A stretch of 64,000 nucleotides of DNA from NCBI GenBank assembly GCA_963728405.1, contig CAVSJV010000002.1:128001-192000 (forward strand), given 5' to 3'. Origin of the DNA: Methanomassiliicoccaceae archaeon. GTDB taxonomy: Archaea; Thermoplasmatota; Thermoplasmata; Methanomassiliicoccales; Methanomassiliicoccaceae. Both the position numbers and the translations under genes were made by a program. Shown here in pieces: positions 1 through 64,000 of the stretch (the first letter of the stretch is position 1; each line of letters opens with the position of its first letter). Below the pieces are notes generated by a model that saw nothing but the letters and a program-made list of their open reading frames with translations, did no database searches and had not been told where the DNA came from.

Positions 1-1831
1 ATCCTGTTGACCTCCATCAGCTGGCGGTTCCCCACCAGCACGAGCTTCCCGTCGACCTGGGCCCTGATCCCCTGTCCGGGGATGGCCTCAAAGCTGGAGG
101 CGTCCGCTACCTCGATGCCGTCATGCCTGGCCCTCCTCACAATGGCCTCGGCCAGCGGGTGTTCGGAGCCTTTCTCGGCCACTGCAGCGTAGCGCAACGC
201 GTCCTGTTCGGACATCCCCAGGGCGATGACGTTGGTGACCTCGGGCTCACCTTTGGTGATGGTGCCGGTCTTGTCCAGCACTACCGTCTGCACCTTTCCG
301 GCGGTCTCCAGGGACTCGGCGCTCTTGAACAGTATCCCGTTCTCCGCGCCTTTGCCCGAGCCGACCATGATGGCCGTTGGCGTCGCCAGGCCGAGGGCAC
401 AGGGGCAGGAGATGACCAGGACCGAGATGAAGATTATAAGCGAGAAGACGAAGGATTGTCCTTCGTTCACCAGCTCCCCATATGCGTAGAAGTACCACAC
501 CAAGAAGCTGATCGAGGCCAGCAGGATAACCACGGGAACGAACCATGCCGATACGTTATCCGCCAACCTCTGGATGGGAGCTTTCGAGGCCTGGGCGTCC
601 TCTACTAAGCTGATGATCTGGGCGAGGGCGGTGTCCTTGCCGACCTTGGTGGCCTGGACCTTAAGCACGCCGTTCTTATTGATCGAACCACCGATAGCGC
701 TCGAACCGGCGCTCTTCTCCACCGGAATCGACTCTCCAGTGATCATGCTCTCGTCCACCGCCGAGCTGCCCTCGATCACCTGTCCGTCCGTGGCTATCTT
801 TTCGCCGGGACGGACGACGAAGACATCGTCGACCTTGAGCAGCTCCACCGGGTACTTCGACCTCCTGCCCATCTCGAAGCACGCGGGCGGTGCGGGCCTG
901 GAGGCCGATCAGCTCTCTGATGGCCTGTGAGGTCCGTCCCTTGGCCTTGGCCTCAAGATACTTACCGAACAGGATGAGCGAGATGATCATGGCCGAGGTG
1001 TCGAAGTAGACGTTGAGAGTAAAATGGAATGAGCCCGGGCAGGAATACCACGACGACCGAATAGACGTAGGCCGTGGTAGAGCCCATGGCGATGAGGGTG
1101 TCCATATTGGCCCGTCTATTCTTTAGGGCGTAGTACGTGCCGATGTAGAACTGGTAACCAGCGATGAACTGCACTGGGGTGGCTAGGGCGAAGAGCAGGT
1201 AGCCTTCGTAGCCCACGATGCCCAACGTGTCGGCGAGACCGAAGAAGTCGAAGCTGATCATCAGCAGCATGATCGGAACGCTGAGCGAGAGGGAGAATAT
1301 CAGGAGGTATAACTGCCTCCGCTGTTCCTTCTCCCTTTCGGCCATCTCCGTATCCAGGGTCTCGGCCTCGATGACCTCGTAGCCGGAATCGGCTATCGCC
1401 GCCTTCAGGACCGGGACGGTCACCTGTTCCGGATTGTAGCGGATGAATACCTTCTCGGTCGCCAAGTTCACGTTGGCCGAGTAGACACCATCAAGGGCCA
1501 ACAGCGTCTCCTCGATGATCTGCACACAGGAGGCACAGGTCATGCCCTTTACGCCGATCGAGATCTGGTCGACCGCTATATCGTATCCGGCGTCCTTCAC
1601 CGCCTTCTGGATGGCATCAGGAGACACCTTCGTAGGGTCGTAGATCACTCGGGCCTTTTCCGTGGCCAGGTTGACCGAGGCCTGCTCCACTCCTGGCAGT
1701 TCCCCTATGGCCCCCTCGATGATCCCGGCGCAGGAAGCGCAGGTCATACCGGTAACTCCGAACGTTGCTGCTTTCCTGTCCAATGGGGGCGGTTTCAGTG
1801 GGCAGGTCTCCTCACCGCAGGGCTCGGTCAT
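1..1831 (-). CDS. copA: Cu(I)-translocating P1B-type ATPase, 3'-partial (runs off window start), split by indels near 850-1020
   Basis: Two GMTCASC heavy-metal-binding domains (ORF 962..1849), LFGKYLE..KG segment (ORF 676..990), and on the minus strand [11 protein letters not shown] (~380-410) and DKTGT (~260-278). Confidence 0.92.
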
Positions 1832-1990
1832 AATGTCGAATCCCCTCACCTGACACTTGTAGTTATCCCCTGAGGATGTTGACTAGTTGGAAACGTTTCT
1901 TTGATAAATGGAAGGAAATGTAATGAAACGGAGCCTTCTGCCTTCCCCTTGGAAAAAAGATATAACTACCATGCTCCCAAGGAATCCTTC

Positions 1991-2584
1991 ATGAGCCTTG
2001 ATGAGAATGATGTCAATATTCTCCACGCACTCCAAGGGAACGGTCGCCTCTCCTTCCGCCAGGTATCCGAGAAGGTAAAGATCAGCGTGCCCACCGTTAG
2101 CAACAAAGTGGGGATAATGGAAAAGCTCGGGGTGATCAAGGGTTACCGGGCGGACCTGGACCCAGAACGTCTCGGGGAGCTGAGTGCTATGGTCACTGTC
2201 AAGGCTAAGCCGGCCGAACTTTCAGCGGTGGCTGACCACTTCGATGACGATGAACAGGTCCGTCAAATGTTCTACCTGAGCAGCGGTCGCCTGCTGTTGG
2301 TTTGTACATTCGTTGGAGCGCACCAGATCAACGAGTTCGCTGCCAAGCTCGGCTCGATCCCGGAGGTCCTGGAATACGACATCGCTAACGTTATAAGTGT
2401 GGCCAAGGAGCTGGACCGGGCAGTGGTTGCTTCAGGCCTGAGCGTGGTGATGCAGTGCACCCAATGCGGGAGGGAAATGAGGGACGAACCGATCCGACTT
2501 AAGGAGAATGGGAAGGACTTCTACCTGTGCTCCCCGACCTGTATGAATGCCTTTCAGGCCCGGCCGGCCCGTTTGGGCACCTGA
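1991..2584 (+). CDS. Lrp/AsnC-type HTH regulator with C-terminal TRASH/YHS metal-binding domain (CopR/CopT-like)
   Basis: LDENDVNILHALQGNGRLSFRQVSE HTH; CTQC...FYLCSPTC C-terminus; divergent from copA. Confidence 0.85.
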   Translation: MSLDENDVNILHALQGNGRLSFRQVSEKVKISVPTVSNKVGIMEKLGVIKGYRADLDPERLGELSAMVTVKAKPAELSAVADHFDDDEQVRQMFYLSSGRLLLVCTFVGAHQINEFAAKLGSIPEVLEYDIANVISVAKELDRAVVASGLSVVMQCTQCGREMRDEPIRLKENGKDFYLCSPTCMNAFQARPARLGT

Positions 2585-2965
2585 TCATCGTCTATGGGCG
2601 ACAACTTCGATCTCGACCCTGGCCCCCAAGGGCAGGGCGCTGACGGCCACAGTGCTGCGGGCCGGAGGGTCGTGAGCAAAGGAACGTGCATAGCTCTCGT
2701 TGACCTCTTTGAAATCGGCCATGTCAGTGACGAATATGGTGGTCTTGACCACATCCGCCATAGAGCACCCAGCAGATATTAGGACCGCTTCTAGGTTCCT
2801 GAGGGCTTGGCGGGCCTGTTCGGCCGCTCCGTTACCGACCAGCATGCCATTGGATGGATCGATGCCGATCTGGCCAGAGCAATAGATCACTTGACCATGG
2901 GCGATGGCCTGCGAATAGGGCCCCACCGGGCGGGGGGCCTTCTCGGTTTGGATGACCGCTCTCAT
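2585..2965 (-). CDS. ridA: RidA/YjgF family enamine/imine deaminase
   Basis: APRPVGPYSQA, SGQIG, PPARSTVAVSALPLGARVEIE motifs. Confidence 0.9.
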   Translation of the reverse strand: MRAVIQTEKAPRPVGPYSQAIAHGQVIYCSGQIGIDPSNGMLVGNGAAEQARQALRNLEAVLISAGCSMADVVKTTIFVTDMADFKEVNESYARSFAHDPPARSTVAVSALPLGARVEIEVVAHRR

Positions 2966-2991
2966 CCGTCCGGCATCCATGAGCTGGATAT

Positions 2992-3696
2992 TTACTCTTT
3001 TTTGATGCCAAGCAGGGCCGGCAGTTCGTCCACACTGGCTATAACGGTGGGGCAATCGCATTTCTTCCAGTCTCGCCAGTCGAACGAACCGGTCAGCACT
3101 CCGACGAACTGGGCCGAGGTCGAGCGCGCGCAGGTGAGGTCCATTGAATGATCGCCCACCATGAGACAGTTCTCCGAGGGTATCCCGAGCAATGAGGCCA
3201 CACGTTCCATGGCCTTTCCATTAGGTTTGGCCTCTTCCTCGGGGTGATCGTCCCGACATACCATGGCATCGAATCCTTGTTTCAGGCCTGCATTCCGGAG
3301 CGCTGCCAGGGCATAAGCGCGGGAGCCCCTTGTCAGCAGGCCGATCATTAGCCCATGCTCCTCTAAGATGCGAAGGCAATCGCCCGCTCCCCCGACCGGC
3401 CGGGTTTCGGAGACTTTCTCCATCTCGGTCAGGTCCATCAGCCTGCCGACCTCATCCCGGAGGTCCATCTCCTCCGCTCCCCGCCCCCGCGACGCGAGGT
3501 CCTTGATCCCCCGGTCAAGGTTGTTCACGATGGTGTCCTGAGGGTCCAATAGTGTCAGTTTAACGCCCCGTCGGGTCAGTTCCTCTAATAATCGCTGCTT
3601 CATCTTCCGGAAGTCCACCGACGTGTGGATGAGCGTACCATCGAGGTCGAAGACCACCGCTTCGATGACTCTGTCCCCGAATCTCAACGAGGTCAC
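2992..3696 (-). CDS. HAD-superfamily hydrolase (phosphoglycolate phosphatase-like)
   Basis: VFDLDGTL motif I, KPNG and VGDH..D motifs. Confidence 0.85.
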   Translation of the reverse strand: MTSLRFGDRVIEAVVFDLDGTLIHTSVDFRKMKQRLLEELTRRGVKLTLLDPQDTIVNNLDRGIKDLASRGRGAEEMDLRDEVGRLMDLTEMEKVSETRPVGGAGDCLRILEEHGLMIGLLTRGSRAYALAALRNAGLKQGFDAMVCRDDHPEEEAKPNGKAMERVASLLGIPSENCLMVGDHSMDLTCARSTSAQFVGVLTGSFDWRDWKKCDCPTVIASVDELPALLGIKKE

Positions 3697-3823
3697 TCGT
3701 GGTCCATGCTCCTTCCGCTATTTTAGGGCAACGTTCAGGCACGCTATTAACGGTATTTAATATTTCAGTGCCAGATGGTGGATTATTGGTCCGTTTTAAG
3801 GAGTTCAGTATTTAAAGTTAACT

Positions 3824-3866
3824 GGAGCATGCTCAACGACCCATTTTATATTCACAAATCAACCCC
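3824..3866 (+). promoter_or_regulatory. Putative promoter for the repeat array: palindrome GAGCATGCTC (3825-3834) plus TATA box TTTTATAT (3844-3851)
   Basis: GGAGCATGCTCAA is identical at 7051-7063, with the same spacing to a TATA box. Confidence 0.6.
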
Positions 3867-3903
3867 GGAACATCAGATAATTGGGTAGGGAAAGGTGGAA
3901 AAA

Positions 3904-3930
3904 ATGTTTGGAAGCATCGGTCCGCACTAA
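3904..3930 (+). CDS. Putative octapeptide MFGSIGPH, copy 1
   Basis: AAGGTG SD, 6-nt spacer, ATG TTT GGA AGC ATC GGT CCG CAC TAA. Confidence 0.5.
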   Translation: MFGSIGPH

Positions 3931-4018
3931 CTGTCCAAATACACTCCCTGCGGGGAGAGAAACACTAGAAACTCGATCACAGGTTCGCGATTGAAAAAAG
4001 CTGGAAGAGGTGGAAAAA

Positions 4019-4045
4019 ATGTTTGGAAGCATCGGTCCGCACTAA
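4019..4045 (+). CDS. Putative octapeptide MFGSIGPH, copy 2
   Basis: GAGGTG SD followed by the identical 27-nt ORF. Confidence 0.5.
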   Translation: MFGSIGPH

Positions 4046-4132
4046 CGTCCAAATACACTCCCTGCGGGGAGAGAAACACTAGAAACTCGATCACAGGTTC
4101 GCGATTGAAAAAAGCTGGAAGAGGTGGAAAAA

Positions 4133-4159
4133 ATGTTTGGAAGCATCGGTCCGCACTAA
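4133..4159 (+). CDS. Putative octapeptide MFGSIGPH, copy 3
   Basis: GAGGTG SD followed by the identical 27-nt ORF. Confidence 0.5.
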   Translation: MFGSIGPH

Positions 4160-4246
4160 CGTCCAAATACACTCCCTGCGGGGAGAGAAACACTAGAAAC
4201 TCGATCACAGGTTCGCGATTGAAAAAAGCTGGAAGAGGTGGAAAAA

Positions 4247-4273
4247 ATGTTTGGAAGCATCGGTCCGCACTAA
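4247..4273 (+). CDS. Putative octapeptide MFGSIGPH, copy 4
   Basis: GAGGTG SD followed by the identical 27-nt ORF. Confidence 0.5.
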   Translation: MFGSIGPH

Positions 4274-4312
4274 CGTCCAAATACACTCCCTGCGGGGAGT
4301 ATTCCTCCTGAT

Positions 4313-7007
4313 TTATATTCCAATTTTTGCTATCGTTTCTTCGACCTTCGCTTTTAGCATGGTGGCGGAACCATCGGTCGAGATCTGTAGGGCTTCATTC
4401 AAGAGGTTGGATGCGCCCTCGAAGTCCCCGCTCTTCAGGTACTCCTGGGCAACTTCATAGAGCATCATCCCTAGGGCCAATGGCACATTGATCTTCCGAA
4501 TGCCTTCTATGGCGGTTCTGAACTCCTCCTTGGCCCATTCCCACTCCATCTTCCGGTTGTAGATGCCTCCCTTGATCATGTGAAGGTCGGCAAGATTGAA
4601 TTGGTTGTTCAACTTCTCGAAGATCTTGAATGCAGAATTAAGGTATTCTTCCGCCTGGTTAAGCTCATCGAGCTCCAACATGGCGTTAGATGCATTGCGG
4701 AATGCATAGGCCTGTAACTCCAGATTACCGGAGGTTCGCCCCATCTCAATGGCCCTTTCCTGGTACCTAACGGCCTCGGAAAACTTGTTGATATCCGCAA
4801 AGCTCCCACCCAATCCTATGAGCACTCTGGCGATATCATCGACGTCGCCGGTCCGTTCGATAATGCTCAGGGCTTCCTTCTTGTACAGGATGGCCTGAGC
4901 ATGATCCATCTGTGCCGAATGGACCAATCCTATGCCATAGAGCGCTTTTCCTAGACCGTTATCGTCGAGGTTGGCCTGTGCCAGCCCCTTGGACTTCTGG
5001 AAGAAATCGATCGCTTCCAGGTAGCGTCCCCGGCTTCTCAACACCCCGCCCATGTCATAATAGGTCTCCACAAGAGCATGGGGGTCAGTGATGCCCTCGG
5101 CCAATCGAAGGCTTCGGGCCAGATACTCTTCGGCCTTTTCATAGTTCGACCAGCGGATATGAACGACGCCGATCCGCCTGTTGACCTCGGCCAGCACCCT
5201 GCGGTCCTTCTCCGGATGGGCCAGTGCAGAAACCTCCTCGAACCGAGCTATGGCCGATCGCCACTCGCCTCGGACCTCCAGGATATATCCTTCTAATAAA
5301 AGCAGTTCGATCTTCTCGCTGCGGTCGATATTGTCACATTGGCCTCTCAGGGAAGCGAGCAGTGGGGCGAACGGTAGGCCATATCCCTTGGAGATGATCT
5401 CCCGTCCCTTGCTAGCGGCTATCCTCACTGCCATGCTAAATTCCCTGGCCATGAGACAATGGTACATCGCCTCCACATTGGCAGGGGCCGATGTGTCGGT
5501 GAGATAGTATCGAGATGCTGCCTTATGATAGCTTATCCTCTGTCGGGGAGTGAGGCGGGAATAGAAGAAGTCCCTCAGGAGATCGATGCATGCCGATCAT
5601 GCGGCCGATCGACTCGACCATCAGGGATTTGGCCAGTAGGGTGTCGAGGGTGTCATAGTCTACGAGGTAGTCCTTGTAGTCCATTTCCTTCCGAACCATT
5701 CCGTATTCCTTGGCGATCTCCTCCTCCATGGTGTAGAATGCGTCCACCATCACCGGATAGCGGAATATGGAGGCGATCTCCAAGATGCGTCGTTCCGTGA
5801 CATCAAGCTTGGCGTACACCTCCTGCTCGATGAACATACGGATGTTCTTGCCCAGCGCGCTGCGGGGGTTGTCCACAAGCTCCAGGAATAGAGGGTGGCC
5901 CCGGGTCGCCTTGTAGATGTCCAAAAGGTCCGGCTCCGGTAGCTCCCGGCCACGCATCAATTTGAGGCTGCTTTCGAGGTCCAGACCATCCAGCATCATC
6001 TCTGATACCAGCCCATTGAACACTGCGCTGCGGGAATAGAATGAAGGGATCTCTCGGCTAGTGCAAAGGACGGACACATGCTCGAGCGATTCGAGGACAC
6101 CTGCCAGCGCCGTAAGGAAGTCCTGTACCGACTGATCGGCCTTCTGGACATCATCGATAATGAAGACCGTCGGCAGGTCCTTGAGCTCCGTCTCCAGTAT
6201 GGAGGTGACCTCCCCCACCATGGGCGTATCGGTCCTGGAAATGTACCGTTCTAGTCCCTTCCTTCCCAGCTGGGACAGGAACTCGGCGATGGGGGTCAGG
6301 AGGATCTCTAGGTTTACCCATTCATGGACCCGATACCAGTATACGTTCCTCTGCTCCCGGACATCCTGTACGAACTTGGCAAGTAAGGTGGTCTTTCCGA
6401 TGCCAGGGATACCACAGATCACCAGCAACCGGGCAGTGTCCGAATCGAGGAACGACGCCAGCTTTTGTAGTTCATGCTGACGACCGTAGAATGTTCTGAC
6501 CGTGGGCTTTCGATCAGTATAGTCAACGAACCTCCTTTCCTCCTTGGCCTTCCCCTCATGAAACGAAGAGCAGTCGAAATGGCCTCTGGAGACGCCTAGC
6601 GCGAGGTCCAAGAAGGCGTAGCGTTTTGGCAGGAAGAGGCTCAGCTTACCCATCTCCTCCTCGTGACTCTTCCCGTCAAAATCGATGATGACTATCTTGG
6701 TACGCTCCAGATCAGCCTTGAGTTCTAGGGAAGTCTGGTACCCCTTTGGGGTTAAGAAATACACCTTTTTTACGCTGGCGAACCCTTTCACATGCTTGGT
6801 GTGAACCTCGATTATGCCATCGGAAGCCAGCGCATTGACCACCTTGGACACGTTATTCCTGCCCACCTCCACCGCATCGGCGATACCCTCCTGAGTGATC
6901 GATGCAGGAGCGTCGGAGTCCTGCAGGTATCTTTGATATGCCAGTAGGTGCAAGAGCACCCTCTCACGGACAGTGAGCAAAGATTTCTTGGAGGACCGGT
7001 TCAACAC
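4313..7007 (-). CDS. Winged-helix / P-loop ATPase (STAND-like) / TPR-repeat regulator, ~900 aa, split by one indel near 5580
   Basis: N-terminal ITQEGIADAVEVGRNNVSKVV wHTH; FYGRQHEL, GIPGIGKTT Walker A, IIDDVQ Walker B, GHPLFL; the frames rejoin as MHDLLRDFFY; C-terminal TPR helices in ORF 4313..5476. Confidence 0.85.
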
Positions 7008-7050
7008 GACTGGAAGCGGTTGTTAGACAAAATAATTTTCTAGACTAAAA

Positions 7051-7093
7051 GGAGCATGCTCAAAACGGTATTATATACGCAAAATCCGACCCC
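7051..7093 (+). promoter_or_regulatory. Palindrome GAGCATGCTC (7052-7061) plus TATA box TTATATAC (7071-7078) in the divergent intergenic region
   Basis: Same motif and spacing as 3824-3851. Confidence 0.6.
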
Positions 7094-7118
7094 TATCTGC
7101 GAAATAAGGTGATCTAAG

Positions 7119-7671
7119 ATGAAGAGCGATTCAAGAATATCATTGCTCATCGAAGGATACCCCCGGACCGGTTACCAGACCTATTCCCGGATCGTTGGTC
7201 GGTCGACTAGGGGGCTATGCATCTCCCGTCTGCACCCTGATTATGTAGCCAAGAAGTACGGTCTGGAGATGTCCAAGAGGTACTGGCTGAGCGGCCAGAA
7301 GGGTGAAGAGGTCATCGCACCGAAATCACTTCACCAGCTCATCAAGGTCGTCCGCTCCGAACTTAGGGGACGTGCCGGCGGTTCGATCTTCATGGACGGT
7401 CTTGAGTATCTGCTGTTGTTCAATGACCTAGGTAAAGTGATGGCCGCCATGGACGAGCTTGATGTCCTGCTCAAGGCCGCCAATGTTGAACTCATCGTCT
7501 CCGTGGACCCCCTGACCTTCGAGCAGAAGGACAGTTGAGAAGCTTTGGGGTTCATTCCCCCGGTACACCACCGAGGAAATGTTGATGAAGCACCCTATAG
7601 AACAATCTCAGCATATCTCCGAAGACGAGCCAATGAGCGCTGGTCAAGGGATTGCGGGTCTAAGGGTATAA
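7119..7671 (+). CDS. DUF835 (KaiC/RecA-like inactive ATPase fold) protein; probable indel near 7532 extends ORF 7119..7538
   Basis: GLCISRLHP, YWLS, IFMDGLEYLLLFN, VDP motifs; AAGGTGAT SD. Confidence 0.75.
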
Positions 7672-8047
7672 GAAGGATGGCCCCCGAGGCCATTACTAGG
7701 TCGTTGATCTGCTCCACGAACATCTGGACCCTGTTGAAATCGTTGAACAGGCACAAGTACTCGATGCCGTCGAGCAGTATCACCGCGTTCTTTTTTCCTA
7801 TCAGGAAACCGTCGATGCGATTGATGACCCTGTGGAGTTGGTCCGGCGGGATGTTGTTAGCACCATTGCGCTCGCTCAACCAGATGGACTCGAGCGACTG
7901 GTCGGGCATCCTCTCGTGTAATAGGTCTGGATGCATTCGGGAAACGCACATGGTGCTTGAGCCAGAATAGATGAGGTCTTGGAGGATCTTAAGGGTCTTG
8001 TCCATCCGTTTTTCGCAAATGAGATAGACCCTACCGTAGTCGAACAG
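7595..8047 (-). CDS. DUF835 domain protein (start uncertain; ORF track extends to 8155)
   Basis: MCVSRMHP, IWLSE, ILLDGIEYLCLFNDF, LDP motifs; GGAGGA SD precedes a CTG at 8047. Confidence 0.8.
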   Translation of the reverse strand: MFDYGRVYLICEKRMDKTLKILQDLIYSGSSTMCVSRMHPDLLHERMPDQSLESIWLSERNGANNIPPDQLHRVINRIDGFLIGKKNAVILLDGIEYLCLFNDFNRVQMFVEQINDLVMASGAILLIPLDPQSLDQRSLARLRRYAEIVL

Positions 8048-8224
8048 GAGCGTATCCTCCCCCGTATTGGTATTGAGGGAATGAATGCTTACGGTGTCAT
8101 CTTTCAGTGATCCAGGCACGAACAAAGGCCACACCCTATAATTCTGTCTCGACAAATTATATGCCGTCTAGATTGTGGTATGAATATTAATAACCGACTG
8201 CGGACCTCAAATATTGACCTGCTC

Positions 8225-8356
8225 AGTGCCACCTGGCCCTATCCAGGCTACCGCCATCCTGCAGGATGCGGTGACCGATGTGTATCGCTTCCAGGCAACC
8301 GTTCTTATGTGCCTGTACCCGCTTCTTCTCCCCCCATGCACGATGATGGTGACTAT
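8225..8356 (-). pseudogene. N-terminal remnant resembling isoaspartyl peptidase/L-asparaginase (Ntn hydrolase)
   Basis: VTIIVHGG, then after a frameshift KNGCLEAIHIGHRILQDGGSLD followed by a stop. Confidence 0.4.
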
Positions 8357-8412
8357 AAGTTAGGCGATAACGCCGCGGTTCTAAAGAAAATATGGAGGAA
8401 GGGGTTTGTAGC

Positions 8413-9738
8413 TCAGTTGCCGTTTCCGCCTTTCAGCTCGCCGTGGATGTACTTCCCGTAGCCGACCATATCAAGCAGGCCGTGGCCGGATAGATTGAAG
8501 ACGATGATCTTCTCCTCGTTCTTCTTCTTGGCCTCCAGGGCCTTATCGATGGCCGCCTTGATGGCGTGCGAGCTCTCCGGGGCGGGGATGATGCCCTCGG
8601 TCTTAGCGAACGTTATGGCTGCCTCGAACGTTTCCACCTGATCATAGGCCATAGGTGTGACGTAATTCAGTTTGGTTACCAACGAGACGGTGGGGGCCAT
8701 GCCGTGGTAGCGCAGTCCACCGGCGTGGATCGGCGAGGGCATGAATTCGTGGCCGAGGGTGTACATCTTGAACAGCGGGGTCATGCCGGCAGTGTCGCCG
8801 AAGTCGTAACGGTACTCCCCAGCTGTTAGTGACGGGACAGATGTCGGTTCGACCGCGATGAATTCGGTGTCGATCTGGCCCTTGATCTTCTTCTCGAGCA
8901 TGGGGAAGCTGAATCCCGCGAAGTTGCTGCCCCCACCTACGCAACCGATCATGTAATCCGGCACGATGTCAAGATAGTCCAGCTGCTGTATGACCTCCTG
9001 ACCGATGACGGTCTGGTGGAGCATGACATGGTTCGCCACGCTGCCTAGTGCATATTTGGTGTTATTCTGATTCACGCAGGTCTCGATCGCCTCGGAAATG
9101 GCTATTCCAAGAGATCCGGGGTGGTTGGGGTCCTTTTCCAGTAGCTGCCGGCCAAAGGAGGTCTCCTTGCTCGGGGACGCGTAAACCTGGCCGCCATAGG
9201 TTTCCATTATTAGCCGGCGGAAGGGCTTCTGGTCGAAAGAAACACGGACCATGAACACTTTGCAGTCCATATCAAAGTGCGCGCAGGACAGTGCCAGGGC
9301 GGTACCCCATTGCCCCGCCCCAGTCTCGGTTGTAAGGTGCTCCACTCCTTCTTTCATGTTATAATAGACCTGAGCTATGGCCGTGTTAGGCTTATGAGAA
9401 CCGCCTGGGCTGAGGTCTTCCCGCTTGAAGTAGATCTTAGCAGGGGTCTTCAGGAACGCCTCCAGCCTCCTGGCCCTTTGCAGGGGAGAGGGGCGTCCGA
9501 GCATCACGTAGGCATCGCGGACCTCTTCCGGGATGTCGATGTACCGTTCGCTGGCCATCTCCTGGGCGATGATGGCCTTGGGGAAGATAGCCTCCAGTTC
9601 TTGAGGTGTGGATGGCTGCATGGTCCTTGGATTGAGGGGTGGGGGGACCGGTTCAGGGAGATCAGCGGCTATATTGTACCACTTGGTGGGGATGTCGTCC
9701 ACCGTGAGCATGACCTTGTCGTCCTTGTGAATGGACAT
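8413..9738 (-). CDS. trpB2: TrpB2 (tryptophan synthase beta chain 2-like PLP enzyme)
   Basis: [11 protein letters not shown] lysine, [29 protein letters not shown]. Confidence 0.93.
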
Positions 9739-9800
9739 ACAGGGCCAATAATACTGAGAAATATATAACACTATTGTGTAATGATGTACATATAGTTACA

Positions 9801-11568
9801 TTATCCACAGCTTTCACACTGCATAGCGCCCTCTTCGGCATGTATGGACCTGCCACAGGCAGGGCAGGTGCTGGTATCCTTGATGGTCGTTAGGACCTGA
9901 CCCGGCTTGGATCCTTCCCGATATACGGTAAGCCCTTTGCACCCTTTGAGATGGGCATAGGTCAAGGCATGGTAGATATCCTTCCAAGACGCCGTCGCCG
10001 GGAGATTAATGGTCTTAGAAACGGCATTGTCCACATGCTTCTGGAACGTCGCCTGCAGGTCGATCTGCAGTTCGGCCGGGACCTCATGGGCAGTGACGAA
10101 GATGTCCCGCACTTCCTTCGGTATCTCTTCGATGTCATGAACGGAATGCGCCCCAGTCATCTTGCGCAGCAGCTCCGGTGAGTAGAACCCTCCCTGCTTG
10201 GCCGCCGATATGAATAAGGGAAGCACCTCTTCGAAATGTTGACCATCCATCACATTTCGGGAATAGGAAACCGCATAATATGGCTCGATCCCCGAGGAAC
10301 AACCGGCGATGAGGCTGATGGTGCCAGTGGGAGCGATCGACAGCACTGTAGCGTTCCGGCGGGGTCCTATGATGACCGAGTCACCGATATTGGGAAAGCT
10401 CCCTCTTGATTCCGCGATGCGCCGCGAGGCATTCTCGGCCTGTTTCCTGATGAATGATATTAGCCTATCCGCCAGCTCCAGAGAGCTGCTGCTGCCGTAA
10501 CGAACGTTCATGCGTACCAGCATATCAGCGAAGCCCATTATCCCCAGTCCGATCTTGCGATTGCCTTTAACGATAACATCGGTCTGATGCAACGGAAAGC
10601 GATTGGCGTCGATGACAGTTGTCGAGGAATCGAACACCCAGGTCAACGGTCCGGCCGAGCTTGTCCCAGTCGATCTTCCCGCCATCGACCATCCTGTTGA
10701 GGTTTATGGAGCCGAGATTGCAGGCCTCGAACGGTAGGAGGGGCACCTCCCCGCACGGGTTGGTCGCCTCGATCGGTCCCAGGGCGGGCGTGGGATTGGA
10801 ACGATTTACCGAGTCGATGTAAAGTACGCCTGGGTCTCCCGACCGCCAGGCCGACGTGGCAATCCTCTCCAGTATGTATGAGGCGGATACGCTGCGCATT
10901 GCGCCCCCGGTCCTGGGGTTGATGAGATCATAGTCCTCTCCCCTGGCCGCCCTCGCCATGAACTCGTCAGTCACTGCCACGGAGAGGTTGAAGTTTGAGA
11001 ACGAGGTCAGGTCTTCCTTGGCATGGATGAACTTTTCGATATCCGGGTGGTCGACCCTTAGGACCCCCATGTTCGCTCCCCTCCTCCTACCGCCCTGCTT
11101 GATCGATTCAGTCGCCGCGTCGAACACCTTCATGAAAGAAACGGGGCCGGAGGCGATGCCACCGGTGGAACCTACCTCATCGCCTTCCGGCCGAAGTCTC
11201 GAGAACGATAGGCCGGTGCCACCACCGGTCTGCTGGACGATGGCCGCGAACTTGATCGCGTCATAGATGCTCTCGATGGAATCCTCGACCGGTATCACGA
11301 AGCAGGCCGACAGCTGTTGGATCCTGGTTCCCGCGTTCATCAGGGTCGGGGAGTTAGGTAGGAACTCCAGTTCGCGCATGGCCCGATAGAACTCGTCCTC
11401 TTCACCCAAGCGGTCCTGGTACCTCTCATTGATCGAGGAAATGTTCCTGGCCACCCGTCGGAACATCTCATCAGGTGATTCCAGCGTTCTTCCTTCCTGC
11501 CCCTTCATCAGGTATCTCTTCTCCAGTAATTGGAGGGCGTTAGGTGAGAGAGCGGGAGGCTCAGGCAT
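9801..11568 (-). CDS. nrdJ: Class II (adenosylcobalamin-dependent) ribonucleotide reductase, indel near 10620
   Basis: PNSPTLMNAG, QLSACF, QGGRRRGANMG, TNPCGE, APTGTIS, SKTIN, C-terminal CPAC...CESC. Confidence 0.92.
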
Positions 11569-11713
11569 CGTTCGTAGATGGTCGGCGGTAACCTAAATGA
11601 CTTGCTCCGTACGGAACGACCGGACCCCGTCGGCGCTCATTAAAAAAGAACGTAATCTATTATTATCGCGAGGACCTTCCACATTCCAACCCATTTACGA
11701 GGAGTTGTTGACA

Positions 11714-11932
11714 ATGGTCGTTAAATCTTACGAGAGCGCGTCCAAAGGGTTTACCATCGAAGTGGACCAGGAGCTGTGCGAGGGCTTGAAGGATTGTGTT
11801 GAGGTCTGCCCAGTGGATGTTTATGATCTTATCGATGGGAAGGCCGTTCCCACCCGCATCGACGCGTGCATTGAATGCTGCCAGTGCGTTGATTCCTGCC
11901 CCAAGAACGCTATCAAGCACTCGTCATGCTAG
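11714..11932 (+). CDS. 4Fe-4S ferredoxin
   Basis: CEGLKDCVEVCP and CIECCQCVDSCP motifs. Confidence 0.85.
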   Translation: MVVKSYESASKGFTIEVDQELCEGLKDCVEVCPVDVYDLIDGKAVPTRIDACIECCQCVDSCPKNAIKHSSC

Positions 11933-12828
11933 TAACCGTTATCGGGCTTCTTAAGCACGCCCCGGGAGTACCAGGCCCGGGCCACCTTCTTGATCCTCAG
12001 CTCCATGCGGAGGTCTGCCGAAGAGAGCATGCCCTGGTCCGTGATTATGTGGGAGAACAGGTCCAGCGGAGTGCTCTCGAAAACTTGCACGTGTTCAGTC
12101 AGGTGAGGACCCATGGGATTTGTCTTGACGACAAGATCGGAAAGCACCACGGGGCTGATCTTGCTCCATCCGCACACCGCGACTGCGGGTAGGTCGTTGG
12201 CCCTGGCCGCCTCGGCCAGCACTCGGGTCCCGACCTTGTTCACCAAGCCGGATTGGGTCACTGAATCGGCCCCGGTGATGGCCCCGTCAACATCTTCCAT
12301 TCGGGCGAAGATGGTCGAATCGTAAATGACCTCGGTCTCCATCCTGTGGTCCGAGAGTAGCTTGGCGAATTGCCTGCCCTCGCCCCCCGGGGACGCTTCC
12401 GCCACGGTCACCTTGACCTGCCGGTCCTTTGATAGGGCTTTCAGGACCTGGGCAACGGTGTCGGAATGGGAGGTGGTCATGAACCAGTTCCCCTTGATGT
12501 GCTTGAGGGATTGCTCAGCGATGCGCAGTCCGCTCCTTCTCTCCCGTTCCATCATCTCCAGGAGAGTGTCGTGCAGAAAATGGGAACCATGTGACCCATG
12601 TTCCATCTGCAACATGATGGAGTTGGCGATATTGAACACCGGGGCGATGCTCGGCTTGGCGAAATAGATGGCAACAGCGAAGTCCTCCCACTCCGGTGCG
12701 GGGATGGATGCCAGGTCATCGTCTGATATTGCCAGGAGACTGTTGAGGATGTCGCTCATCATCTCCGATGCGCCGGAATTGGCATCCTTGGCCAGGGTCT
12801 CCGCGATCTCTCTCAGGCGGGGGTCCAT
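11929..12828 (-). CDS. eIF-2B alpha/beta/delta-like family protein
   Basis: EASPGGEG, GADSV, NKVGT, FESTPLD..IITDQG motifs. Confidence 0.8.
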   Translation of the reverse strand: MDPRLREIAETLAKDANSGASEMMSDILNSLLAISDDDLASIPAPEWEDFAVAIYFAKPSIAPVFNIANSIMLQMEHGSHGSHFLHDTLLEMMERERRSGLRIAEQSLKHIKGNWFMTTSHSDTVAQVLKALSKDRQVKVTVAEASPGGEGRQFAKLLSDHRMETEVIYDSTIFARMEDVDGAITGADSVTQSGLVNKVGTRVLAEAARANDLPAVAVCGWSKISPVVLSDLVVKTNPMGPHLTEHVQVFESTPLDLFSHIITDQGMLSSADLRMELRIKKVARAWYSRGVLKKPDNGY

Positions 12829-12889
12829 GCTACCAGTATAAGGAATGGAGCTATAATGATTTTTAAAAGGAAAGGGGTTTGGACCCGCC

Positions 12890-13363
12890 TCAAGCGTAGG
12901 ACGAGATCACTTCATCGGAGATATGCTCCAACTTAACGAGCTTCTCATGATAATGGTTCCTGGGGTCCAAACTTATGATCAAATTGCTGCCGTCCTCATT
13001 GATCTTATTCGTGGTCCTGGCCAGGACGTCCAGTACGGGGCGGAAGCCGTTCCACATCTCAAGAACGTCCAGTCCGTTAAGGACGATGATCCCCTCCTTG
13101 TTCACGGCCAAGAAATTATTAATATTGTTCTCGAACGCCTGCAGGTTCATCGGTGGGATGCAGTCTGGGTTGGGGCGTGTGCTCAGCCACATGGTCTCCA
13201 GCATCTGCTCGTCAAAGTCCAGCTGGCTTCTCAGCAGCCGGGGCGGGTTCTTTGAGATATACAGGGTCTTCCGACCTTTATCGAGTTCCTTCCTCAGGAC
13301 CTGATGCGTCCGCAATGGTACCCGTTCCTCGAACAGGTAGAACTTCCCCTTTAATAACTTCAT
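12890..13363 (-). CDS. DUF835 domain protein
   Basis: LYISKNPP, WLST, IVLNGLDVLEMWNGF, SLDP. Confidence 0.75.
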   Translation of the reverse strand: MKLLKGKFYLFEERVPLRTHQVLRKELDKGRKTLYISKNPPRLLRSQLDFDEQMLETMWLSTRPNPDCIPPMNLQAFENNINNFLAVNKEGIIVLNGLDVLEMWNGFRPVLDVLARTTNKINEDGSNLIISLDPRNHYHEKLVKLEHISDEVISSYA

Positions 13364-13629
13364 TTCAGTACCTCCGATCTCCAGATCCGGCCCCTACCAC
13401 TGGTTGTGGCTATTAGGCGGTTGCCCACCGATAAAATTCATTAATTGATAATACGTCCGCAGAAAAAGCGTAATTATTTGGATATGTTAAATGAAAAAAT
13501 TATCTGGTATGCCAATTTTATAAGCGGAATAATTCGACATATTCGATCAACGTATTGATAATAATTAATCATTGATGAAATACTGGCCTATATTGACCGA
13601 TGTATGCTGGTGAAAAAATGTCGAAAAGT

Positions 13630-13926
13630 GTCAGGTGAGGGTAGTAGGCCCCCTTCTGTTTCAGGCAGCATTCAACTAAGCACCCTACCCGTCGGTCCTG
13701 AGAGTCATCCCGACTGTTTGGGCTTGCTCCGGTGGGGAGTCGCCGTTTCACCAAATCCCTGACCAACGTCACCGCCGGGCGGATCATCCTCGGTCAAGGC
13801 TGTGTCGTTTCTGCGCCCTTGCCCTGGCTCTAACCAGGCCGCTCGCGCGACCCACCTTCTCAATGGAGGGGGGACCTTCCTCAGCTGGGCTTGCGCCCTA
13901 CCGTCAGCCGCCCTCCCTCTCCTGAC
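13630..13926 (-). ncRNA. rnpB: Archaeal RNase P RNA
   Basis: Minus strand contains GAGGAAGGUCCCCC (CR I), GCAGAAACG, GGUGAAACGGC, GGAGCAAG, ACAGAAGGGGGCCUA (CR V); termini GUCAGG.GAGGG / CCCUC.CCUGAC pair as P1. Confidence 0.93.
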
Positions 13927-14072
13927 GATGAATCGAAATCGTTCTTTCTATTTGAACATTAAGGCGGTAGGTGAGCCGAAATATCGAAAGGGCCACTTTT
14001 TTCGTACTATCAGAATGATTATTTAGATAGGTAGTTATACGCCGTTAACCTTTTTATTTCTGAGGTTAAAAA

Positions 14073-14426
14073 ATGGCTAAAGTAGCTATCGTTGTAAATG
14101 GTGCAGAACCAAAATCTGTATACCCACCATTCGTGTTGGGAACGAGCGGCTTGGCTATTGGAAACGACGTAATAATGTTCTTCTGCCCCGCAGGTGGAAC
14201 ATGGTGCAAGAAAGGCGAGTTGGAGAAGGTCACCGGGAAGGGAATGCCGGATATGAAGGACCTCATAGAGAAGTTCAAGAAGCTGGGTGGAAAAATGTAT
14301 CTCTGTGAGCTGGCCCTTGAGGCCAAGGACCTTAAGACTGAGGACCTGCGAACCGATATCGAGATAATCGGTGCTACTGAATTTATGACAAAGGCAAGCG
14401 ATGCCACTGTCACCTTTTCGTTCTGA
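14073..14426 (+). CDS. DsrE/DsrF-like sulfur carrier protein
   Basis: 117 aa, MFFCPAG, MYLCELA, IIGATEF pattern; adjacent to tusA. Confidence 0.8.
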   Translation: MAKVAIVVNGAEPKSVYPPFVLGTSGLAIGNDVIMFFCPAGGTWCKKGELEKVTGKGMPDMKDLIEKFKKLGGKMYLCELALEAKDLKTEDLRTDIEIIGATEFMTKASDATVTFSF

Positions 14427-14458
14427 TAGGGCGATCTAAGATCCTTTGGTGATTGGAG

Positions 14459-14680
14459 ATGGCGACCTACAAGATCGACGCGCTGGGGCTTAAATGCCCC
14501 CAGCCAATATTGGAAGTGGCGGTCAAAGCCAGAGAATTAAAACCGGGAGATGTTCTGGAGGTCCTATCGGATTGCCACTCCTTCCCGAAGGATGTAAAGG
14601 CTTGGTGCGAAAAAACCAAGAGGGTCCTCCTGTTCGTCAACGACGAGGGAGGCAAGTTCAGAGCCCAGATACAGTTCTGA
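14459..14680 (+). CDS. tusA: TusA/SirA family sulfurtransferase
   Basis: IDALGLKCPQP motif; DVKAWC. Confidence 0.9.
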   Translation: MATYKIDALGLKCPQPILEVAVKARELKPGDVLEVLSDCHSFPKDVKAWCEKTKRVLLFVNDEGGKFRAQIQF

Positions 14681-14738
14681 AAGCGATACGAATGAAAGGG
14701 CCTGGAGCAAGTGAAATGCACCTTAATTAGTGGTAACT

Positions 14739-15189
14739 ATGCAAGATTTCGAACCGAGGATAGTCGGATTCCTCTGTAATTGGTGCTCCTATGCTGGAGC
14801 GGACCTTGCGGGAATGAACAAATTAAGCATTCCCGCTTCATTCACGCCGATCAGGGTCATGTGCTCATCCCGATTGGACCCTGTGCTCATACTGACAGCA
14901 TTCCTGCGGGGAGCTGACGGCGTTCTGGTGGCGGGGTGCCATCCGGGGGACTGCCATTACGATACCGGCAACTACTATACCCGCCGCAGGCAAGTGCTCC
15001 TGAAGAAACGTGATAGGGAGCCTGGGGCTGGAACCGGAGAGGCTCCAGCTTTCCTGGGTATCGGCCTCAGAGGGGAAAAGGTTCGCTGAGGTGGTGAACG
15101 AGTTCGATCAGCGGGTCCGATCAATGGGGCCCAACTGTCCTAAAAACCAAAGCGAGCGTGTGAGACGTTATGGCTGGAAACAACACTGA
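14739..15189 (+). CDS. mvhD: MvhD-type [2Fe-2S] hydrogenase/Hdr-associated subunit (copy 1), indel near 15010
   Basis: FLCNWCSYAGAD, RVMCSSR, GCHPGDCHY; WVSASEG continues in a shifted frame. Confidence 0.88.
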
Positions 15190-16451
15190 AGTATTGGTCA
15201 TCGGAGCGGGCGTCGCTGGTATCGAGGCAAGCCTGTTGCTTTCCCAGTCTGGCCGCCGAGTGCACCTTGTAGAGAAGAGTTCGTTCACTGGTGGCATGGC
15301 GGTCCTGTTCGAGCAGGTCTTTCCAACGTTCGAATGTGCTACCTGCATGCTTTCCCCTCGTCAACAGGAGGTGCTTCAGGATAGTATGATCGATCTCCTC
15401 ACTCTTTCCGAGGTCCAACAAGTCGAGCCAGTCCCCCAGGGGTTCCGGGTCAAGGTTCTGAAGATGGCGCGATTCATTGACGCGAACGCCTGCATCGGTT
15501 GCGGGGCCTGCTACGAACCCTGCCCGATCAGCGTGCCTAACGAGGTGGAGTTGGGCCTGGCCACTAGGAAAGCGGTCTACGTCCCATTTGCGGGGAGTTT
15601 GCCCAATGTGCCTCAGATCGATAAAGAACGCTGTCTCCACTTCAAGGGGGAAAGCTGCCAGGCATGCAAGGACGCTTGTGTGTTCGAGGCCATCGATCTC
15701 GAGCAGAAGGATGAGCTGGTGGAGCTGGAGGTAGGGGCGATCATCGTGGCTACCGGTTCTACCCTGATCGACCTGCGGGACGTCGATCGCTATGGCTATG
15801 GGAAGCATAGTGGTATCTACAGCGCTCTGGAGCTGGAGAGGTTGTTCTCCTCGAACGGTCCGACGGGCGGGAACATTGTGCAAAGGGACGGAAAGGCTCC
15901 CCGTTCGGTGGCACTGGTCCATTGTGCCGGCCGCGAGGAACAAGGTTTCTGTTCATCGGTGTGCTGCCTTTACCTGCTCAAGTTCAACCGATATCTCCGC
16001 TCCAAGCTCCCCGACTGTACAGATCCATGAGCTCTATACGGATCTCTGCATACCTGGTCAAGGGGATCAGCGGTTCTTCATGAGGATGATGGAAGGTGGT
16101 ACCGACCTGGTCCGGGCGAGCGGCCTGAACGTGGACACAAAGGGTGAGATGCCGGTGATCGAGTTCACCCGGTCAGGTGGAGGTAAGGGATCCTTGGAAG
16201 TGGACATGGTGATCCTGGCCCCAGCCCTGGTGGGCCGGCCGGATGGCGATCGCCTCGCTGGGGCCCTAAGCATCGACCTGGACGAACATGGTTTCTTCGC
16301 AGAAGGTGATGGGGGCCCGGTCAGCACGTCCCGGGAAGGAATCTACGTGATCGGTGGCGCCCAGGGCCCCAAGAGCATCGAGGCTGCGACAGCGGACGCC
16401 TACGCCGCAGTGGCCGAGATACTGGCAGCCGGCAACGAGGGGAGTGGTTGA
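15170..16451 (+). CDS. hdrA: HdrA-like flavoprotein (short form with ferredoxin insert), indel near 16020
   Basis: IGAGVAGI, FPTFECATC, CIGCGACYEPCP, HCAGRE..CSSVCC, GAQGPKSI. Confidence 0.85.
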
Positions 16452-18135
16452 TCTGGCCCGTATCGGCGTGTTCATCTGCGAATGCGGTTCCAACATATCG
16501 GACAAGATCGATATCAAAAAGGTGATCGGAGAGCTCTCTGGGATGGAACAGGTGGTCCTGGTCGAGCCGTACCGTTTGATGTGCTCGTCCGAAGGTAAAT
16601 CTTACCTTGAGGAACGTATCAAAAAGGAACGGCTCACCCATGTCGTGGTCGCCGCATGTTCTCCTAGGGAGCACCAACAGACCTTCATGGGGGTCTGCGA
16701 AACAGCGGGCATGAACCCCTACCTGATGCAGCTGGTCAACATCCGAGAGCAATGCGCCTGGGTCACCGAAGACCCCCAGAAGGCCACCGAGAAGGCCACC
16801 CGCATGATCAGAGCGGCCATCAAGCGGGTCGCCTACCAGAACTCCTTGCCCAAGAGAGAGCTGGAGATGAACTCAGATGTGCTGGTCCTGGGAGGCGGGA
16901 TCGCCGGCATCGAGGCCAGCCTGTTGCTGGCCAGCCGCGGGCGTAAGGTCTACCTGGTGGAGAGGGAAGCGAAGTTGGGAGGGCTGGCGGCCTCCTTCCA
17001 AAGGGCTTATCCGAATATGACGGACCTTCCCCTGTTCCTGGAAGGTAGGATAGCGCAGGTGATGAAGGACCCCCACATCGAGGTGATGTCAGAGAGCGTT
17101 CTGGAACATGTGGTGGGCTTCTCAGGTAATTTTGAGGTTCGGTTACGTCGGGCCGGTGAGGGAGACGTGACCAAAGACATCGAGGTCGGAGCGGTGATCC
17201 TGACCACCGGCGGACAACTGTTCGATCCACACCGGATAAGAGGCAACGGCTATGGGATGGTGGACAACGTCATTACTGCCCTGGAGTTCGAGTCGATGAA
17301 CCGGGCTGGTCCGATCCGGCTCAAAGATGGTTCGACCCCTTCCTCAGTGGCCCTCATCCATTGCGTAGGGAGGGAGGTCAAGGGCTACTGCTCCGGGATA
17401 TGTTGCATGTACGGGATGAAGTTCTCCCGTTACCTGACCGAAAGCTTGCCAGGCATCAAGGTCTTTCACCTCTATTCGGATATGACCGTGCCGGGAAAGG
17501 ATAACCAGAACTTCATGGAAGACACCTTGAAGGGAGGCCCTGAGCTGGTCCGTGTCGCCGATCCCCGGGTCCGCCAGGGAGAGCGTGGACCTACCATCGA
17601 TTACTTGGACGAGAACGGTGGCACCAAGGGCCTGAGCGTTGATATGATCATTCTTCTGCCGGCCTTGGAGCCGCGGGCCGATGCGGTGGAGGTGGCCAAG
17701 CTTGTGGGGATCGAGACCGATGGCGAGGGTTTCTTTGCCCAGCAGCACCAGAAGCTCGGCCCGGTATCCGCTTCCAAGGAGGGAGTGTACATCGCTGGTT
17801 GTGCTCAAGGGCCCAAGGACCTCCACGACAGCATCGCCCAGGCCCAGGCCACCGCCGGCAGGGTGCTCGCTTCCCTCGTCCCAGGAAGGAAGATCGAGAT
17901 CGAGGCCAAGACCTCCCACATCCTCGAATCGTTCTGCCAGGGGTGCAAGTCCTGCATCTCGGTCTGCCCCTTTGGGGCCATCTCCTTCGACGAGCAACGG
18001 AAGGTAGCAGTGGTCAACGAGGTGCTCTGTCGAGGATGCGGCAACTGTTCGGCGGCCTGTCCGTCAGGGGCGGCCGTGCTCAAACACTCGACCTATGGCC
18101 AGATCTATCAGGAGATCATGGAGGCGGTAAGATGA
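16444..18135 (+). CDS. hdrA: HdrA-like flavoprotein (N-terminal Fe-S domain, C-terminal 2x4Fe-4S)
   Basis: IGVFICECGSNI, AACSP, NIREQCAW, GGGIAG, YCSGICC, CQGCKSCISVCP, CRGCGNCSAACP. Confidence 0.88.
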   Translation: MVDLARIGVFICECGSNISDKIDIKKVIGELSGMEQVVLVEPYRLMCSSEGKSYLEERIKKERLTHVVVAACSPREHQQTFMGVCETAGMNPYLMQLVNIREQCAWVTEDPQKATEKATRMIRAAIKRVAYQNSLPKRELEMNSDVLVLGGGIAGIEASLLLASRGRKVYLVEREAKLGGLAASFQRAYPNMTDLPLFLEGRIAQVMKDPHIEVMSESVLEHVVGFSGNFEVRLRRAGEGDVTKDIEVGAVILTTGGQLFDPHRIRGNGYGMVDNVITALEFESMNRAGPIRLKDGSTPSSVALIHCVGREVKGYCSGICCMYGMKFSRYLTESLPGIKVFHLYSDMTVPGKDNQNFMEDTLKGGPELVRVADPRVRQGERGPTIDYLDENGGTKGLSVDMIILLPALEPRADAVEVAKLVGIETDGEGFFAQQHQKLGPVSASKEGVYIAGCAQGPKDLHDSIAQAQATAGRVLASLVPGRKIEIEAKTSHILESFCQGCKSCISVCPFGAISFDEQRKVAVVNEVLCRGCGNCSAACPSGAAVLKHSTYGQIYQEIMEAVR

Positions 18136-19259
18136 CGGAGGCCTCACAGCAGCAGTTCAAGGCGGTTCGATTGGCCGATAGGGGAAGCATCTCGGCGACG
18201 CTTATCGACCTGCTCACCAAGGGAATGGAGAAAGGGGTCTTCGAGGCGGTCCTGGTTCCCATGAAAGTACCGCAAGGCGACGGCTTCGCATATATCATGA
18301 TAAAGGACCGCTCGCTCCTGGCAGAGGCATGTCCTCTACCCCCGGTGGTGTCCATGCAGGGCGGGATCGCGCTGAGCGCCCTTACCCGTCGGGGCAATAG
18401 CCCGCTAAAGATCGCGGCGGTCATGAGGCCCTGCGAGATGCGGGCGACCATCGAGCTGGTCAAATTGGGCCAGGTGGACCTGACCAATGTCACGCTCATC
18501 AGCATGGATTGCCCCGGAGCGCTCCGATTGAAAGACTTCTCCCAGGACCCTCGGTCCGAGGAGACCAGGTTCGAGAAGGCCATCAGGGAAGGGAGGGATG
18601 ATGATGTCCGGCCCATATGTCAGATATGCCATCGTTCCAGCCAGGTCTCGGGAGACCTACACCTGGGCCAGCTCGGCAGCGACGGTTCCTACCTGCCCCT
18701 CCTCTCGAACAGCCCCCAAGGCGATAAGGTCCTAGCTGCTCTGAGCCTGACCTCCGTCGAGGACGTGACGGCTTGGGGTTCGGGAGTGGCCAAGGTTACC
18801 GACCGTAGGGCGGCCGCCCGGGAGGCCTGGCACCTGGAGTACGAGGCTAACATCGAGGGGACCGAAAACCTTCTCAAGACCTTGGCCACGTGCATCGACT
18901 GCCATAACTGCATGAGAGTATGCCCCGTCTGCTACTGCCGGCTGTGCTATTTCGATTCGGACAAGATCAAGCACCCTGCGGACGACTATCTGGACCAGGC
19001 CAAGTCCAAAGGGTGCCTAAGGTTTCCTCCGGACATGCTCCTCTTCCACTTGGGAAGAATGACCCATATGAGCCTCACCTGCGTATCATGTGGGGCTTGC
19101 GAGGATGCCTGTCCCGCCTCGATCCCCATAGCTCGGATATTCAGCTACGTGGCCGATAAGGCCCAGGGCGCCTTTGATTATGTTCCCGGAAGGAGCCGTG
19201 ACGATCCTCAGCCCCTGATCGTTTACAAAGAGCAGGAACACCTGGAGGAGGGAGAGTAG
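18132..19259 (+). CDS. FdhB/FrhB-like Fe-S protein
   Basis: RPCEMRA, SMDCPG, CIDCHNCMRVCPVCYC, CVSCGACEDACP. Confidence 0.8.
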   Translation: MTEASQQQFKAVRLADRGSISATLIDLLTKGMEKGVFEAVLVPMKVPQGDGFAYIMIKDRSLLAEACPLPPVVSMQGGIALSALTRRGNSPLKIAAVMRPCEMRATIELVKLGQVDLTNVTLISMDCPGALRLKDFSQDPRSEETRFEKAIREGRDDDVRPICQICHRSSQVSGDLHLGQLGSDGSYLPLLSNSPQGDKVLAALSLTSVEDVTAWGSGVAKVTDRRAAAREAWHLEYEANIEGTENLLKTLATCIDCHNCMRVCPVCYCRLCYFDSDKIKHPADDYLDQAKSKGCLRFPPDMLLFHLGRMTHMSLTCVSCGACEDACPASIPIARIFSYVADKAQGAFDYVPGRSRDDPQPLIVYKEQEHLEEGE

Positions 19260-19260
19260 G

Positions 19261-20355
19261 ATGACCAAAGGGATCACACTGGCTACCGGCCCAGAGGGTG
19301 GGCTCAAACTACTGCTCAAGCATTTGTTGGAGGGCGGTACGGTCCAGGGCATATTCGTACTTACGCGGATCGAGAACGGTAAGGTGGCCTATGCATTGGT
19401 CACCGACCCTGCTAAGATCGACGATAGCGCTCCTCTCTACCCGGTGATGCCGGTAAACCTCGGTCAGATCCTGCACCGATTCGCGGTAAGGAAGGGCGTT
19501 ACGCGCCCGGTGGCGGTGGTGGCCAGGCCCTGTGAGCTCCGAGCGTTCGTGGAGACGATGAAGCGCCGCCAATGGAGCTTGGACAACGTCCTCATCATAA
19601 GCCATACCTGTCCGGGGGTATACACCCTGCGGACATCGGTAGAGCGGGACCTGGACGAGGAGCTGCCTGGCTATTGGGAACACGTACATACGAACACTAT
19701 CAATACAGATCTCCGGCCGGCGTGTCGGTCCTGCACTGAGTTCGTCCCGTACACGGCCGATCTGACCTTAAGGCTGGTCGACGCGGGGAAGGACTGCACG
19801 TTCCTGGCGAACAATGAACGCGGTGAGCGTCTGATCGAGGGCCTGACCGGGAAAAGGATCGAGGGCGAGTTGGACCGAGAAAGGATCGAAGGCCTGCTGA
19901 ACAAAAGGGCGGAGCAGAGATTCCAGTTACTGGGCCATCAGGCGAATATCAAGGGGCTCGATGACCTCGTCGGGACCTTCGGGAAGTGTATCAACTGTCA
20001 CGCCTGCGGCCGGGCCTGCCCCATCTGCTCGTGCACCCTATGCGCCTTCGAATCGACGACCTATGAAAAGAACCCGGGCGATTTCGATCAGGCACTGCTG
20101 AAAAAGAAGGGCGTGCGGCTCCCTCCCGACACCATGTTCTTCCACCTCGGGAGGATGCTGCACATGGCCGTTTCCTGCGTGGCCTGCGGTTCCTGCCAGG
20201 ATGTCTGCCCGGTCGAAATACCGGTCTCCCTGGTGTTCAAGAGGGTCGGGGAATCCCTCCAGAAGACATTTGGCTACGTGCCTGGGAGGGACCTGAAAGA
20301 ACCGTTGCCGGTGAACACGTTCAACGTGGAGGAGTTCATCGAGGTCGAGGAGTAA
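19261..20355 (+). CDS. FdhB/FrhB-like Fe-S protein (paralog)
   Basis: RPCELRA, CINCHACGRACPICSC, CVACGSCQDVCP. Confidence 0.8.
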   Translation: MTKGITLATGPEGGLKLLLKHLLEGGTVQGIFVLTRIENGKVAYALVTDPAKIDDSAPLYPVMPVNLGQILHRFAVRKGVTRPVAVVARPCELRAFVETMKRRQWSLDNVLIISHTCPGVYTLRTSVERDLDEELPGYWEHVHTNTINTDLRPACRSCTEFVPYTADLTLRLVDAGKDCTFLANNERGERLIEGLTGKRIEGELDRERIEGLLNKRAEQRFQLLGHQANIKGLDDLVGTFGKCINCHACGRACPICSCTLCAFESTTYEKNPGDFDQALLKKKGVRLPPDTMFFHLGRMLHMAVSCVACGSCQDVCPVEIPVSLVFKRVGESLQKTFGYVPGRDLKEPLPVNTFNVEEFIEVEE

Positions 20356-20365
20356 GAGGTGCAAC

Positions 20366-20791
20366 ATGGATGAGATCGAGGACACGAAGATAATCGCCTT
20401 CCTATGCAATTGGTGTTCCTATGCCGGAGCGGACCTGGCCGGGGTAAGCCGGCTCCAGATGCCTACCAACGTCCGCAATGTCAGGGTGATGTGTTCGAGC
20501 CGGGTGAACCCCGTATTCCTCCTGAAGGCCTTCCTAGGCGGCGCTGACGGTCTGCTCGTGGCGGGCTGCCACCCCAAGGACTGCCATTACACTCGAGGCA
20601 CTTACTTTACCCGCCGCCGGATCGTCCTCCTGAAGAACATTCTCGAGACTCTTGGGTTGGAGGATGACCGGTTAAAACTGACCTGGATCTCAGCCTCGGA
20701 GGGGAGGAAGTATTCCGAGGAGGTCAAGGACCTGGCCGAGCGGGTGAACAAGTTAGGCCCCAATCCGACCAGGAGCGAGATCTTCCTGTAG
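20366..20791 (+). CDS. mvhD: MvhD-type subunit (copy 2)
   Basis: FLCNWCSYAGADLAG, GCHPKDCHY, WISASEG. Confidence 0.92.
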   Translation: MDEIEDTKIIAFLCNWCSYAGADLAGVSRLQMPTNVRNVRVMCSSRVNPVFLLKAFLGGADGLLVAGCHPKDCHYTRGTYFTRRRIVLLKNILETLGLEDDRLKLTWISASEGRKYSEEVKDLAERVNKLGPNPTRSEIFL

Positions 20792-20827
20792 GGGGGAACA
20801 TGGGCGGAGCAGATGATCGGTCGATGC

Positions 20828-23077
20828 TCATGAGCGGCTCTGGGAGCAGCTAGGGTCGCTGGCCACCACGCGACCATTGACCACATCAGCCTTTATCAGG
20901 GTTTTTATCTTCAAGGCCAGTTCTTTCTCTAGCCTTTCCTTCCCCGTCCCCTTTTCGATCACCACGATCACATCCACGACCACCACCCCCATCGACATCA
21001 GCGCCCGCACGATCGAAGACAGCGTGCCTCCGGTGGAGACGATGTCGTCCACGACGACGACCCGGTCCCCTGATCTGAGACCATTGATATACATCTGGCA
21101 TTTCGAGTACCCGGTGATCTGGCAGACGCTGATCTCCCCCGGCAGGCCGTACTTACGCTTCCTCACGATGTTGTACGGGATCCCGGTGCGGAGGGACAAC
21201 GGTATGGCCAGAGGTATGCCCATGGCCTCCGGGGCCACGATGAGGTCGCAATCAAGGTTAGCTATATCCATGATGCGGTCGATGATCTCATCCAGCACCT
21301 TCGGGTCCATGAAAGGGATGCCGTCGGTGATCGGGCATACGAAGTAATCGTAGCCTCCCATAAGGACGACCGGGGACTCTTCTACGCACTTCTTCAGAAG
21401 GCTAGGCATCAATACTGTGAAACCGCTCGCGGGCTTATCTATCCGTCCATCATCCATTACCGGATTCACGAACTTCATGTGAACACTATCGTACAGCCCC
21501 CGGTCCCCGAGCTTGAGCTCAGGAACGACCAGCAAGGATTGGAACGACAATGTCGCGAACGGCTCGGGCAGGGGGCACCCGAGGCCCTTGACGAATTCGT
21601 TGATCTCCACTTCCTTTATGGCCACCTCTTTGCACGGCCGATCGCTCATCAGGCCGGCGATGGGAAGTTCGAGCCTCCTTATCCGTTCACCACCGATGGC
21701 GATATAGCCGCCACCCTGAAGAGTTAGGCCGTTGATGGCGGCGGCCAGCACATCATGGTTCGTTCCCACTACGATGATGTTATGAGAATCGTGGGCCACC
21801 GATGAGGCTATCGCCCCGGACCTAAGACCGAACCCCTTGACGAATGCTAACGCAGGCTTAGCCTCGGCGTATCGATTTACGACCGCCAGTAGCAGGACGT
21901 CCTGAGAACTGTCTGGTACGACGTGTCCATCGACGACCATCAGTTGGGCCACTTTTGCGCGGCTGGTGATATGGTCCGGTCTGACCTCGATGACCCGGAC
22001 CATGGCCACCTTGCCCGCCGCCTGGATCATCAGGTCGGCCCTATCGATGGCCAGGCGAGGCATGGTAGGGGCCATGGAAGTGGGCCTTGTGTTGAACAGG
22101 GGAACCCCGTTCTTGGCCACGAGTTTTCCGCCGATCCAGGTCTCCAGTACCTTGAACTCACTCAGGTCCTCGACCACTACGAGATCGGCAACCCCGCCGA
22201 CCCGCAGCGTGCCCCCCTGCAGGCCATAGTGTTCGGCCGGCCACAGCGTGGCCGCTCGAACGGCGTGCATCGGGTCGACCCCGCCCCCCACCGCTTTCTT
22301 CAGGAGACCGTCGAGATGCCATCTGATGAGGTCGACGGCGTGAAGGTCGTCGGTGACCAGGAAGTGCCTGTGCTCTCGGGCGAACGGCAGGAGCATCTCA
22401 AGGTCCTTGGCGGCACTTCCTTCCCTGACCATGATCGTCATGCCCTTGCGGTACTTCTCCTCTGCCTCCTCCAGGCTCACGCACTCATGATCGGTGGTTA
22501 TGCCCGCTGCGATATATCTGTCCAGGTCGACTCCTCTAAGGTCCGGGCAGTGGCCGTCCACTGGCTTACCCAGCAGCTTGGCCACTTCTATCTTGGCAAT
22601 CATCTCGGGGTCGCCATTGATCACGGCCCAGTAGTTCATCACCTCACCCAGAGCGACGCAGTCCGGTCGGCGCATCATTTCCAGGATATCCTTCCGCTCC
22701 AGTACCGCTCCGGCGGTCTCCCATTTTGTAGAGGGCACGCAGGGGGGAGCAGTGAAGTAGAAGCGAAGTGGCGTCCCCCCTCCGTCCTCGATCATGAACC
22801 TGATGCCCTCCATTCCAGCAACATTGGCGATCTCATGTGGGTTGGTCACCACCGCGGTGGTTCCGTGCAGGACCGCCACCTCGGCGAAGCGGCACGGTGT
22901 GAGTAGCGACGACTCGATATGGATGTGAGCATCGATGAGGCCGGGCAGGATGTAATGGTCCGGAGCATTGGTCAAGCGAGCTACATGTGCGATGATACCC
23001 TGACGAATGGTCAAACGGGCCGGATAGATATCTCCACCGAGCACGTCCACTATCTGGCCGGTGACTTGATGTTCCAT
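20828..23077 (-). CDS. ade: Adenine deaminase in frame with a C-terminal purine phosphoribosyltransferase (Hpt/Apt-like)
   Basis: PGLIDAHIHIESS, NPHEIANV, VAHDSHN; C-terminal part has VVVVDDIVSTGGT PRPP loop and PITDGIP. Confidence 0.85.
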   Translation of the reverse strand: MEHQVTGQIVDVLGGDIYPARLTIRQGIIAHVARLTNAPDHYILPGLIDAHIHIESSLLTPCRFAEVAVLHGTTAVVTNPHEIANVAGMEGIRFMIEDGGGTPLRFYFTAPPCVPSTKWETAGAVLERKDILEMMRRPDCVALGEVMNYWAVINGDPEMIAKIEVAKLLGKPVDGHCPDLRGVDLDRYIAAGITTDHECVSLEEAEEKYRKGMTIMVREGSAAKDLEMLLPFAREHRHFLVTDDLHAVDLIRWHLDGLLKKAVGGGVDPMHAVRAATLWPAEHYGLQGGTLRVGGVADLVVVEDLSEFKVLETWIGGKLVAKNGVPLFNTRPTSMAPTMPRLAIDRADLMIQAAGKVAMVRVIEVRPDHITSRAKVAQLMVVDGHVVPDSSQDVLLLAVVNRYAEAKPALAFVKGFGLRSGAIASSVAHDSHNIIVVGTNHDVLAAAINGLTLQGGGYIAIGGERIRRLELPIAGLMSDRPCKEVAIKEVEINEFVKGLGCPLPEPFATLSFQSLLVVPELKLGDRGLYDSVHMKFVNPVMDDGRIDKPASGFTVLMPSLLKKCVEESPVVLMGGYDYFVCPITDGIPFMDPKVLDEIIDRIMDIANLDCDLIVAPEAMGIPLAIPLSLRTGIPYNIVRKRKYGLPGEISVCQITGYSKCQMYINGLRSGDRVVVVDDIVSTGGTLSSIVRALMSMGVVVVDVIVVIEKGTGKERLEKELALKIKTLIKADVVNGRVVASDPSCSQSRS

Positions 23078-23321
23078 TGGACTGGCCAGTTCGTCATGTA
23101 AGGCATTCGTCACAGATCGCCCCATGGAAGAATTCCATCAGAAGATGCCCATAATACTTTGGTTCGATAGGAGCAAGTCCCTTCGTGAAGGGTAGAGGTC
23201 CGCTCAACGCCCCATCCCATTGCTGTATCGGATGCCCCCGTCGAAAGGTGTCAAGACCGTCAAGAAAATATCGTGAGAACGACGTTAGATGGCCATCGAG
23301 GCAGAGCCTAGGTGAAAATAT

Positions 23322-24038
23322 ATGAGCACCGTCGTTTGCATCGGGGGAGGAATGTTCGGCTCCAAGGCAGCTTTGGCTAGCCGGCGGAGAAGTGCAAAGG
23401 TGCTGGTGATTGACACCAACGAAAGCTGCCAGGCAAGCAAAATAGCCGATCTTATCACTAAGGATGTGGACTCCATCCTCCACGCCGCCCCCGGAGAAGT
23501 GAGGTTATTCATCGGTGAGGGGGCCTCCACGCTCGATGATATCCTTGCTCATTGGGTCCCCGACCTCGTCGTCCCCGCATCAAAAGGCCATCTCGCGGCC
23601 CATCTGGCCGTAGAGCATTGTCGTAGGCAGGGGAGGAGGTTGGAACCCATCTCACCAATGCAAGGACTGGCAGGCGCGCTCCCCCCTGGCTCGGTACTTA
23701 TTTCTGACGATAAGCTCGGTGTCATTGTGACCAGCCATATGGCGCAGGGAAAGATGTGCCGAGAGGACTGCGAGCAGCCCGAGATATGTCCAGTGAGCGG
23801 GACTCTGATCCCTTCCCCCATGCATCACTCCATAGAGGAAGCATTTAGCGGGTCGGTGGACCGGCAGTTCGTGATGGTGACCACGGGGACCGGTCAGTTC
23901 GGCGGCATAAAGGGTTCGGACCTGAAAGTGATGCTCGCCTCTCTCGACGACCTGAAGGAAGGAACGACCTGTGGGATCGCCACCGCCTGCAGGTGCCATG
24001 GCATCATAAATCTATTTCGGATTCTTGGTCTGATCTGA
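23322..24038 (+). CDS. Conserved hypothetical protein with N-terminal Rossmann fold and Cys-rich C-terminus
   Basis: VCIGGGMFG; CREDCEQPEICP; ATACRCHG. Confidence 0.65.
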   Translation: MSTVVCIGGGMFGSKAALASRRRSAKVLVIDTNESCQASKIADLITKDVDSILHAAPGEVRLFIGEGASTLDDILAHWVPDLVVPASKGHLAAHLAVEHCRRQGRRLEPISPMQGLAGALPPGSVLISDDKLGVIVTSHMAQGKMCREDCEQPEICPVSGTLIPSPMHHSIEEAFSGSVDRQFVMVTTGTGQFGGIKGSDLKVMLASLDDLKEGTTCGIATACRCHGIINLFRILGLI

Positions 24039-24098
24039 TCCTAACAAAAGATGTCCTTTGAATTTGGATCGACGGTGCTCGATGTTAGCTCCCATTCA

Positions 24099-24806
24099 TC
24101 ATGGACCTTTGCCTATGTTCGGCTCTTCAGTGACAATTTTGAAGTTGAACATCGGCGTCTTCAGTAGACCGAAAAGCCTAACCCAGATCGGCAGGACCAT
24201 CTCAACACCACGCGCTGTGGTGATGTCCCCCATGTCGATAACATCCCTCCAACCATAACCTTCTAGAATGTGCATGACCATTCTTTTCGCCTCCGCATCG
24301 TTACCGCTCAAGAAGGCATGATGGTCCCCTTCCAATAGTTTTCGGGGATCCACCTGCAGAATTGCATTCACGGTGTTGAGCGTTTTGACCACTTTTACCT
24401 TCGGAAATGTCCTCTGGATCTGTTCGCCCAGAGAATCGGTGTTGGAGATGAATAGGGAGGGAGGCATGCCCTTGGAAAAGTCAAGCGGATTGGTGATGTC
24501 AATGAGAACCTTGCCCTGCAGATTCGTGTCCCCAGCCGAACGAAGCGCTTCTAGTGCATGCATACCATTGATGGCATTGATCAACAAGACGCCATGTTTG
24601 GCCGCTTCTGGAAATGATCCCAGTTTCACACGCGGGTTCCTGCTGAGCCATTCTTTGAGCGGGGCGTTCCCCATTGCGTCATATCCACTGACCGCCAAGG
24701 ACCTGTCCACATCTCTCGTTCCCATGATGACCTCATGACCCAATTCCGAAAGCTTTGAGGAATGCGACCGGCCCACTATGCCAGTACCGAGAATACCTAT
24801 CCTCAG
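24099..24806 (-). CDS. NADP oxidoreductase, F420-dependent family
   Basis: (L)RIGILGTGIVG lies in frame upstream of the annotated start; IDITNPLDF, DSLGEQIQ, VVKTLNT. Confidence 0.82.
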   Translation of the reverse strand: MRIGILGTGIVGRSHSSKLSELGHEVIMGTRDVDRSLAVSGYDAMGNAPLKEWLSRNPRVKLGSFPEAAKHGVLLINAINGMHALEALRSAGDTNLQGKVLIDITNPLDFSKGMPPSLFISNTDSLGEQIQRTFPKVKVVKTLNTVNAILQVDPRKLLEGDHHAFLSGNDAEAKRMVMHILEGYGWRDVIDMGDITTARGVEMVLPIWVRLFGLLKTPMFNFKIVTEEPNIGKGP

Positions 24807-25189
24807 CCTATCTACCCTATCTGCACTGGTCCATGTTGCAGTCCATTGCTCATCACTGTTACGGTCGCGTATGCTCCCATACGCTCGGGTCTCAGGGATA
24901 CGATCGGAATATGTGGGTGGAGGGGCGACCCCATAGCGGGAAGATAAGGTGGCACCAACGCTGATCGTCCGGGATGGGATCAGCGATAGTAATTAATCGT
25001 TCTCGGCAACGCCGATGATGTTTTATCGATACCTGCAGGCTCTTCAATCTCAGCGCCCTAAATTGTGCATCTGGACCTCCCCATGTTTCATTGTCCCAGC
25101 TCTGCCGGTAATCAGCTGCGACCACCATGTCGAATATCATGGCCCAGGATAAGGTTTATATTTGACCCCAGTATAAGGTGGAACTACAA

Positions 25190-25276
25190 GCAGGGGTAGC
25201 CAAGCTTGGCCAACGGCGTAAGATTGAGGGTCTTATCCTTAGTGGTTCGTGTGTTCAAATCGCACCCCCTGCACCA
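25190..25276 (+). tRNA. tRNA-Leu(GAG)
   Basis: Acceptor GCAGGGG/CCCCTGC+ACCA; anticodon arm TAAGA-TTGAGGG-TCTTA; long variable arm; GTTCAAATC; TTTATA upstream. Confidence 0.93.
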
Positions 25277-25400
25277 GCTATTTTCATTCTCACTTTTACT
25301 TTAAAAATGACGGGGGCGAGCGACCCGCCCATTTTTGGATAGGATTGGCAACGCGCTTGTTCCATTTCCTACCGGGATTGAAGAGGGATCTGCGATCTGC

Positions 25401-26024
25401 TTATTCGAATCGCAAGACCTCCGCCGGGGACACCTCGTTCGCTCCTCGGGCCGCCGGGACCACGATGAGCATGGTGGCCAGGAATGTCCCGATGCCGACC
25501 AGGAGTATCGCTTCCCAGGGGATCACAAAAGGAAAATTCACTGCTTTGAACCCGGTGTCCCATAGATGGTAACCGACCACTATGCCCAGGGCCGAGCCGA
25601 TCAGAATGCCCAGGATCGCTATGAAGCCGGCCTCCAGGGCGAAATTGACAACCACCAGGCGCGCTTGGTATAACTAATCGCCCGCATGACCCCTATCTCG
25701 ATCCCCCGCTCGCGGATGGAGCGTATGGGGATTATGCCCAGTCCGGTGATGCCGACGATCAGCCCCATGCCCAAGAACGCCCCCATCAGGTTAAAGAAGA
25801 TCTCCGTTTGATCGACCGCCTCCTTGGCCACTGCCTTCATGGAGATGGTGTTCATCTGATAGTTGAAGAACTCGCTCTGGAGCTATGTGGCTTGTTTGTC
25901 CGAGCCCAGCTCCGGAGCCAACTTGATCGGGAAAAGGTTGTTGCTCGGTACATGGAGACCGTCCCTTACAAAGGCCTCCTGGATGAAGGAAAGGTGTCCT
26001 ATCGGACAGCTGAAGCCTAAGCAT
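25401..26024 (-). pseudogene. C-terminal fragment of an ABC transporter FtsX-like permease, frameshifted and truncated
   Basis: LIVGITGLGII..RSIRERGIEIGVMRAI and VPAARGANEVSPAEVLRFE in different frames; no intact 5' part. Confidence 0.65.
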
Positions 26025-26143
26025 ATATTCGTGGTCGAAGGAGAGCAGGACTTCCAGAAGGCGTTAAGCCAGAAGCTGGTCCACTGAAGCGTCTTAAGAA
26101 CACACAAATAAACCCTTCTCCCTAGATCATGTGAGGCTTCACG

Positions 26144-27535
26144 ATGCAAGAGCAACATGCCTTGCCCAATGACATCGACCCAGAGAAGATCGGATCATTT
26201 AAAAGAAGCATAGAGGGCGATCTACTTCGGCCAGGGGATAAAGGATATGATGATGCAAGAAAACTGTTCAATGGATTGATCGATAAAAGGCCGGCGCTGA
26301 TCGCTAAATGCACCAGTGTGGGTGACATCGTTCAATGTGTGAACTTCGCCCGTGAGAATCGTATGCAATTGGCGGTCAGAGGCGGCGGTCATGGTGTGGC
26401 GGGAAAGGCGTTGTGCGATGATGGTCTGGTCATAGATCTCTCCCTTATGAGGGGAGTAAGGGTCGATCCCGAGCAGCTGAGGGCGGTGGTCGAGCCAGGA
26501 GCCCGCTGGCAGGAGCTTGACCTGGCGGCCCAAAGATTTGGGCTTGCCACCACGGGGGGGCGAGTCTCCACGACCGGGATCGCCGGATTCACCCTAGGTG
26601 GTGGTGCAGGGTGGCTGATGGGCCGATGCGGCTTGGCGTGTGATAACCTGGTCTCAGCTGATGTCGTTACTGCCGAAGGCGAAGTGGTCAGGGCGAGCCA
26701 TCATGAGAACCCCGATCTGTTTTGGGCCCTAAGGGGGGGAGGAGGCAACTTCGGTGTGGTCTCATCCTTCGAGTATTCACTTTATCCCGTTAAAACAACG
26801 CTCTCTGGTCTGCTCGCCTGGCCCAGGACAAAGGCTCTTGAAGTGATGAGGTTCTTTGGTGATTTCGCCCTACGGGCCCCCGATGACCTGGGCCTGGTCT
26901 TTGCTTGTGTCACCGGACGGGATGGACGGCCGGCGGTCACTGTGACCACATGCTGGATCGGAGAGATCGAGGAAGGGATGAGGGTACTTGCGCCCATTCG
27001 AGCGTTCGCTTCACCGAGCGTTGACACGATCGCTGAGATGCCGTACGATAAGGTCCAGATGATGCTTGACTACACCGGTGTCTGGGGCTCCCGCAATTAT
27101 TGGAAATCTGGCTTCATTCCCGAGCTGACCGTTGAGGCGATGAGGACGATCATAGATCACACTGAGAATATGCCCTCGCGTTTATCAGCTATACATCTTT
27201 GGCTCCATCATGGGGCCGCCAATCGGGTGGCCGAGGACGAGACCGCTTTTCCCAACAGGTCATTCCCCTTCAACCTCCATATCATTGGGGCTTGGGAAGA
27301 CCCCGATATGGACGCTGATGGTATTGAGTGGGCGAGATCCCTATGGGGGGACATGATGCCGCATTTTGCTGACAGGGCCTATGTCAACTTCGATGACCTG
27401 AAGGATTCTGGCAGGATCAGAGCGGCCTACGGTCCCAACTATGGGAGGCTGGTCCGTGTCAAGACAAAATATGACCCGAGCAACCTGTTCCGCTCTAACC
27501 AGAACATCATGCCAGAGGGAAAGAATGACCGCTAG
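26144..27535 (+). CDS. FAD-linked oxidase, berberine-bridge-enzyme (VAO/PCMH) family
   Basis: VRGGGHG, LGGGAG, DLFWALRGGGGNFGVV, AYVNF, KTKYDPSNLF. Confidence 0.9.
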   Translation: MQEQHALPNDIDPEKIGSFKRSIEGDLLRPGDKGYDDARKLFNGLIDKRPALIAKCTSVGDIVQCVNFARENRMQLAVRGGGHGVAGKALCDDGLVIDLSLMRGVRVDPEQLRAVVEPGARWQELDLAAQRFGLATTGGRVSTTGIAGFTLGGGAGWLMGRCGLACDNLVSADVVTAEGEVVRASHHENPDLFWALRGGGGNFGVVSSFEYSLYPVKTTLSGLLAWPRTKALEVMRFFGDFALRAPDDLGLVFACVTGRDGRPAVTVTTCWIGEIEEGMRVLAPIRAFASPSVDTIAEMPYDKVQMMLDYTGVWGSRNYWKSGFIPELTVEAMRTIIDHTENMPSRLSAIHLWLHHGAANRVAEDETAFPNRSFPFNLHIIGAWEDPDMDADGIEWARSLWGDMMPHFADRAYVNFDDLKDSGRIRAAYGPNYGRLVRVKTKYDPSNLFRSNQNIMPEGKNDR

Positions 27536-27713
27536 TGGAGCGGGAGAGTAAGTGCATCGCTTCTTTGCTTGCATGACGGGCATCGTTACCTCCTTTGGTC
27601 CAAGGGTCAGTGATCCCCACCGTCTGGTTCATCAGTTAAACCCCCGGTGGGCCACGAGTGCATTGAGAAAGATAGATGGGCCGGGTCTCGGCTCATCTTT
27701 CGACGTGGTCCAA

Positions 27714-28025
27714 ATGACATATGCTAGAATAGCTTGGTGAAAGTTCAGGCCCGGCAAGAGGGAAGGAGCAGTGGGTCGGATGGATGGTTTCCTCGATGAG
27801 GCCAAAGCAGCCGATGGGTACCAGGGGCTGATCTCACTGCTCTCCATGAACAACCCCGATCGTGCCACGATAATCACCCTTTGGGATTCCGAAGAAGCGA
27901 TGAGGGCAGTTCAGAGCGGAGTCTACCAGAAAGTTGTAGCAGTGCTATCGAACCTTATCGACGAACCACCTCAAGTGGCAAACCAAGAGGTCCAGACCTT
28001 CGACGTGGCCCAGATATTGGCTTAG
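27714..28025 (+). CDS. ABM/dimeric alpha-beta barrel small protein with in-frame TGA at codon 9 (pseudogene or base error)
   Basis: MTYARIAW*KFRPGKRE...ITLWDSEEA in a single frame. Confidence 0.55.
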
Positions 28026-28100
28026 GCACCGGCATCATCGATCCGACCGTGAACGATCGAGCACGGCCGAACCTCCTTTTTCAGCGATGAGGGCAGATAC

Positions 28101-28505
28101 TCAGATCAGCCGCTTTCCTGCTCCTGCACCGGAGGCGCAATCGTAGACCTCGGTGACCTTCAGGATGAGAAGCGAACGGCACTTGAGCTCTGCCTTCCTG
28201 GCACTGACCATGCCCTTCATCTTCTCATAGTCCTCGCCGGAAGAGGCCACATTCACGTCGGCCTTGATCTTCAAGCATCCTTTTACGCCCTGGGTCCAAA
28301 CATAGATCGAGGCCCTAGGGTTCTCCTGGACGTTCTTCAGGGTGTTGTCCATGAACTGATTGCCGATCCAAATGGTCTCGGGGTCCATCAGGAATACCGA
28401 ACCCACCGGCGCGACATTGGGGTCGCCGCTCTTTGACGCTGTGGCCAGCGGGAAGTACTTGGTCGCGTTGAACGCTTCGATCATTTCGGGTGTAAGTTTG
28501 ACCAT
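28101..28505 (-). CDS. Pyridoxamine 5'-phosphate oxidase-like FMN-binding protein
   Basis: LATASKSGDPNVAP, FMDNTLKNVQENP. Confidence 0.85.
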   Translation of the reverse strand: MVKLTPEMIEAFNATKYFPLATASKSGDPNVAPVGSVFLMDPETIWIGNQFMDNTLKNVQENPRASIYVWTQGVKGCLKIKADVNVASSGEDYEKMKGMVSARKAELKCRSLLILKVTEVYDCASGAGAGKRLI

Positions 28506-28640
28506 GGCAAGAAATCATCATTTCTGGTATATGTCACTTGAGAACGGCTGTTCGTCCCCTTCGCTTTAGGCATCGGGTCGCTTCAGGGCTATCAAATAAC
28601 GGGATAGAGTATAAGTTGACCTGAACCATGGGTGATAGCG

Positions 28641-29768
28641 ATGGAGCCGCTGGAGATAAGCACGTTATTCCCGCCTATGGACCAGGCGTGGCTAGAGCAT
28701 TCAAGAAAAAGGTTCGCCAGCCCTTTCATGGGGACCAAGTATGACCGGATATCGGTCGACCCGATGATGCTCTCCCATGCGGCCGTGGCTTGCGGCTACA
28801 CCATCGGTGATTTCTACCGGACCCCTGAGCTGGGGGCTCATTGCGTAGCCTACGCCTCCCAGCTTTACGATCTTCTTCCGGTCACCCACTGGTACTTTTC
28901 TCTACCCTGGATCACCGAACTGGGGGCGCAGGTCCATTATTCGAACGTTCTGCCGCCGACCACCCGTGATGCCGTGGTCTCCTGCCCCGAGGATGTGGAG
29001 CGGATCGAGGTTCCCGGGGTCGAAGAGATCAAGAAGGGGTGGACCTTCCAGCAGATGACCCGTGCCAACGATTATATCCAGGAGCACCTGCCCCAGATGT
29101 TCCTGCCCATGGCCTCGGTCTCCGACCTGCCCGGCTCGGCTGCACAGCTTTGTGGGGTGGAGAACTTTATCATGTGGACGCTGTCCGAGCCCGATCTGGC
29201 CCATGTTCTCACGAAGAAGTACACCGAGACGGCGATCACCGGGGCGGAGGTCATCGCCGATAAGTACGGAATGGCCATGATATCCACCGGGTCGGTCCTG
29301 GGGAACAATGATATATTCAGCGACCAAGCGGTCATGGAGTTCTCGGCGAGATATCTCAAGAAGTTGGTGGACGGGGCGTTCCGCAAGGGGGCCGGACCTC
29401 AGGTCTTCTACCACATGTGCGGGAACCATGAGACCGACTACAAGATCTTCAAGGATGTTCTGATGTGGTCCCCGTTCACGATAATCCATGTCGGTTACGA
29501 GGGACAACAGGTCTTCCCCACCGGCAAGCTGGTCAAAGAGTTCGGTAACCTCGCTACTATCATGGGCTCGGTGGACACCAAGATCATGATCAACCCGAAC
29601 CCCAGGGCGGTCTACGATCAGGCCAGCAGGCAGATCATTGAAGGGCGGGACAGCCCCAATGGTTTCATCCTGGGCACCGCCTGCGAGACGCCGCCCTTCA
29701 CCCTTCCAGGCAACATCCTGGCCATGGTAAAGGCGGCCAAGGACCATGGGACGTATGGCAAGTGGTGA
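28641..29768 (+). CDS. MtaA/CmuA family methylcobamide:CoM methyltransferase (UroD fold)
   Basis: Zn-ligand HMCG motif, FILGTACE C-terminal Cys, UroD-like architecture. Confidence 0.8.
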   Translation: MEPLEISTLFPPMDQAWLEHSRKRFASPFMGTKYDRISVDPMMLSHAAVACGYTIGDFYRTPELGAHCVAYASQLYDLLPVTHWYFSLPWITELGAQVHYSNVLPPTTRDAVVSCPEDVERIEVPGVEEIKKGWTFQQMTRANDYIQEHLPQMFLPMASVSDLPGSAAQLCGVENFIMWTLSEPDLAHVLTKKYTETAITGAEVIADKYGMAMISTGSVLGNNDIFSDQAVMEFSARYLKKLVDGAFRKGAGPQVFYHMCGNHETDYKIFKDVLMWSPFTIIHVGYEGQQVFPTGKLVKEFGNLATIMGSVDTKIMINPNPRAVYDQASRQIIEGRDSPNGFILGTACETPPFTLPGNILAMVKAAKDHGTYGKW

Positions 29769-30069
29769 TTTCACCACTGTCGGGTCGGTGTTGACGACCA
29801 CCACCCGTCCCGGCCGTGACAGGTCTGTCGCTCGACATACACCGTCATTCCTTGGCCGAAGGGCACTTGAACGTTTGGACCAGTTGGTTGAAAATGAATT
29901 TATCCAGCACAGCTAAAAGGGCCGAACGCAGCTTGTAAGCATCTATCTAACTTTATATTTAATGATGGCCGGAGGGCTAACGAAGATATCTTCGATCGCA
30001 GACAGTGATCGTTAAAAAATCAAAATCCCTTGGGGCCTAATTATAAGAAAAAAAGGTTGGAGGACAGGT

Positions 30070-30240
30070 TTAGAACCTGTCCTTGGGCTTGTGCTTCTGG
30101 AAGCAGTCCCTGCAGTAAACCGGCCTTCCCTCGGTCGGCTTGAACGGTACCTGGGTCTGAGCTCCACAGTCGGAGCACTTTACGTCATGCATTTCACGGG
30201 GTTCGCGGCTGTAGCCGCCCTCTCTCTTGTTTCCGTACAT
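30070..30240 (-). CDS. CxxC-x17-CxxC small zinc-ribbon protein (56 aa; below the ORF track cutoff)
   Basis: MYGNKREGGYSREPREMHDVKCSDCGAQTQVPFKPTEGRPVYCRDCFQKHKPKDRF. Confidence 0.9.
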   Translation of the reverse strand: MYGNKREGGYSREPREMHDVKCSDCGAQTQVPFKPTEGRPVYCRDCFQKHKPKDRF

Positions 30241-30578
30241 TACTAATCTACCTACTGTTGATTATATCCCAAAAAAATCCTTACGGACCCTTTTAGACGG
30301 AAATGGACTAGGCCCTTCTAGTATTTATACAAATGCTTTTGTAGGGAAAATTGACATCGATCCTAGGCGCGTCGACTTTCCCGGGACTTTGATATGCGAA
30401 GGGGTGGTCGGTTTATAGTGGTAAGTCCTCACAGTTTTCTCCATAGGTCCGATTTGCAAGGATTTATATCTGAAGGTACATAATGGAGAGGCTGCCTGAA
30501 CGCGCCGCCGGCACACATCCAGTATGCCGATCGGTCGGCGCGTATAGCCTTGGCAGATAAATCGAACGAGATGTATAC

Positions 30579-30722
30579 ATGACTGACAAAATCAAAACAG
30601 AGTGCGAGAAGTGCGGCGCCAAGTTCGAGACCATCGATGAGCTCGGTGAGCACATGGAAGACGTTCACGGTGAGATGCAGAGAAAGCGCGTTATCCCTCG
30701 TAAGAAGCCTAAGAAGAAGTAA
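30579..30722 (+). CDS. Small C2H2 zinc-finger protein with basic tail (47 aa)
   Basis: MTDKIKTECEKCGAKFETIDELGEHMEDVHGEMQRKRVIPRKKPKKK. Confidence 0.75.
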   Translation: MTDKIKTECEKCGAKFETIDELGEHMEDVHGEMQRKRVIPRKKPKKK

Positions 30723-31046
30723 GCAGGATTTGAGAGGCCGGGTCGAGCCGGCCGACCTGCATCCAATGGTAATCCATCCTAGCCATTATTATTAGTCATA
30801 GGCAGGATCGGTTCCCCTTTACATTATTATCTGTTTATCACTGGGCCATGTGCCGCTTTTTCGATAGCTCTCCATCATTATTACACTGCCCCGGTCTTGT
30901 CCAAGTTTCAAGTACTGACCCGGAGCAAGAACGTGGGACTCATAAAGAGTACCAAATAAGGAGTCGCCAATAATTCCGTTCTCAATGGCCGCCGATGCAT
31001 TGGAAGAAGATTCTTGGCGGTGCTCAAGGCACCGCCATCGATGCGT

Positions 31047-31496
31047 TCACCGCCACGGATAGTGCTTAGCTCTCTTATCGGACCAGCCCTCGAGGCCGTA
31101 CTGACGGATCATGTTGTGGTTATATTCGATGGTCTTGCCATGGAATCTTTTTAGGGCAGCCAGCTTCGTACAGCTACTGCTATCTTCACATTCCCAGCAG
31201 CCACGATATCCATTCATCTTCACGCAATCGCGGATGATGCAGACCTTCTTCCCTCCGCCGGCGGCGCAGGGCCCACGACATTCTATGCCCTCGATCTCGT
31301 CAAGGACCCGCACGAAGATGGGGTAGTCCAACAGCTTACCATTGGCCTGCGCGCGCAGGTATGCGTACTGATCGAACTGTGCCTCGTCCAGAGCCTTCTT
31401 CAGCTCCTCTACAGCCTGGAACACTCTCTTATCGCGAGGTATACACTCGCCGCAATAAAGGCCACAATATGCGGTACGGTCGGTCGATTCGGACAT
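31047..31496 (-). CDS. DUF3795-like Cys-rich protein
   Basis: AYCGLYCGEC, CRGPC, CIIRDC, GCWEC. Confidence 0.75.
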   Translation of the reverse strand: MSESTDRTAYCGLYCGECIPRDKRVFQAVEELKKALDEAQFDQYAYLRAQANGKLLDYPIFVRVLDEIEGIECRGPCAAGGGKKVCIIRDCVKMNGYRGCWECEDSSSCTKLAALKRFHGKTIEYNHNMIRQYGLEGWSDKRAKHYPWR

Positions 31497-31625
31497 GATG
31501 CTCAATCCCCCAAGGTCCTGTAGCCTGTTTGAATCTTTCGCAAGCTCCTCTCGATCCAAGGAGCACCACCGTAAAATAGCATCCTAGGTGTAATGGGCGT
31601 GACGGCTGGAGGAAAGTTCCGCAAT

Positions 31626-31805
31626 TCAACATTTTTCCTTCTTTTCTTCCACGGTCGTCCCGTGTCCATCGCGATATTTGTTCATAGTGGCCGATGCGAT
31701 GCGCTCGGCATCAGCCTCCGAACGGCCCTCCTAATTTTCCTCAGAATCCTTGACATGCTCGTACATCCTGTTCATCTTAGGGCCCCTTACTCCTCTGGGT
31801 GGCAT
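31626..31805 (-). CDS. Small hydrophilic protein with in-frame TAG at codon 25
   Basis: MPPRGVRGPKMNRMYEHVKDSEEN*EGRSEADAERIASATMNKYR...; GAGG upstream; resembles bacterial RQYEHIK..AEEIAARTVNK small proteins (from memory). Confidence 0.5.
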
Positions 31806-32102
31806 TCTACTGCCTCTTGAAAGGGTGGATTTTCGGCCCTATTGGAAAGATGCCCGCCGTAGCTGCGCCCCAAGTGACTGTTGGTGGATCATGTTGCTGT
31901 CATGTCGTATGATGGCTCGAGGGTCCTAACGATCTCAATAAGAGTGTTCTGAACGCCTCATCTCGTTCATTACTGGGGGAAGACGAAGGCTGGCACCATT
32001 CTAGTCGAGAGCATTCCCTCCACCGCTCGGTCCCTCATTACGTCTTTGATGATGTCATGACGGATACAGCGGCGCTCTTCCAGCAACATGGGGAGGATGG
32101 CC

Positions 32103-33546
32103 TCAGCCGTTTTCACTCTTATCGAGCGGGAGGTTCACTGCATCCACTCCCCACTCTTTCAGGAAAGTGTTCAGCCACCAGAAGATGTCGTGCTCCTTGA
32201 CCGTAGCTCGAAGGGCCTGGATATGCCTCAGCTTTTCCTCAGGGGTCATGGTCAAGGCCTTGAGGATGGCTCCAGCGGTCATATCCACGTCGTAGGGGTT
32301 GACAATGAGGGCTTCCTTCATCTCCTCGCTGGCTCCGGCGAACTCACTGAGGATCAGGACCCCCTGATCATTGACCGTGACGTACTCCTTTGCTACCAGG
32401 TTCATGCCGTCGACCACAGGGGTGATCATGGCCACGTCCGCGATCTTAAACAAAACCAGTAGCTCATCCCCCGGAATGTGTCGATTCATGTAGATTATGG
32501 GCGTCCAGTGGGGGAGCTGAAACCGGCCGTTCACTCGCCCTACAGTCTCCTCGATCTGCCGTTTCATGTCCCGATACTCGGTGATGATCGAGCGGGTCGG
32601 CGAGGCCACCTGGACGAAGGAGATCTTTCCCTGATACTTGGGATTGCTCTCCAGGAACCTTTCGAATGCGAGGAACCTGTTCAGTATCCCCTTGGTATAG
32701 TCCAGGCGGTCCACTCCCAGCAGTATGTTCTCGATGCCCATCTTGCGCTTGAGCCGGACCGCTCTCTTTTTTATGGTCTCCGCCTCGCTCTGCGTGCGAT
32801 AGCTCTGGTAATCGATACCGATGGGGAACGTTTTTGACATTAGTGACGTGGCCGTCCAGCTCGACGGCCGAGTCGGTGATCGTAGCCTCCGGAAATTCCT
32901 TCCTGATGGAGTTGAGAAAATTATTCGAATAGGTGGTGGTGTGGAAGCCCAATAGATCGGCGCCCAGCAGCCCCTTCATGAGCTCCTTGCGCCAAGGTAT
33001 GCAAGAGAACGTTTCCACGGATGGGAAGGGAATGTGCCAGAACAGGGCGATGTTGGCGTGCGGTATCTGCTCTCGAACTTTGGCGGGAACGAGACAATAA
33101 TGGACGTCCTGGATCCACAGATTGTCGCCATCGTTCATCTCCTCGACCGCAGCCGCCGCGAATTTATCATTGACCTTCTTGTAGGTCTCCCAGTAATCGC
33201 GATTGAACTGGGCATTCTCCTGGAACATGTGGCACACCGGCCAGATGATCCTGTTACAAAAGCCATAATAGTAGTCGGCCACCTCCTTGGTCGACAACCA
33301 GACCCGTCTCAGAGTGTATCTGGGGCATTCTGGGGGGACCATGATCCTTCCGGCCTGGTCGCTCACCTCCATATCTGCGCTCCCGCTCCCCCAGGCGATC
33401 CAGGTCCCCTGGGTGGCCTGCATCACTGGGTCCAAGGCTGTCACCAGTCCACCGGTCGGCACCTTGCATCGTATCCCTCTCTTGCCCCTTTCGTGAATAT
33501 AGGGCTCTCTATTCGACATTAAAATGATCTTCGATCCGTTCTTCAT
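32103..33546 (-). CDS. otsA: Trehalose-6-phosphate synthase (GT20), indel near 32835
   Basis: SNREPY, GGLVTAL, FWHIPFP, GVDRLDYTKG, DGMNLVAKEY, LSEFAGA. Confidence 0.9.
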
Positions 33547-33704
33547 CCAGACCTGGATTCAATAGAAACCCACTGGTATTTAACATCAAAGCTGAATAGT
33601 AAAATAATATAATCATCCAAATATGGTATTACGTGGGCTGATTATCTCTAATGATACCTAGTTGCCAACATTTCTTAAAAAGGCCAGGGGTAGGAGCGGG
33701 GCCG

Positions 33705-34247
33705 ATGATCGCACTGACCCACCTGGTCCTGGCCTTGTTGCTAATAAGGGTATTCGGTCTGGACCGCAACGCCGCGTTCGCCACCCTTTTATTCGGGGTG
33801 TTCATCGATCTCGACCATCTGTTCGGGATGGTCAACTTCTTGATGAAAGAGGGCCCGACAAATGCCCTGAACGTCGATGCTGCCTTGGCCTCAGATATTC
33901 AGTGGAAGAGCCTTCTGCACAGCCCGGAGGGCATATTGTTCGTGGCACCGGTGGTCCTGGTAACGCGGTGGACGATCCCTTTGTTGGCATGGGGACTGCA
34001 TCTGGTGATGGACTATGTTCAGATGAACTATCTGGGCATATCCTCCCCCACCGAGATCGTGCTGCTCGTCACCATGGGCATAGGGCTACTTTACCTGGAA
34101 CATCAGGACTATGTGGCCGGAACAGAAAAAGTCTCGTCCCGCGGGTTTCTGGACTGGGAGGTGGCCAAGCTCTTGAGCTTCGCGGACAGCCTGCCCTTCG
34201 TCCACTATTTCAGAAAGAAGAGAGGACCTCGAGGTACTTCCTCGTGA
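33705..34247 (+). CDS. Membrane-bound metal-dependent hydrolase-like protein
   Basis: LTHL, IDLDH, LLHS, HLVMD His/Asp motifs between hydrophobic segments. Confidence 0.65.
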   Translation: MIALTHLVLALLLIRVFGLDRNAAFATLLFGVFIDLDHLFGMVNFLMKEGPTNALNVDAALASDIQWKSLLHSPEGILFVAPVVLVTRWTIPLLAWGLHLVMDYVQMNYLGISSPTEIVLLVTMGIGLLYLEHQDYVAGTEKVSSRGFLDWEVAKLLSFADSLPFVHYFRKKRGPRGTSS

Positions 34248-35208
34248 AATCTCTGGTCCCCAGCCCCCCGCCCACGTCCCTGGTACGGATGCCCAGGTCA
34301 AGGGCTCGGGGGATCGAACCCTCCACCCGTTCTGCCTTGTGACCCATGCCGAGATAACGAAGCATCATTGCCGCTGAGAGAATGGCGGCCACCGGGTTCG
34401 CCCGGTCCTGCCCCGCGATATCCGGAGCTGAGCCATGGGTCGGTTCGAACAGGGCGAACCTCTCCCCCATGTTCACGGATGGAGCAAAGCCAAGTCCGCC
34501 CACCAGCGCGGCGGCCTCGTCCGATAGGATGTCACCATAAAGGTTCAAGGTCACCAGGCAGTCCAGCTTCTTCGGCTGGAGCACCAGGGCGGCCGCGGCA
34601 GCATCGACCAGCAGTTCACGTCCCTCCAGTCCGCTGTCCTTGATCCGTTCCCAGAACAATTCACGGAACAATCCGTCGGAACGGCGCAGAACATTGGACT
34701 TATGCACGCAGGTGATGCTCTTTCGCCCTTCCGTTTGGCAGAGCTCGATCCCTTTGTCTACGATGCGTTGGCAGGCCTTCCGGGTGACCTTACGTTCGGT
34801 TATGATCCCGTCCGGAAGCTCTCTTTCTACCCCGGCGTACATGCCCTCGGTGTTCTCCCTAACAATGACCACATCAAGGTCCACCAGGCCAATAGATGGA
34901 TGAAGCCGCTTCACTGGTCGGATGTTGGCATACAGGTCGAAGGTCTTCCTCAGGAAGAGAAGCGGTGAGCGGTAGCTGGGATCGTAGGTCGTTGGGGAGG
35001 TAATCGCCCCGAACAGCGCAGCATCGCTCTCGTTCAGCAGGTCGACGGTGCGCTCGGGGAGGTAAGAGCCATGCCTCTGGAAGCAGGCCAATCCCATCTC
35101 TGCCTCGGTCATTTCTAGGTCGGCGTCCACCGCTTTGAGGACCTCTACCGCCGAACTGATGACCTCGGGGCCGATGCCATCCCCCCCGATCACCGTGATC
35201 TTTTTCAT
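34210..35208 (-). CDS. Isocitrate/isopropylmalate (homoisocitrate) dehydrogenase family
   Basis: GDGIGPEV, RENTEG, NLYGDILSD, EPTHGSAPDIAG. Confidence 0.92.
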   Translation of the reverse strand: MKKITVIGGDGIGPEVISSAVEVLKAVDADLEMTEAEMGLACFQRHGSYLPERTVDLLNESDAALFGAITSPTTYDPSYRSPLLFLRKTFDLYANIRPVKRLHPSIGLVDLDVVIVRENTEGMYAGVERELPDGIITERKVTRKACQRIVDKGIELCQTEGRKSITCVHKSNVLRRSDGLFRELFWERIKDSGLEGRELLVDAAAAALVLQPKKLDCLVTLNLYGDILSDEAAALVGGLGFAPSVNMGERFALFEPTHGSAPDIAGQDRANPVAAILSAAMMLRYLGMGHKAERVEGSIPRALDLGIRTRDVGGGLGTRDFTRKYLEVLSSF

Positions 35209-36147
35209 CGCTTCTCAAGCCTCTCGATGAGACTGGCCACGATGATCGGCAGGGTGATCGTCGCGTCCCCCTCCACGGTCACATGGTCGGCGGTCTCCTT
35301 GACCTTGCCCCAGGAGACCGCTTCACGGATCTGGGCCCCCGATAGCGAGCCGTCATACTCGACCGCAGTGGTCAGGTAGATAGCATGGTCCAAACCGCCC
35401 CGGAACTGGTTCCACCAGATGGTATGGTGCTTGGATATGCCCCCTCCTATCATGATGGCACCGCTCTCCTTGGCGTCGAACACCATGTCCATGAGGTCCT
35501 GCTCGTCCTGGAACAGATCCACCCGAAGTTTGCGATGTTCCTGCCAGTACATCCAAAGCTGGCTGCCGAAGGAACCATCGGTGATGCCCGGTATGAACAC
35601 CGGTATGTTGTTGCGATGGCACCAGTAGGCCATGGAGCCCTCGTCATCCAGACGGGCTCCCACCTGGTCCACCAGTTCGCGGGTAGAGATGGAATCTCGC
35701 CCCTTCAGGATATCCTTGAACATGGGCATCAACTTTCGTTCCAGGACAACACCGTAACTGGAATTTGGCACCAGCACATTGCCGAGGCGGTTCACCCCCT
35801 CGCGATGCAGCTTGGCGTCATCCATCAGGAAATCGCCGTGATAGTAGCTCTTCCACGAACGGGCCAGGTCATGGTCCATGGTGCCGCAGGTAGTGATGAT
35901 CACATCGACCAGCTTCCTTTTGACCAGCTCGACGATGACCCCCCTGGTCCCGGTAGCCATGATGCAGGCAGGGAATGATAGGAACGTCAGTACAACCGTC
36001 CTTACGGACCATCTTCTCGACGATATCCACCGCCTCAGATAGTTTCCTGCCGGTGAAGCCACCGGACTGCTTTAGCTGGACCATCAGATCGTCCACGGTC
36101 ATCTCTCCATCGATCTTGATGTCCTTGACCGGTCTCTTGGCTTTCAT
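35205..36147 (-). CDS. dys: Deoxyhypusine synthase, indel near 35975
   Basis: GGFTGRKL, NRLGNV, TDGSFG, GGGISKH, DGSLSGA..EAVSWGK. Confidence 0.92.
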
Positions 36148-36251
36148 TTATGCGAACTCCTTTCTCGACGGTCAAATGCAACCCCCTGGACCTTAATAAA
36201 AATTGGCATGGGTGAGACGATAGGGACAGGGTACGACTGCTCATTGAGGCC

Positions 36252-36830
36252 TTATTCCCAGGCAGCCAGTATCTTGGACAACCCCTCCCGGGACCCCGCC
36301 TCCCCGTCATTGTTGTCCAGCACCGTCCATTCAGAGGATAGCATGACGACCTTGTCACGCACCTTGATCAGGTCGGCCAGGTTCTCGAACATCTCCTCCT
36401 TGTCGTCCCTCATGGCCATCCGGCGGAGAGCCGTCTCAGGGGTCACGTCGACCAGCAGCAGCCTCTTCGGGAGGGGCAGCAGCTTGGTGATGACGTCATA
36501 GCCTCTTTGAGCGTAGCGCTTGGGAAGGTACGCAGCACCCATTACGTACCTGACGAACACGATGTCATCGAACTCCCTTTTCCACTTTTTTAACCTGGAC
36601 ACGGAGATGAGGACATCCAGTATGTAGAAAAGGGTAGAAAGGGCATACATATGAAGCCCCTTGTTTTGCAGGGATCGGCGAGCGATCATCCCGGTCAGTC
36701 GGTCGGAGGGGTGCATCTGGACCAGAACTTTCTCCCCTTGGGCCTCGTAATGCTCCTTGATCCAATTGGCCACCGTGGTCTTGCCGGAGCCGTCCAGACC
36801 CTCGACCACGATCCAGCGTCGCAGGTTCAG
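36252..36830 (-). CDS. tmk: Thymidylate kinase family
   Basis: VEGLDGSGKTT P-loop, LVDVTPETALRR; start uncertain (CTG 36830 or GTG 36809). Confidence 0.8.
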   Translation of the reverse strand: MNLRRWIVVEGLDGSGKTTVANWIKEHYEAQGEKVLVQMHPSDRLTGMIARRSLQNKGLHMYALSTLFYILDVLISVSRLKKWKREFDDIVFVRYVMGAAYLPKRYAQRGYDVITKLLPLPKRLLLVDVTPETALRRMAMRDDKEEMFENLADLIKVRDKVVMLSSEWTVLDNNDGEAGSREGLSKILAAWE

Positions 36831-37555
36831 GCCCCCGCTAGCAGCCCTTCCACCATCAGGACGAGGGCAGCGGTCGAAAAAGGGACGATGAGGTTGTCGT
36901 ATTCGCCCGGTGAGAACAGCTCCACCACGGCGACGAACACTCCCACCAGGGCAGAGACAGCGATGGCCATCGCCGTCCCGAAGTAGAAGACATTCAATGA
37001 GGGGATATACTCATTGAGGAAGGTGTAGAAAGAGATGACCGTCAAGGTCGCCAGAAATGTTCCGCAGAAGACCGCTGCGGTGCCTACGTAGCTCTTATCC
37101 TTCCAGATCTTGAGGTGACCATATTGTTTCCCGACGAGGCCGCCGACCCCGTCGCCATAGGACATGGCCACGATGGCTATGCTCGCCACCAATCGGTTGT
37201 CGAAGAGCAGAAGGGCCAGGGCGGTCCAGGAAATGGCATAGTATACCAGTCCAAGACCATGACCCTGCGATGTAGCCATCTTGAGGAAGGAATTGTCCAG
37301 TTTCCGTAGGGGGGAACTCGGGGTCACCAGAATGAGGAGGAATATGAAGGGAGCTGCCGCCAGGAAGGCCATGATGTATTGTGAATCAAAGACCCACCAG
37401 AGGAAAACGATATTGCCAACCATTATGTGAACGATCTTGCGGTAGCCACATCCCGGGTACCTCTTTTTGGCGTATACGGAAATCACGATCACGAGAGCCA
37501 CGTAAGAATAGACCAGGATCAATCCTACGATATTCCCCGTGCTTAGCATAAACAT
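36827..37555 (-). CDS. Polyprenol/dolichol (phytol) kinase family membrane protein
   Basis: RKIVHI, GDGVGGLVG, KSYVG, DNLIVP. Confidence 0.85.
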   Translation of the reverse strand: MFMLSTGNIVGLILVYSYVALVIVISVYAKKRYPGCGYRKIVHIMVGNIVFLWWVFDSQYIMAFLAAAPFIFLLILVTPSSPLRKLDNSFLKMATSQGHGLGLVYYAISWTALALLLFDNRLVASIAIVAMSYGDGVGGLVGKQYGHLKIWKDKSYVGTAAVFCGTFLATLTVISFYTFLNEYIPSLNVFYFGTAMAIAVSALVGVFVAVVELFSPGEYDNLIVPFSTAALVLMVEGLLAGA

Positions 37556-37674
37556 CGCGGGGAACGCCATGCCATTAGTTATATCTTGCCTGGCATATGG
37601 CCCTCCCCCTATCACACTGGATAATTAGTCAATAAGTTTTATATTATCATCACGAAATCTAAACATGGGCTGGA

Positions 37675-38361
37675 ATGAACGAACGCGATGAGTCATTGCT
37701 GAAATATATCATGGCCTCAATAGGCGATGGCGCCTCGGGGCCGGTTTTGTTCGATGTCAATTCCACCCAGTTCGTGAGGGTGAACCTGGTCGTCCTCAAG
37801 GGCTTGCTTCTTCAAAGGGGCCTCAACGGCATGTTCATTTCGGTGGACCGACCGCACCAATATATGGTGCATCTCCTGAGGATGCACAAGATCAACTTGG
37901 AGAACCTGATGTTCATAGATGCCATCGGCCGGTTCTCCGCCGACCGTAAGGAATGCATGGCCAGTGTTGGCTATGTCGACGCTCCGTTCCATATCGACAC
38001 CTTACCGGCGGCCATCAACAACATGGGCAACAACGGCACCAAGAAGCTGAACGTCGACACCTGTGGGTTCGCCATGATCGATAATCTGGCCGCCCTGCTC
38101 CCGTACAACAGCTACACATCGGTGGAATCGTTCCTCAGAAGTTTCGTGGGGGTCATGACCTCCCGAGGCAACACCATCGTTCCGTTGGTGGTGGACAAAG
38201 AGAAGAGCGGGCTCCTATACGAAACGGCCAGGTCCATGGCCACAAAGGAGATCGATTGCCGCATTGAGAACATCCCAGCGGAGGCAGGTGGTGTTTCCCA
38301 GGCAAAGGCGACCGATGTCAGGAAGATATCAGAGTTCAGATACATGGAAGGGGGAATATAA
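37675..38361 (+). CDS. Hypothetical KaiC-associated inactive RecA-fold protein
   Basis: MFISVDRP, MFIDAIG, MIDNLAALLPYN; no Walker A; immediately upstream of a KaiC-like gene. Confidence 0.6.
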   Translation: MNERDESLLKYIMASIGDGASGPVLFDVNSTQFVRVNLVVLKGLLLQRGLNGMFISVDRPHQYMVHLLRMHKINLENLMFIDAIGRFSADRKECMASVGYVDAPFHIDTLPAAINNMGNNGTKKLNVDTCGFAMIDNLAALLPYNSYTSVESFLRSFVGVMTSRGNTIVPLVVDKEKSGLLYETARSMATKEIDCRIENIPAEAGGVSQAKATDVRKISEFRYMEGGI

Positions 38362-38363
38362 TA

Positions 38364-39068
38364 ATGGCCATATCCAGCGCACCAAGGGGAAACGAACTTA
38401 TCAGGATCAGCTCTGGGATACCCGGGCTTGACGAGATGATCGAGGGCGGCTTTCCCTTCCCGGCGGTGATCATGGTCGCAGGGGGTGCAGGCACTGGGAA
38501 GACCACCTTTGCCCTGAAATACCTCAGCGAGGGAGCCCGCAAGGGCGAGCAAGGGCTCTATTTCACTACCCTCAGCGAACCGACCCAATGGATGCTGAGA
38601 TATGCATCTCAGTTCAACTTTATCAATCCCGACGCTTTCGGCGACAAGATCGTGTACACCGACCTGGGTTCCATGATCAGGGATATCGAGCCGGCCGAGC
38701 TCCTGAACGTCATGGAGGAGAAGATCGCCGAGGTCCTCCCTCAAAGGATCGTCATCGATCCGATATCGGTCATCGGTGGAATGATCAAGGGCAATTACCG
38801 CGCCTTCCTTTTTGATATGGCCAATCGCTTGAAGAACTGGAACGCCACCACTGTGGTCACTGGGGAGGTAAATCCCGGAGAACTTTACCCCACCGAGCTG
38901 GCCTATGCGGTCGATGGGATAGTCCTTCTTCTTATGGCCGAGGAGGAAGGAGCGCGCCGGAAGTATATCGAGGTCCTCAAGATGAGGGGCACCAATCACA
39001 TGACCGGTAAACAGTCCATCGACATCAATCGCAACGACGGCATTGTGGTCCTGAAGTCCCGCTTCTGA
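38364..39068 (+). CDS. Single-domain KaiC/RAD55 family ATPase
   Basis: SSGIPGLDEMIEGG, GGAGTGKTT, IVIDP, VDGIVLL, VLKMRGT. Confidence 0.92.
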   Translation: MAISSAPRGNELIRISSGIPGLDEMIEGGFPFPAVIMVAGGAGTGKTTFALKYLSEGARKGEQGLYFTTLSEPTQWMLRYASQFNFINPDAFGDKIVYTDLGSMIRDIEPAELLNVMEEKIAEVLPQRIVIDPISVIGGMIKGNYRAFLFDMANRLKNWNATTVVTGEVNPGELYPTELAYAVDGIVLLLMAEEEGARRKYIEVLKMRGTNHMTGKQSIDINRNDGIVVLKSRF

Positions 39069-39136
39069 TCCGGGCAGTTATGAAATAGCCTGCAGGATAT
39101 GGCGGCAGAGGTGCTCCTCTGATCGATATAGCCCTA

Positions 39137-40151
39137 ATGGCAGGCCTGGTCGTAGTGGTGGCGTTGTTCTTCGCCTTCACCAACGGCTTCCAGGACTCCA
39201 GCGCGACCGTTGCCACGATGGTGGCCAGTCGTGCTGCCAGTCCCAAGGCGGGGGTGCTGTACTCCTCGGCCTTCGGCTTTCTCGGAGCCATGCTGGGGGG
39301 CAGCGCGGTGGCCTTTACCGTGGAGGGTTTGGTCCATGTGTCATCGGATGAATTGTTCATCAACATCCTGTTCGCAGCGGTATTGAGCGCGGCGTCCTGG
39401 AACATCATCACCTGGTGGTTTGGCCTGCCTTCCTCGTCAACACATGCATTGATCGGTGGGTTGATCGGTGGGGGTATCGCCGGAGCGGGTCTGGGAAGCA
39501 TATCATGGGGCTTTGACGAGCTTCTCGCCGGTCAACTGACCGGACTGACCAAGGTGCTGATATTCCTGCTCGCATCGGTGGGCATCGGGTTCGCTGGAGG
39601 CTTCGTTATCAAGAGCGCGAGCACGATCGCGTTGCGTAATGCCAAGCGGAGCGTGAATCGATCGATCAAACGGTCCCAGTACATAACCACGGCGATACTG
39701 GCATTCTCCCATGGGGCCAATGACGCGCAGAAGCAGATGGGTATCATCGTGGTCGCGCTGCTATCGGCCGGAGTGGTGACCACCCAAGAGATCCCACTAT
39801 GGGTCCGTTTCCTTTGTGCCACGGCCATCGCCCTGGGGACCATCGGGGGAGGCTGGAAGATCATGAAGACCTTGGGGCGAAGGATCTCATCCGATAAAGC
39901 CGATAGACAGTTTGGACTCCCAGCTGACCTCATCGGGTACGATCCTGCTCTCCACCGCGGCCGGGGCGCCCATCTCCTCGACCCAGGTCGTCGCTTCCAG
40001 CATTATGGGGGCGGGTGCCGCGGAGAGGGCCAGGATGGTGCAATGGTCGGTGGGAAAGCACATGGTCATCTCATGGTTGCTGACAATTCCGGCTTCGGCG
40101 GTGCTCTCAGCGGTCGTGTTTTATATTCTCCAGGTCGTATTGAACTTCTAA
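39137..40151 (+). CDS. pit: PiT family inorganic phosphate transporter, indel near 39890 (artificially merged with the next gene in the ORF track)
   Basis: NGFQDS, GLPSSSTHAL, SHGANDAQK, APISSTQ. Confidence 0.9.
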
Positions 40152-40162
40152 GGTGGATGCAT

Positions 40163-40807
40163 ATGAACGGAGGAAAGGGAGAACGGAAGGGATGGGGGTT
40201 CGGCTCAATCTTCCCGCCCAATTATGATTTCCACGCGATGCTCTTTGCCCAGGCCGACAAGACCAGAGGGGGGGTCAGGGCGCTCTCCGACTGGCTGAAG
40301 ACGAACGATCTGCGGGTACCCCCGGAAGAGCTGCAAAGGATCGAGCAGGAGGCCGACGACATGCGACATGATATGGAAAAACTCCTGCTGAATGCCTTCT
40401 CCACCCCGTTCGATCGGCAGGACATCTATTCAATATCGCGCCAGATGGATTACATTCTCAACTTCTGCCTATCCACGGCGATCGAGATGAGGGCCTTCGG
40501 GGTCCACCCGGACAAGGCCACCATAGGCATGACTACCAGCCTCCAGCAAGGGGTCGAGAAGGTCAAAGAGGCCATCGGCATCATGGCCAAAGACCCCGCC
40601 AAGGCCGACGCTATGATCAGGGACATAAGAAGGTCCGAGCGGGAGATCGAGGTGTTGTATGTTGCCAGCATCGCTGCGGTCTTCGATACCGATACACCTA
40701 TAGATGCAATGAAGAAGCGCGAAGTGTATCATCATCTCAAGGACGCCGGGCGTACGCTGAGCATTACGATCGATATCCTTCATCGCATCATCGTGGAGTT
40801 GGCATAG
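40163..40807 (+). CDS. DUF47 / PhoU-like phosphate transport regulator
   Basis: EQEADDMRH, FSTPFDRQDI; downstream of pit. Confidence 0.85.
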   Translation: MNGGKGERKGWGFGSIFPPNYDFHAMLFAQADKTRGGVRALSDWLKTNDLRVPPEELQRIEQEADDMRHDMEKLLLNAFSTPFDRQDIYSISRQMDYILNFCLSTAIEMRAFGVHPDKATIGMTTSLQQGVEKVKEAIGIMAKDPAKADAMIRDIRRSEREIEVLYVASIAAVFDTDTPIDAMKKREVYHHLKDAGRTLSITIDILHRIIVELA

Positions 40808-40810
40808 TAC

Positions 40811-42265
40811 ATGTTCAACATGGTCGATCTATCGAAGAAGATGGGAAAGGACGAGCACAGGAAGCTGATGCCGAACCTCAAGGTCAGGCTGGGTGAGCTG
40901 CAACGCCAGGTCCACGAGGCGAGTCTGCCAGTGATGATCGTGTTCGAAGGGTGGGACGCCGCAAGCATGGCCTCCACTATCAATCAATTGCTCCTCCCCT
41001 TTGATCCGCGGGGTTTCTCGTATTACAATATAGGGGCCCCCGATCAGGTGGAAGAGCAGATGCCGTTCATGTGGCGGTTCTGGATGCGGACCCCCTGGAA
41101 AGGACGGATCGCCATCTTCGATCGATCATGGTACTCGCGAGCGGTGACCGAGTGCCTGGACCAGGGTAAATGTAAGGCCCCTCCCAAGGACATGATCAAA
41201 GATATTAATCGTTTTGAGAAGTTGCTTACCGACGACGGAGCGGTAATGATCAAGCTGTTCTTGCACACCAGCCACGAGGAGGACCGGAAACCGCGCTGGA
41301 AGGTCAGCGATCAGGAAGCATGTGGCCTCATCCAGGAAGACCTGGATGCCGTCAAACACTACCGTAAGCACCTCCCCTTCGTGGAGGGAATGATGGAGAA
41401 GACCGACCACCCTAATGCTCCCTGGGTCATCGTGGAGGCCGACGATCCCGAGTTTGCCGAGGTCAAGGTCATGCAGACGATCATCGATAGTCTATCCCGG
41501 TCATTGATCGCTCACGAAAAACCGAGCGAGGGAGGGCTGGGCACAACGTCCGGTCCATCGATACGCGGCAATCTGGATCTCGATGTCCGGGTGGCCGACG
41601 ATGAATATAAGGAGAGGCTGCAAAAGGACCAAGCCAAGTTGCGCGGGATCCAATGCGATCTTTATCGGAAGAAGAAACGGCTGGTGGTCGTATTTGAAGG
41701 CCGGGATGCGGCCGGGAAGGGAGGGGACATCAATCGGCTGACCCAGACCTTAAACCCCCGCACCTATGATGTCGTCCCTACCTCGGCTCCCAGCGACATG
41801 GAACTGTCGCACCATTATCTGTGGCGGTTCCACCGGAGGTTACCGCTTCCAGGCCACATAGTGATCTTCGACCGGTCCTGGTACGGCCGGGTACTGGTGG
41901 AGCGGGTCAATGAGCTGGCCCCGGAGGGGGACTGGAGAAGAGCGTTCCGAGAGATCAATGACTTTGAGAGAATGCTGGTCGAAAGTGATGCGATCGTGGT
42001 CAAGCTGTGGCTGGAAGTGGACAAGAAGACCCAGCTGCAGCGTTTCATCGAGCGGGTGGACGATCCCCACAAGGTCTGGAAGATCTCTCAGGACGACTGG
42101 GATGCCCGAGAGAAATGGGACCTCTATTCCGAAGCTATCGATGAGATGCTCCTCAGGACCTCGACCTCCTACGCTCCCTGGACCATCGTGGAATCGAACG
42201 ACAAGAACCATTCTCGTCTAAAAACTCTTAAAACGATCATAGAGGCGGCCGACAAGGGCCTCTAG
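40811..42265 (+). CDS. ppk2: Two-domain polyphosphate kinase 2 (polyphosphate:AMP phosphotransferase)
   Basis: FEGWDAA / FEGRDAAGKGG, two FDRSWY motifs. Confidence 0.9.
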   Translation: MFNMVDLSKKMGKDEHRKLMPNLKVRLGELQRQVHEASLPVMIVFEGWDAASMASTINQLLLPFDPRGFSYYNIGAPDQVEEQMPFMWRFWMRTPWKGRIAIFDRSWYSRAVTECLDQGKCKAPPKDMIKDINRFEKLLTDDGAVMIKLFLHTSHEEDRKPRWKVSDQEACGLIQEDLDAVKHYRKHLPFVEGMMEKTDHPNAPWVIVEADDPEFAEVKVMQTIIDSLSRSLIAHEKPSEGGLGTTSGPSIRGNLDLDVRVADDEYKERLQKDQAKLRGIQCDLYRKKKRLVVVFEGRDAAGKGGDINRLTQTLNPRTYDVVPTSAPSDMELSHHYLWRFHRRLPLPGHIVIFDRSWYGRVLVERVNELAPEGDWRRAFREINDFERMLVESDAIVVKLWLEVDKKTQLQRFIERVDDPHKVWKISQDDWDAREKWDLYSEAIDEMLLRTSTSYAPWTIVESNDKNHSRLKTLKTIIEAADKGL

Positions 42266-42396
42266 ATCATGTTCGCAAAATGATGATCGAAAATCGAAAT
42301 GGGAAATCCAGAATAATTTTTATCTAATTATAGGATGAAGAATCAATATATAGATGAACCCTAATTATGCCCCAAACCTGAAAGAGGGTTCTGATT

Positions 42397-44568
42397 ATGC
42401 AAATCGATGCCTGGGTATATCTAATACCATTTGCGGGCGCAATCGGTCTGCTCGTCGCATACCTCCTGACTCGTAACATATTCAGGAAGGACACCGGCAC
42501 CCCTGCGATGGAAGCCATCGGGGATGCCATCCGCGAAGGAGCAATGGCCTATCTAGCTCGCCAATACAAGACGATAGCTGTAATTAGCGTCATTCTTGGA
42601 ATAGTGATCGCAATTGGAATAAGATGGGAAGTCGGCATTGCCTTCTTGCTTGGTGCTTTCTTCTCCGCTCTGTCCGGTTATATCGGAATGTATGTGTCCG
42701 TAAGGACCAACATCCGGACCGCCAGCGCTGCGAGAAGGAACCTCAATGAAGCGCTCCAGACCTCCTTCCGCGGCGGTGCCGTTTCCGGTATCTCCGTGGT
42801 CACCCTGAGCCTACTCGGCGTCGCGGGCATTTTCTTCCTGTATGCACTGTTCATTGTTCCTACCCCCGACCCTGCCAGCATTCCCACCGGTTACACCGTG
42901 GACTCCTGGCAGGTCGTGGAGACCCTGAACTTGGTGGTCGGTTACGCCTTCGGTGCCTCCTTCGCTGCGCTTTTCGCCCAGCTGGGTGGCGGTATCTACA
43001 CCAAGGCCGCCGACGTGGGTGCTGACCTCGTCGGTAAGGTCGAGGCCGGTATCCCCGAGGATGACCCCCGCAACCCTGCGGTCATCGCTGACCTGGTCGG
43101 CGACAATGTGGGTGACTGCGCCGGCCGTGGTGCCGACCTGTTCGAGTCCACAGCAGCGGAGAACATCGGTGCCATGATCCTTGGTGCCGCCATCTTTGGC
43201 CTCACTGGCCGGATCGAGTGGGTGTTCTTCCCGCTGGTCGTTCGTGCCTTCGGTCTGCTGGCATCTCTCATCGGTATCATGATGGTGAAGCTGAGGAACG
43301 AGGACGAGGAGCCCATGAAGGCCCTCAACCGCGGCTACTATGTGTCCGCCATTCTCGGCGCCATAGGCTTCTACATCATCACCGAGTCCATGTTGCATGC
43401 CTGGCAGTTCTTTGCCTGCGGCCTTATCGGTATCGTCCTATCGATCGTCATCGTGTACATCACCCAATACTACACAGCTGGCGAGTACAGGCCGGTGCGT
43501 GAGATCGCCAAGGCCTCCGAGACCGGACCAGCAACCAACATCATCACCGGTTTCTCCATCGGACTGGAGACCACCGCCGCCCCGATCGTCGCCATCGGTA
43601 TCTCCCTCCTGGCCGCCTACGCCCTGGGTCAGGATGCAGCCAACTCCATAATGGGTGCTGGTGTTACCGGCAATGATCAGTTCGTCTTCGGTCTGTTCGG
43701 GACCGCCGTGGCCACTATGGGTATGCTGGCCACCGCCGCCTTCGTGCTGGCCATGGACACCTTTGGTCCGATCACCGACAACGCTGGTGGCATCTGCGAG
43801 ATGTCCAATCAGCCCGAGGACATCCGCCGCAGGACCGACAAGCTTGATGCTGTCGGAAACACCACTAAGGCTCTTACCAAGGGATATGCCATGGGTTCGG
43901 CGGCACTGGCCGCCTTCCTCTTGTTCGCTGCCTTCTTCCAAGAGGTCGCGGTCAAGCAGGATAAGCCGCTCATCGACGTCTTCCAGGTAAACATCGCCAA
44001 TCCGCCAGTTTTCGTCGCCGGTCTGGTCGGCGCCATGCTGGTCTTCCTGTTCGCATCCCTGGCCATTCGCGCCGTGGGCAAAGCTGCCTACGACATGATC
44101 AACGAGGTCAGGAGGCAGTTCAGGGAGCACCCCGGCATCCTCGCGGGAACCGAAAAGCCCGACTACGCTCTATGTGTTGACATCTCGACCAAGGGCGCCC
44201 TGAAGGCTATGATCCTGCCCGGCATCCTGCCGGTCGTGGTCCCGGTGGCTCTCGGCCTGACAATGCGTTATGTCTACCCCGGTGACACTGCGGTCCAGGC
44301 CGTCGGCGCATTCCTGATGATCGCCACCATCGCCGGTATCCTTATGGCCACTGTGCTGAACAATGGCGGAGGGGCCTGGGACAACGCCAAGAAATACATC
44401 GAGACCGGACACCACGGTGGAAAGAAGAGCCCTGCTCACGCCGCCGCGGTCGTTGGTGACACCGTCGGTGACCCCTTCAAGGACACCGCCGGTCCGTCCC
44501 TGCACGTGCTGGTGAAGCTGCTCTCCACCATCACCCTGGTCTTCGCCGGGTTGTTCATCATCGTATAG
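42397..44568 (+). CDS. hppA: Membrane-bound pyrophosphatase, predicted K+-independent H+-translocating type
   Basis: GGGIYTKAADVGADLVGKVEAGIPEDDPRN; GNTTKA (Lys at the K+-dependence determinant). Confidence 0.95.
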   Translation: MQIDAWVYLIPFAGAIGLLVAYLLTRNIFRKDTGTPAMEAIGDAIREGAMAYLARQYKTIAVISVILGIVIAIGIRWEVGIAFLLGAFFSALSGYIGMYVSVRTNIRTASAARRNLNEALQTSFRGGAVSGISVVTLSLLGVAGIFFLYALFIVPTPDPASIPTGYTVDSWQVVETLNLVVGYAFGASFAALFAQLGGGIYTKAADVGADLVGKVEAGIPEDDPRNPAVIADLVGDNVGDCAGRGADLFESTAAENIGAMILGAAIFGLTGRIEWVFFPLVVRAFGLLASLIGIMMVKLRNEDEEPMKALNRGYYVSAILGAIGFYIITESMLHAWQFFACGLIGIVLSIVIVYITQYYTAGEYRPVREIAKASETGPATNIITGFSIGLETTAAPIVAIGISLLAAYALGQDAANSIMGAGVTGNDQFVFGLFGTAVATMGMLATAAFVLAMDTFGPITDNAGGICEMSNQPEDIRRRTDKLDAVGNTTKALTKGYAMGSAALAAFLLFAAFFQEVAVKQDKPLIDVFQVNIANPPVFVAGLVGAMLVFLFASLAIRAVGKAAYDMINEVRRQFREHPGILAGTEKPDYALCVDISTKGALKAMILPGILPVVVPVALGLTMRYVYPGDTAVQAVGAFLMIATIAGILMATVLNNGGGAWDNAKKYIETGHHGGKKSPAHAAAVVGDTVGDPFKDTAGPSLHVLVKLLSTITLVFAGLFIIV

Positions 44569-44689
44569 ATGATTGAACCCAAACCTCTTCCTTTTCCTTT
44601 TATCCAGTATCACTTTTTGGCGTTTGGGCACTAAGCCTATGTTTAAATAACAGATGACTTATCCACAATTATCGTTCAGAGGCCACGCT

Positions 44690-45256
44690 ATGTATATATT
44701 GACAACGAAGGAGAAGGTCGTACGCATCCCGCCGGAACGGCTGGGCGAGGACCTTACTGACGTTATTAACCAGCTGAGCTGGGAGTCCTTCGAGGGTAAG
44801 ATCGAAGGTTCCGACTCGCTGACCGTTCTGGTATCACACGTCGAACCGGTAGGACAGGGTCGAATAGTGCACGGGGACGGAGCCATCTATCAGAATGTCA
44901 AGTTCGACAGTTTGATATTCCGCCCGGTGCTCCAAGAGGTCATCGAGGGGACCGTCGTGGAGGTTCTGAAGTTCGGTGCCTTCGTCCGCTTTGGACCGTT
45001 GGACGGGCTGCTACACATCAGCCAGATAATGGACGACCGCATCGACGTTGACTCAGACAACGGCCGCCTGATTGGAAAGGATACCAAGCGTGACCTTAAG
45101 GTCGGTGACAAGGTCCACGCTCGCATTGTGGCCCTAAGCCTGAACGAAAGGAGCCCTCGCGAGTCTAAGATCGGCCTGACCATGAGGCAGCCGGGCCTCG
45201 GAAAGGTCGAGTGGATCGAGGAGGATCACAAGAAGACCAGCGGTGGTGCCGCATGA
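44690..45256 (+). CDS. rpo7: RNA polymerase subunit Rpo7 (E')
   Basis: VRIPP, GDGA, GPLDGLLHISQI, KIGLTMRQPGLG. Confidence 0.95.
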   Translation: MYILTTKEKVVRIPPERLGEDLTDVINQLSWESFEGKIEGSDSLTVLVSHVEPVGQGRIVHGDGAIYQNVKFDSLIFRPVLQEVIEGTVVEVLKFGAFVRFGPLDGLLHISQIMDDRIDVDSDNGRLIGKDTKRDLKVGDKVHARIVALSLNERSPRESKIGLTMRQPGLGKVEWIEEDHKKTSGGAA

Positions 45257-45438
45257 AGATACAGAAAGCGTGCAAGCACTGCAGCTTCATTACTGAAGAG
45301 GACACCTGCCCGCTGTGCAGCAACCAGACCTCCAAGGACTGGCAAGGTTACGTTATAATCGTGGACCACACCCGGTCGGAGATCGCGCAACGGATGGGAA
45401 TACATGTCAACGGAAAGTTCGCCCTCAAGGTGCGCTGA
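45253..45438 (+). CDS. spt4: Transcription elongation factor Spt4 (RpoE'')
   Basis: KACKHC, CPLC, WQGYVII, GKFALKVR. Confidence 0.93.
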   Translation: MKIQKACKHCSFITEEDTCPLCSNQTSKDWQGYVIIVDHTRSEIAQRMGIHVNGKFALKVR

Positions 45439-45961
45439 ACTACGGTGCCCCCGTAGGGGATGGTCGCTACCAAATGATATGAGGGTGCAGCTGGCGACCG
45501 GTCTCGGACGGCTGGTGGGTCTCGATGACCTTCCGTCCGAACTGGAAGGATGCCAGCTACTCATGGCTGTTGGTGATATGGTCTCTTTTACTCTGCTGGA
45601 TAACGGCTTCGAACCGAACCTGGTCGTCTACGACCTCATGACTGAGCGCAGGCTCTATACCTCTCTTAAAGCCAAGCTCAAGGATATGGGGGGCATCGAC
45701 GTCAAGGTTACCAATCCCGCAGGGCAGATAACCGCGGAGCTCGTGCAGGAGATCGCGCGAGCAATTAATAGAGATGTTCCAACCAAATTGCAGGTCGAGG
45801 GAGAAGAGGACCTGGCCGCTCTGGCCTGCGCGGCGATGGCCCCCCTCGGTTCCTGCCTGATGTATGGGGTGCCCGGCAAGGGGATGGCCCTGCTCAGGAT
45901 AGATCAGGAAGCCGCAGGTCGAGCCAGATCGATGATATATTCTATGGAGGAATTGAATTGA
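45404..45961 (+). CDS. GTP-dependent dephospho-CoA kinase (DUF359); start uncertain
   Basis: VGDMVS, NPAGQIT, VEGEEDL, YGVPGKG; conserved gene order. Confidence 0.85.
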   Translation: MSTESSPSRCAELRCPRRGWSLPNDMRVQLATGLGRLVGLDDLPSELEGCQLLMAVGDMVSFTLLDNGFEPNLVVYDLMTERRLYTSLKAKLKDMGGIDVKVTNPAGQITAELVQEIARAINRDVPTKLQVEGEEDLAALACAAMAPLGSCLMYGVPGKGMALLRIDQEAAGRARSMIYSMEELN

Positions 45962-46299
45962 AGCTAGAAATCGTCAACAAGACTGAGAATAAGCTCATGG
46001 ACAGGGTCGATGTCAATTTCAAGACCGAGCACGTCGGCGAAGGGACTCCCAACCGCGATTCCGTAAGGGTCGCTTTGGCCAGTGCTATGGGCGTTCAAAA
46101 GGACCGGATCGTTGTCTCGGACATGGCGTCCGAGTACGGCAAGGGCGCCAGCGACGGCTACGCGAAGGTCTATACTTCCGCCGAGAGCGCCAAGAAGCAC
46201 GAGAAGAACTATCTGTTGGTCCGCAACGGACTAGCTGAGAAGAAGGTTAAGAAGGCGGCGCCCGTTGCGGCGCCCAAGAAGAAGAGGAAGAGCAACTGA
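45958..46299 (+). CDS. rps24e: 30S ribosomal protein eS24
   Basis: ENKLMDR, TPNR, GYAKVY, RNGL. Confidence 0.93.
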   Translation: MKLEIVNKTENKLMDRVDVNFKTEHVGEGTPNRDSVRVALASAMGVQKDRIVVSDMASEYGKGASDGYAKVYTSAESAKKHEKNYLLVRNGLAEKKVKKAAPVAAPKKKRKSN

Positions 46300-46309
46300 G
46301 GTGACCTAG

Positions 46310-46579
46310 ATGGCGAAGGATGTGAAGGCCGCAGCGGCCCCGGCAGACAAGAAGCCCGAAGAGAAGAAAGACAACAAGCCCAAGCCCGCCGCCGCCAAGA
46401 AGGGCCCAGCGAAGAAGGAGGCTGCGGCCAAGAAGGATTACTATGCCGTTTCAGGCTCCAAGATCGAGCGGAAGAGGCGCAACTGCCCCAAGTGTGGCCC
46501 CGGCGTCTTCCTAGCGGAGCACAAGGACCGCAACGCTTGCGGCAAGTGCGGCTACACCGAGTTCAAGAACAAAAAGTAA
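46310..46579 (+). CDS. rps27ae: 30S ribosomal protein eS31 (S27ae) with Lys/Ala-rich N-terminal extension
   Basis: [27 protein letters not shown]. Confidence 0.93.
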
Positions 46580-46658
46580 ATCCTTTCCATAATCTCTTCC
46601 ATTTCTTCCTTTTCTATCTAAATTAAGTACCACCATTCCATCACCCTCCGGTCACAAA

Positions 46659-47486
46659 ATGAGTTTTGGTTTCATCGGTTACGGTAACATGGGCAGCGCC
46701 GTCGTCCGGGCACTGCTAAAGGATGGCTCCATGGGCCAGGGTGAGGTCATCGTGTTCAACCGCTCCAGTGAGCGCCTTATGACTCTTACTCAACCATATC
46801 CGGGAGTGACCATAGCCGCTTCCCCTCACGAAGTGGCCGCCTCCAGTGATACGCTATTTCTTTGTGTAAGGAGCGGGGCGGTCCATAGTATCATGGGGGA
46901 GATCGCTCCATCGCTATCTCCCCGTACCCATCTGGTCACTATTAACGGGGGAGTGCAGATCTCGAACCTGGAAAGAGCATTCCCTGGGGCGGTCAGTAAG
47001 GTCATTCCATCCATGACCATTGAGACGGGCAGGGGCGTGACCCTGATGTGCCATAATGGGAAGGTGACCAGCGACCAGAGAGCCGCGCTCTCCGCTCTTT
47101 TTGGCCGTTCCAGCTTGGTAAGAGAAGTGAAGGAGGAGCAGTTCGAGGCCGCTTCGGACCTGACCAGTTGTGCTCCCGGGCTGTTGGCGGAAATCATGCT
47201 AAAGTTCGCCGAGGGCGGAGCCAGAGCAGGCAAGCTATCGAAGGAAGCGACCCTGGAAATGGTGCTTGAGACGATGATGGGCACGGCCATTCTGCTGACG
47301 GACCGGGGCATGGACCCCGAGGAGCTGAAGGCCCAGGTAGCCACCAAGGGCGGGATCACAGAGCAAGGGCTCAAGGTCTTGGCCAGTGAGCTGCCACAGG
47401 TGTATGATCAGGTCTTCCGAGCAACCCTCAACAAGCACGCCGAAGTAAAGCAGGCCATCACCGACGATTTCGACCGGGGCTGCTAG
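46659..47486 (+). CDS. proC: Pyrroline-5-carboxylate reductase (ProC/ComER-like)
   Basis: GFIGYGNMG, LTSCAPG, VATKGGIT. Confidence 0.85.
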   Translation: MSFGFIGYGNMGSAVVRALLKDGSMGQGEVIVFNRSSERLMTLTQPYPGVTIAASPHEVAASSDTLFLCVRSGAVHSIMGEIAPSLSPRTHLVTINGGVQISNLERAFPGAVSKVIPSMTIETGRGVTLMCHNGKVTSDQRAALSALFGRSSLVREVKEEQFEAASDLTSCAPGLLAEIMLKFAEGGARAGKLSKEATLEMVLETMMGTAILLTDRGMDPEELKAQVATKGGITEQGLKVLASELPQVYDQVFRATLNKHAEVKQAITDDFDRGC

Positions 47487-47543
47487 ATTCATCGCGAGAC
47501 TGCTGCCATCATCTTTATTACTACCTTTTCCATCAGAGACCTG

Positions 47544-47641
47544 GGACTCGTAGTGTAGCTTGGATATCACTGGGGCCTCCGGTGGACCATATCACGGTCC
47601 AGGGAAAGCCTCGAACGGGGGTTCGAATCCCCCCGGGTCCG
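47544..47641 (+). tRNA. tRNA-Arg(CCG) with ~24-nt intron (about 47583-47606)
   Basis: Acceptor GGACTCG/CGGGTCC; anticodon stem GGGGC/GCCTC around CT-CCG-G^A; intron hairpin TGGACC..GGTCCA; GGTTCGAATCC. Confidence 0.88.
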
Positions 47642-47942
47642 CCTTCCATTTTTCAGTTCTTATGGCAGAAGACAGGGCCAGCTTGACAAACCTCCTTTCT
47701 TTCTTTTTGATATGCTTCGACATCAAAAGAAACCAACGTCCGGTCCACCGACATAACTAAAAACTTTCGCCCGTGAGGGGTACGAGCGAGATCATTCACA
47801 ATGGGAGTGAGTGCAGTTCCGGTGCCCGAGGTGCAGGTCGTGGGGTTCGTCAACCTACTCGGGGTGAAATGCCTCGACAGATCTGGCGTGTGATCTCACG
47901 GCGTTTTGGGGTACACCTTAAAAAGGGGAAATGAAAAAGGGT

Positions 47943-50183
<2,241 letters not shown>

Positions 50184-50792
50184 TCATCTGAGGAACAAGA
50201 AGATGGTCCGGTACCCTATCGATACCAGACATGTGGCGGTTTGCTCTCAAACCCCAGCAGATCGGAAAGAAATTCATTCACCAAGTTCGAACATTATTTG
50301 ACACGAAGGTGAGCTCGATCGATCTCCACGGGTGATCAATTTTTCAATATGGCAATCTGAACAACTGGGAGGGACCTCAGATGCTTCGCAACCATCTCGG
50401 CGAGGATGAGTAAAAGTGAGATGCTGGAGCCTATATGCCCGCCCCTCGGAAATGGGGGTGGGCGAACCACCTCTTTCGCCCACAGCGGAAGGCCTGCTTG
50501 AGAATATACTTCAAAGAGGGGAGAGCATAACTGCCGATCGCATCGCGGGGGCGGTCATATTGACTAGAATATTGCAGACATCGAAGCGCTATGCCGAGGT
50601 GAAGAAGGTGCACATTCACTCCCCGAGCATTGCGCGTAGCTCGACAAGCGATATATACTCAAGCGGGTGCAGAAGTCCGAGGCCGCCGAGCTGGGCCTAG
50701 TGCTGCTGATGTCCCCGCCAATCAACGAGATCATAGCCTCAAAGCTTTTCCAAAAGGTTTCCGAAGTGGCTCAACAGCATTTATTTACTTAT

Positions 50793-51239
50793 TCACTCAG
50801 GACCCTTCCTAATTACTAAAACGGGGCAGGCCGCGAACCTGACCACCTTCTCGGCCACGCTGCCGATCAGAAAGTGGGCGACACCCGTGCGGCCCTTGGT
50901 GGCCATAACGATTAGGTCGTGCTTTTTGGACTCTTCGATGATGTCGTACGCCGGGCTCCCTCTCTTTACAATCGTCGTTGCCCTCACCCCCATTTCTTTT
51001 GCCAATTTGAGGGCGGCCTCCGCCGCTGCATCCGCTGCCCCTTGCTGATAAGCATACTGGTCGGGGATTCCTATCCCCTGTTGTATGCTGATGGGCGCCC
51101 GCATATCCACAATGCTGATGATTGTGACGTCCGCGTTCAGGCGTTTGGCCATGTCCAGACCAGAAGAGACCGCGGTTTGGGCACTCGCGCTCCCGTCAGT
51201 GGGGATGAGGATCTTCCGGTACCATCTCATTTGCATCAC
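50793..51239 (-). CDS. Universal stress protein
   Basis: ILIPTDGS, DLIVMATKGRTG, GSVAEKVVR..CPVL. Confidence 0.92.
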   Translation of the reverse strand: MMQMRWYRKILIPTDGSASAQTAVSSGLDMAKRLNADVTIISIVDMRAPISIQQGIGIPDQYAYQQGAADAAAEAALKLAKEMGVRATTIVKRGSPAYDIIEESKKHDLIVMATKGRTGVAHFLIGSVAEKVVRFAACPVLVIRKGPE

Positions 51240-51302
51240 GCTAGAATATTGCTAGGTAGATAATCATCTAGAGCATAAAAATTGAAAGGGTTTTAAGGGG
51301 TT

Positions 51303-53640
<2,338 letters not shown>

Positions 53641-53647
53641 AGGAACC

Positions 53648-53662
53648 GACTGACCGTCAGTC
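53648..53662. promoter_or_regulatory. Putative TetR operator
   Basis: Perfect inverted repeat GACTGAC-C-GTCAGTC between the AT-rich promoter and the tetR ATG. Confidence 0.65.
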
Positions 53663-53955
53663 AATAAATACTTAATATTTAACTATTTCGGCTTTAAATA
53701 TATTTATTTGGATTGCGTCATAAGGGAATCTATTGTCTTGCCAGTGTAACAGAAAATGTCTCGACGCAGTCTCGATCTTTACCGGTCGGGAGCTCCTGAG
53801 TAGATCGGGTTGATTCGAGAGTGGAAGATCATGTTCGTTGGCTGTTCAAATTATCCACGCGTTCCGCCCTGAAATATCGAGTAAAGGTCGAAAGTAAGAA
53901 CCTTTACATTTTTGCGTAAGAGTTTTATCAGACCATGGCCTAGTGGCGGGCGACC

Positions 53956-55119
53956 ATGTTCCTTACCAAGGATGAGGAAGCGATGCTGGCCGGGGAGAAG
54001 GGCGAAGGCGTTAGGACGGCGATGGAGCTGCTGGTAGCCTTGGGCGATATATACGAGGCCAAGAGGTTGGTCCCGATATCATCGGCCCATCTGGCCGGGG
54101 TCTCATACAAGACCATCGGTGAAGGGGGCATCGAGTTCCTCGAGCGGCTGTCCAGGGATGCAAAGATCCGTGTACCCACAACCCTGAATCCTTGTGGAAT
54201 GGACCGTCAACGGTGGAAGGAGATGGGCATATCGCCCCACTTCGCCGACCGCCAACTGCATATTATCGATTGCTACGAACGTCTCGGTGTCAATACCGAC
54301 TGCTCCTGCACCCCGTATCTCAGCACCAACATCCCCAAGAAGGGGGATTCCTTGGCCTGGGCCGAATCCAACGCACTGTCATTTGCCAACTCGGTGATCG
54401 GGGCAAGGACCAACCGGGAGGGAGGACCAGGAGCGTTGGCCGCTGCCATCGTTGGCCGCACCCCGGAGTACGGTCTTCATCTGGACGAGAACCGCGCGCC
54501 GACGGTGGTCATCGATGTTGAACTGGAGCGTGTGGACTACTCACTTCTTGGCCAGGCGGTCGGGACGGTCGTCGGCAACAGGGTTCCATACTTCCGAGGC
54601 ATCCGTCCGACGATCGATCAGCTGAAAACCCTTGCCGCGGCCATGGCCGCAGCGGGCTCGGTCGGTCTGTTCCATGTAGAAGGCATCACCCCAGAGGCTG
54701 TTGGCCGCGACCTCCGTAGTCTGGAGCGGGTGAGCATTGGCAAGGGTGAGCTTGAAGCAGCCAGGAACAAGCTCGACACCGGAAAGGACCCCGAGCTGAT
54801 CACCCTGGGCTGCCCCCATCTGTCGGTCGAGGAGATCAGGGAACTCGCCGCCAAATTGAAAGGAAGAACGAGGAAGGGCGAGGCGGAGGTATGGTTCTGT
54901 ACCTCTCGATGCACCGCATCCAAATGCCCCCATGAGCTGGAGACGCTCGCCCGATTTGGCAAGGTCGTTTGCGATACCTGCATGGTGGTCACCCCTATCG
55001 AAGAGCGGTTCTCCACAACCGCCACCAATTCCGGGAAGGCATGCAACTATCTACCGACCTTGTGCAAACAGAAGGTCGTGTACCGTACCACCGACGGATT
55101 GCTGGAGATGATATCGTGA
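53956..55119 (+). CDS. Aconitase X large subunit (phosphomevalonate dehydratase L)
   Basis: AHLAGVSY, CSCTPY, WAESNA, RTNREGG, LGCPH, DTCMVV, TNSGKA. Confidence 0.9.
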   Translation: MFLTKDEEAMLAGEKGEGVRTAMELLVALGDIYEAKRLVPISSAHLAGVSYKTIGEGGIEFLERLSRDAKIRVPTTLNPCGMDRQRWKEMGISPHFADRQLHIIDCYERLGVNTDCSCTPYLSTNIPKKGDSLAWAESNALSFANSVIGARTNREGGPGALAAAIVGRTPEYGLHLDENRAPTVVIDVELERVDYSLLGQAVGTVVGNRVPYFRGIRPTIDQLKTLAAAMAAAGSVGLFHVEGITPEAVGRDLRSLERVSIGKGELEAARNKLDTGKDPELITLGCPHLSVEEIRELAAKLKGRTRKGEAEVWFCTSRCTASKCPHELETLARFGKVVCDTCMVVTPIEERFSTTATNSGKACNYLPTLCKQKVVYRTTDGLLEMIS

Positions 55120-55887
55120 TCCTGCAGGGTCGAGGAATATCCAAGGGCGTGGGCAAGGGTGCCATCCTATTGAGCGAAAGTCCAGTCTCCTTTCTGGGCG
55201 GGGTGGATCCCGCATCTGGTAGCCTCTCCGATCCATCGATGAACAATGAATCGATCAAGGACCGGGTGTTCGCCTTTCCCCGGGGAAAGGGCAGCACCGT
55301 CGGCTCCTATGTGCTTCTTGAGATGAGGAAACAGGGCACCCTTCCGGCGGCAATGATCAATGCCAGCGCTGAGCCGATCGTGGCCACCGGAGCGGTGATG
55401 TCCCATGTACCCCTGGTCGACCGGATCGACCTGTCCCTGCTACGGGACGGGGATCTGGCGCTAGTTGATGGCGCCCTCGGGACCGTCGAGCTCCCCGGGA
55501 TCAAGGAAACGCATGTGGTCAGCTGTCTGGTCCGCGATGGTAACCGCTACCTGATACTGAAAAGGAGCGAACATGTCGGCACCTTCCAGGGTTACTGGGC
55601 CGCGGTCAGCGGTTTCGTGGAAGATGGAGAGACCCCTGATCAGACCGCAGTAAAGGAGCTTAGGGAGGAGACCTCATTGGACCTGAGCATTGCCAAGAGC
55701 GGGGGGGCGGTGAAGGTGCGGTCCACGGATACCATCTGGGTGATCCATCCGTTCCTGTTCCAAGCCACCGGGCCAAAGGTAAAGATCGACTGGGAGCACA
55801 CAGAGTTCCGATGGCTCCGGGCCGATGAACTGAAGGCGTTCCAGACCGTCCCCGGCCTGGAACACGTTCTGAAAAAGCCTGCTCTAG
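55116..55887 (+). CDS. Aconitase X swivel subunit (DUF126, phosphomevalonate dehydratase S) fused to a NUDIX domain; 3' end probably shifted by an indel in the A-run at ~55872
   Basis: SFLGGVDP, GKGSTVGSY, then SGFVEDGETPDQTAVKELREET Nudix box and DWEH. Confidence 0.85.
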
Positions 55888-58800
55888 AAGGTTACGTCCA
55901 CTTCCTTCTCCAGCAGATTCAGTTCGTGGGGGTCCAGGGTCGATGGGTTCATCGCCAGCAGGAGGATGGAGTGGTTTATGGCCACCTGGTCCCGCAAGGA
56001 TTGGATGAATCTGAGCACCGTCAGGAAATTGTTGTTGGTGATCAGATACTCCAGCCCATCTAGCAGGATCACCCCGCCCTGGTTAGATAGGAACTGTTCC
56101 AGTGAGAAGCTGAGCTTCTCCAGGTCCTTGGGCCGAAGAGAATTCTCCTTGCCGATGTTGGACAGCCAAACGATGGGTGTGTCTCCTAGGTTGAACTTCG
56201 AACGTATCTTGAGCGGATAGTCCCTAGTGATGCAGTAGCCTTTCATTCCCTTGCCCAGGGCTTCCACGAACATCGCATAGGACCGATCGCTCTTGTCCTC
56301 CTTTATGAGGTAGGTGAACGAGGGTTCCAGAGCCGAGGCCTTTTTCCCGCCCTTGATAAGTTCTTCCGCTCCCTCGCCTTCTTCATCGGACCGCTCCTCC
56401 ACGACTGGCTTATTACAGGCGGGGCAGGTGGTCTCATAGGGCTGCACTTGCCTCTTGCAGTAGCGGCATTCTGTGACCCTGGTGAACCCGCCCGCAGCGG
56501 CATAGTCCATTATCTCCTGTACGGTCTTGGCGCTAAGCCCCTTCACTGCCCTGAGGTCTTCCTTGGACGCCTTGGTGAGCTTGTCGACGCTGCTGTAACC
56601 GGCGTCGTAGACCATCTCGGCCTTGAGATCGTTCATGCGGGGGACCCGTTTGAGATAAGCGAACATCCGCTCCTTGTCCACCGCCTCGGCCTCATCCTTC
56701 ATCTGGGCGGTCTGCTCCTCCTTGACCGGAGCTTCTTGACGAACAAGATAGTGAACGATGTTGCGGGCGTCCGCTCTGGTCAGCCCAGGCACCTCGGAAA
56801 GAATGTTCTCGTCCATTCCCTTGAGGTCATCTATAGTGTGCCTTCCGGACTTGACCAGCGCGAGGGCAGCATCCATGGTGATGCCTGGAATCTTGGTGAA
56901 GTTCTTGACCCCCTCTTTCATGTGGAGGGAGGAGACGGCGATATCGACCTTGTGCTTCTCGACCTCCCAGTTAGCGACGTGCTCGCCCTTGGGTTCATTG
57001 GTGAACTCCATCTGAAGGGCCCTGGTCTCCTTCATTATGTGCTCCTTCCAGGTCTTGAAGTACTCTTCCAGGGTGCTGGGGGCCTTGACCTCTACTCTTA
57101 CGAACTCCTCAACTTCTAGCTTCATGTCCTTCCGCATCTGCTGGATGCGGCGGATGATCTCTCGAGTATAGCCTTCCGCTTCGATCTCCTCAGTCATGTT
57201 AAAGTCGATATAGAGATCTCCGCCAGCGAACTTCACACCGACCACATGTTCTCTGGTAGGGTAGTGGTGAAGGAGACCATGTTGGGCTCGATTCGGACGA
57301 TCTGGCCTTCGATCCCCAGCGAGTACTCGCCCCGCTCGATCGCTTCCTTGATGTCCTGCGCCGGCCGGTTCTTGAGCATGACTGCGATCTTGGATGACCA
57401 CTGCCGGTATACCTTGCCAATAGCATGGGGGTTCGGTATGAACGTCCAGTATGAGGTCGCTCCAGTCCTGATCAGTCGGGACGTACTCCACGGATTTGAC
57501 GTTGGCCTGGGACAGGAGCACCTCCTCCATGGGTCTCAGGATATCAAGGATCTCCTTGGAATCGGCCCTTATGATGATCCTCTTGAGGGGCCAACGAAGC
57601 TTGACGTTCTTCTTCTGCCTCTCCTTGGTGATCTCTTCGACCAGTTCCTGCATGGTCTTCATGGACGCTTCCAGGCGATCGTCCACCAGGGTAAGGTCGG
57701 GATTGGGCCAGTCGGTCATATGGACCGAGCCCTTGCTGCCATCAAGGGCCTGATAGATCTCCTCAGTGATATGAGGGCAGAATGGCGCCAGAAGCTTGAT
57801 CGTCGTCATCAGGGCATCGTGCAAGGTGACATAGGCAGCGATCTTGTCCATGTCGGTGGACTCGTTCCACATACGATCACGGTATCAGTCTCACGTACCA
57901 CCGGGACATATCCTCCAGGATGAACTCCTCGAGGGCGCGGCAGGCCTTGTGGAGCTCGAAGGAGTTCATGTTGCGGGTGACCTCGGTCTTGAGCTTCTCG
58001 GTACGGGATACCAGCCAGCGGTCCTCAGGTCTTAATGCGGCCCGCACACCGTTCATGTCGACCGCGGCGGGATCGAACTTATCGATGGACATGTAGGTGG
58101 AGGCAAAGTTGGCCACGTTCCATAGGATGTTCAGAGTCTTCCTGGCGTTCTTGACCCCCTCGTGCTGGAATGCAATGTCCTCCCATGGGGCGGAAACGCG
58201 AAGGAAATAGAATCTCAAGGCATCGGCACCATATTCGGCTATGACCTTGCCCGGTTCGATGACGTTGCCCTTGCTCTTGGACATCGGTTGGCCGCTGGGA
58301 TCCAGCATCCAGCCGTGCATGAGCACGCTCTCATAGGGTGCTCGCCCGAAAGAGACACAGGAGGAGCCGAGCTGGGAATAGAACCAGCCCCTGGTCTGAT
58401 CATGCGCCTCGGTAATGAACTTGGCTGGCCACCAGCGTTCGAACTCCGAACGGTTGCGTGGGAATCCCAGCTGGGCCCAGGAAGCCACTCCCGCGTCGAA
58501 CCAGACGTCCAGGACATCGGCGACCCGCTTCATTTTGCCCCCGCACTTATCGCACTTCAACATGACGCCGTCGATCCAGGGGCGGTGGAGCTCCATGTCC
58601 TTACGGTAGCCTTCCGCGCCCTCCAGCTCGTCGGTCGAGCCGACGACCCTCATCTGGCCGCAGCGACACTTCCAAACCGGAAGCGGAATGCCCCAATAGC
58701 GTTGCCGAGAGATGCACCAATCCCGGGCGTTCATCGTCCAGTCATATTCACGGGAGGAACCGGCCCATTCGGGGCTCCAGCGGACCTTAGCGATCTCGTC

Positions 58801-60084
58801 GAGCATGAGGTCCTTGACCTGGGTGATCTTGAGGTACCACTGTGAGGTGTTCCGGAACAGGATGCCGGAATTGCATCTCCAGCAGTGGCCGTAGCGGTGC
58901 TCGATGGTCCCCGCATGGAACATCAGCCCCTTCTCCTTAAGGTCCTCGATGATCTGGGGGTTCGCTTTCTTGACGTGCATCCCTGCATAACGGGCACCGA
59001 CGTCCTTGGTGAACTTGCCCCCCTCATCCACCGGGCAGTACGGCTCGATGCCGAATTCCCTGCCAAGTTCGAAGTCCTCAGGGCCATGGCCAGGCGCGAT
59101 GTGGACCAGTCCGGTCATGTCCGCTTCGACCGTCTTGGAGGGGATCACCTTGTGGACCCATTTGCCCTCCATCTTGCGCTGGGAATCGACCTCCGCCTCC
59201 AACGGCGGTACATACTCCTTGCCCACGAGGTCATCGCCTTCGATGTGCTCAAGTATGTCGTACTCCTGCCAGCCCTCCAGCTGGCCGATCTGGTCGATCA
59301 GCGATTCCAAGATGATGACCGTATCCGATACGCCGTCCTTGTGATAGCGGACCTTGGCATAGCGATAGTCAGGGTGGGCGGCCACCGCCATGTTCGCCGG
59401 CAGCGTCCAGGGGGTGGTGGTCCAGATAAGGAGGGAAACGCCGGTCTCCCCCCGCAGGGGGAACTTGACGTAGATGGAAGGGTCCTTCACATCAGAATAT
59501 TCGATCTCCGCCTCGGCCAGGGCGGTCTCGCAACGGGGGCACCATGAGATGACCCGGCTGGCGGATGTTAGCAGCCCTTTATCATTGGCCCGCTTCAGCG
59601 TCCACCAGGCTGCCTCTATGTAGGAGGGGGCGATGGTCATGTAGGGCTTTTCCCAGTCCATCCACACGCCCAGCTCCTTGAACTGCTCGGTCATCTTGCT
59701 CTGGAACCCCAGCGCATATTCCTTACAGGTGGAGACGAACTTATCGATGCCATAAGCCTCGATGTCCTTCTTGCTCTTGACCCCAATGGCCTGTTCGACC
59801 TTTACCTCGATTGGCAGGCCGTGCATGTCATAGCCGGGCTGGTCCCGGACATTATACTTCTGCATCCGCTTGAACCGGACCACCGAATCCTTGATGGTCT
59901 TGTTCCAGGCGGTGCCCAGGTGAATGTAACCGGTAGTGTACGGAGGTCCGTCCACGAAGTAATAGTCCGCTCCGTTGGCGCGCAGCTCCTTAGTCTTCTT
60001 GTAAGCATTGGTCTCGTTCCAGAACTTCTGGACCCGCTTCTCCAGCTCAGGAGCGTTATAATTAGCATGAACCTGCTTTATCAT
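55884..60084 (-). CDS. ileS: Isoleucyl-tRNA synthetase with long C-terminal extension (HhH repeats, Zn ribbon, DUF835); indels near 57885, 57435 and 57250
   Basis: DGPPY..HLGT, WTTTPWTLP, DWCISRQRYWG, PMSKS, KLRWPL, EGYTREIIRRIQ; DUF835 motif LLDGLEYLITNNNF. Confidence 0.93.
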
Positions 60085-60186
60085 CGCAGTCCCTTTCTGT
60101 TCAGGGTAATAAGCTGACCCTTTAAAATGATGGCGGTCCGTTCGGGGATGCTGGATTGCTATACGTTCTAGGGGCAGATGGTGGTC

Positions 60187-61230
60187 CTAGCCCCACATGT
60201 CGAGACTCAATTGGGACTTGGGCATGACCTCGGCCTTCTTGGCCGGCCGCTTCTTCTCTAGTCGGTCGAGCGCAGCGGTAACCCGAGCCTCCGAAAATTC
60301 ATGCTCATTGCACATGAACTCCACGATCTTGTCCCTCTGGGCCGGCCTCCATTCGAGTTTGTAGTCATCGAGATGCTCGACACGGAGGAATATCTCTTTG
60401 ATCACCTCGCGGTCCGGTATGCTCTCGTTGATCGCTTCGAGCGCCCGATCCAGCGTGCCCTTCTCCTTGATCAGTTTTAACCCTTTCTTGGGCCCTATGC
60501 CTCTGATGCCTGGATTGTAATCAGTTCCCATGAGCATGCACAGGTCGATCAATTGCTCCCTACTCTCCAGGCCATTGGCCTCCAGGACCTTGAGCAGTTC
60601 TACCACCTCGATGTGGACGTCTCGATACTCCTTGCTCCCGGGCATCTTCCTCCGCCCGGTGATGTTCAGGTTACGCACCAGCCGAGGTGCGCCGAACAAC
60701 AAGGCATCGTAATCTTGGGAGGAGGCCGCCCAGACCGCACCCTGCTGGGCCATATAGGCGGCCTGGGCTTCGCCTTCTTCGGGTGCCTGGACGACCGGTA
60801 TCCCGAGATAGGTCAGCAGGATCCGGGACGATTCGACGATCTCATTGTTGATCCGTGAGGATTGGGTCGCCTTGCTCCTAGCCCTCTCGACATCCCCATC
60901 GCTCACCGCCTCTTTCCAATCTTCATGGGCTTTGGCCCTTCTCTCCGATCGCTCGGCCAGGGTATGGGCTTTCATAACATGGGGATGCCCATCAAAAACG
61001 TAGGCTGGACGGATATTTGCCTCTAGCAGGTTGATATTACGGTAAAGCAGGCCGGTCAAGTGGGAGGTGACCCTGCCCCGGGAGTCTTTCAGCGGGGTCC
61101 CGTCAGGTCCTCTGATGATGGATAGGAACTGATAGATGGCATTATAGGCGTCGATGGCCAAGGTCTGGCCCGACAGGTCCTCGAGTTCCCTCCGCTCCAC
61201 CGGCACGATGTCCGAAAGATTGACTCCCAT
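60187..61230 (-). CDS. fen: Flap endonuclease 1
   Basis: AIDAYNAIYQFL, EGEAQAAY, SQDYD, GTDYN, C-terminal PIP-like QLSLDMW. Confidence 0.95.
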   Translation of the reverse strand: MGVNLSDIVPVERRELEDLSGQTLAIDAYNAIYQFLSIIRGPDGTPLKDSRGRVTSHLTGLLYRNINLLEANIRPAYVFDGHPHVMKAHTLAERSERRAKAHEDWKEAVSDGDVERARSKATQSSRINNEIVESSRILLTYLGIPVVQAPEEGEAQAAYMAQQGAVWAASSQDYDALLFGAPRLVRNLNITGRRKMPGSKEYRDVHIEVVELLKVLEANGLESREQLIDLCMLMGTDYNPGIRGIGPKKGLKLIKEKGTLDRALEAINESIPDREVIKEIFLRVEHLDDYKLEWRPAQRDKIVEFMCNEHEFSEARVTAALDRLEKKRPAKKAEVMPKSQLSLDMWG

Positions 61231-61356
61231 GACGGTACAAAAGAACGCTGGGCACTGATATAACATTAACTGGACGGGGTGGTGACGAACCGGCTCTCAT
61301 CGCCATGTTGACGACGGTCCGGAATGGGACCCTCTGATCGAGAGCGGCCTTCCGAC

Positions 61357-61533
61357 CTAATCCTTGACCGTTGGTATGTAGAAGAACATCAAGGCCACCC
61401 CGATCCATACTAGCAGACCCAGGATGTAGGGAATACCGGCGTGAAGGGTCGTGGCTACGACTAGCAGCAGTAACGGCAATACGATGGAGATGAGCAGAAT
61501 GAACCATCTTGAGCCGGTAAAGTCGAAATTCAT
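61357..61533 (-). CDS. Small two-TM membrane protein (58 aa)
   Basis: MNFDFTGSRWFILLISIVLPLLLLVVATTLHAGIPYILGLLVWIGVALMFFYIPTVKD; co-oriented between rpe and fen. Confidence 0.6.
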   Translation of the reverse strand: MNFDFTGSRWFILLISIVLPLLLLVVATTLHAGIPYILGLLVWIGVALMFFYIPTVKD

Positions 61534-61590
61534 AGGACCGAAGGAGCATGCTACGGGTCATTTATGAATGTTTGCTGAACTTTGGGGGCT

Positions 61591-62256
61591 TCATTCACTG
61601 AGTGGATAGGTAAAATCTCTCCATTTGCTCATCTCTTTGCCCATGTTCCCACACTTGAAAAGGGAGCTTCCCGCCGCGAGGACCGTGGCACCCGCTTCTA
61701 CACAAATGCGCCCCGTATCGCAGTCGATGCCGCCGTCGACCTCGATCTCCGCGCAGCTGCCGTGGACGTCGAAGAACGCTTTAGCCCGGGAGATCTTGGG
61801 CACGCAATCAGCTATGAACGATTGTCCGCCGAAACCGGGGTGAACGGTCATGATCAGCAACAGATCGATCTTAGGAAGGAAGGGCAGCACCGTCTCGAAC
61901 GGGGTCTCTGGGTTCAGGGAGAGACCGGCCTTCTTGCCCAGGGCATGGATACGCTCGATGGTGGCCATGATGTCCTCGCAGGCCTCCACATGCAGAGTAA
62001 TGATGTCCGCTCCGGCCTTAGCAAAATTTTCTATGTATCTCTCTGGCTTGGTGATCATCAGGTGGACATCGAATGGCAGCTTAGTATGGGGCCGAAGGCT
62101 CTGGATGACCCCTGGACCGATGGTGATGTTGGGCACGAACACGCCGTCCATGACATCGACATGCACCCAGTCCGCGCCTTCGCGCTCCAGCCTCTGTACT
62201 TCCTCACCCAGGCGGCTGAAGTCCGCCGACAGGATGGAGGGCGCTATCTTGACCAT
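61591..62256 (-). CDS. rpe: Ribulose-phosphate 3-epimerase
   Basis: IAPSILSADF, HVDVMDG, DVHLM, PGFGGQ, VDGGI. Confidence 0.95.
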   Translation of the reverse strand: MVKIAPSILSADFSRLGEEVQRLEREGADWVHVDVMDGVFVPNITIGPGVIQSLRPHTKLPFDVHLMITKPERYIENFAKAGADIITLHVEACEDIMATIERIHALGKKAGLSLNPETPFETVLPFLPKIDLLLIMTVHPGFGGQSFIADCVPKISRAKAFFDVHGSCAEIEVDGGIDCDTGRICVEAGATVLAAGSSLFKCGNMGKEMSKWRDFTYPLSE

Positions 62257-62438
62257 GAGGGCGATGAAGCCGGTGCTTGATATTAAGGGTTCTGCGAAAT
62301 ATAATGGCCTTTTCGAATTGGTCGCCTTCTCAAACGATGAGGGTTATAAAATACAATAATCGTAGATCATGCAATCTAGGTTACGATTTCTCGTTAGAAA
62401 TATATAATGGCGTTTAACCAGTCGATATACGTGGAATC

Positions 62439-63143
62439 ATGAAGACCGCCAATAAAATAATCGCAGAAGGAGTGGGGACCTTCATACTGGTATTGGGGGG
62501 AGTCGGCAGCGCCGTTCTCGCAGGGCCAGATCTTGGCAATCTGGGCATTGCCGCAGCTTTCGGTCTAGCTCTTTTAGCCATGGTCTTCGCCATCGGTTAC
62601 ATCTCTGGGTGTCACATCAATCCAGCCGTTACAGTGGGAGTGGCGGTAGCTAGAAAGATGCCTGTAAGAGACATCGTTGGTTATCTCGCAGCCCAGTTCA
62701 TTGGTGCAACTATCGCTGCTGGGGTGGTACTTCTCATCGCCCAAGGTGCTCCTGGAGGCTACGATGTCTCCCAAGGCTTGGCCGCTAATGGGTACGGTGA
62801 GCACTCTCCCGGAGGATATGATATTTTTGTCGCCGCAGTGACAGAGATCGTGATAGCGTTTATCTTCGTCTTCACAGTGTTGGCCGTGACGGACCGATTG
62901 GCCCCAAAAGATCTAGCCGGGGTACCCATCGGTCTGACCCTGGCCCTTGTACATCTCATTGCAATACCGGTCACTAACTGTTCGGTCAACCCTGCCAGAA
63001 GCTTTGGACCCGCCATTTTTGTCGGGAGCTGGGCCCTTGATCAACTATGGCTTTTCCTCGTCATGCCCATCATTGGGGCGTTGATAGCCGCTGGCACTTA
63101 TCGTTTAATGGGAGGGATGCCAGCGAGGAAGGAAGTGGTGTGA
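62439..63143 (+). CDS. aqpZ: Aquaporin Z (MIP family)
   Basis: SGCHINPAV and SVNPARS NPA motifs; ANGYGEHSPGGY. Confidence 0.93.
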   Translation: MKTANKIIAEGVGTFILVLGGVGSAVLAGPDLGNLGIAAAFGLALLAMVFAIGYISGCHINPAVTVGVAVARKMPVRDIVGYLAAQFIGATIAAGVVLLIAQGAPGGYDVSQGLAANGYGEHSPGGYDIFVAAVTEIVIAFIFVFTVLAVTDRLAPKDLAGVPIGLTLALVHLIAIPVTNCSVNPARSFGPAIFVGSWALDQLWLFLVMPIIGALIAAGTYRLMGGMPARKEVV

Positions 63144-63472
63144 TCGGAATATCGAGATGGCAGGTCCGCTCTGTCCCGGTACAGATAGGAGGGGATGGGG
63201 TGCCCCATCTTCTCATATTCTATTGCTGGAAAGTGATTGGGCGCCACAACAACCTATTTTCGCCTATTTTCAACGCCTCGACGTCTTTCTGAGGACAATA
63301 GAAATAATGTCTATCCCCGGGCGGGAGCGGGATCGCCTATCATTCCGATCATAGATGAAATGTCAACGGACCGATCTTTGGCCTGAGATTGATGCTCGAG
63401 GCCCCTCGAACACCTGATCCTCTTAACGGGGCAGGGAAAATCTTTTATCGGGGAGTGAGAGTTCCCACCCTC

Positions 63473-63667
63473 ATGGCAGAGGATAAGTGCGGAGTTGCTG
63501 GTTGCAGCGAGACCGCCGTTAAATCCTATTCTCGGGAAGCGTGTGAGAAAGCAGGCCTGAAGCCCGCCGATGAAAATGCGCGCCGAATGCACCTATGTAA
63601 GGAACACAACAAGCAGTTCAAGAAGGCTACCAAGAGCGATCGGACCCTGGAGCAATTGGGCAGGTGA
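63473..63667 (+). CDS. Small hypothetical Cys/His (putative Zn-binding) protein
   Basis: CGVAGC...HLCKEH; TTTTAT promoter-like element upstream. Confidence 0.65.
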   Translation: MAEDKCGVAGCSETAVKSYSREACEKAGLKPADENARRMHLCKEHNKQFKKATKSDRTLEQLGR

Positions 63668-63908
63668 GACCAGCTATATCGACTGTATCCGTTGGTCCTG
63701 ATGGGCACCCCGTAGATGACCATCTTCGACTCGATTTTTTAACCTTTTCCATGTCCGTTAAGATAAACTGGGTCCATGAGGCTGGCGGAACGAATGTTGT
63801 GTGTGGGGGTTAGACGCCCTTCATCCGACTCAGCCTCAGGGATATTGAGGAAAATGGGTAAAACGGTCCAGCGTAATTATTAATCGCCAAGGTTACCATG
63901 ACCGGGGC

Positions 63909-64000
63909 ATGAAATTGACCTTCCTAGGAACGGGCGGAGGGATGCCCTCCCCCGATCGAGGGGTGAGCGCCGTCGCCCTGCAGATCGGAAAGGAGGTCCT
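63909..64000 (+). CDS. rnz: Ribonuclease Z, 5' part only
   Basis: MKLTFLGTGGGMPSPDRGVSA N-terminus. Confidence 0.8.
   Translation, partial: MKLTFLGTGGGMPSPDRGVSAVALQIGKEV

What the first reader, a model, noticed from the sequence alone, without database searches (positions are those of the whole stretch)
3824..8155. Candidate archaeal peptide-signalling module: octapeptide array + wHTH-ATPase-TPR receptor + DUF835 genes under one shared operator
Seen: (i) four SD-led micro-ORFs encoding MFGSIGPH; (ii) converging on them, a ~900-aa wHTH/P-loop/TPR protein; (iii) the same 13-mer palindrome at identical spacing before the TATA box of the array and of the divergent DUF835 gene; (iv) a second DUF835 gene alongside. 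Known: Firmicute RRNPP regulators (PlcR, NprR, Rgg/RopB, AimR) use TPR domains to bind short peptides encoded next to them, often with positive feedback, and the RopB signal SIP is a leaderless 8-aa peptide. Inference: the regulator binds the palindrome and activates both the peptide array and the DUF835 output gene, with the peptide as the TPR ligand. That would be a quorum-sensing-like or intracellular feedback circuit. I know of no such system described in archaea.
Basis: partly seen in the sequence, partly recalled or inferred. Interest (0 to 1): 0.9.

Follow-up and report, generated by a model that had tools for sequence, protein, structure and literature searches.

The report
Archaeal repeat-peptide and STAND receptor module
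A gene cassette conserved across two orders of archaea pairs a tiny, repeated peptide gene with a large sensor-regulator next door, and it looks like a peptide pheromone system of a kind so far described only in bacteria.

Summary
The ~900-aa regulator is read here as two ORFs because of a 1-nt insertion. The four MFGSIGPH micro-ORFs are not an oddity of this genome. They are a leaderless derivative of a conserved precursor gene.

In Methanomassiliicoccales the same promoter (operator AGCATGCTCAA, then a TATA box) drives an ORF with a signal peptide followed by 2-13 copies of a peptide ending in P-H. That ORF always converges on a wHTH-STAND-TPR regulator. A second copy of the operator drives a DUF835 gene. 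The regulator was found in 65 of 251 genomes of the order.

All 4 Aciduliprofundum genomes I read have the same layout with unrelated peptides.

Two lines of evidence tie the parts together:
- The wHTH residues G-R-N-N track the presence of the palindrome.
- In one genus, the TPR-coding part and the peptide gene form one sharply divergent block between two peptide variants.

My best reading, at about 0.5: a PH0952/MalT-type STAND transcription factor senses the neighbouring peptide and feeds back on its promoter. Binding, export and processing are not shown. The precursor family is unnamed, and I found no description in print.

The parts
2992..3696 (-). HAD-family hydrolase gene, transcribed divergently from promoter P1
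   Evidence: Pfam HAD_2 1e-21. It is the immediate divergent neighbour of P1 in 15 of the 21 loci compared; it lies further away in the others.
3809..3816 (.). TATTTAAA box 7 nt upstream of the operator; probably the TATA box of the divergent promoter
   Evidence: Position. It is conserved in the P1 alignment of 41 sequences and also stands before the palindrome in 4 of 4 Aciduliprofundum loci. Its function is inferred.
3824..3836 (+). Operator copy 1 (GGAGCATGCTCAA; conserved core AGCATGCTCAA)
   Evidence: Exact 13-mer, one of only two copies in the genome. The core is near-invariant across 41 P1 and 47 P2 sequences (a few have C for the first A of the final CAA) while the flanks vary.
3844..3852 (+). 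TATA box of promoter P1
   Evidence: Position; conserved in the P1 alignment.
3889..4299 (+). Tandem array of 114-bp units, each unit holding SD, micro-ORF, hairpin and spacer
   Evidence: TRF: period 114, 3.6 copies, 99% matches.
3904..3930 (+). Micro-ORF 1, MFGSIGPH plus stop
   Evidence: Identical at 27 of 27 nt to the copy in a second species of the genus, while the flanks differ.
4019..4045 (+). Micro-ORF 2, MFGSIGPH plus stop
4133..4159 (+). Micro-ORF 3, MFGSIGPH plus stop
4247..4273 (+). Micro-ORF 4, MFGSIGPH plus stop
3944..3957 (+). Hairpin after micro-ORF 1 (5-bp stem, 4-nt loop); the same hairpin recurs at 4058-4071, 4172-4185 and 4286-4299
   Evidence: The other micro-ORF species has a hairpin at the same place with different stem letters. 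Relatives have a hairpin plus T-run after the precursor gene.
4313..5476 (-). Regulator, C-terminal piece: TPR sensor
   Evidence: TPR_12 1e-33 and TPR_MalT 1.7e-15. dN/dS 0.073 against the sister species.
5582..5589 (-). Approximate site of the 1-nt insertion that splits the regulator reading frame
   Evidence: Alignment with two relatives and three-frame translation.
5523..7007 (-). Regulator, N-terminal piece: wHTH plus STAND NTPase core; the last ~20 residues are out of frame
   Evidence: AAA_16 5e-16, ATPase_2, NB-ARC, and HTH_Crp_2 just under its cut-off. A profile of relatives hits PDB 6mfv (PH0952) at E 1.6e-42.
7051..7063 (+). Operator copy 2, between the regulator gene and DUF835a
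   Evidence: conserved in 47 P2 sequences.
7070..7077 (+). TATA box of promoter P2
7119..7538 (+). DUF835 gene a, downstream of P2
   Evidence: PF05763 3.7e-18. It holds the same position in all 20 loci that reach it.
7595..8155 (-). DUF835 gene b, convergent with gene a
   Evidence: PF05763 8.9e-29; conserved position.

Best explanation
This is a cognate peptide/receptor regulatory cassette.

The receptor is a cytoplasmic transcription factor of the PH0952/MalT type: an N-terminal winged helix, a STAND ATPase core, an arm and a TPR sensor. Its winged helix binds the operator AGCATGCTCAA. The operator sits just upstream of the TATA/BRE region at two promoters that flank its own gene. From that position it most likely acts as an activator.

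One promoter drives the peptide gene. The other drives a DUF835 ('inactive KaiC') gene. The regulator's own divergent promoter probably shares that second site.

The peptide gene yields many copies of one short peptide ending in Pro plus an aromatic residue:
- In most lineages it is a signal-peptide polyprotein that must be cut.
- In this genome it is four separately translated 8-codon ORFs.

The peptide is the inducer bound by the TPR sensor. As in MalT, binding would open the ATPase core, allow multimerisation and switch on both promoters. That gives positive feedback on the peptide, with DUF835 as the output.

Shown: the anatomy, its conservation, and the linkage and co-divergence of the sensor with the peptide gene.
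Inferred: DNA binding, peptide binding, the sign of regulation, processing, export and re-import. In this genome and one other lineage there is no export signal, so the loop may be intracellular.
For: 1. The promoter is conserved order-wide. 32 of 61 related genomes match the window only over the ~50-nt P1 region. The pattern 'operator + 5-9 nt + TATA' occurs in 44 of 61 genomes, usually exactly twice, while the reversed control pattern gives 0 in all 61.

2. Downstream of P1, relatives encode a signal peptide plus 2-13 copies of one motif, nearly always ending the ORF at ...PH. In the signal-peptide lineages the motif is I-P-x-x-x-P-H. In two lineages without a signal peptide it departs from this: LPGVGP[HWY] after a basic leader, and FGSIGPH in this genome. 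The 8-residue repeat of the genus (IIPGIDPH) has the same length as MFGSIGPH.

3. The regulator is single-copy and present in 65 of 251 genomes of the order. It is an intact 895-924 aa ORF in 18 of 20 fetched loci. The arrangement of HAD hydrolase gene, precursor, regulator and two DUF835 genes is the same throughout.

4. The layout recurs in another order. 4 of 4 Aciduliprofundum genomes have the palindrome, a signal-peptide ORF with two copies of a 10-12 aa peptide (the second at the C-terminus), and a convergent regulator homologue. In the 20 related precursors fetched, the two copies are identical within 16 proteins but differ between proteins.

5. The wHTH motif G-R-N-N is present in 6 of 6 Methanomassiliicoccales and 4 of 4 Aciduliprofundum regulators. 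It is absent in 0 of 10 homologues from other classes, which lack the palindrome. It is invariant in 37 aligned regulators.

6. Sensor and peptide co-diverge.
- Within the genus, the IIPGIDPH clade has a TPR/N-domain branch-length ratio of 0.9. The stems on which the peptide changed have ratios of 2.8-4.3.
- In another genus, IPFLDPH and IPFIDPH regulators differ by 7-9% over residues 1-465 but by 37-40% in the TPR. Same-peptide pairs at the same N-domain distance differ by 14-17%.
- At DNA level, identity drops from 86-95% to 57-76% exactly over the TPR-coding part plus the peptide gene. A same-peptide pair is uniform at 73-91%.

7. The closest solved relative is PH0952 (E 1.6e-42). Its authors describe it as a predicted transcription factor with an N-terminal ArsR-like domain and a TPR sensor, in which the sensor holds the inducer site (passages read, PMC6468293).

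8. The micro-ORF is identical at 27 of 27 nt between two species whose flanks differ. The TPR piece is under purifying selection (dN/dS 0.073).
Against: - No binding of any kind is shown.
- MFGSIGPH has no export signal, and neither do the LPGVGP[HWY] precursors. An extracellular step is therefore doubtful in these lineages.
- The regulator is frameshifted here and split within one contig in 5 other of the 65 genomes.
- Order-wide statistics are weak and the taxa are not independent. The branch test gave 1.89 against 1.58 (permutation p 0.044) with unreliable ancestral states. The partial Mantel r was 0.156 (p 0.038).
- Some same-peptide pairs also have very divergent TPR domains (0.32-0.37 at N-domain distance 0.16-0.22).
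- Window against a IIPGIDPH relative shows no sharp block. Identity falls gradually, and the HAD gene is as divergent as the TPR part.
- Full-length homologues in other classes of the phylum have no repeat-peptide gene within ~3 kb in 17 of 17 loci, so this regulator type does not need such a peptide.
- No peptidase, exporter or importer lies in the conserved neighbourhood. The genome's single SBP_bac_5 gene is about 140 kb away.
- Extra operator sites elsewhere in some genomes show a wider regulon, and another factor could bind the site.
Confidence: 0.5

Rival explanations
1. Output, not ligand. The regulator controls the peptide gene, but the peptide is an exported product with its own job, such as an antimicrobial or otherwise modified peptide (RiPP-like multi-core precursor), a surface or adhesive repeat, or a metal-binding repeat. 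The TPR sensor responds to some other signal.
For: - Most precursors have an N-terminal signal or anchor and multiple identical cores, which is the layout of multi-core natural-product precursors.
- The group without a signal peptide has a conserved basic leader before the cores.
- Conserved neighbours upstream are a heavy-metal-associated protein and an HTH-TRASH regulator, and each Methanomassiliicoccales repeat carries a His.
- Homologous regulators elsewhere work without a peptide gene.
Against: - No modifying enzyme, protease or transporter is in the conserved neighbourhood.
- The single-core, leaderless 8-codon ORFs here leave no leader for a modifying enzyme.
- One Aciduliprofundum peptide type (DPPLDYDY[AIW]) has no His, so metal binding is not the shared property.
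- An output-only role does not explain why the TPR-coding part and the peptide gene diverge together as one block.
Confidence: 0.25
2. Intracellular governor. The peptide, or the unprocessed C-terminus of the precursor, is sensed inside the cell before or without export. It acts as a feedback brake or accelerator on the regulator and carries no cell-to-cell information.
For: Two independent lineages lack any signal peptide yet keep the cores, the promoter and the regulator. The regulator is cytoplasmic by architecture.
Against: - Most lineages in two orders keep a typical N-terminal positively charged and hydrophobic signal, which would be pointless for a purely internal ligand.
- Between-species diversification with identical copies within a precursor is the pattern expected of a signal that must be told apart from a neighbour's.
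Confidence: 0.1
3. Dead or decaying copy in this genome. The frameshifted regulator and the replacement of the polyprotein by an 8-codon remnant mean the cassette no longer works here, and the array is a neutral tandem duplication.
For: The regulator frame is broken. The micro-ORF form is derived within the genus. No sequencing run was available to check the frameshift.
Against: - The TPR piece has dN/dS 0.073 against the sister species.
- The micro-ORF is identical at 27 of 27 nt in that species, with a conserved SD and a compensated hairpin.
- A ribonucleotide reductase gene 3 kb away is also split in this assembly but continuous in relatives. This points to assembly indels rather than decay.
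Confidence: 0.07
4. The array encodes small RNAs rather than peptides, with four hairpin-bearing units transcribed from P1.
For: Each unit has a conserved hairpin. In other genomes a third operator-bearing promoter drives a hairpin-rich ~100-nt stretch with no consistent reading frame.
Against: - There is no Rfam match.
- The ORF sits where the precursor start codon sits in relatives, keeps an SD at a fixed 5-nt distance, and encodes a peptide matching the relatives' repeat in length and in its I-x-P-H end.
Confidence: 0.03
5. An Avs-like STAND anti-virus sensor with a DNA-binding effector.
For: The STAND NTPase plus TPR architecture gives weak PADLOC hits to generic TPR and STAND_TPR models.
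Against: - The PADLOC hits are weak and generic: the best is a plain TPR model, and Avs4 scores E 3.4e-4 over 55 residues.
- The gene is single-copy and syntenic, apparently vertically inherited across an order, unlike mobile defence islands.
- Conserved operators flank the gene.
Confidence: 0.02

Closest known systems
RRNPPA peptide-sensing regulators of Bacillota and their phages (Rap/Phr, NprR, PlcR/PapR, Rgg/SHP, AimR/AimP), including Phr propeptides with tandemly duplicated pheromones (PMC11343458; abstract and outline read)
   Same: - A cytoplasmic TPR receptor sits next to the gene for its short peptide.
- The propeptide has a signal sequence and, in some systems, several pheromone copies that are cut out.
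- The peptide and the sensor part vary together between lineages.
- The TPR region gives weak profile hits to RapF and RapJ (E 3.8e-9 and 4e-8).
   Different: - The receptor here carries a STAND ATPase core and a winged helix instead of an Xre-type HTH or phosphatase domain.
- The host is archaeal, with TATA-box promoters.
- There are up to 13 copies per precursor.
- One lineage has one copy per cistron in a tandem array.
- Function is untested.
PH0952 of Pyrococcus horikoshii and E. coli MalT: STAND transcription factors with TPR-type sensors (PMC6468293; passages read)
   Same: - Same domain order as described for PH0952: N-terminal DNA-binding domain, NOD, arm, TPR sensor.
- It is the best solved relative by sequence (6mfv, E 1.6e-42).
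- The inducer is expected to bind the sensor and release autoinhibition.
   Different: - MalT's inducer is maltotriose.
- The passages I read name no inducer for PH0952, and the word 'peptide' does not occur in that paper.
- Here a genetically linked peptide is the candidate inducer, and a defined operator is conserved.
Leaderless communication peptides such as the RopB signal SIP (seen only as a reference-list entry, Aggarwal et al. 2023, in 10.1101/2023.09.19.558401; the details are recalled)
   Same: A very short ORF with no leader, encoded beside its cytoplasmic TPR-type receptor and translated directly into the active length.
   Different: - Here there are four tandem cistrons.
- They are derived from a signal-peptide polyprotein.
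- The receptor is a STAND protein and the host is an archaeon.
Polyprotein pheromone precursors such as yeast alpha-factor
   Same: A signal sequence followed by tandem copies of one short peptide that are released by cleavage.
   Different: That system is eukaryotic, uses a surface receptor, and the sequences are unrelated.

Membership tests
STAND transcription factors, PH0952/MalT type | STAND NTPase core (P-loop NBD, helical domain, WHD) | tested here: met
   AAA_16 5e-16, ATPase_2 6e-13 and NB-ARC 1.3e-6, all over their cut-offs. The profile hits PH0952 residues 9-248 at E 1.6e-42.
STAND transcription factors, PH0952/MalT type | Repeat sensor domain (TPR-type) C-terminal to the core | tested here: met
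   TPR_12 1e-33 and TPR_MalT 1.7e-15 (57.6 bits; cut-off 45).
STAND transcription factors, PH0952/MalT type | DNA-binding effector domain at one end | tested here: inconclusive
   HTH_Crp_2 scores 26.0 bits against a 27-bit cut-off, and TrmB 16.2 bits. The stretch around G-R-N-N is conserved and lies where the recognition helix is expected (position recalled, not modelled). No DNA-binding test was possible.
STAND transcription factors, PH0952/MalT type | Single continuous polypeptide | tested here: not met
   In this assembly it is split by a 1-nt insertion. It is intact in 18 of 20 fetched relatives.
RRNPPA quorum-sensing receptors | Two-part architecture: HTH (or phosphatase) directly fused to a TPR peptide-binding domain, with no NTPase | tested here: not met
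   A ~300-residue STAND NTPase core lies between the HTH and the TPR.
RRNPPA quorum-sensing receptors | Cognate short propeptide gene adjacent to the receptor gene | tested here: met
   A convergent peptide gene is present in every Methanomassiliicoccales and Aciduliprofundum locus that reaches that side: 39 of 43 regulator loci gave a repeat core. Of the other four, one precursor lies 1.3 kb further off, one is masked, and two end in W or Y rather than H. All 4 Aciduliprofundum loci have one.
RRNPPA quorum-sensing receptors | Peptide secreted, processed and re-imported by an oligopeptide permease | not testable with these tools
   A signal-peptide-like N-terminus is present in most relatives but absent here. 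One SBP_bac_5 gene is present in the genome.
RRNPPA quorum-sensing receptors | Peptide binds the TPR groove and changes regulator activity | not testable with these tools
   Only indirect evidence is available: co-divergence of the TPR part and the peptide gene.
DUF835 (PF05763) | Match to the Pfam model over its gathering score | tested here: met
   66.1 and 100.5 bits against a cut-off of 33.1. Galperin et al. 2018 class the domain as an inactivated KaiC-like output domain (passage read, PMC5847659).
RiPP multi-core precursor with cluster-encoded tailoring | Modifying enzyme(s) encoded beside the precursor | tested here: not met
   The conserved neighbours are HAD hydrolase, RidA-like, HTH-TRASH, HMA, DUF835 x2, a PLP enzyme and ribonucleotide reductase. 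Only G000's own ORFs were scanned.
Known protein or RNA family for the peptide gene | Match in Pfam, NCBIfam, PADLOC or Rfam | tested here: not met
   Six precursors in Pfam and five in NCBIfam gave nothing over a cut-off. One precursor in PADLOC gave none. Rfam gave none over 3000-9000. The 28 and 23 relatives found are all unnamed or 'hypothetical', apart from two evidently misapplied automatic names.

The most novel reading that the evidence does not exclude
This is the first ribosomally encoded peptide pheromone/receptor system of Archaea, and it is old within the class Thermoplasmata. A STAND ATPase transcription factor, not an RRNPP protein, is the intracellular peptide receptor. Sensor-plus-peptide blocks are exchanged or diversify as specificity alleles ('pherotypes'). 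Peptide dosage is set either by repeats within a polyprotein or, in this genome, by repeating the whole cistron. It would also give the PH0952 clade of archaeal STAND regulators its first candidate inducer, and it is testable in the cultured Aciduliprofundum boonei.
Probability: 0.33. Interest if true: 0.92.

Novelty: new variant of a known kind. Interest (0 to 1): 0.84.

Why it matters
Cell-to-cell signalling in archaea is almost unexplored. A 2025 paper (PMC12240190; passages read) counts three examples of true archaeal quorum sensing. It names filI as the only gene shown by experiment to take part, and none of the three involves a gene-encoded peptide.

This cassette offers several things at once:
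- A concrete, genetically linked candidate signal and receptor.
- A defined DNA site.
- Natural specificity variants to compare.
- Presence in a cultured organism (Aciduliprofundum boonei) as well as in environmental methanogens of the order Methanomassiliicoccales.

It would also show that STAND ATPases, known as sugar-sensing regulators and immune sensors, can serve as peptide receptors for transcription control. And it would document an unusual evolutionary route: a polyprotein of repeated peptides replaced by a tandem array of one-peptide cistrons.

If the peptide turns out to be only a regulated product, the conserved regulator-operator-precursor unit is still a new, unnamed family worth annotating.

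Tried and rejected
- **Complex prediction.** I submitted the TPR residues 480-895 of the UBA6 regulator (with a 37-row alignment) against the last four repeats of its own precursor. The result was 'no answer', score 0.01. It is not used as evidence either way.
- **Sequencing runs.** None was listed for window 3300-7200, and there was no RNA holder. Neither expression nor the frameshift could be checked, and read laying was not used.
- **Rfam.** No match over 3000-9000 or over five loci carrying the third operator site.
- **Metagenome scans.** A degenerate back-translation of the micro-ORF found 0 matches with the SD included. Without the SD it found 1 match, which on reading has no promoter, repeat or regulator context and is taken as chance.
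- **Defence-system reading.** Only generic weak PADLOC hits; rejected.
- **Metal-binding repeat reading.** I considered this because of the HMA and TRASH neighbours. I set it aside because one Aciduliprofundum peptide type has no His and the micro-ORF peptide has only one candidate ligand residue.
- **Wider phylum.** In 17 loci from other classes with full-length regulator homologues there was no palindrome in promoter context and no repeat-peptide ORF. In 9 of them the convergent neighbour is a PAN-like AAA ATPase. One locus (L130) has a Pro-rich repetitive frame that I could not interpret.
- **IQ-TREE on 41 regulators.** The run timed out. I used FastTree with domain-wise branch lengths instead.
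- **Literature.** I ran eight searches: DUF835; archaea, quorum sensing, peptide, TPR and Methanomassiliicoccales; archaea, quorum sensing, signaling peptide and RRNPP; Methanomassiliicoccus, transcriptome and small ORF; PH0952 and STAND; Aciduliprofundum, peptide pheromone and STAND; archaea, autoinducing peptide and archaeal quorum sensing. None listed a paper describing this cassette.

Full report
**What is in the window**

Between 3800 and 8200 the sequence holds the following.
- A promoter-like stretch: a TATTTAAA box at 3809-3816, the 13-mer GGAGCATGCTCAA at 3824-3836, and a TATA box at 3844-3852.
- A tandem array at 3889-4299 made of 114-bp units (3.6 copies, 99% matches).
- Within each unit: GGTGG, 5 nt, an ATG-to-TAA frame of 27 nt reading MFGSIGPH, then a 14-nt hairpin.
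- On the minus strand, converging on the array, two ORFs. One is 5523-7007 (494 aa): a winged-helix-like start, then AAA_16, ATPase_2 and NB-ARC. The other is 4313-5476 (387 aa): TPR_12 and TPR_MalT.
- The same 13-mer again at 7051-7063, a TATA box at 7070-7077, DUF835 gene a at 7119-7538(+), and DUF835 gene b at 7595-8155(-).

In the whole 2.73-Mb genome the 13-mer occurs only at these two places, and the 27-nt micro-ORF only in the array. The shorter 10-bp palindrome occurs 10 times, but the other eight sites have no TATA-like sequence after them. With two mismatches allowed, the window count is not above chance.

**The regulator is split here**

Three-frame translation shows the reading frame changing near 5590. 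Alignment with two relatives shows one extra base in this genome.

In relatives the gene is one ORF of 895-924 aa: 18 of 20 fetched loci, with one split and one cut by a contig end. Across the order, 6 of 65 genomes including this one have it split within a single contig.

Two observations argue that the break here is recent or an assembly error.
- The TPR piece has dN/dS 0.073 against the sister species, as low as the N-terminal part at 0.056.
- The ribonucleotide reductase gene 3 kb away is also read as two overlapping ORFs here (9801-10685 and 10567-11568). In relatives the two pieces match adjacent stretches that my arithmetic puts in one frame.

No sequencing run was listed, so I could not check either frameshift.

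**The micro-ORFs are a derived form of a conserved gene**

A DNA search of 61 related genomes matched the window in 32 of them. Apart from one species of the same genus, the matches covered only the ~50 nt of the promoter.

Reading what follows that promoter in the relatives shows an ORF of roughly 50-140 codons. It has these parts:
- A positively charged start.
- About 20 hydrophobic residues.
- Then 2-13 copies of one short motif.

The motifs seen are IIPGIDPH (most of this genus), IIPSIDPH, IIPGLEPH, TIPLIDPH, IPVNDPH, IPVSDPH and IPGNDPH (these last three with spacers), (V/G)IPGNSPH, (A/S)IPF(I/L)DPH, SIPLLDPH, (A/V)IPGVDPH, IIPGTDPH, MIPHIDPH, and a single IPGIPPH. Nearly all of these ORFs stop right after ...PH, and a hairpin follows.

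One lineage has no hydrophobic segment. It has a conserved basic leader and then 3-12 copies of LPGVGP followed by H, W or Y. The shared feature of the motif's end is therefore Pro plus an aromatic residue.

Record titles place all 52 loci found through the regulator in Methanomassiliicoccales.

The genus repeat and MFGSIGPH are both 8 residues and share I5, P7 and H8. On the regulator tree, the two micro-ORF species are nested among polyprotein-bearing relatives. The array of one-peptide cistrons therefore replaced a polyprotein of repeats. In both forms one transcript yields several copies of one octapeptide, which argues that the free octapeptide is the functional unit.

Between the two micro-ORF species the 27 nt are identical, the SD spacing is kept, and the hairpin has different stem letters but still pairs. 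The 5' leader and the spacer differ.

**The cassette and its operator are conserved**

In every locus that spans the region the order is the same: HAD hydrolase (or, in some families, an inserted epimerase), then P1, then the precursor, then the convergent regulator, then P2, then DUF835a, then the convergent DUF835b.

The regulator is single-copy and was found in 65 of 251 genomes of the order. It was found in none of 164 genomes of one family and none of 4 genomes of one genus. I write 'not found in those searched', not 'absent'.

The core AGCATGCTCAA is near-invariant in 41 distinct P1 and 47 distinct P2 sequences while the neighbouring positions vary. A few sequences were mis-sorted between the two sets, and a few carry C for the first A of the final CAA.

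The pattern 'core + 5-9 nt + TTWWATA' occurs in 44 of 61 related genomes, usually exactly twice. The same pattern read backwards occurs in none. Of the 40 genomes among these 61 that have the regulator, 39 have the pattern. Of the 21 without it, 5 do. Three of those five are explained:
- One has a contig end next to a precursor gene.
- One is an incomplete genome.
- In one the operator is fused directly to a DUF835 gene, with regulator and precursor missing.

These genomes are related, so the association is not a statistical proof.

The operator lies immediately upstream of the BRE/TATA region. That this is the usual position of archaeal activators is a recalled generalisation. P1 has a second TATA-like box at a mirror-image distance on the other side. 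P2 lies between the regulator gene and DUF835a. Divergent control, including autoregulation, is therefore plausible but inferred.

**A second order has the same layout**

A phylum-wide search found full-length relatives of the regulator in many families.

In 17 loci from other classes there is no palindrome in promoter context and no repeat-peptide ORF. In 9 of them the convergent neighbour is a PAN-like AAA ATPase.

All 4 genomes of one family of the same class do have the layout. Source names identify that family as Aciduliprofundum, including A. boonei and strain MAR08-339. Each has the following:
- A TATTTAAA box, then 8-9 nt, then (T)GAGCATGCTC(A). One genome has a single mismatch in the palindrome.
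- About 125 nt further on, an ORF with a signal peptide and two copies of a 10-12 residue peptide, the second copy ending the protein. Examples are DGPHPSEPGSW, DGPHPPGGDGSW, GPHPADNYAW and DDPPLDYDYA.
- A regulator homologue converging on that ORF (43-44% identical to the query regulator from the fourth genome).

I fetched 20 of the 23 database relatives of these precursors. In 16 of them the two copies are identical within the protein, yet the peptide differs from protein to protein while the spacer drifts. All carry no name or 'hypothetical', apart from one evidently misapplied automatic name.

There is no second operator and no DUF835 gene next to the regulator in this order. The part conserved across both orders is therefore operator, repeat-peptide precursor and regulator.

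**Evidence that the regulator reads the operator**

The stretch of the winged helix that aligns with the recognition helix reads G-R-N-N in 6 of 6 Methanomassiliicoccales and 4 of 4 Aciduliprofundum regulators. It reads R-R-D-N, R-K-D-N, N-W-N-H or G-Q-D-H in 10 of 10 homologues from the classes that lack the palindrome. G-R-N-N is invariant in 37 aligned regulators. This is correlation, not a binding test.

**Evidence that sensor and peptide go together**

(a) *Within the window's genus.* Pairs of regulators with the same peptide have equal divergence in the N-terminal 465 residues and in the TPR domain (ratio 0.5-1.1). Pairs across the IIPGIDPH/MFGSIGPH divide have a ratio of 1.6-1.8 at the same N-domain divergence. 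On a maximum-likelihood tree:
- The IIPGIDPH clade has a TPR/N branch-length ratio of 0.9.
- The stems on which the peptide changed have ratios of 2.8 and 4.3, and the branch to the next genus 3.4.
- The two MFGSIGPH tips have ratios of about 1.8-2.0, so that lineage's sensor also evolves faster without any peptide change.

(b) *In another genus.* Regulators paired with IPFLDPH and with IPFIDPH differ by 7-9% over residues 1-465 but by 37-40% in the TPR domain. Same-peptide pairs at the same N-domain distance differ by 14-17%. The jump begins at about residue 550. At DNA level:
- Identity is 86-95% over DUF835a, P2 and the 5' two-thirds of the regulator gene.
- It falls abruptly to 57-76% over the TPR-coding part and the precursor gene.
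- It recovers to 75-90% in the HAD gene.
- A same-peptide pair is uniform at 73-91%.

Because the two genes converge, the sensor-coding end and the peptide gene are physically adjacent and behave as one variable block. This is the pattern of specificity alleles.

(c) *Limits of this evidence.*
- Two same-core genomes have TPR domains 32-37% different at N-domain distances of 16-22%.
- The order-wide branch test is weak (1.89 against 1.58, p 0.044), and its ancestral states were resolved arbitrarily.
- The partial Mantel correlation is small (r 0.156, p 0.038, 41 taxa).
- The window compared with a IIPGIDPH relative shows a gradual decline rather than a sharp block, and the HAD gene is equally divergent.

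**What the regulator is**

A profile of 37 regulators finds PH0952 of Pyrococcus horikoshii (6mfv) as the best solved relative (E 1.6e-42 over the NTPase core). Many TPR proteins follow, including AfsR and, weakly, RapF and RapJ.

[quoted passage not shown] I take the mechanism from there.

The protein is therefore not a member of the RRNPPA family, although the cassette works like one on the best reading.

**How it most likely works, and what is unsure**

The committed model is this. The STAND regulator binds AGCATGCTCAA at P1 and P2. The neighbouring gene supplies many copies of a short peptide. The TPR sensor binds that peptide, the regulator multimerises, and it activates the peptide gene (feedback), DUF835a (output) and perhaps itself.

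For lineages with signal peptides this implies export, cleavage and re-uptake, like a pheromone loop. The genome has one oligopeptide-type binding-protein gene, about 140 kb away. No protease or transporter is linked to the cassette.

For this genome and for the basic-leader lineage there is no export signal. Either another exporter is used, or the loop is internal.

My odds for the separate steps:
- The three parts form one regulatory unit: about 0.8.
- The peptide is the sensor's ligand: about 0.5.
- The signal acts between cells: about 0.3.

**Novelty**

The precursor matches no Pfam, NCBIfam, PADLOC or Rfam family, and its relatives are unnamed in public sources. Eight literature searches listed no description of the cassette.

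A 2025 paper states that only three cases of archaeal quorum sensing are described, none with a gene-encoded peptide (passages read).

The logic resembles bacterial RRNPPA systems, including tandemly duplicated propeptides (abstract read), so I file it as a new variant of a known kind rather than categorically new. The receptor class, the domain of life and the polyprotein-to-polycistron switch are new.

Noticed in passing
window 9801-10685(-) and 10567-11568(-): The ribonucleotide reductase gene is read as two overlapping ORFs in different frames (Ribonuc_red_lgN/lgC). In relatives the two pieces match adjacent stretches in one frame. With the split regulator this makes two broken conserved genes within 6 kb, which suggests indel errors in this assembly.
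   Followed up: partly
L086-L093, L097, L098 (e.g. L090, about 2920 on the minus strand): Genomes of several other genera and families have a third P1-type promoter (TATTTAAA box, operator, TATA). It drives a ~100-nt hairpin-rich stretch with no consistent reading frame, upstream of an adenylate-kinase-like P-loop gene. There is no Rfam match. It may be a small RNA or a leader that belongs to the same regulon. It was not seen in the window's genus.
   Followed up: partly
L095 (G026:C5, about 35781): In one genome the operator and TATA box drive a DUF835 gene directly, next to the epimerase gene, with no regulator or precursor in between. No regulator was found in that genome. It looks like a deletion between the two operator copies.
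   Followed up: partly
L094 (G054:C24, about 119087): An extra operator-plus-TATA site lies about 200 nt upstream of a REC-PAS-PAS response-regulator gene.
   Followed up: partly
window 962-1849(-) and 1901-2584(+): A protein with two heavy-metal-associated domains and an HTH-TRASH regulator (a metal-homeostasis pair), plus a RidA-like gene at 2585-3061(-), are syntenic with the cassette across the order. This is probably plain gene-order conservation.
   Followed up: no
window 12890-13363(-): A third DUF835-like ORF lies about 9 kb from P1 (tblastn E 5e-17 to DUF835b). It is also present at that distance in most relatives.
   Followed up: no
L096 (G027:C21, 1-350 on the minus strand): A further family of the order has a precursor with an 11-residue repeat (GLPGMTPHLIQ) after the same promoter. 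It is cut off by the contig end, which explains why no regulator was found there.
   Followed up: no
L130 (G418:C176), about 480 nt beyond the 3' end of the regulator homologue: A homologous regulator from another class has a convergent frame full of Pro-rich repeats (PEGMPPEQPPA-like) and no signal peptide. It overlaps a long ORF on the other strand. Whether it is real is unclear.
   Followed up: no
L078: In one genome of the basic-leader lineage, the LPGVGP-type repeats are spread over all three frames. The cause is either decay or assembly errors.
   Followed up: no
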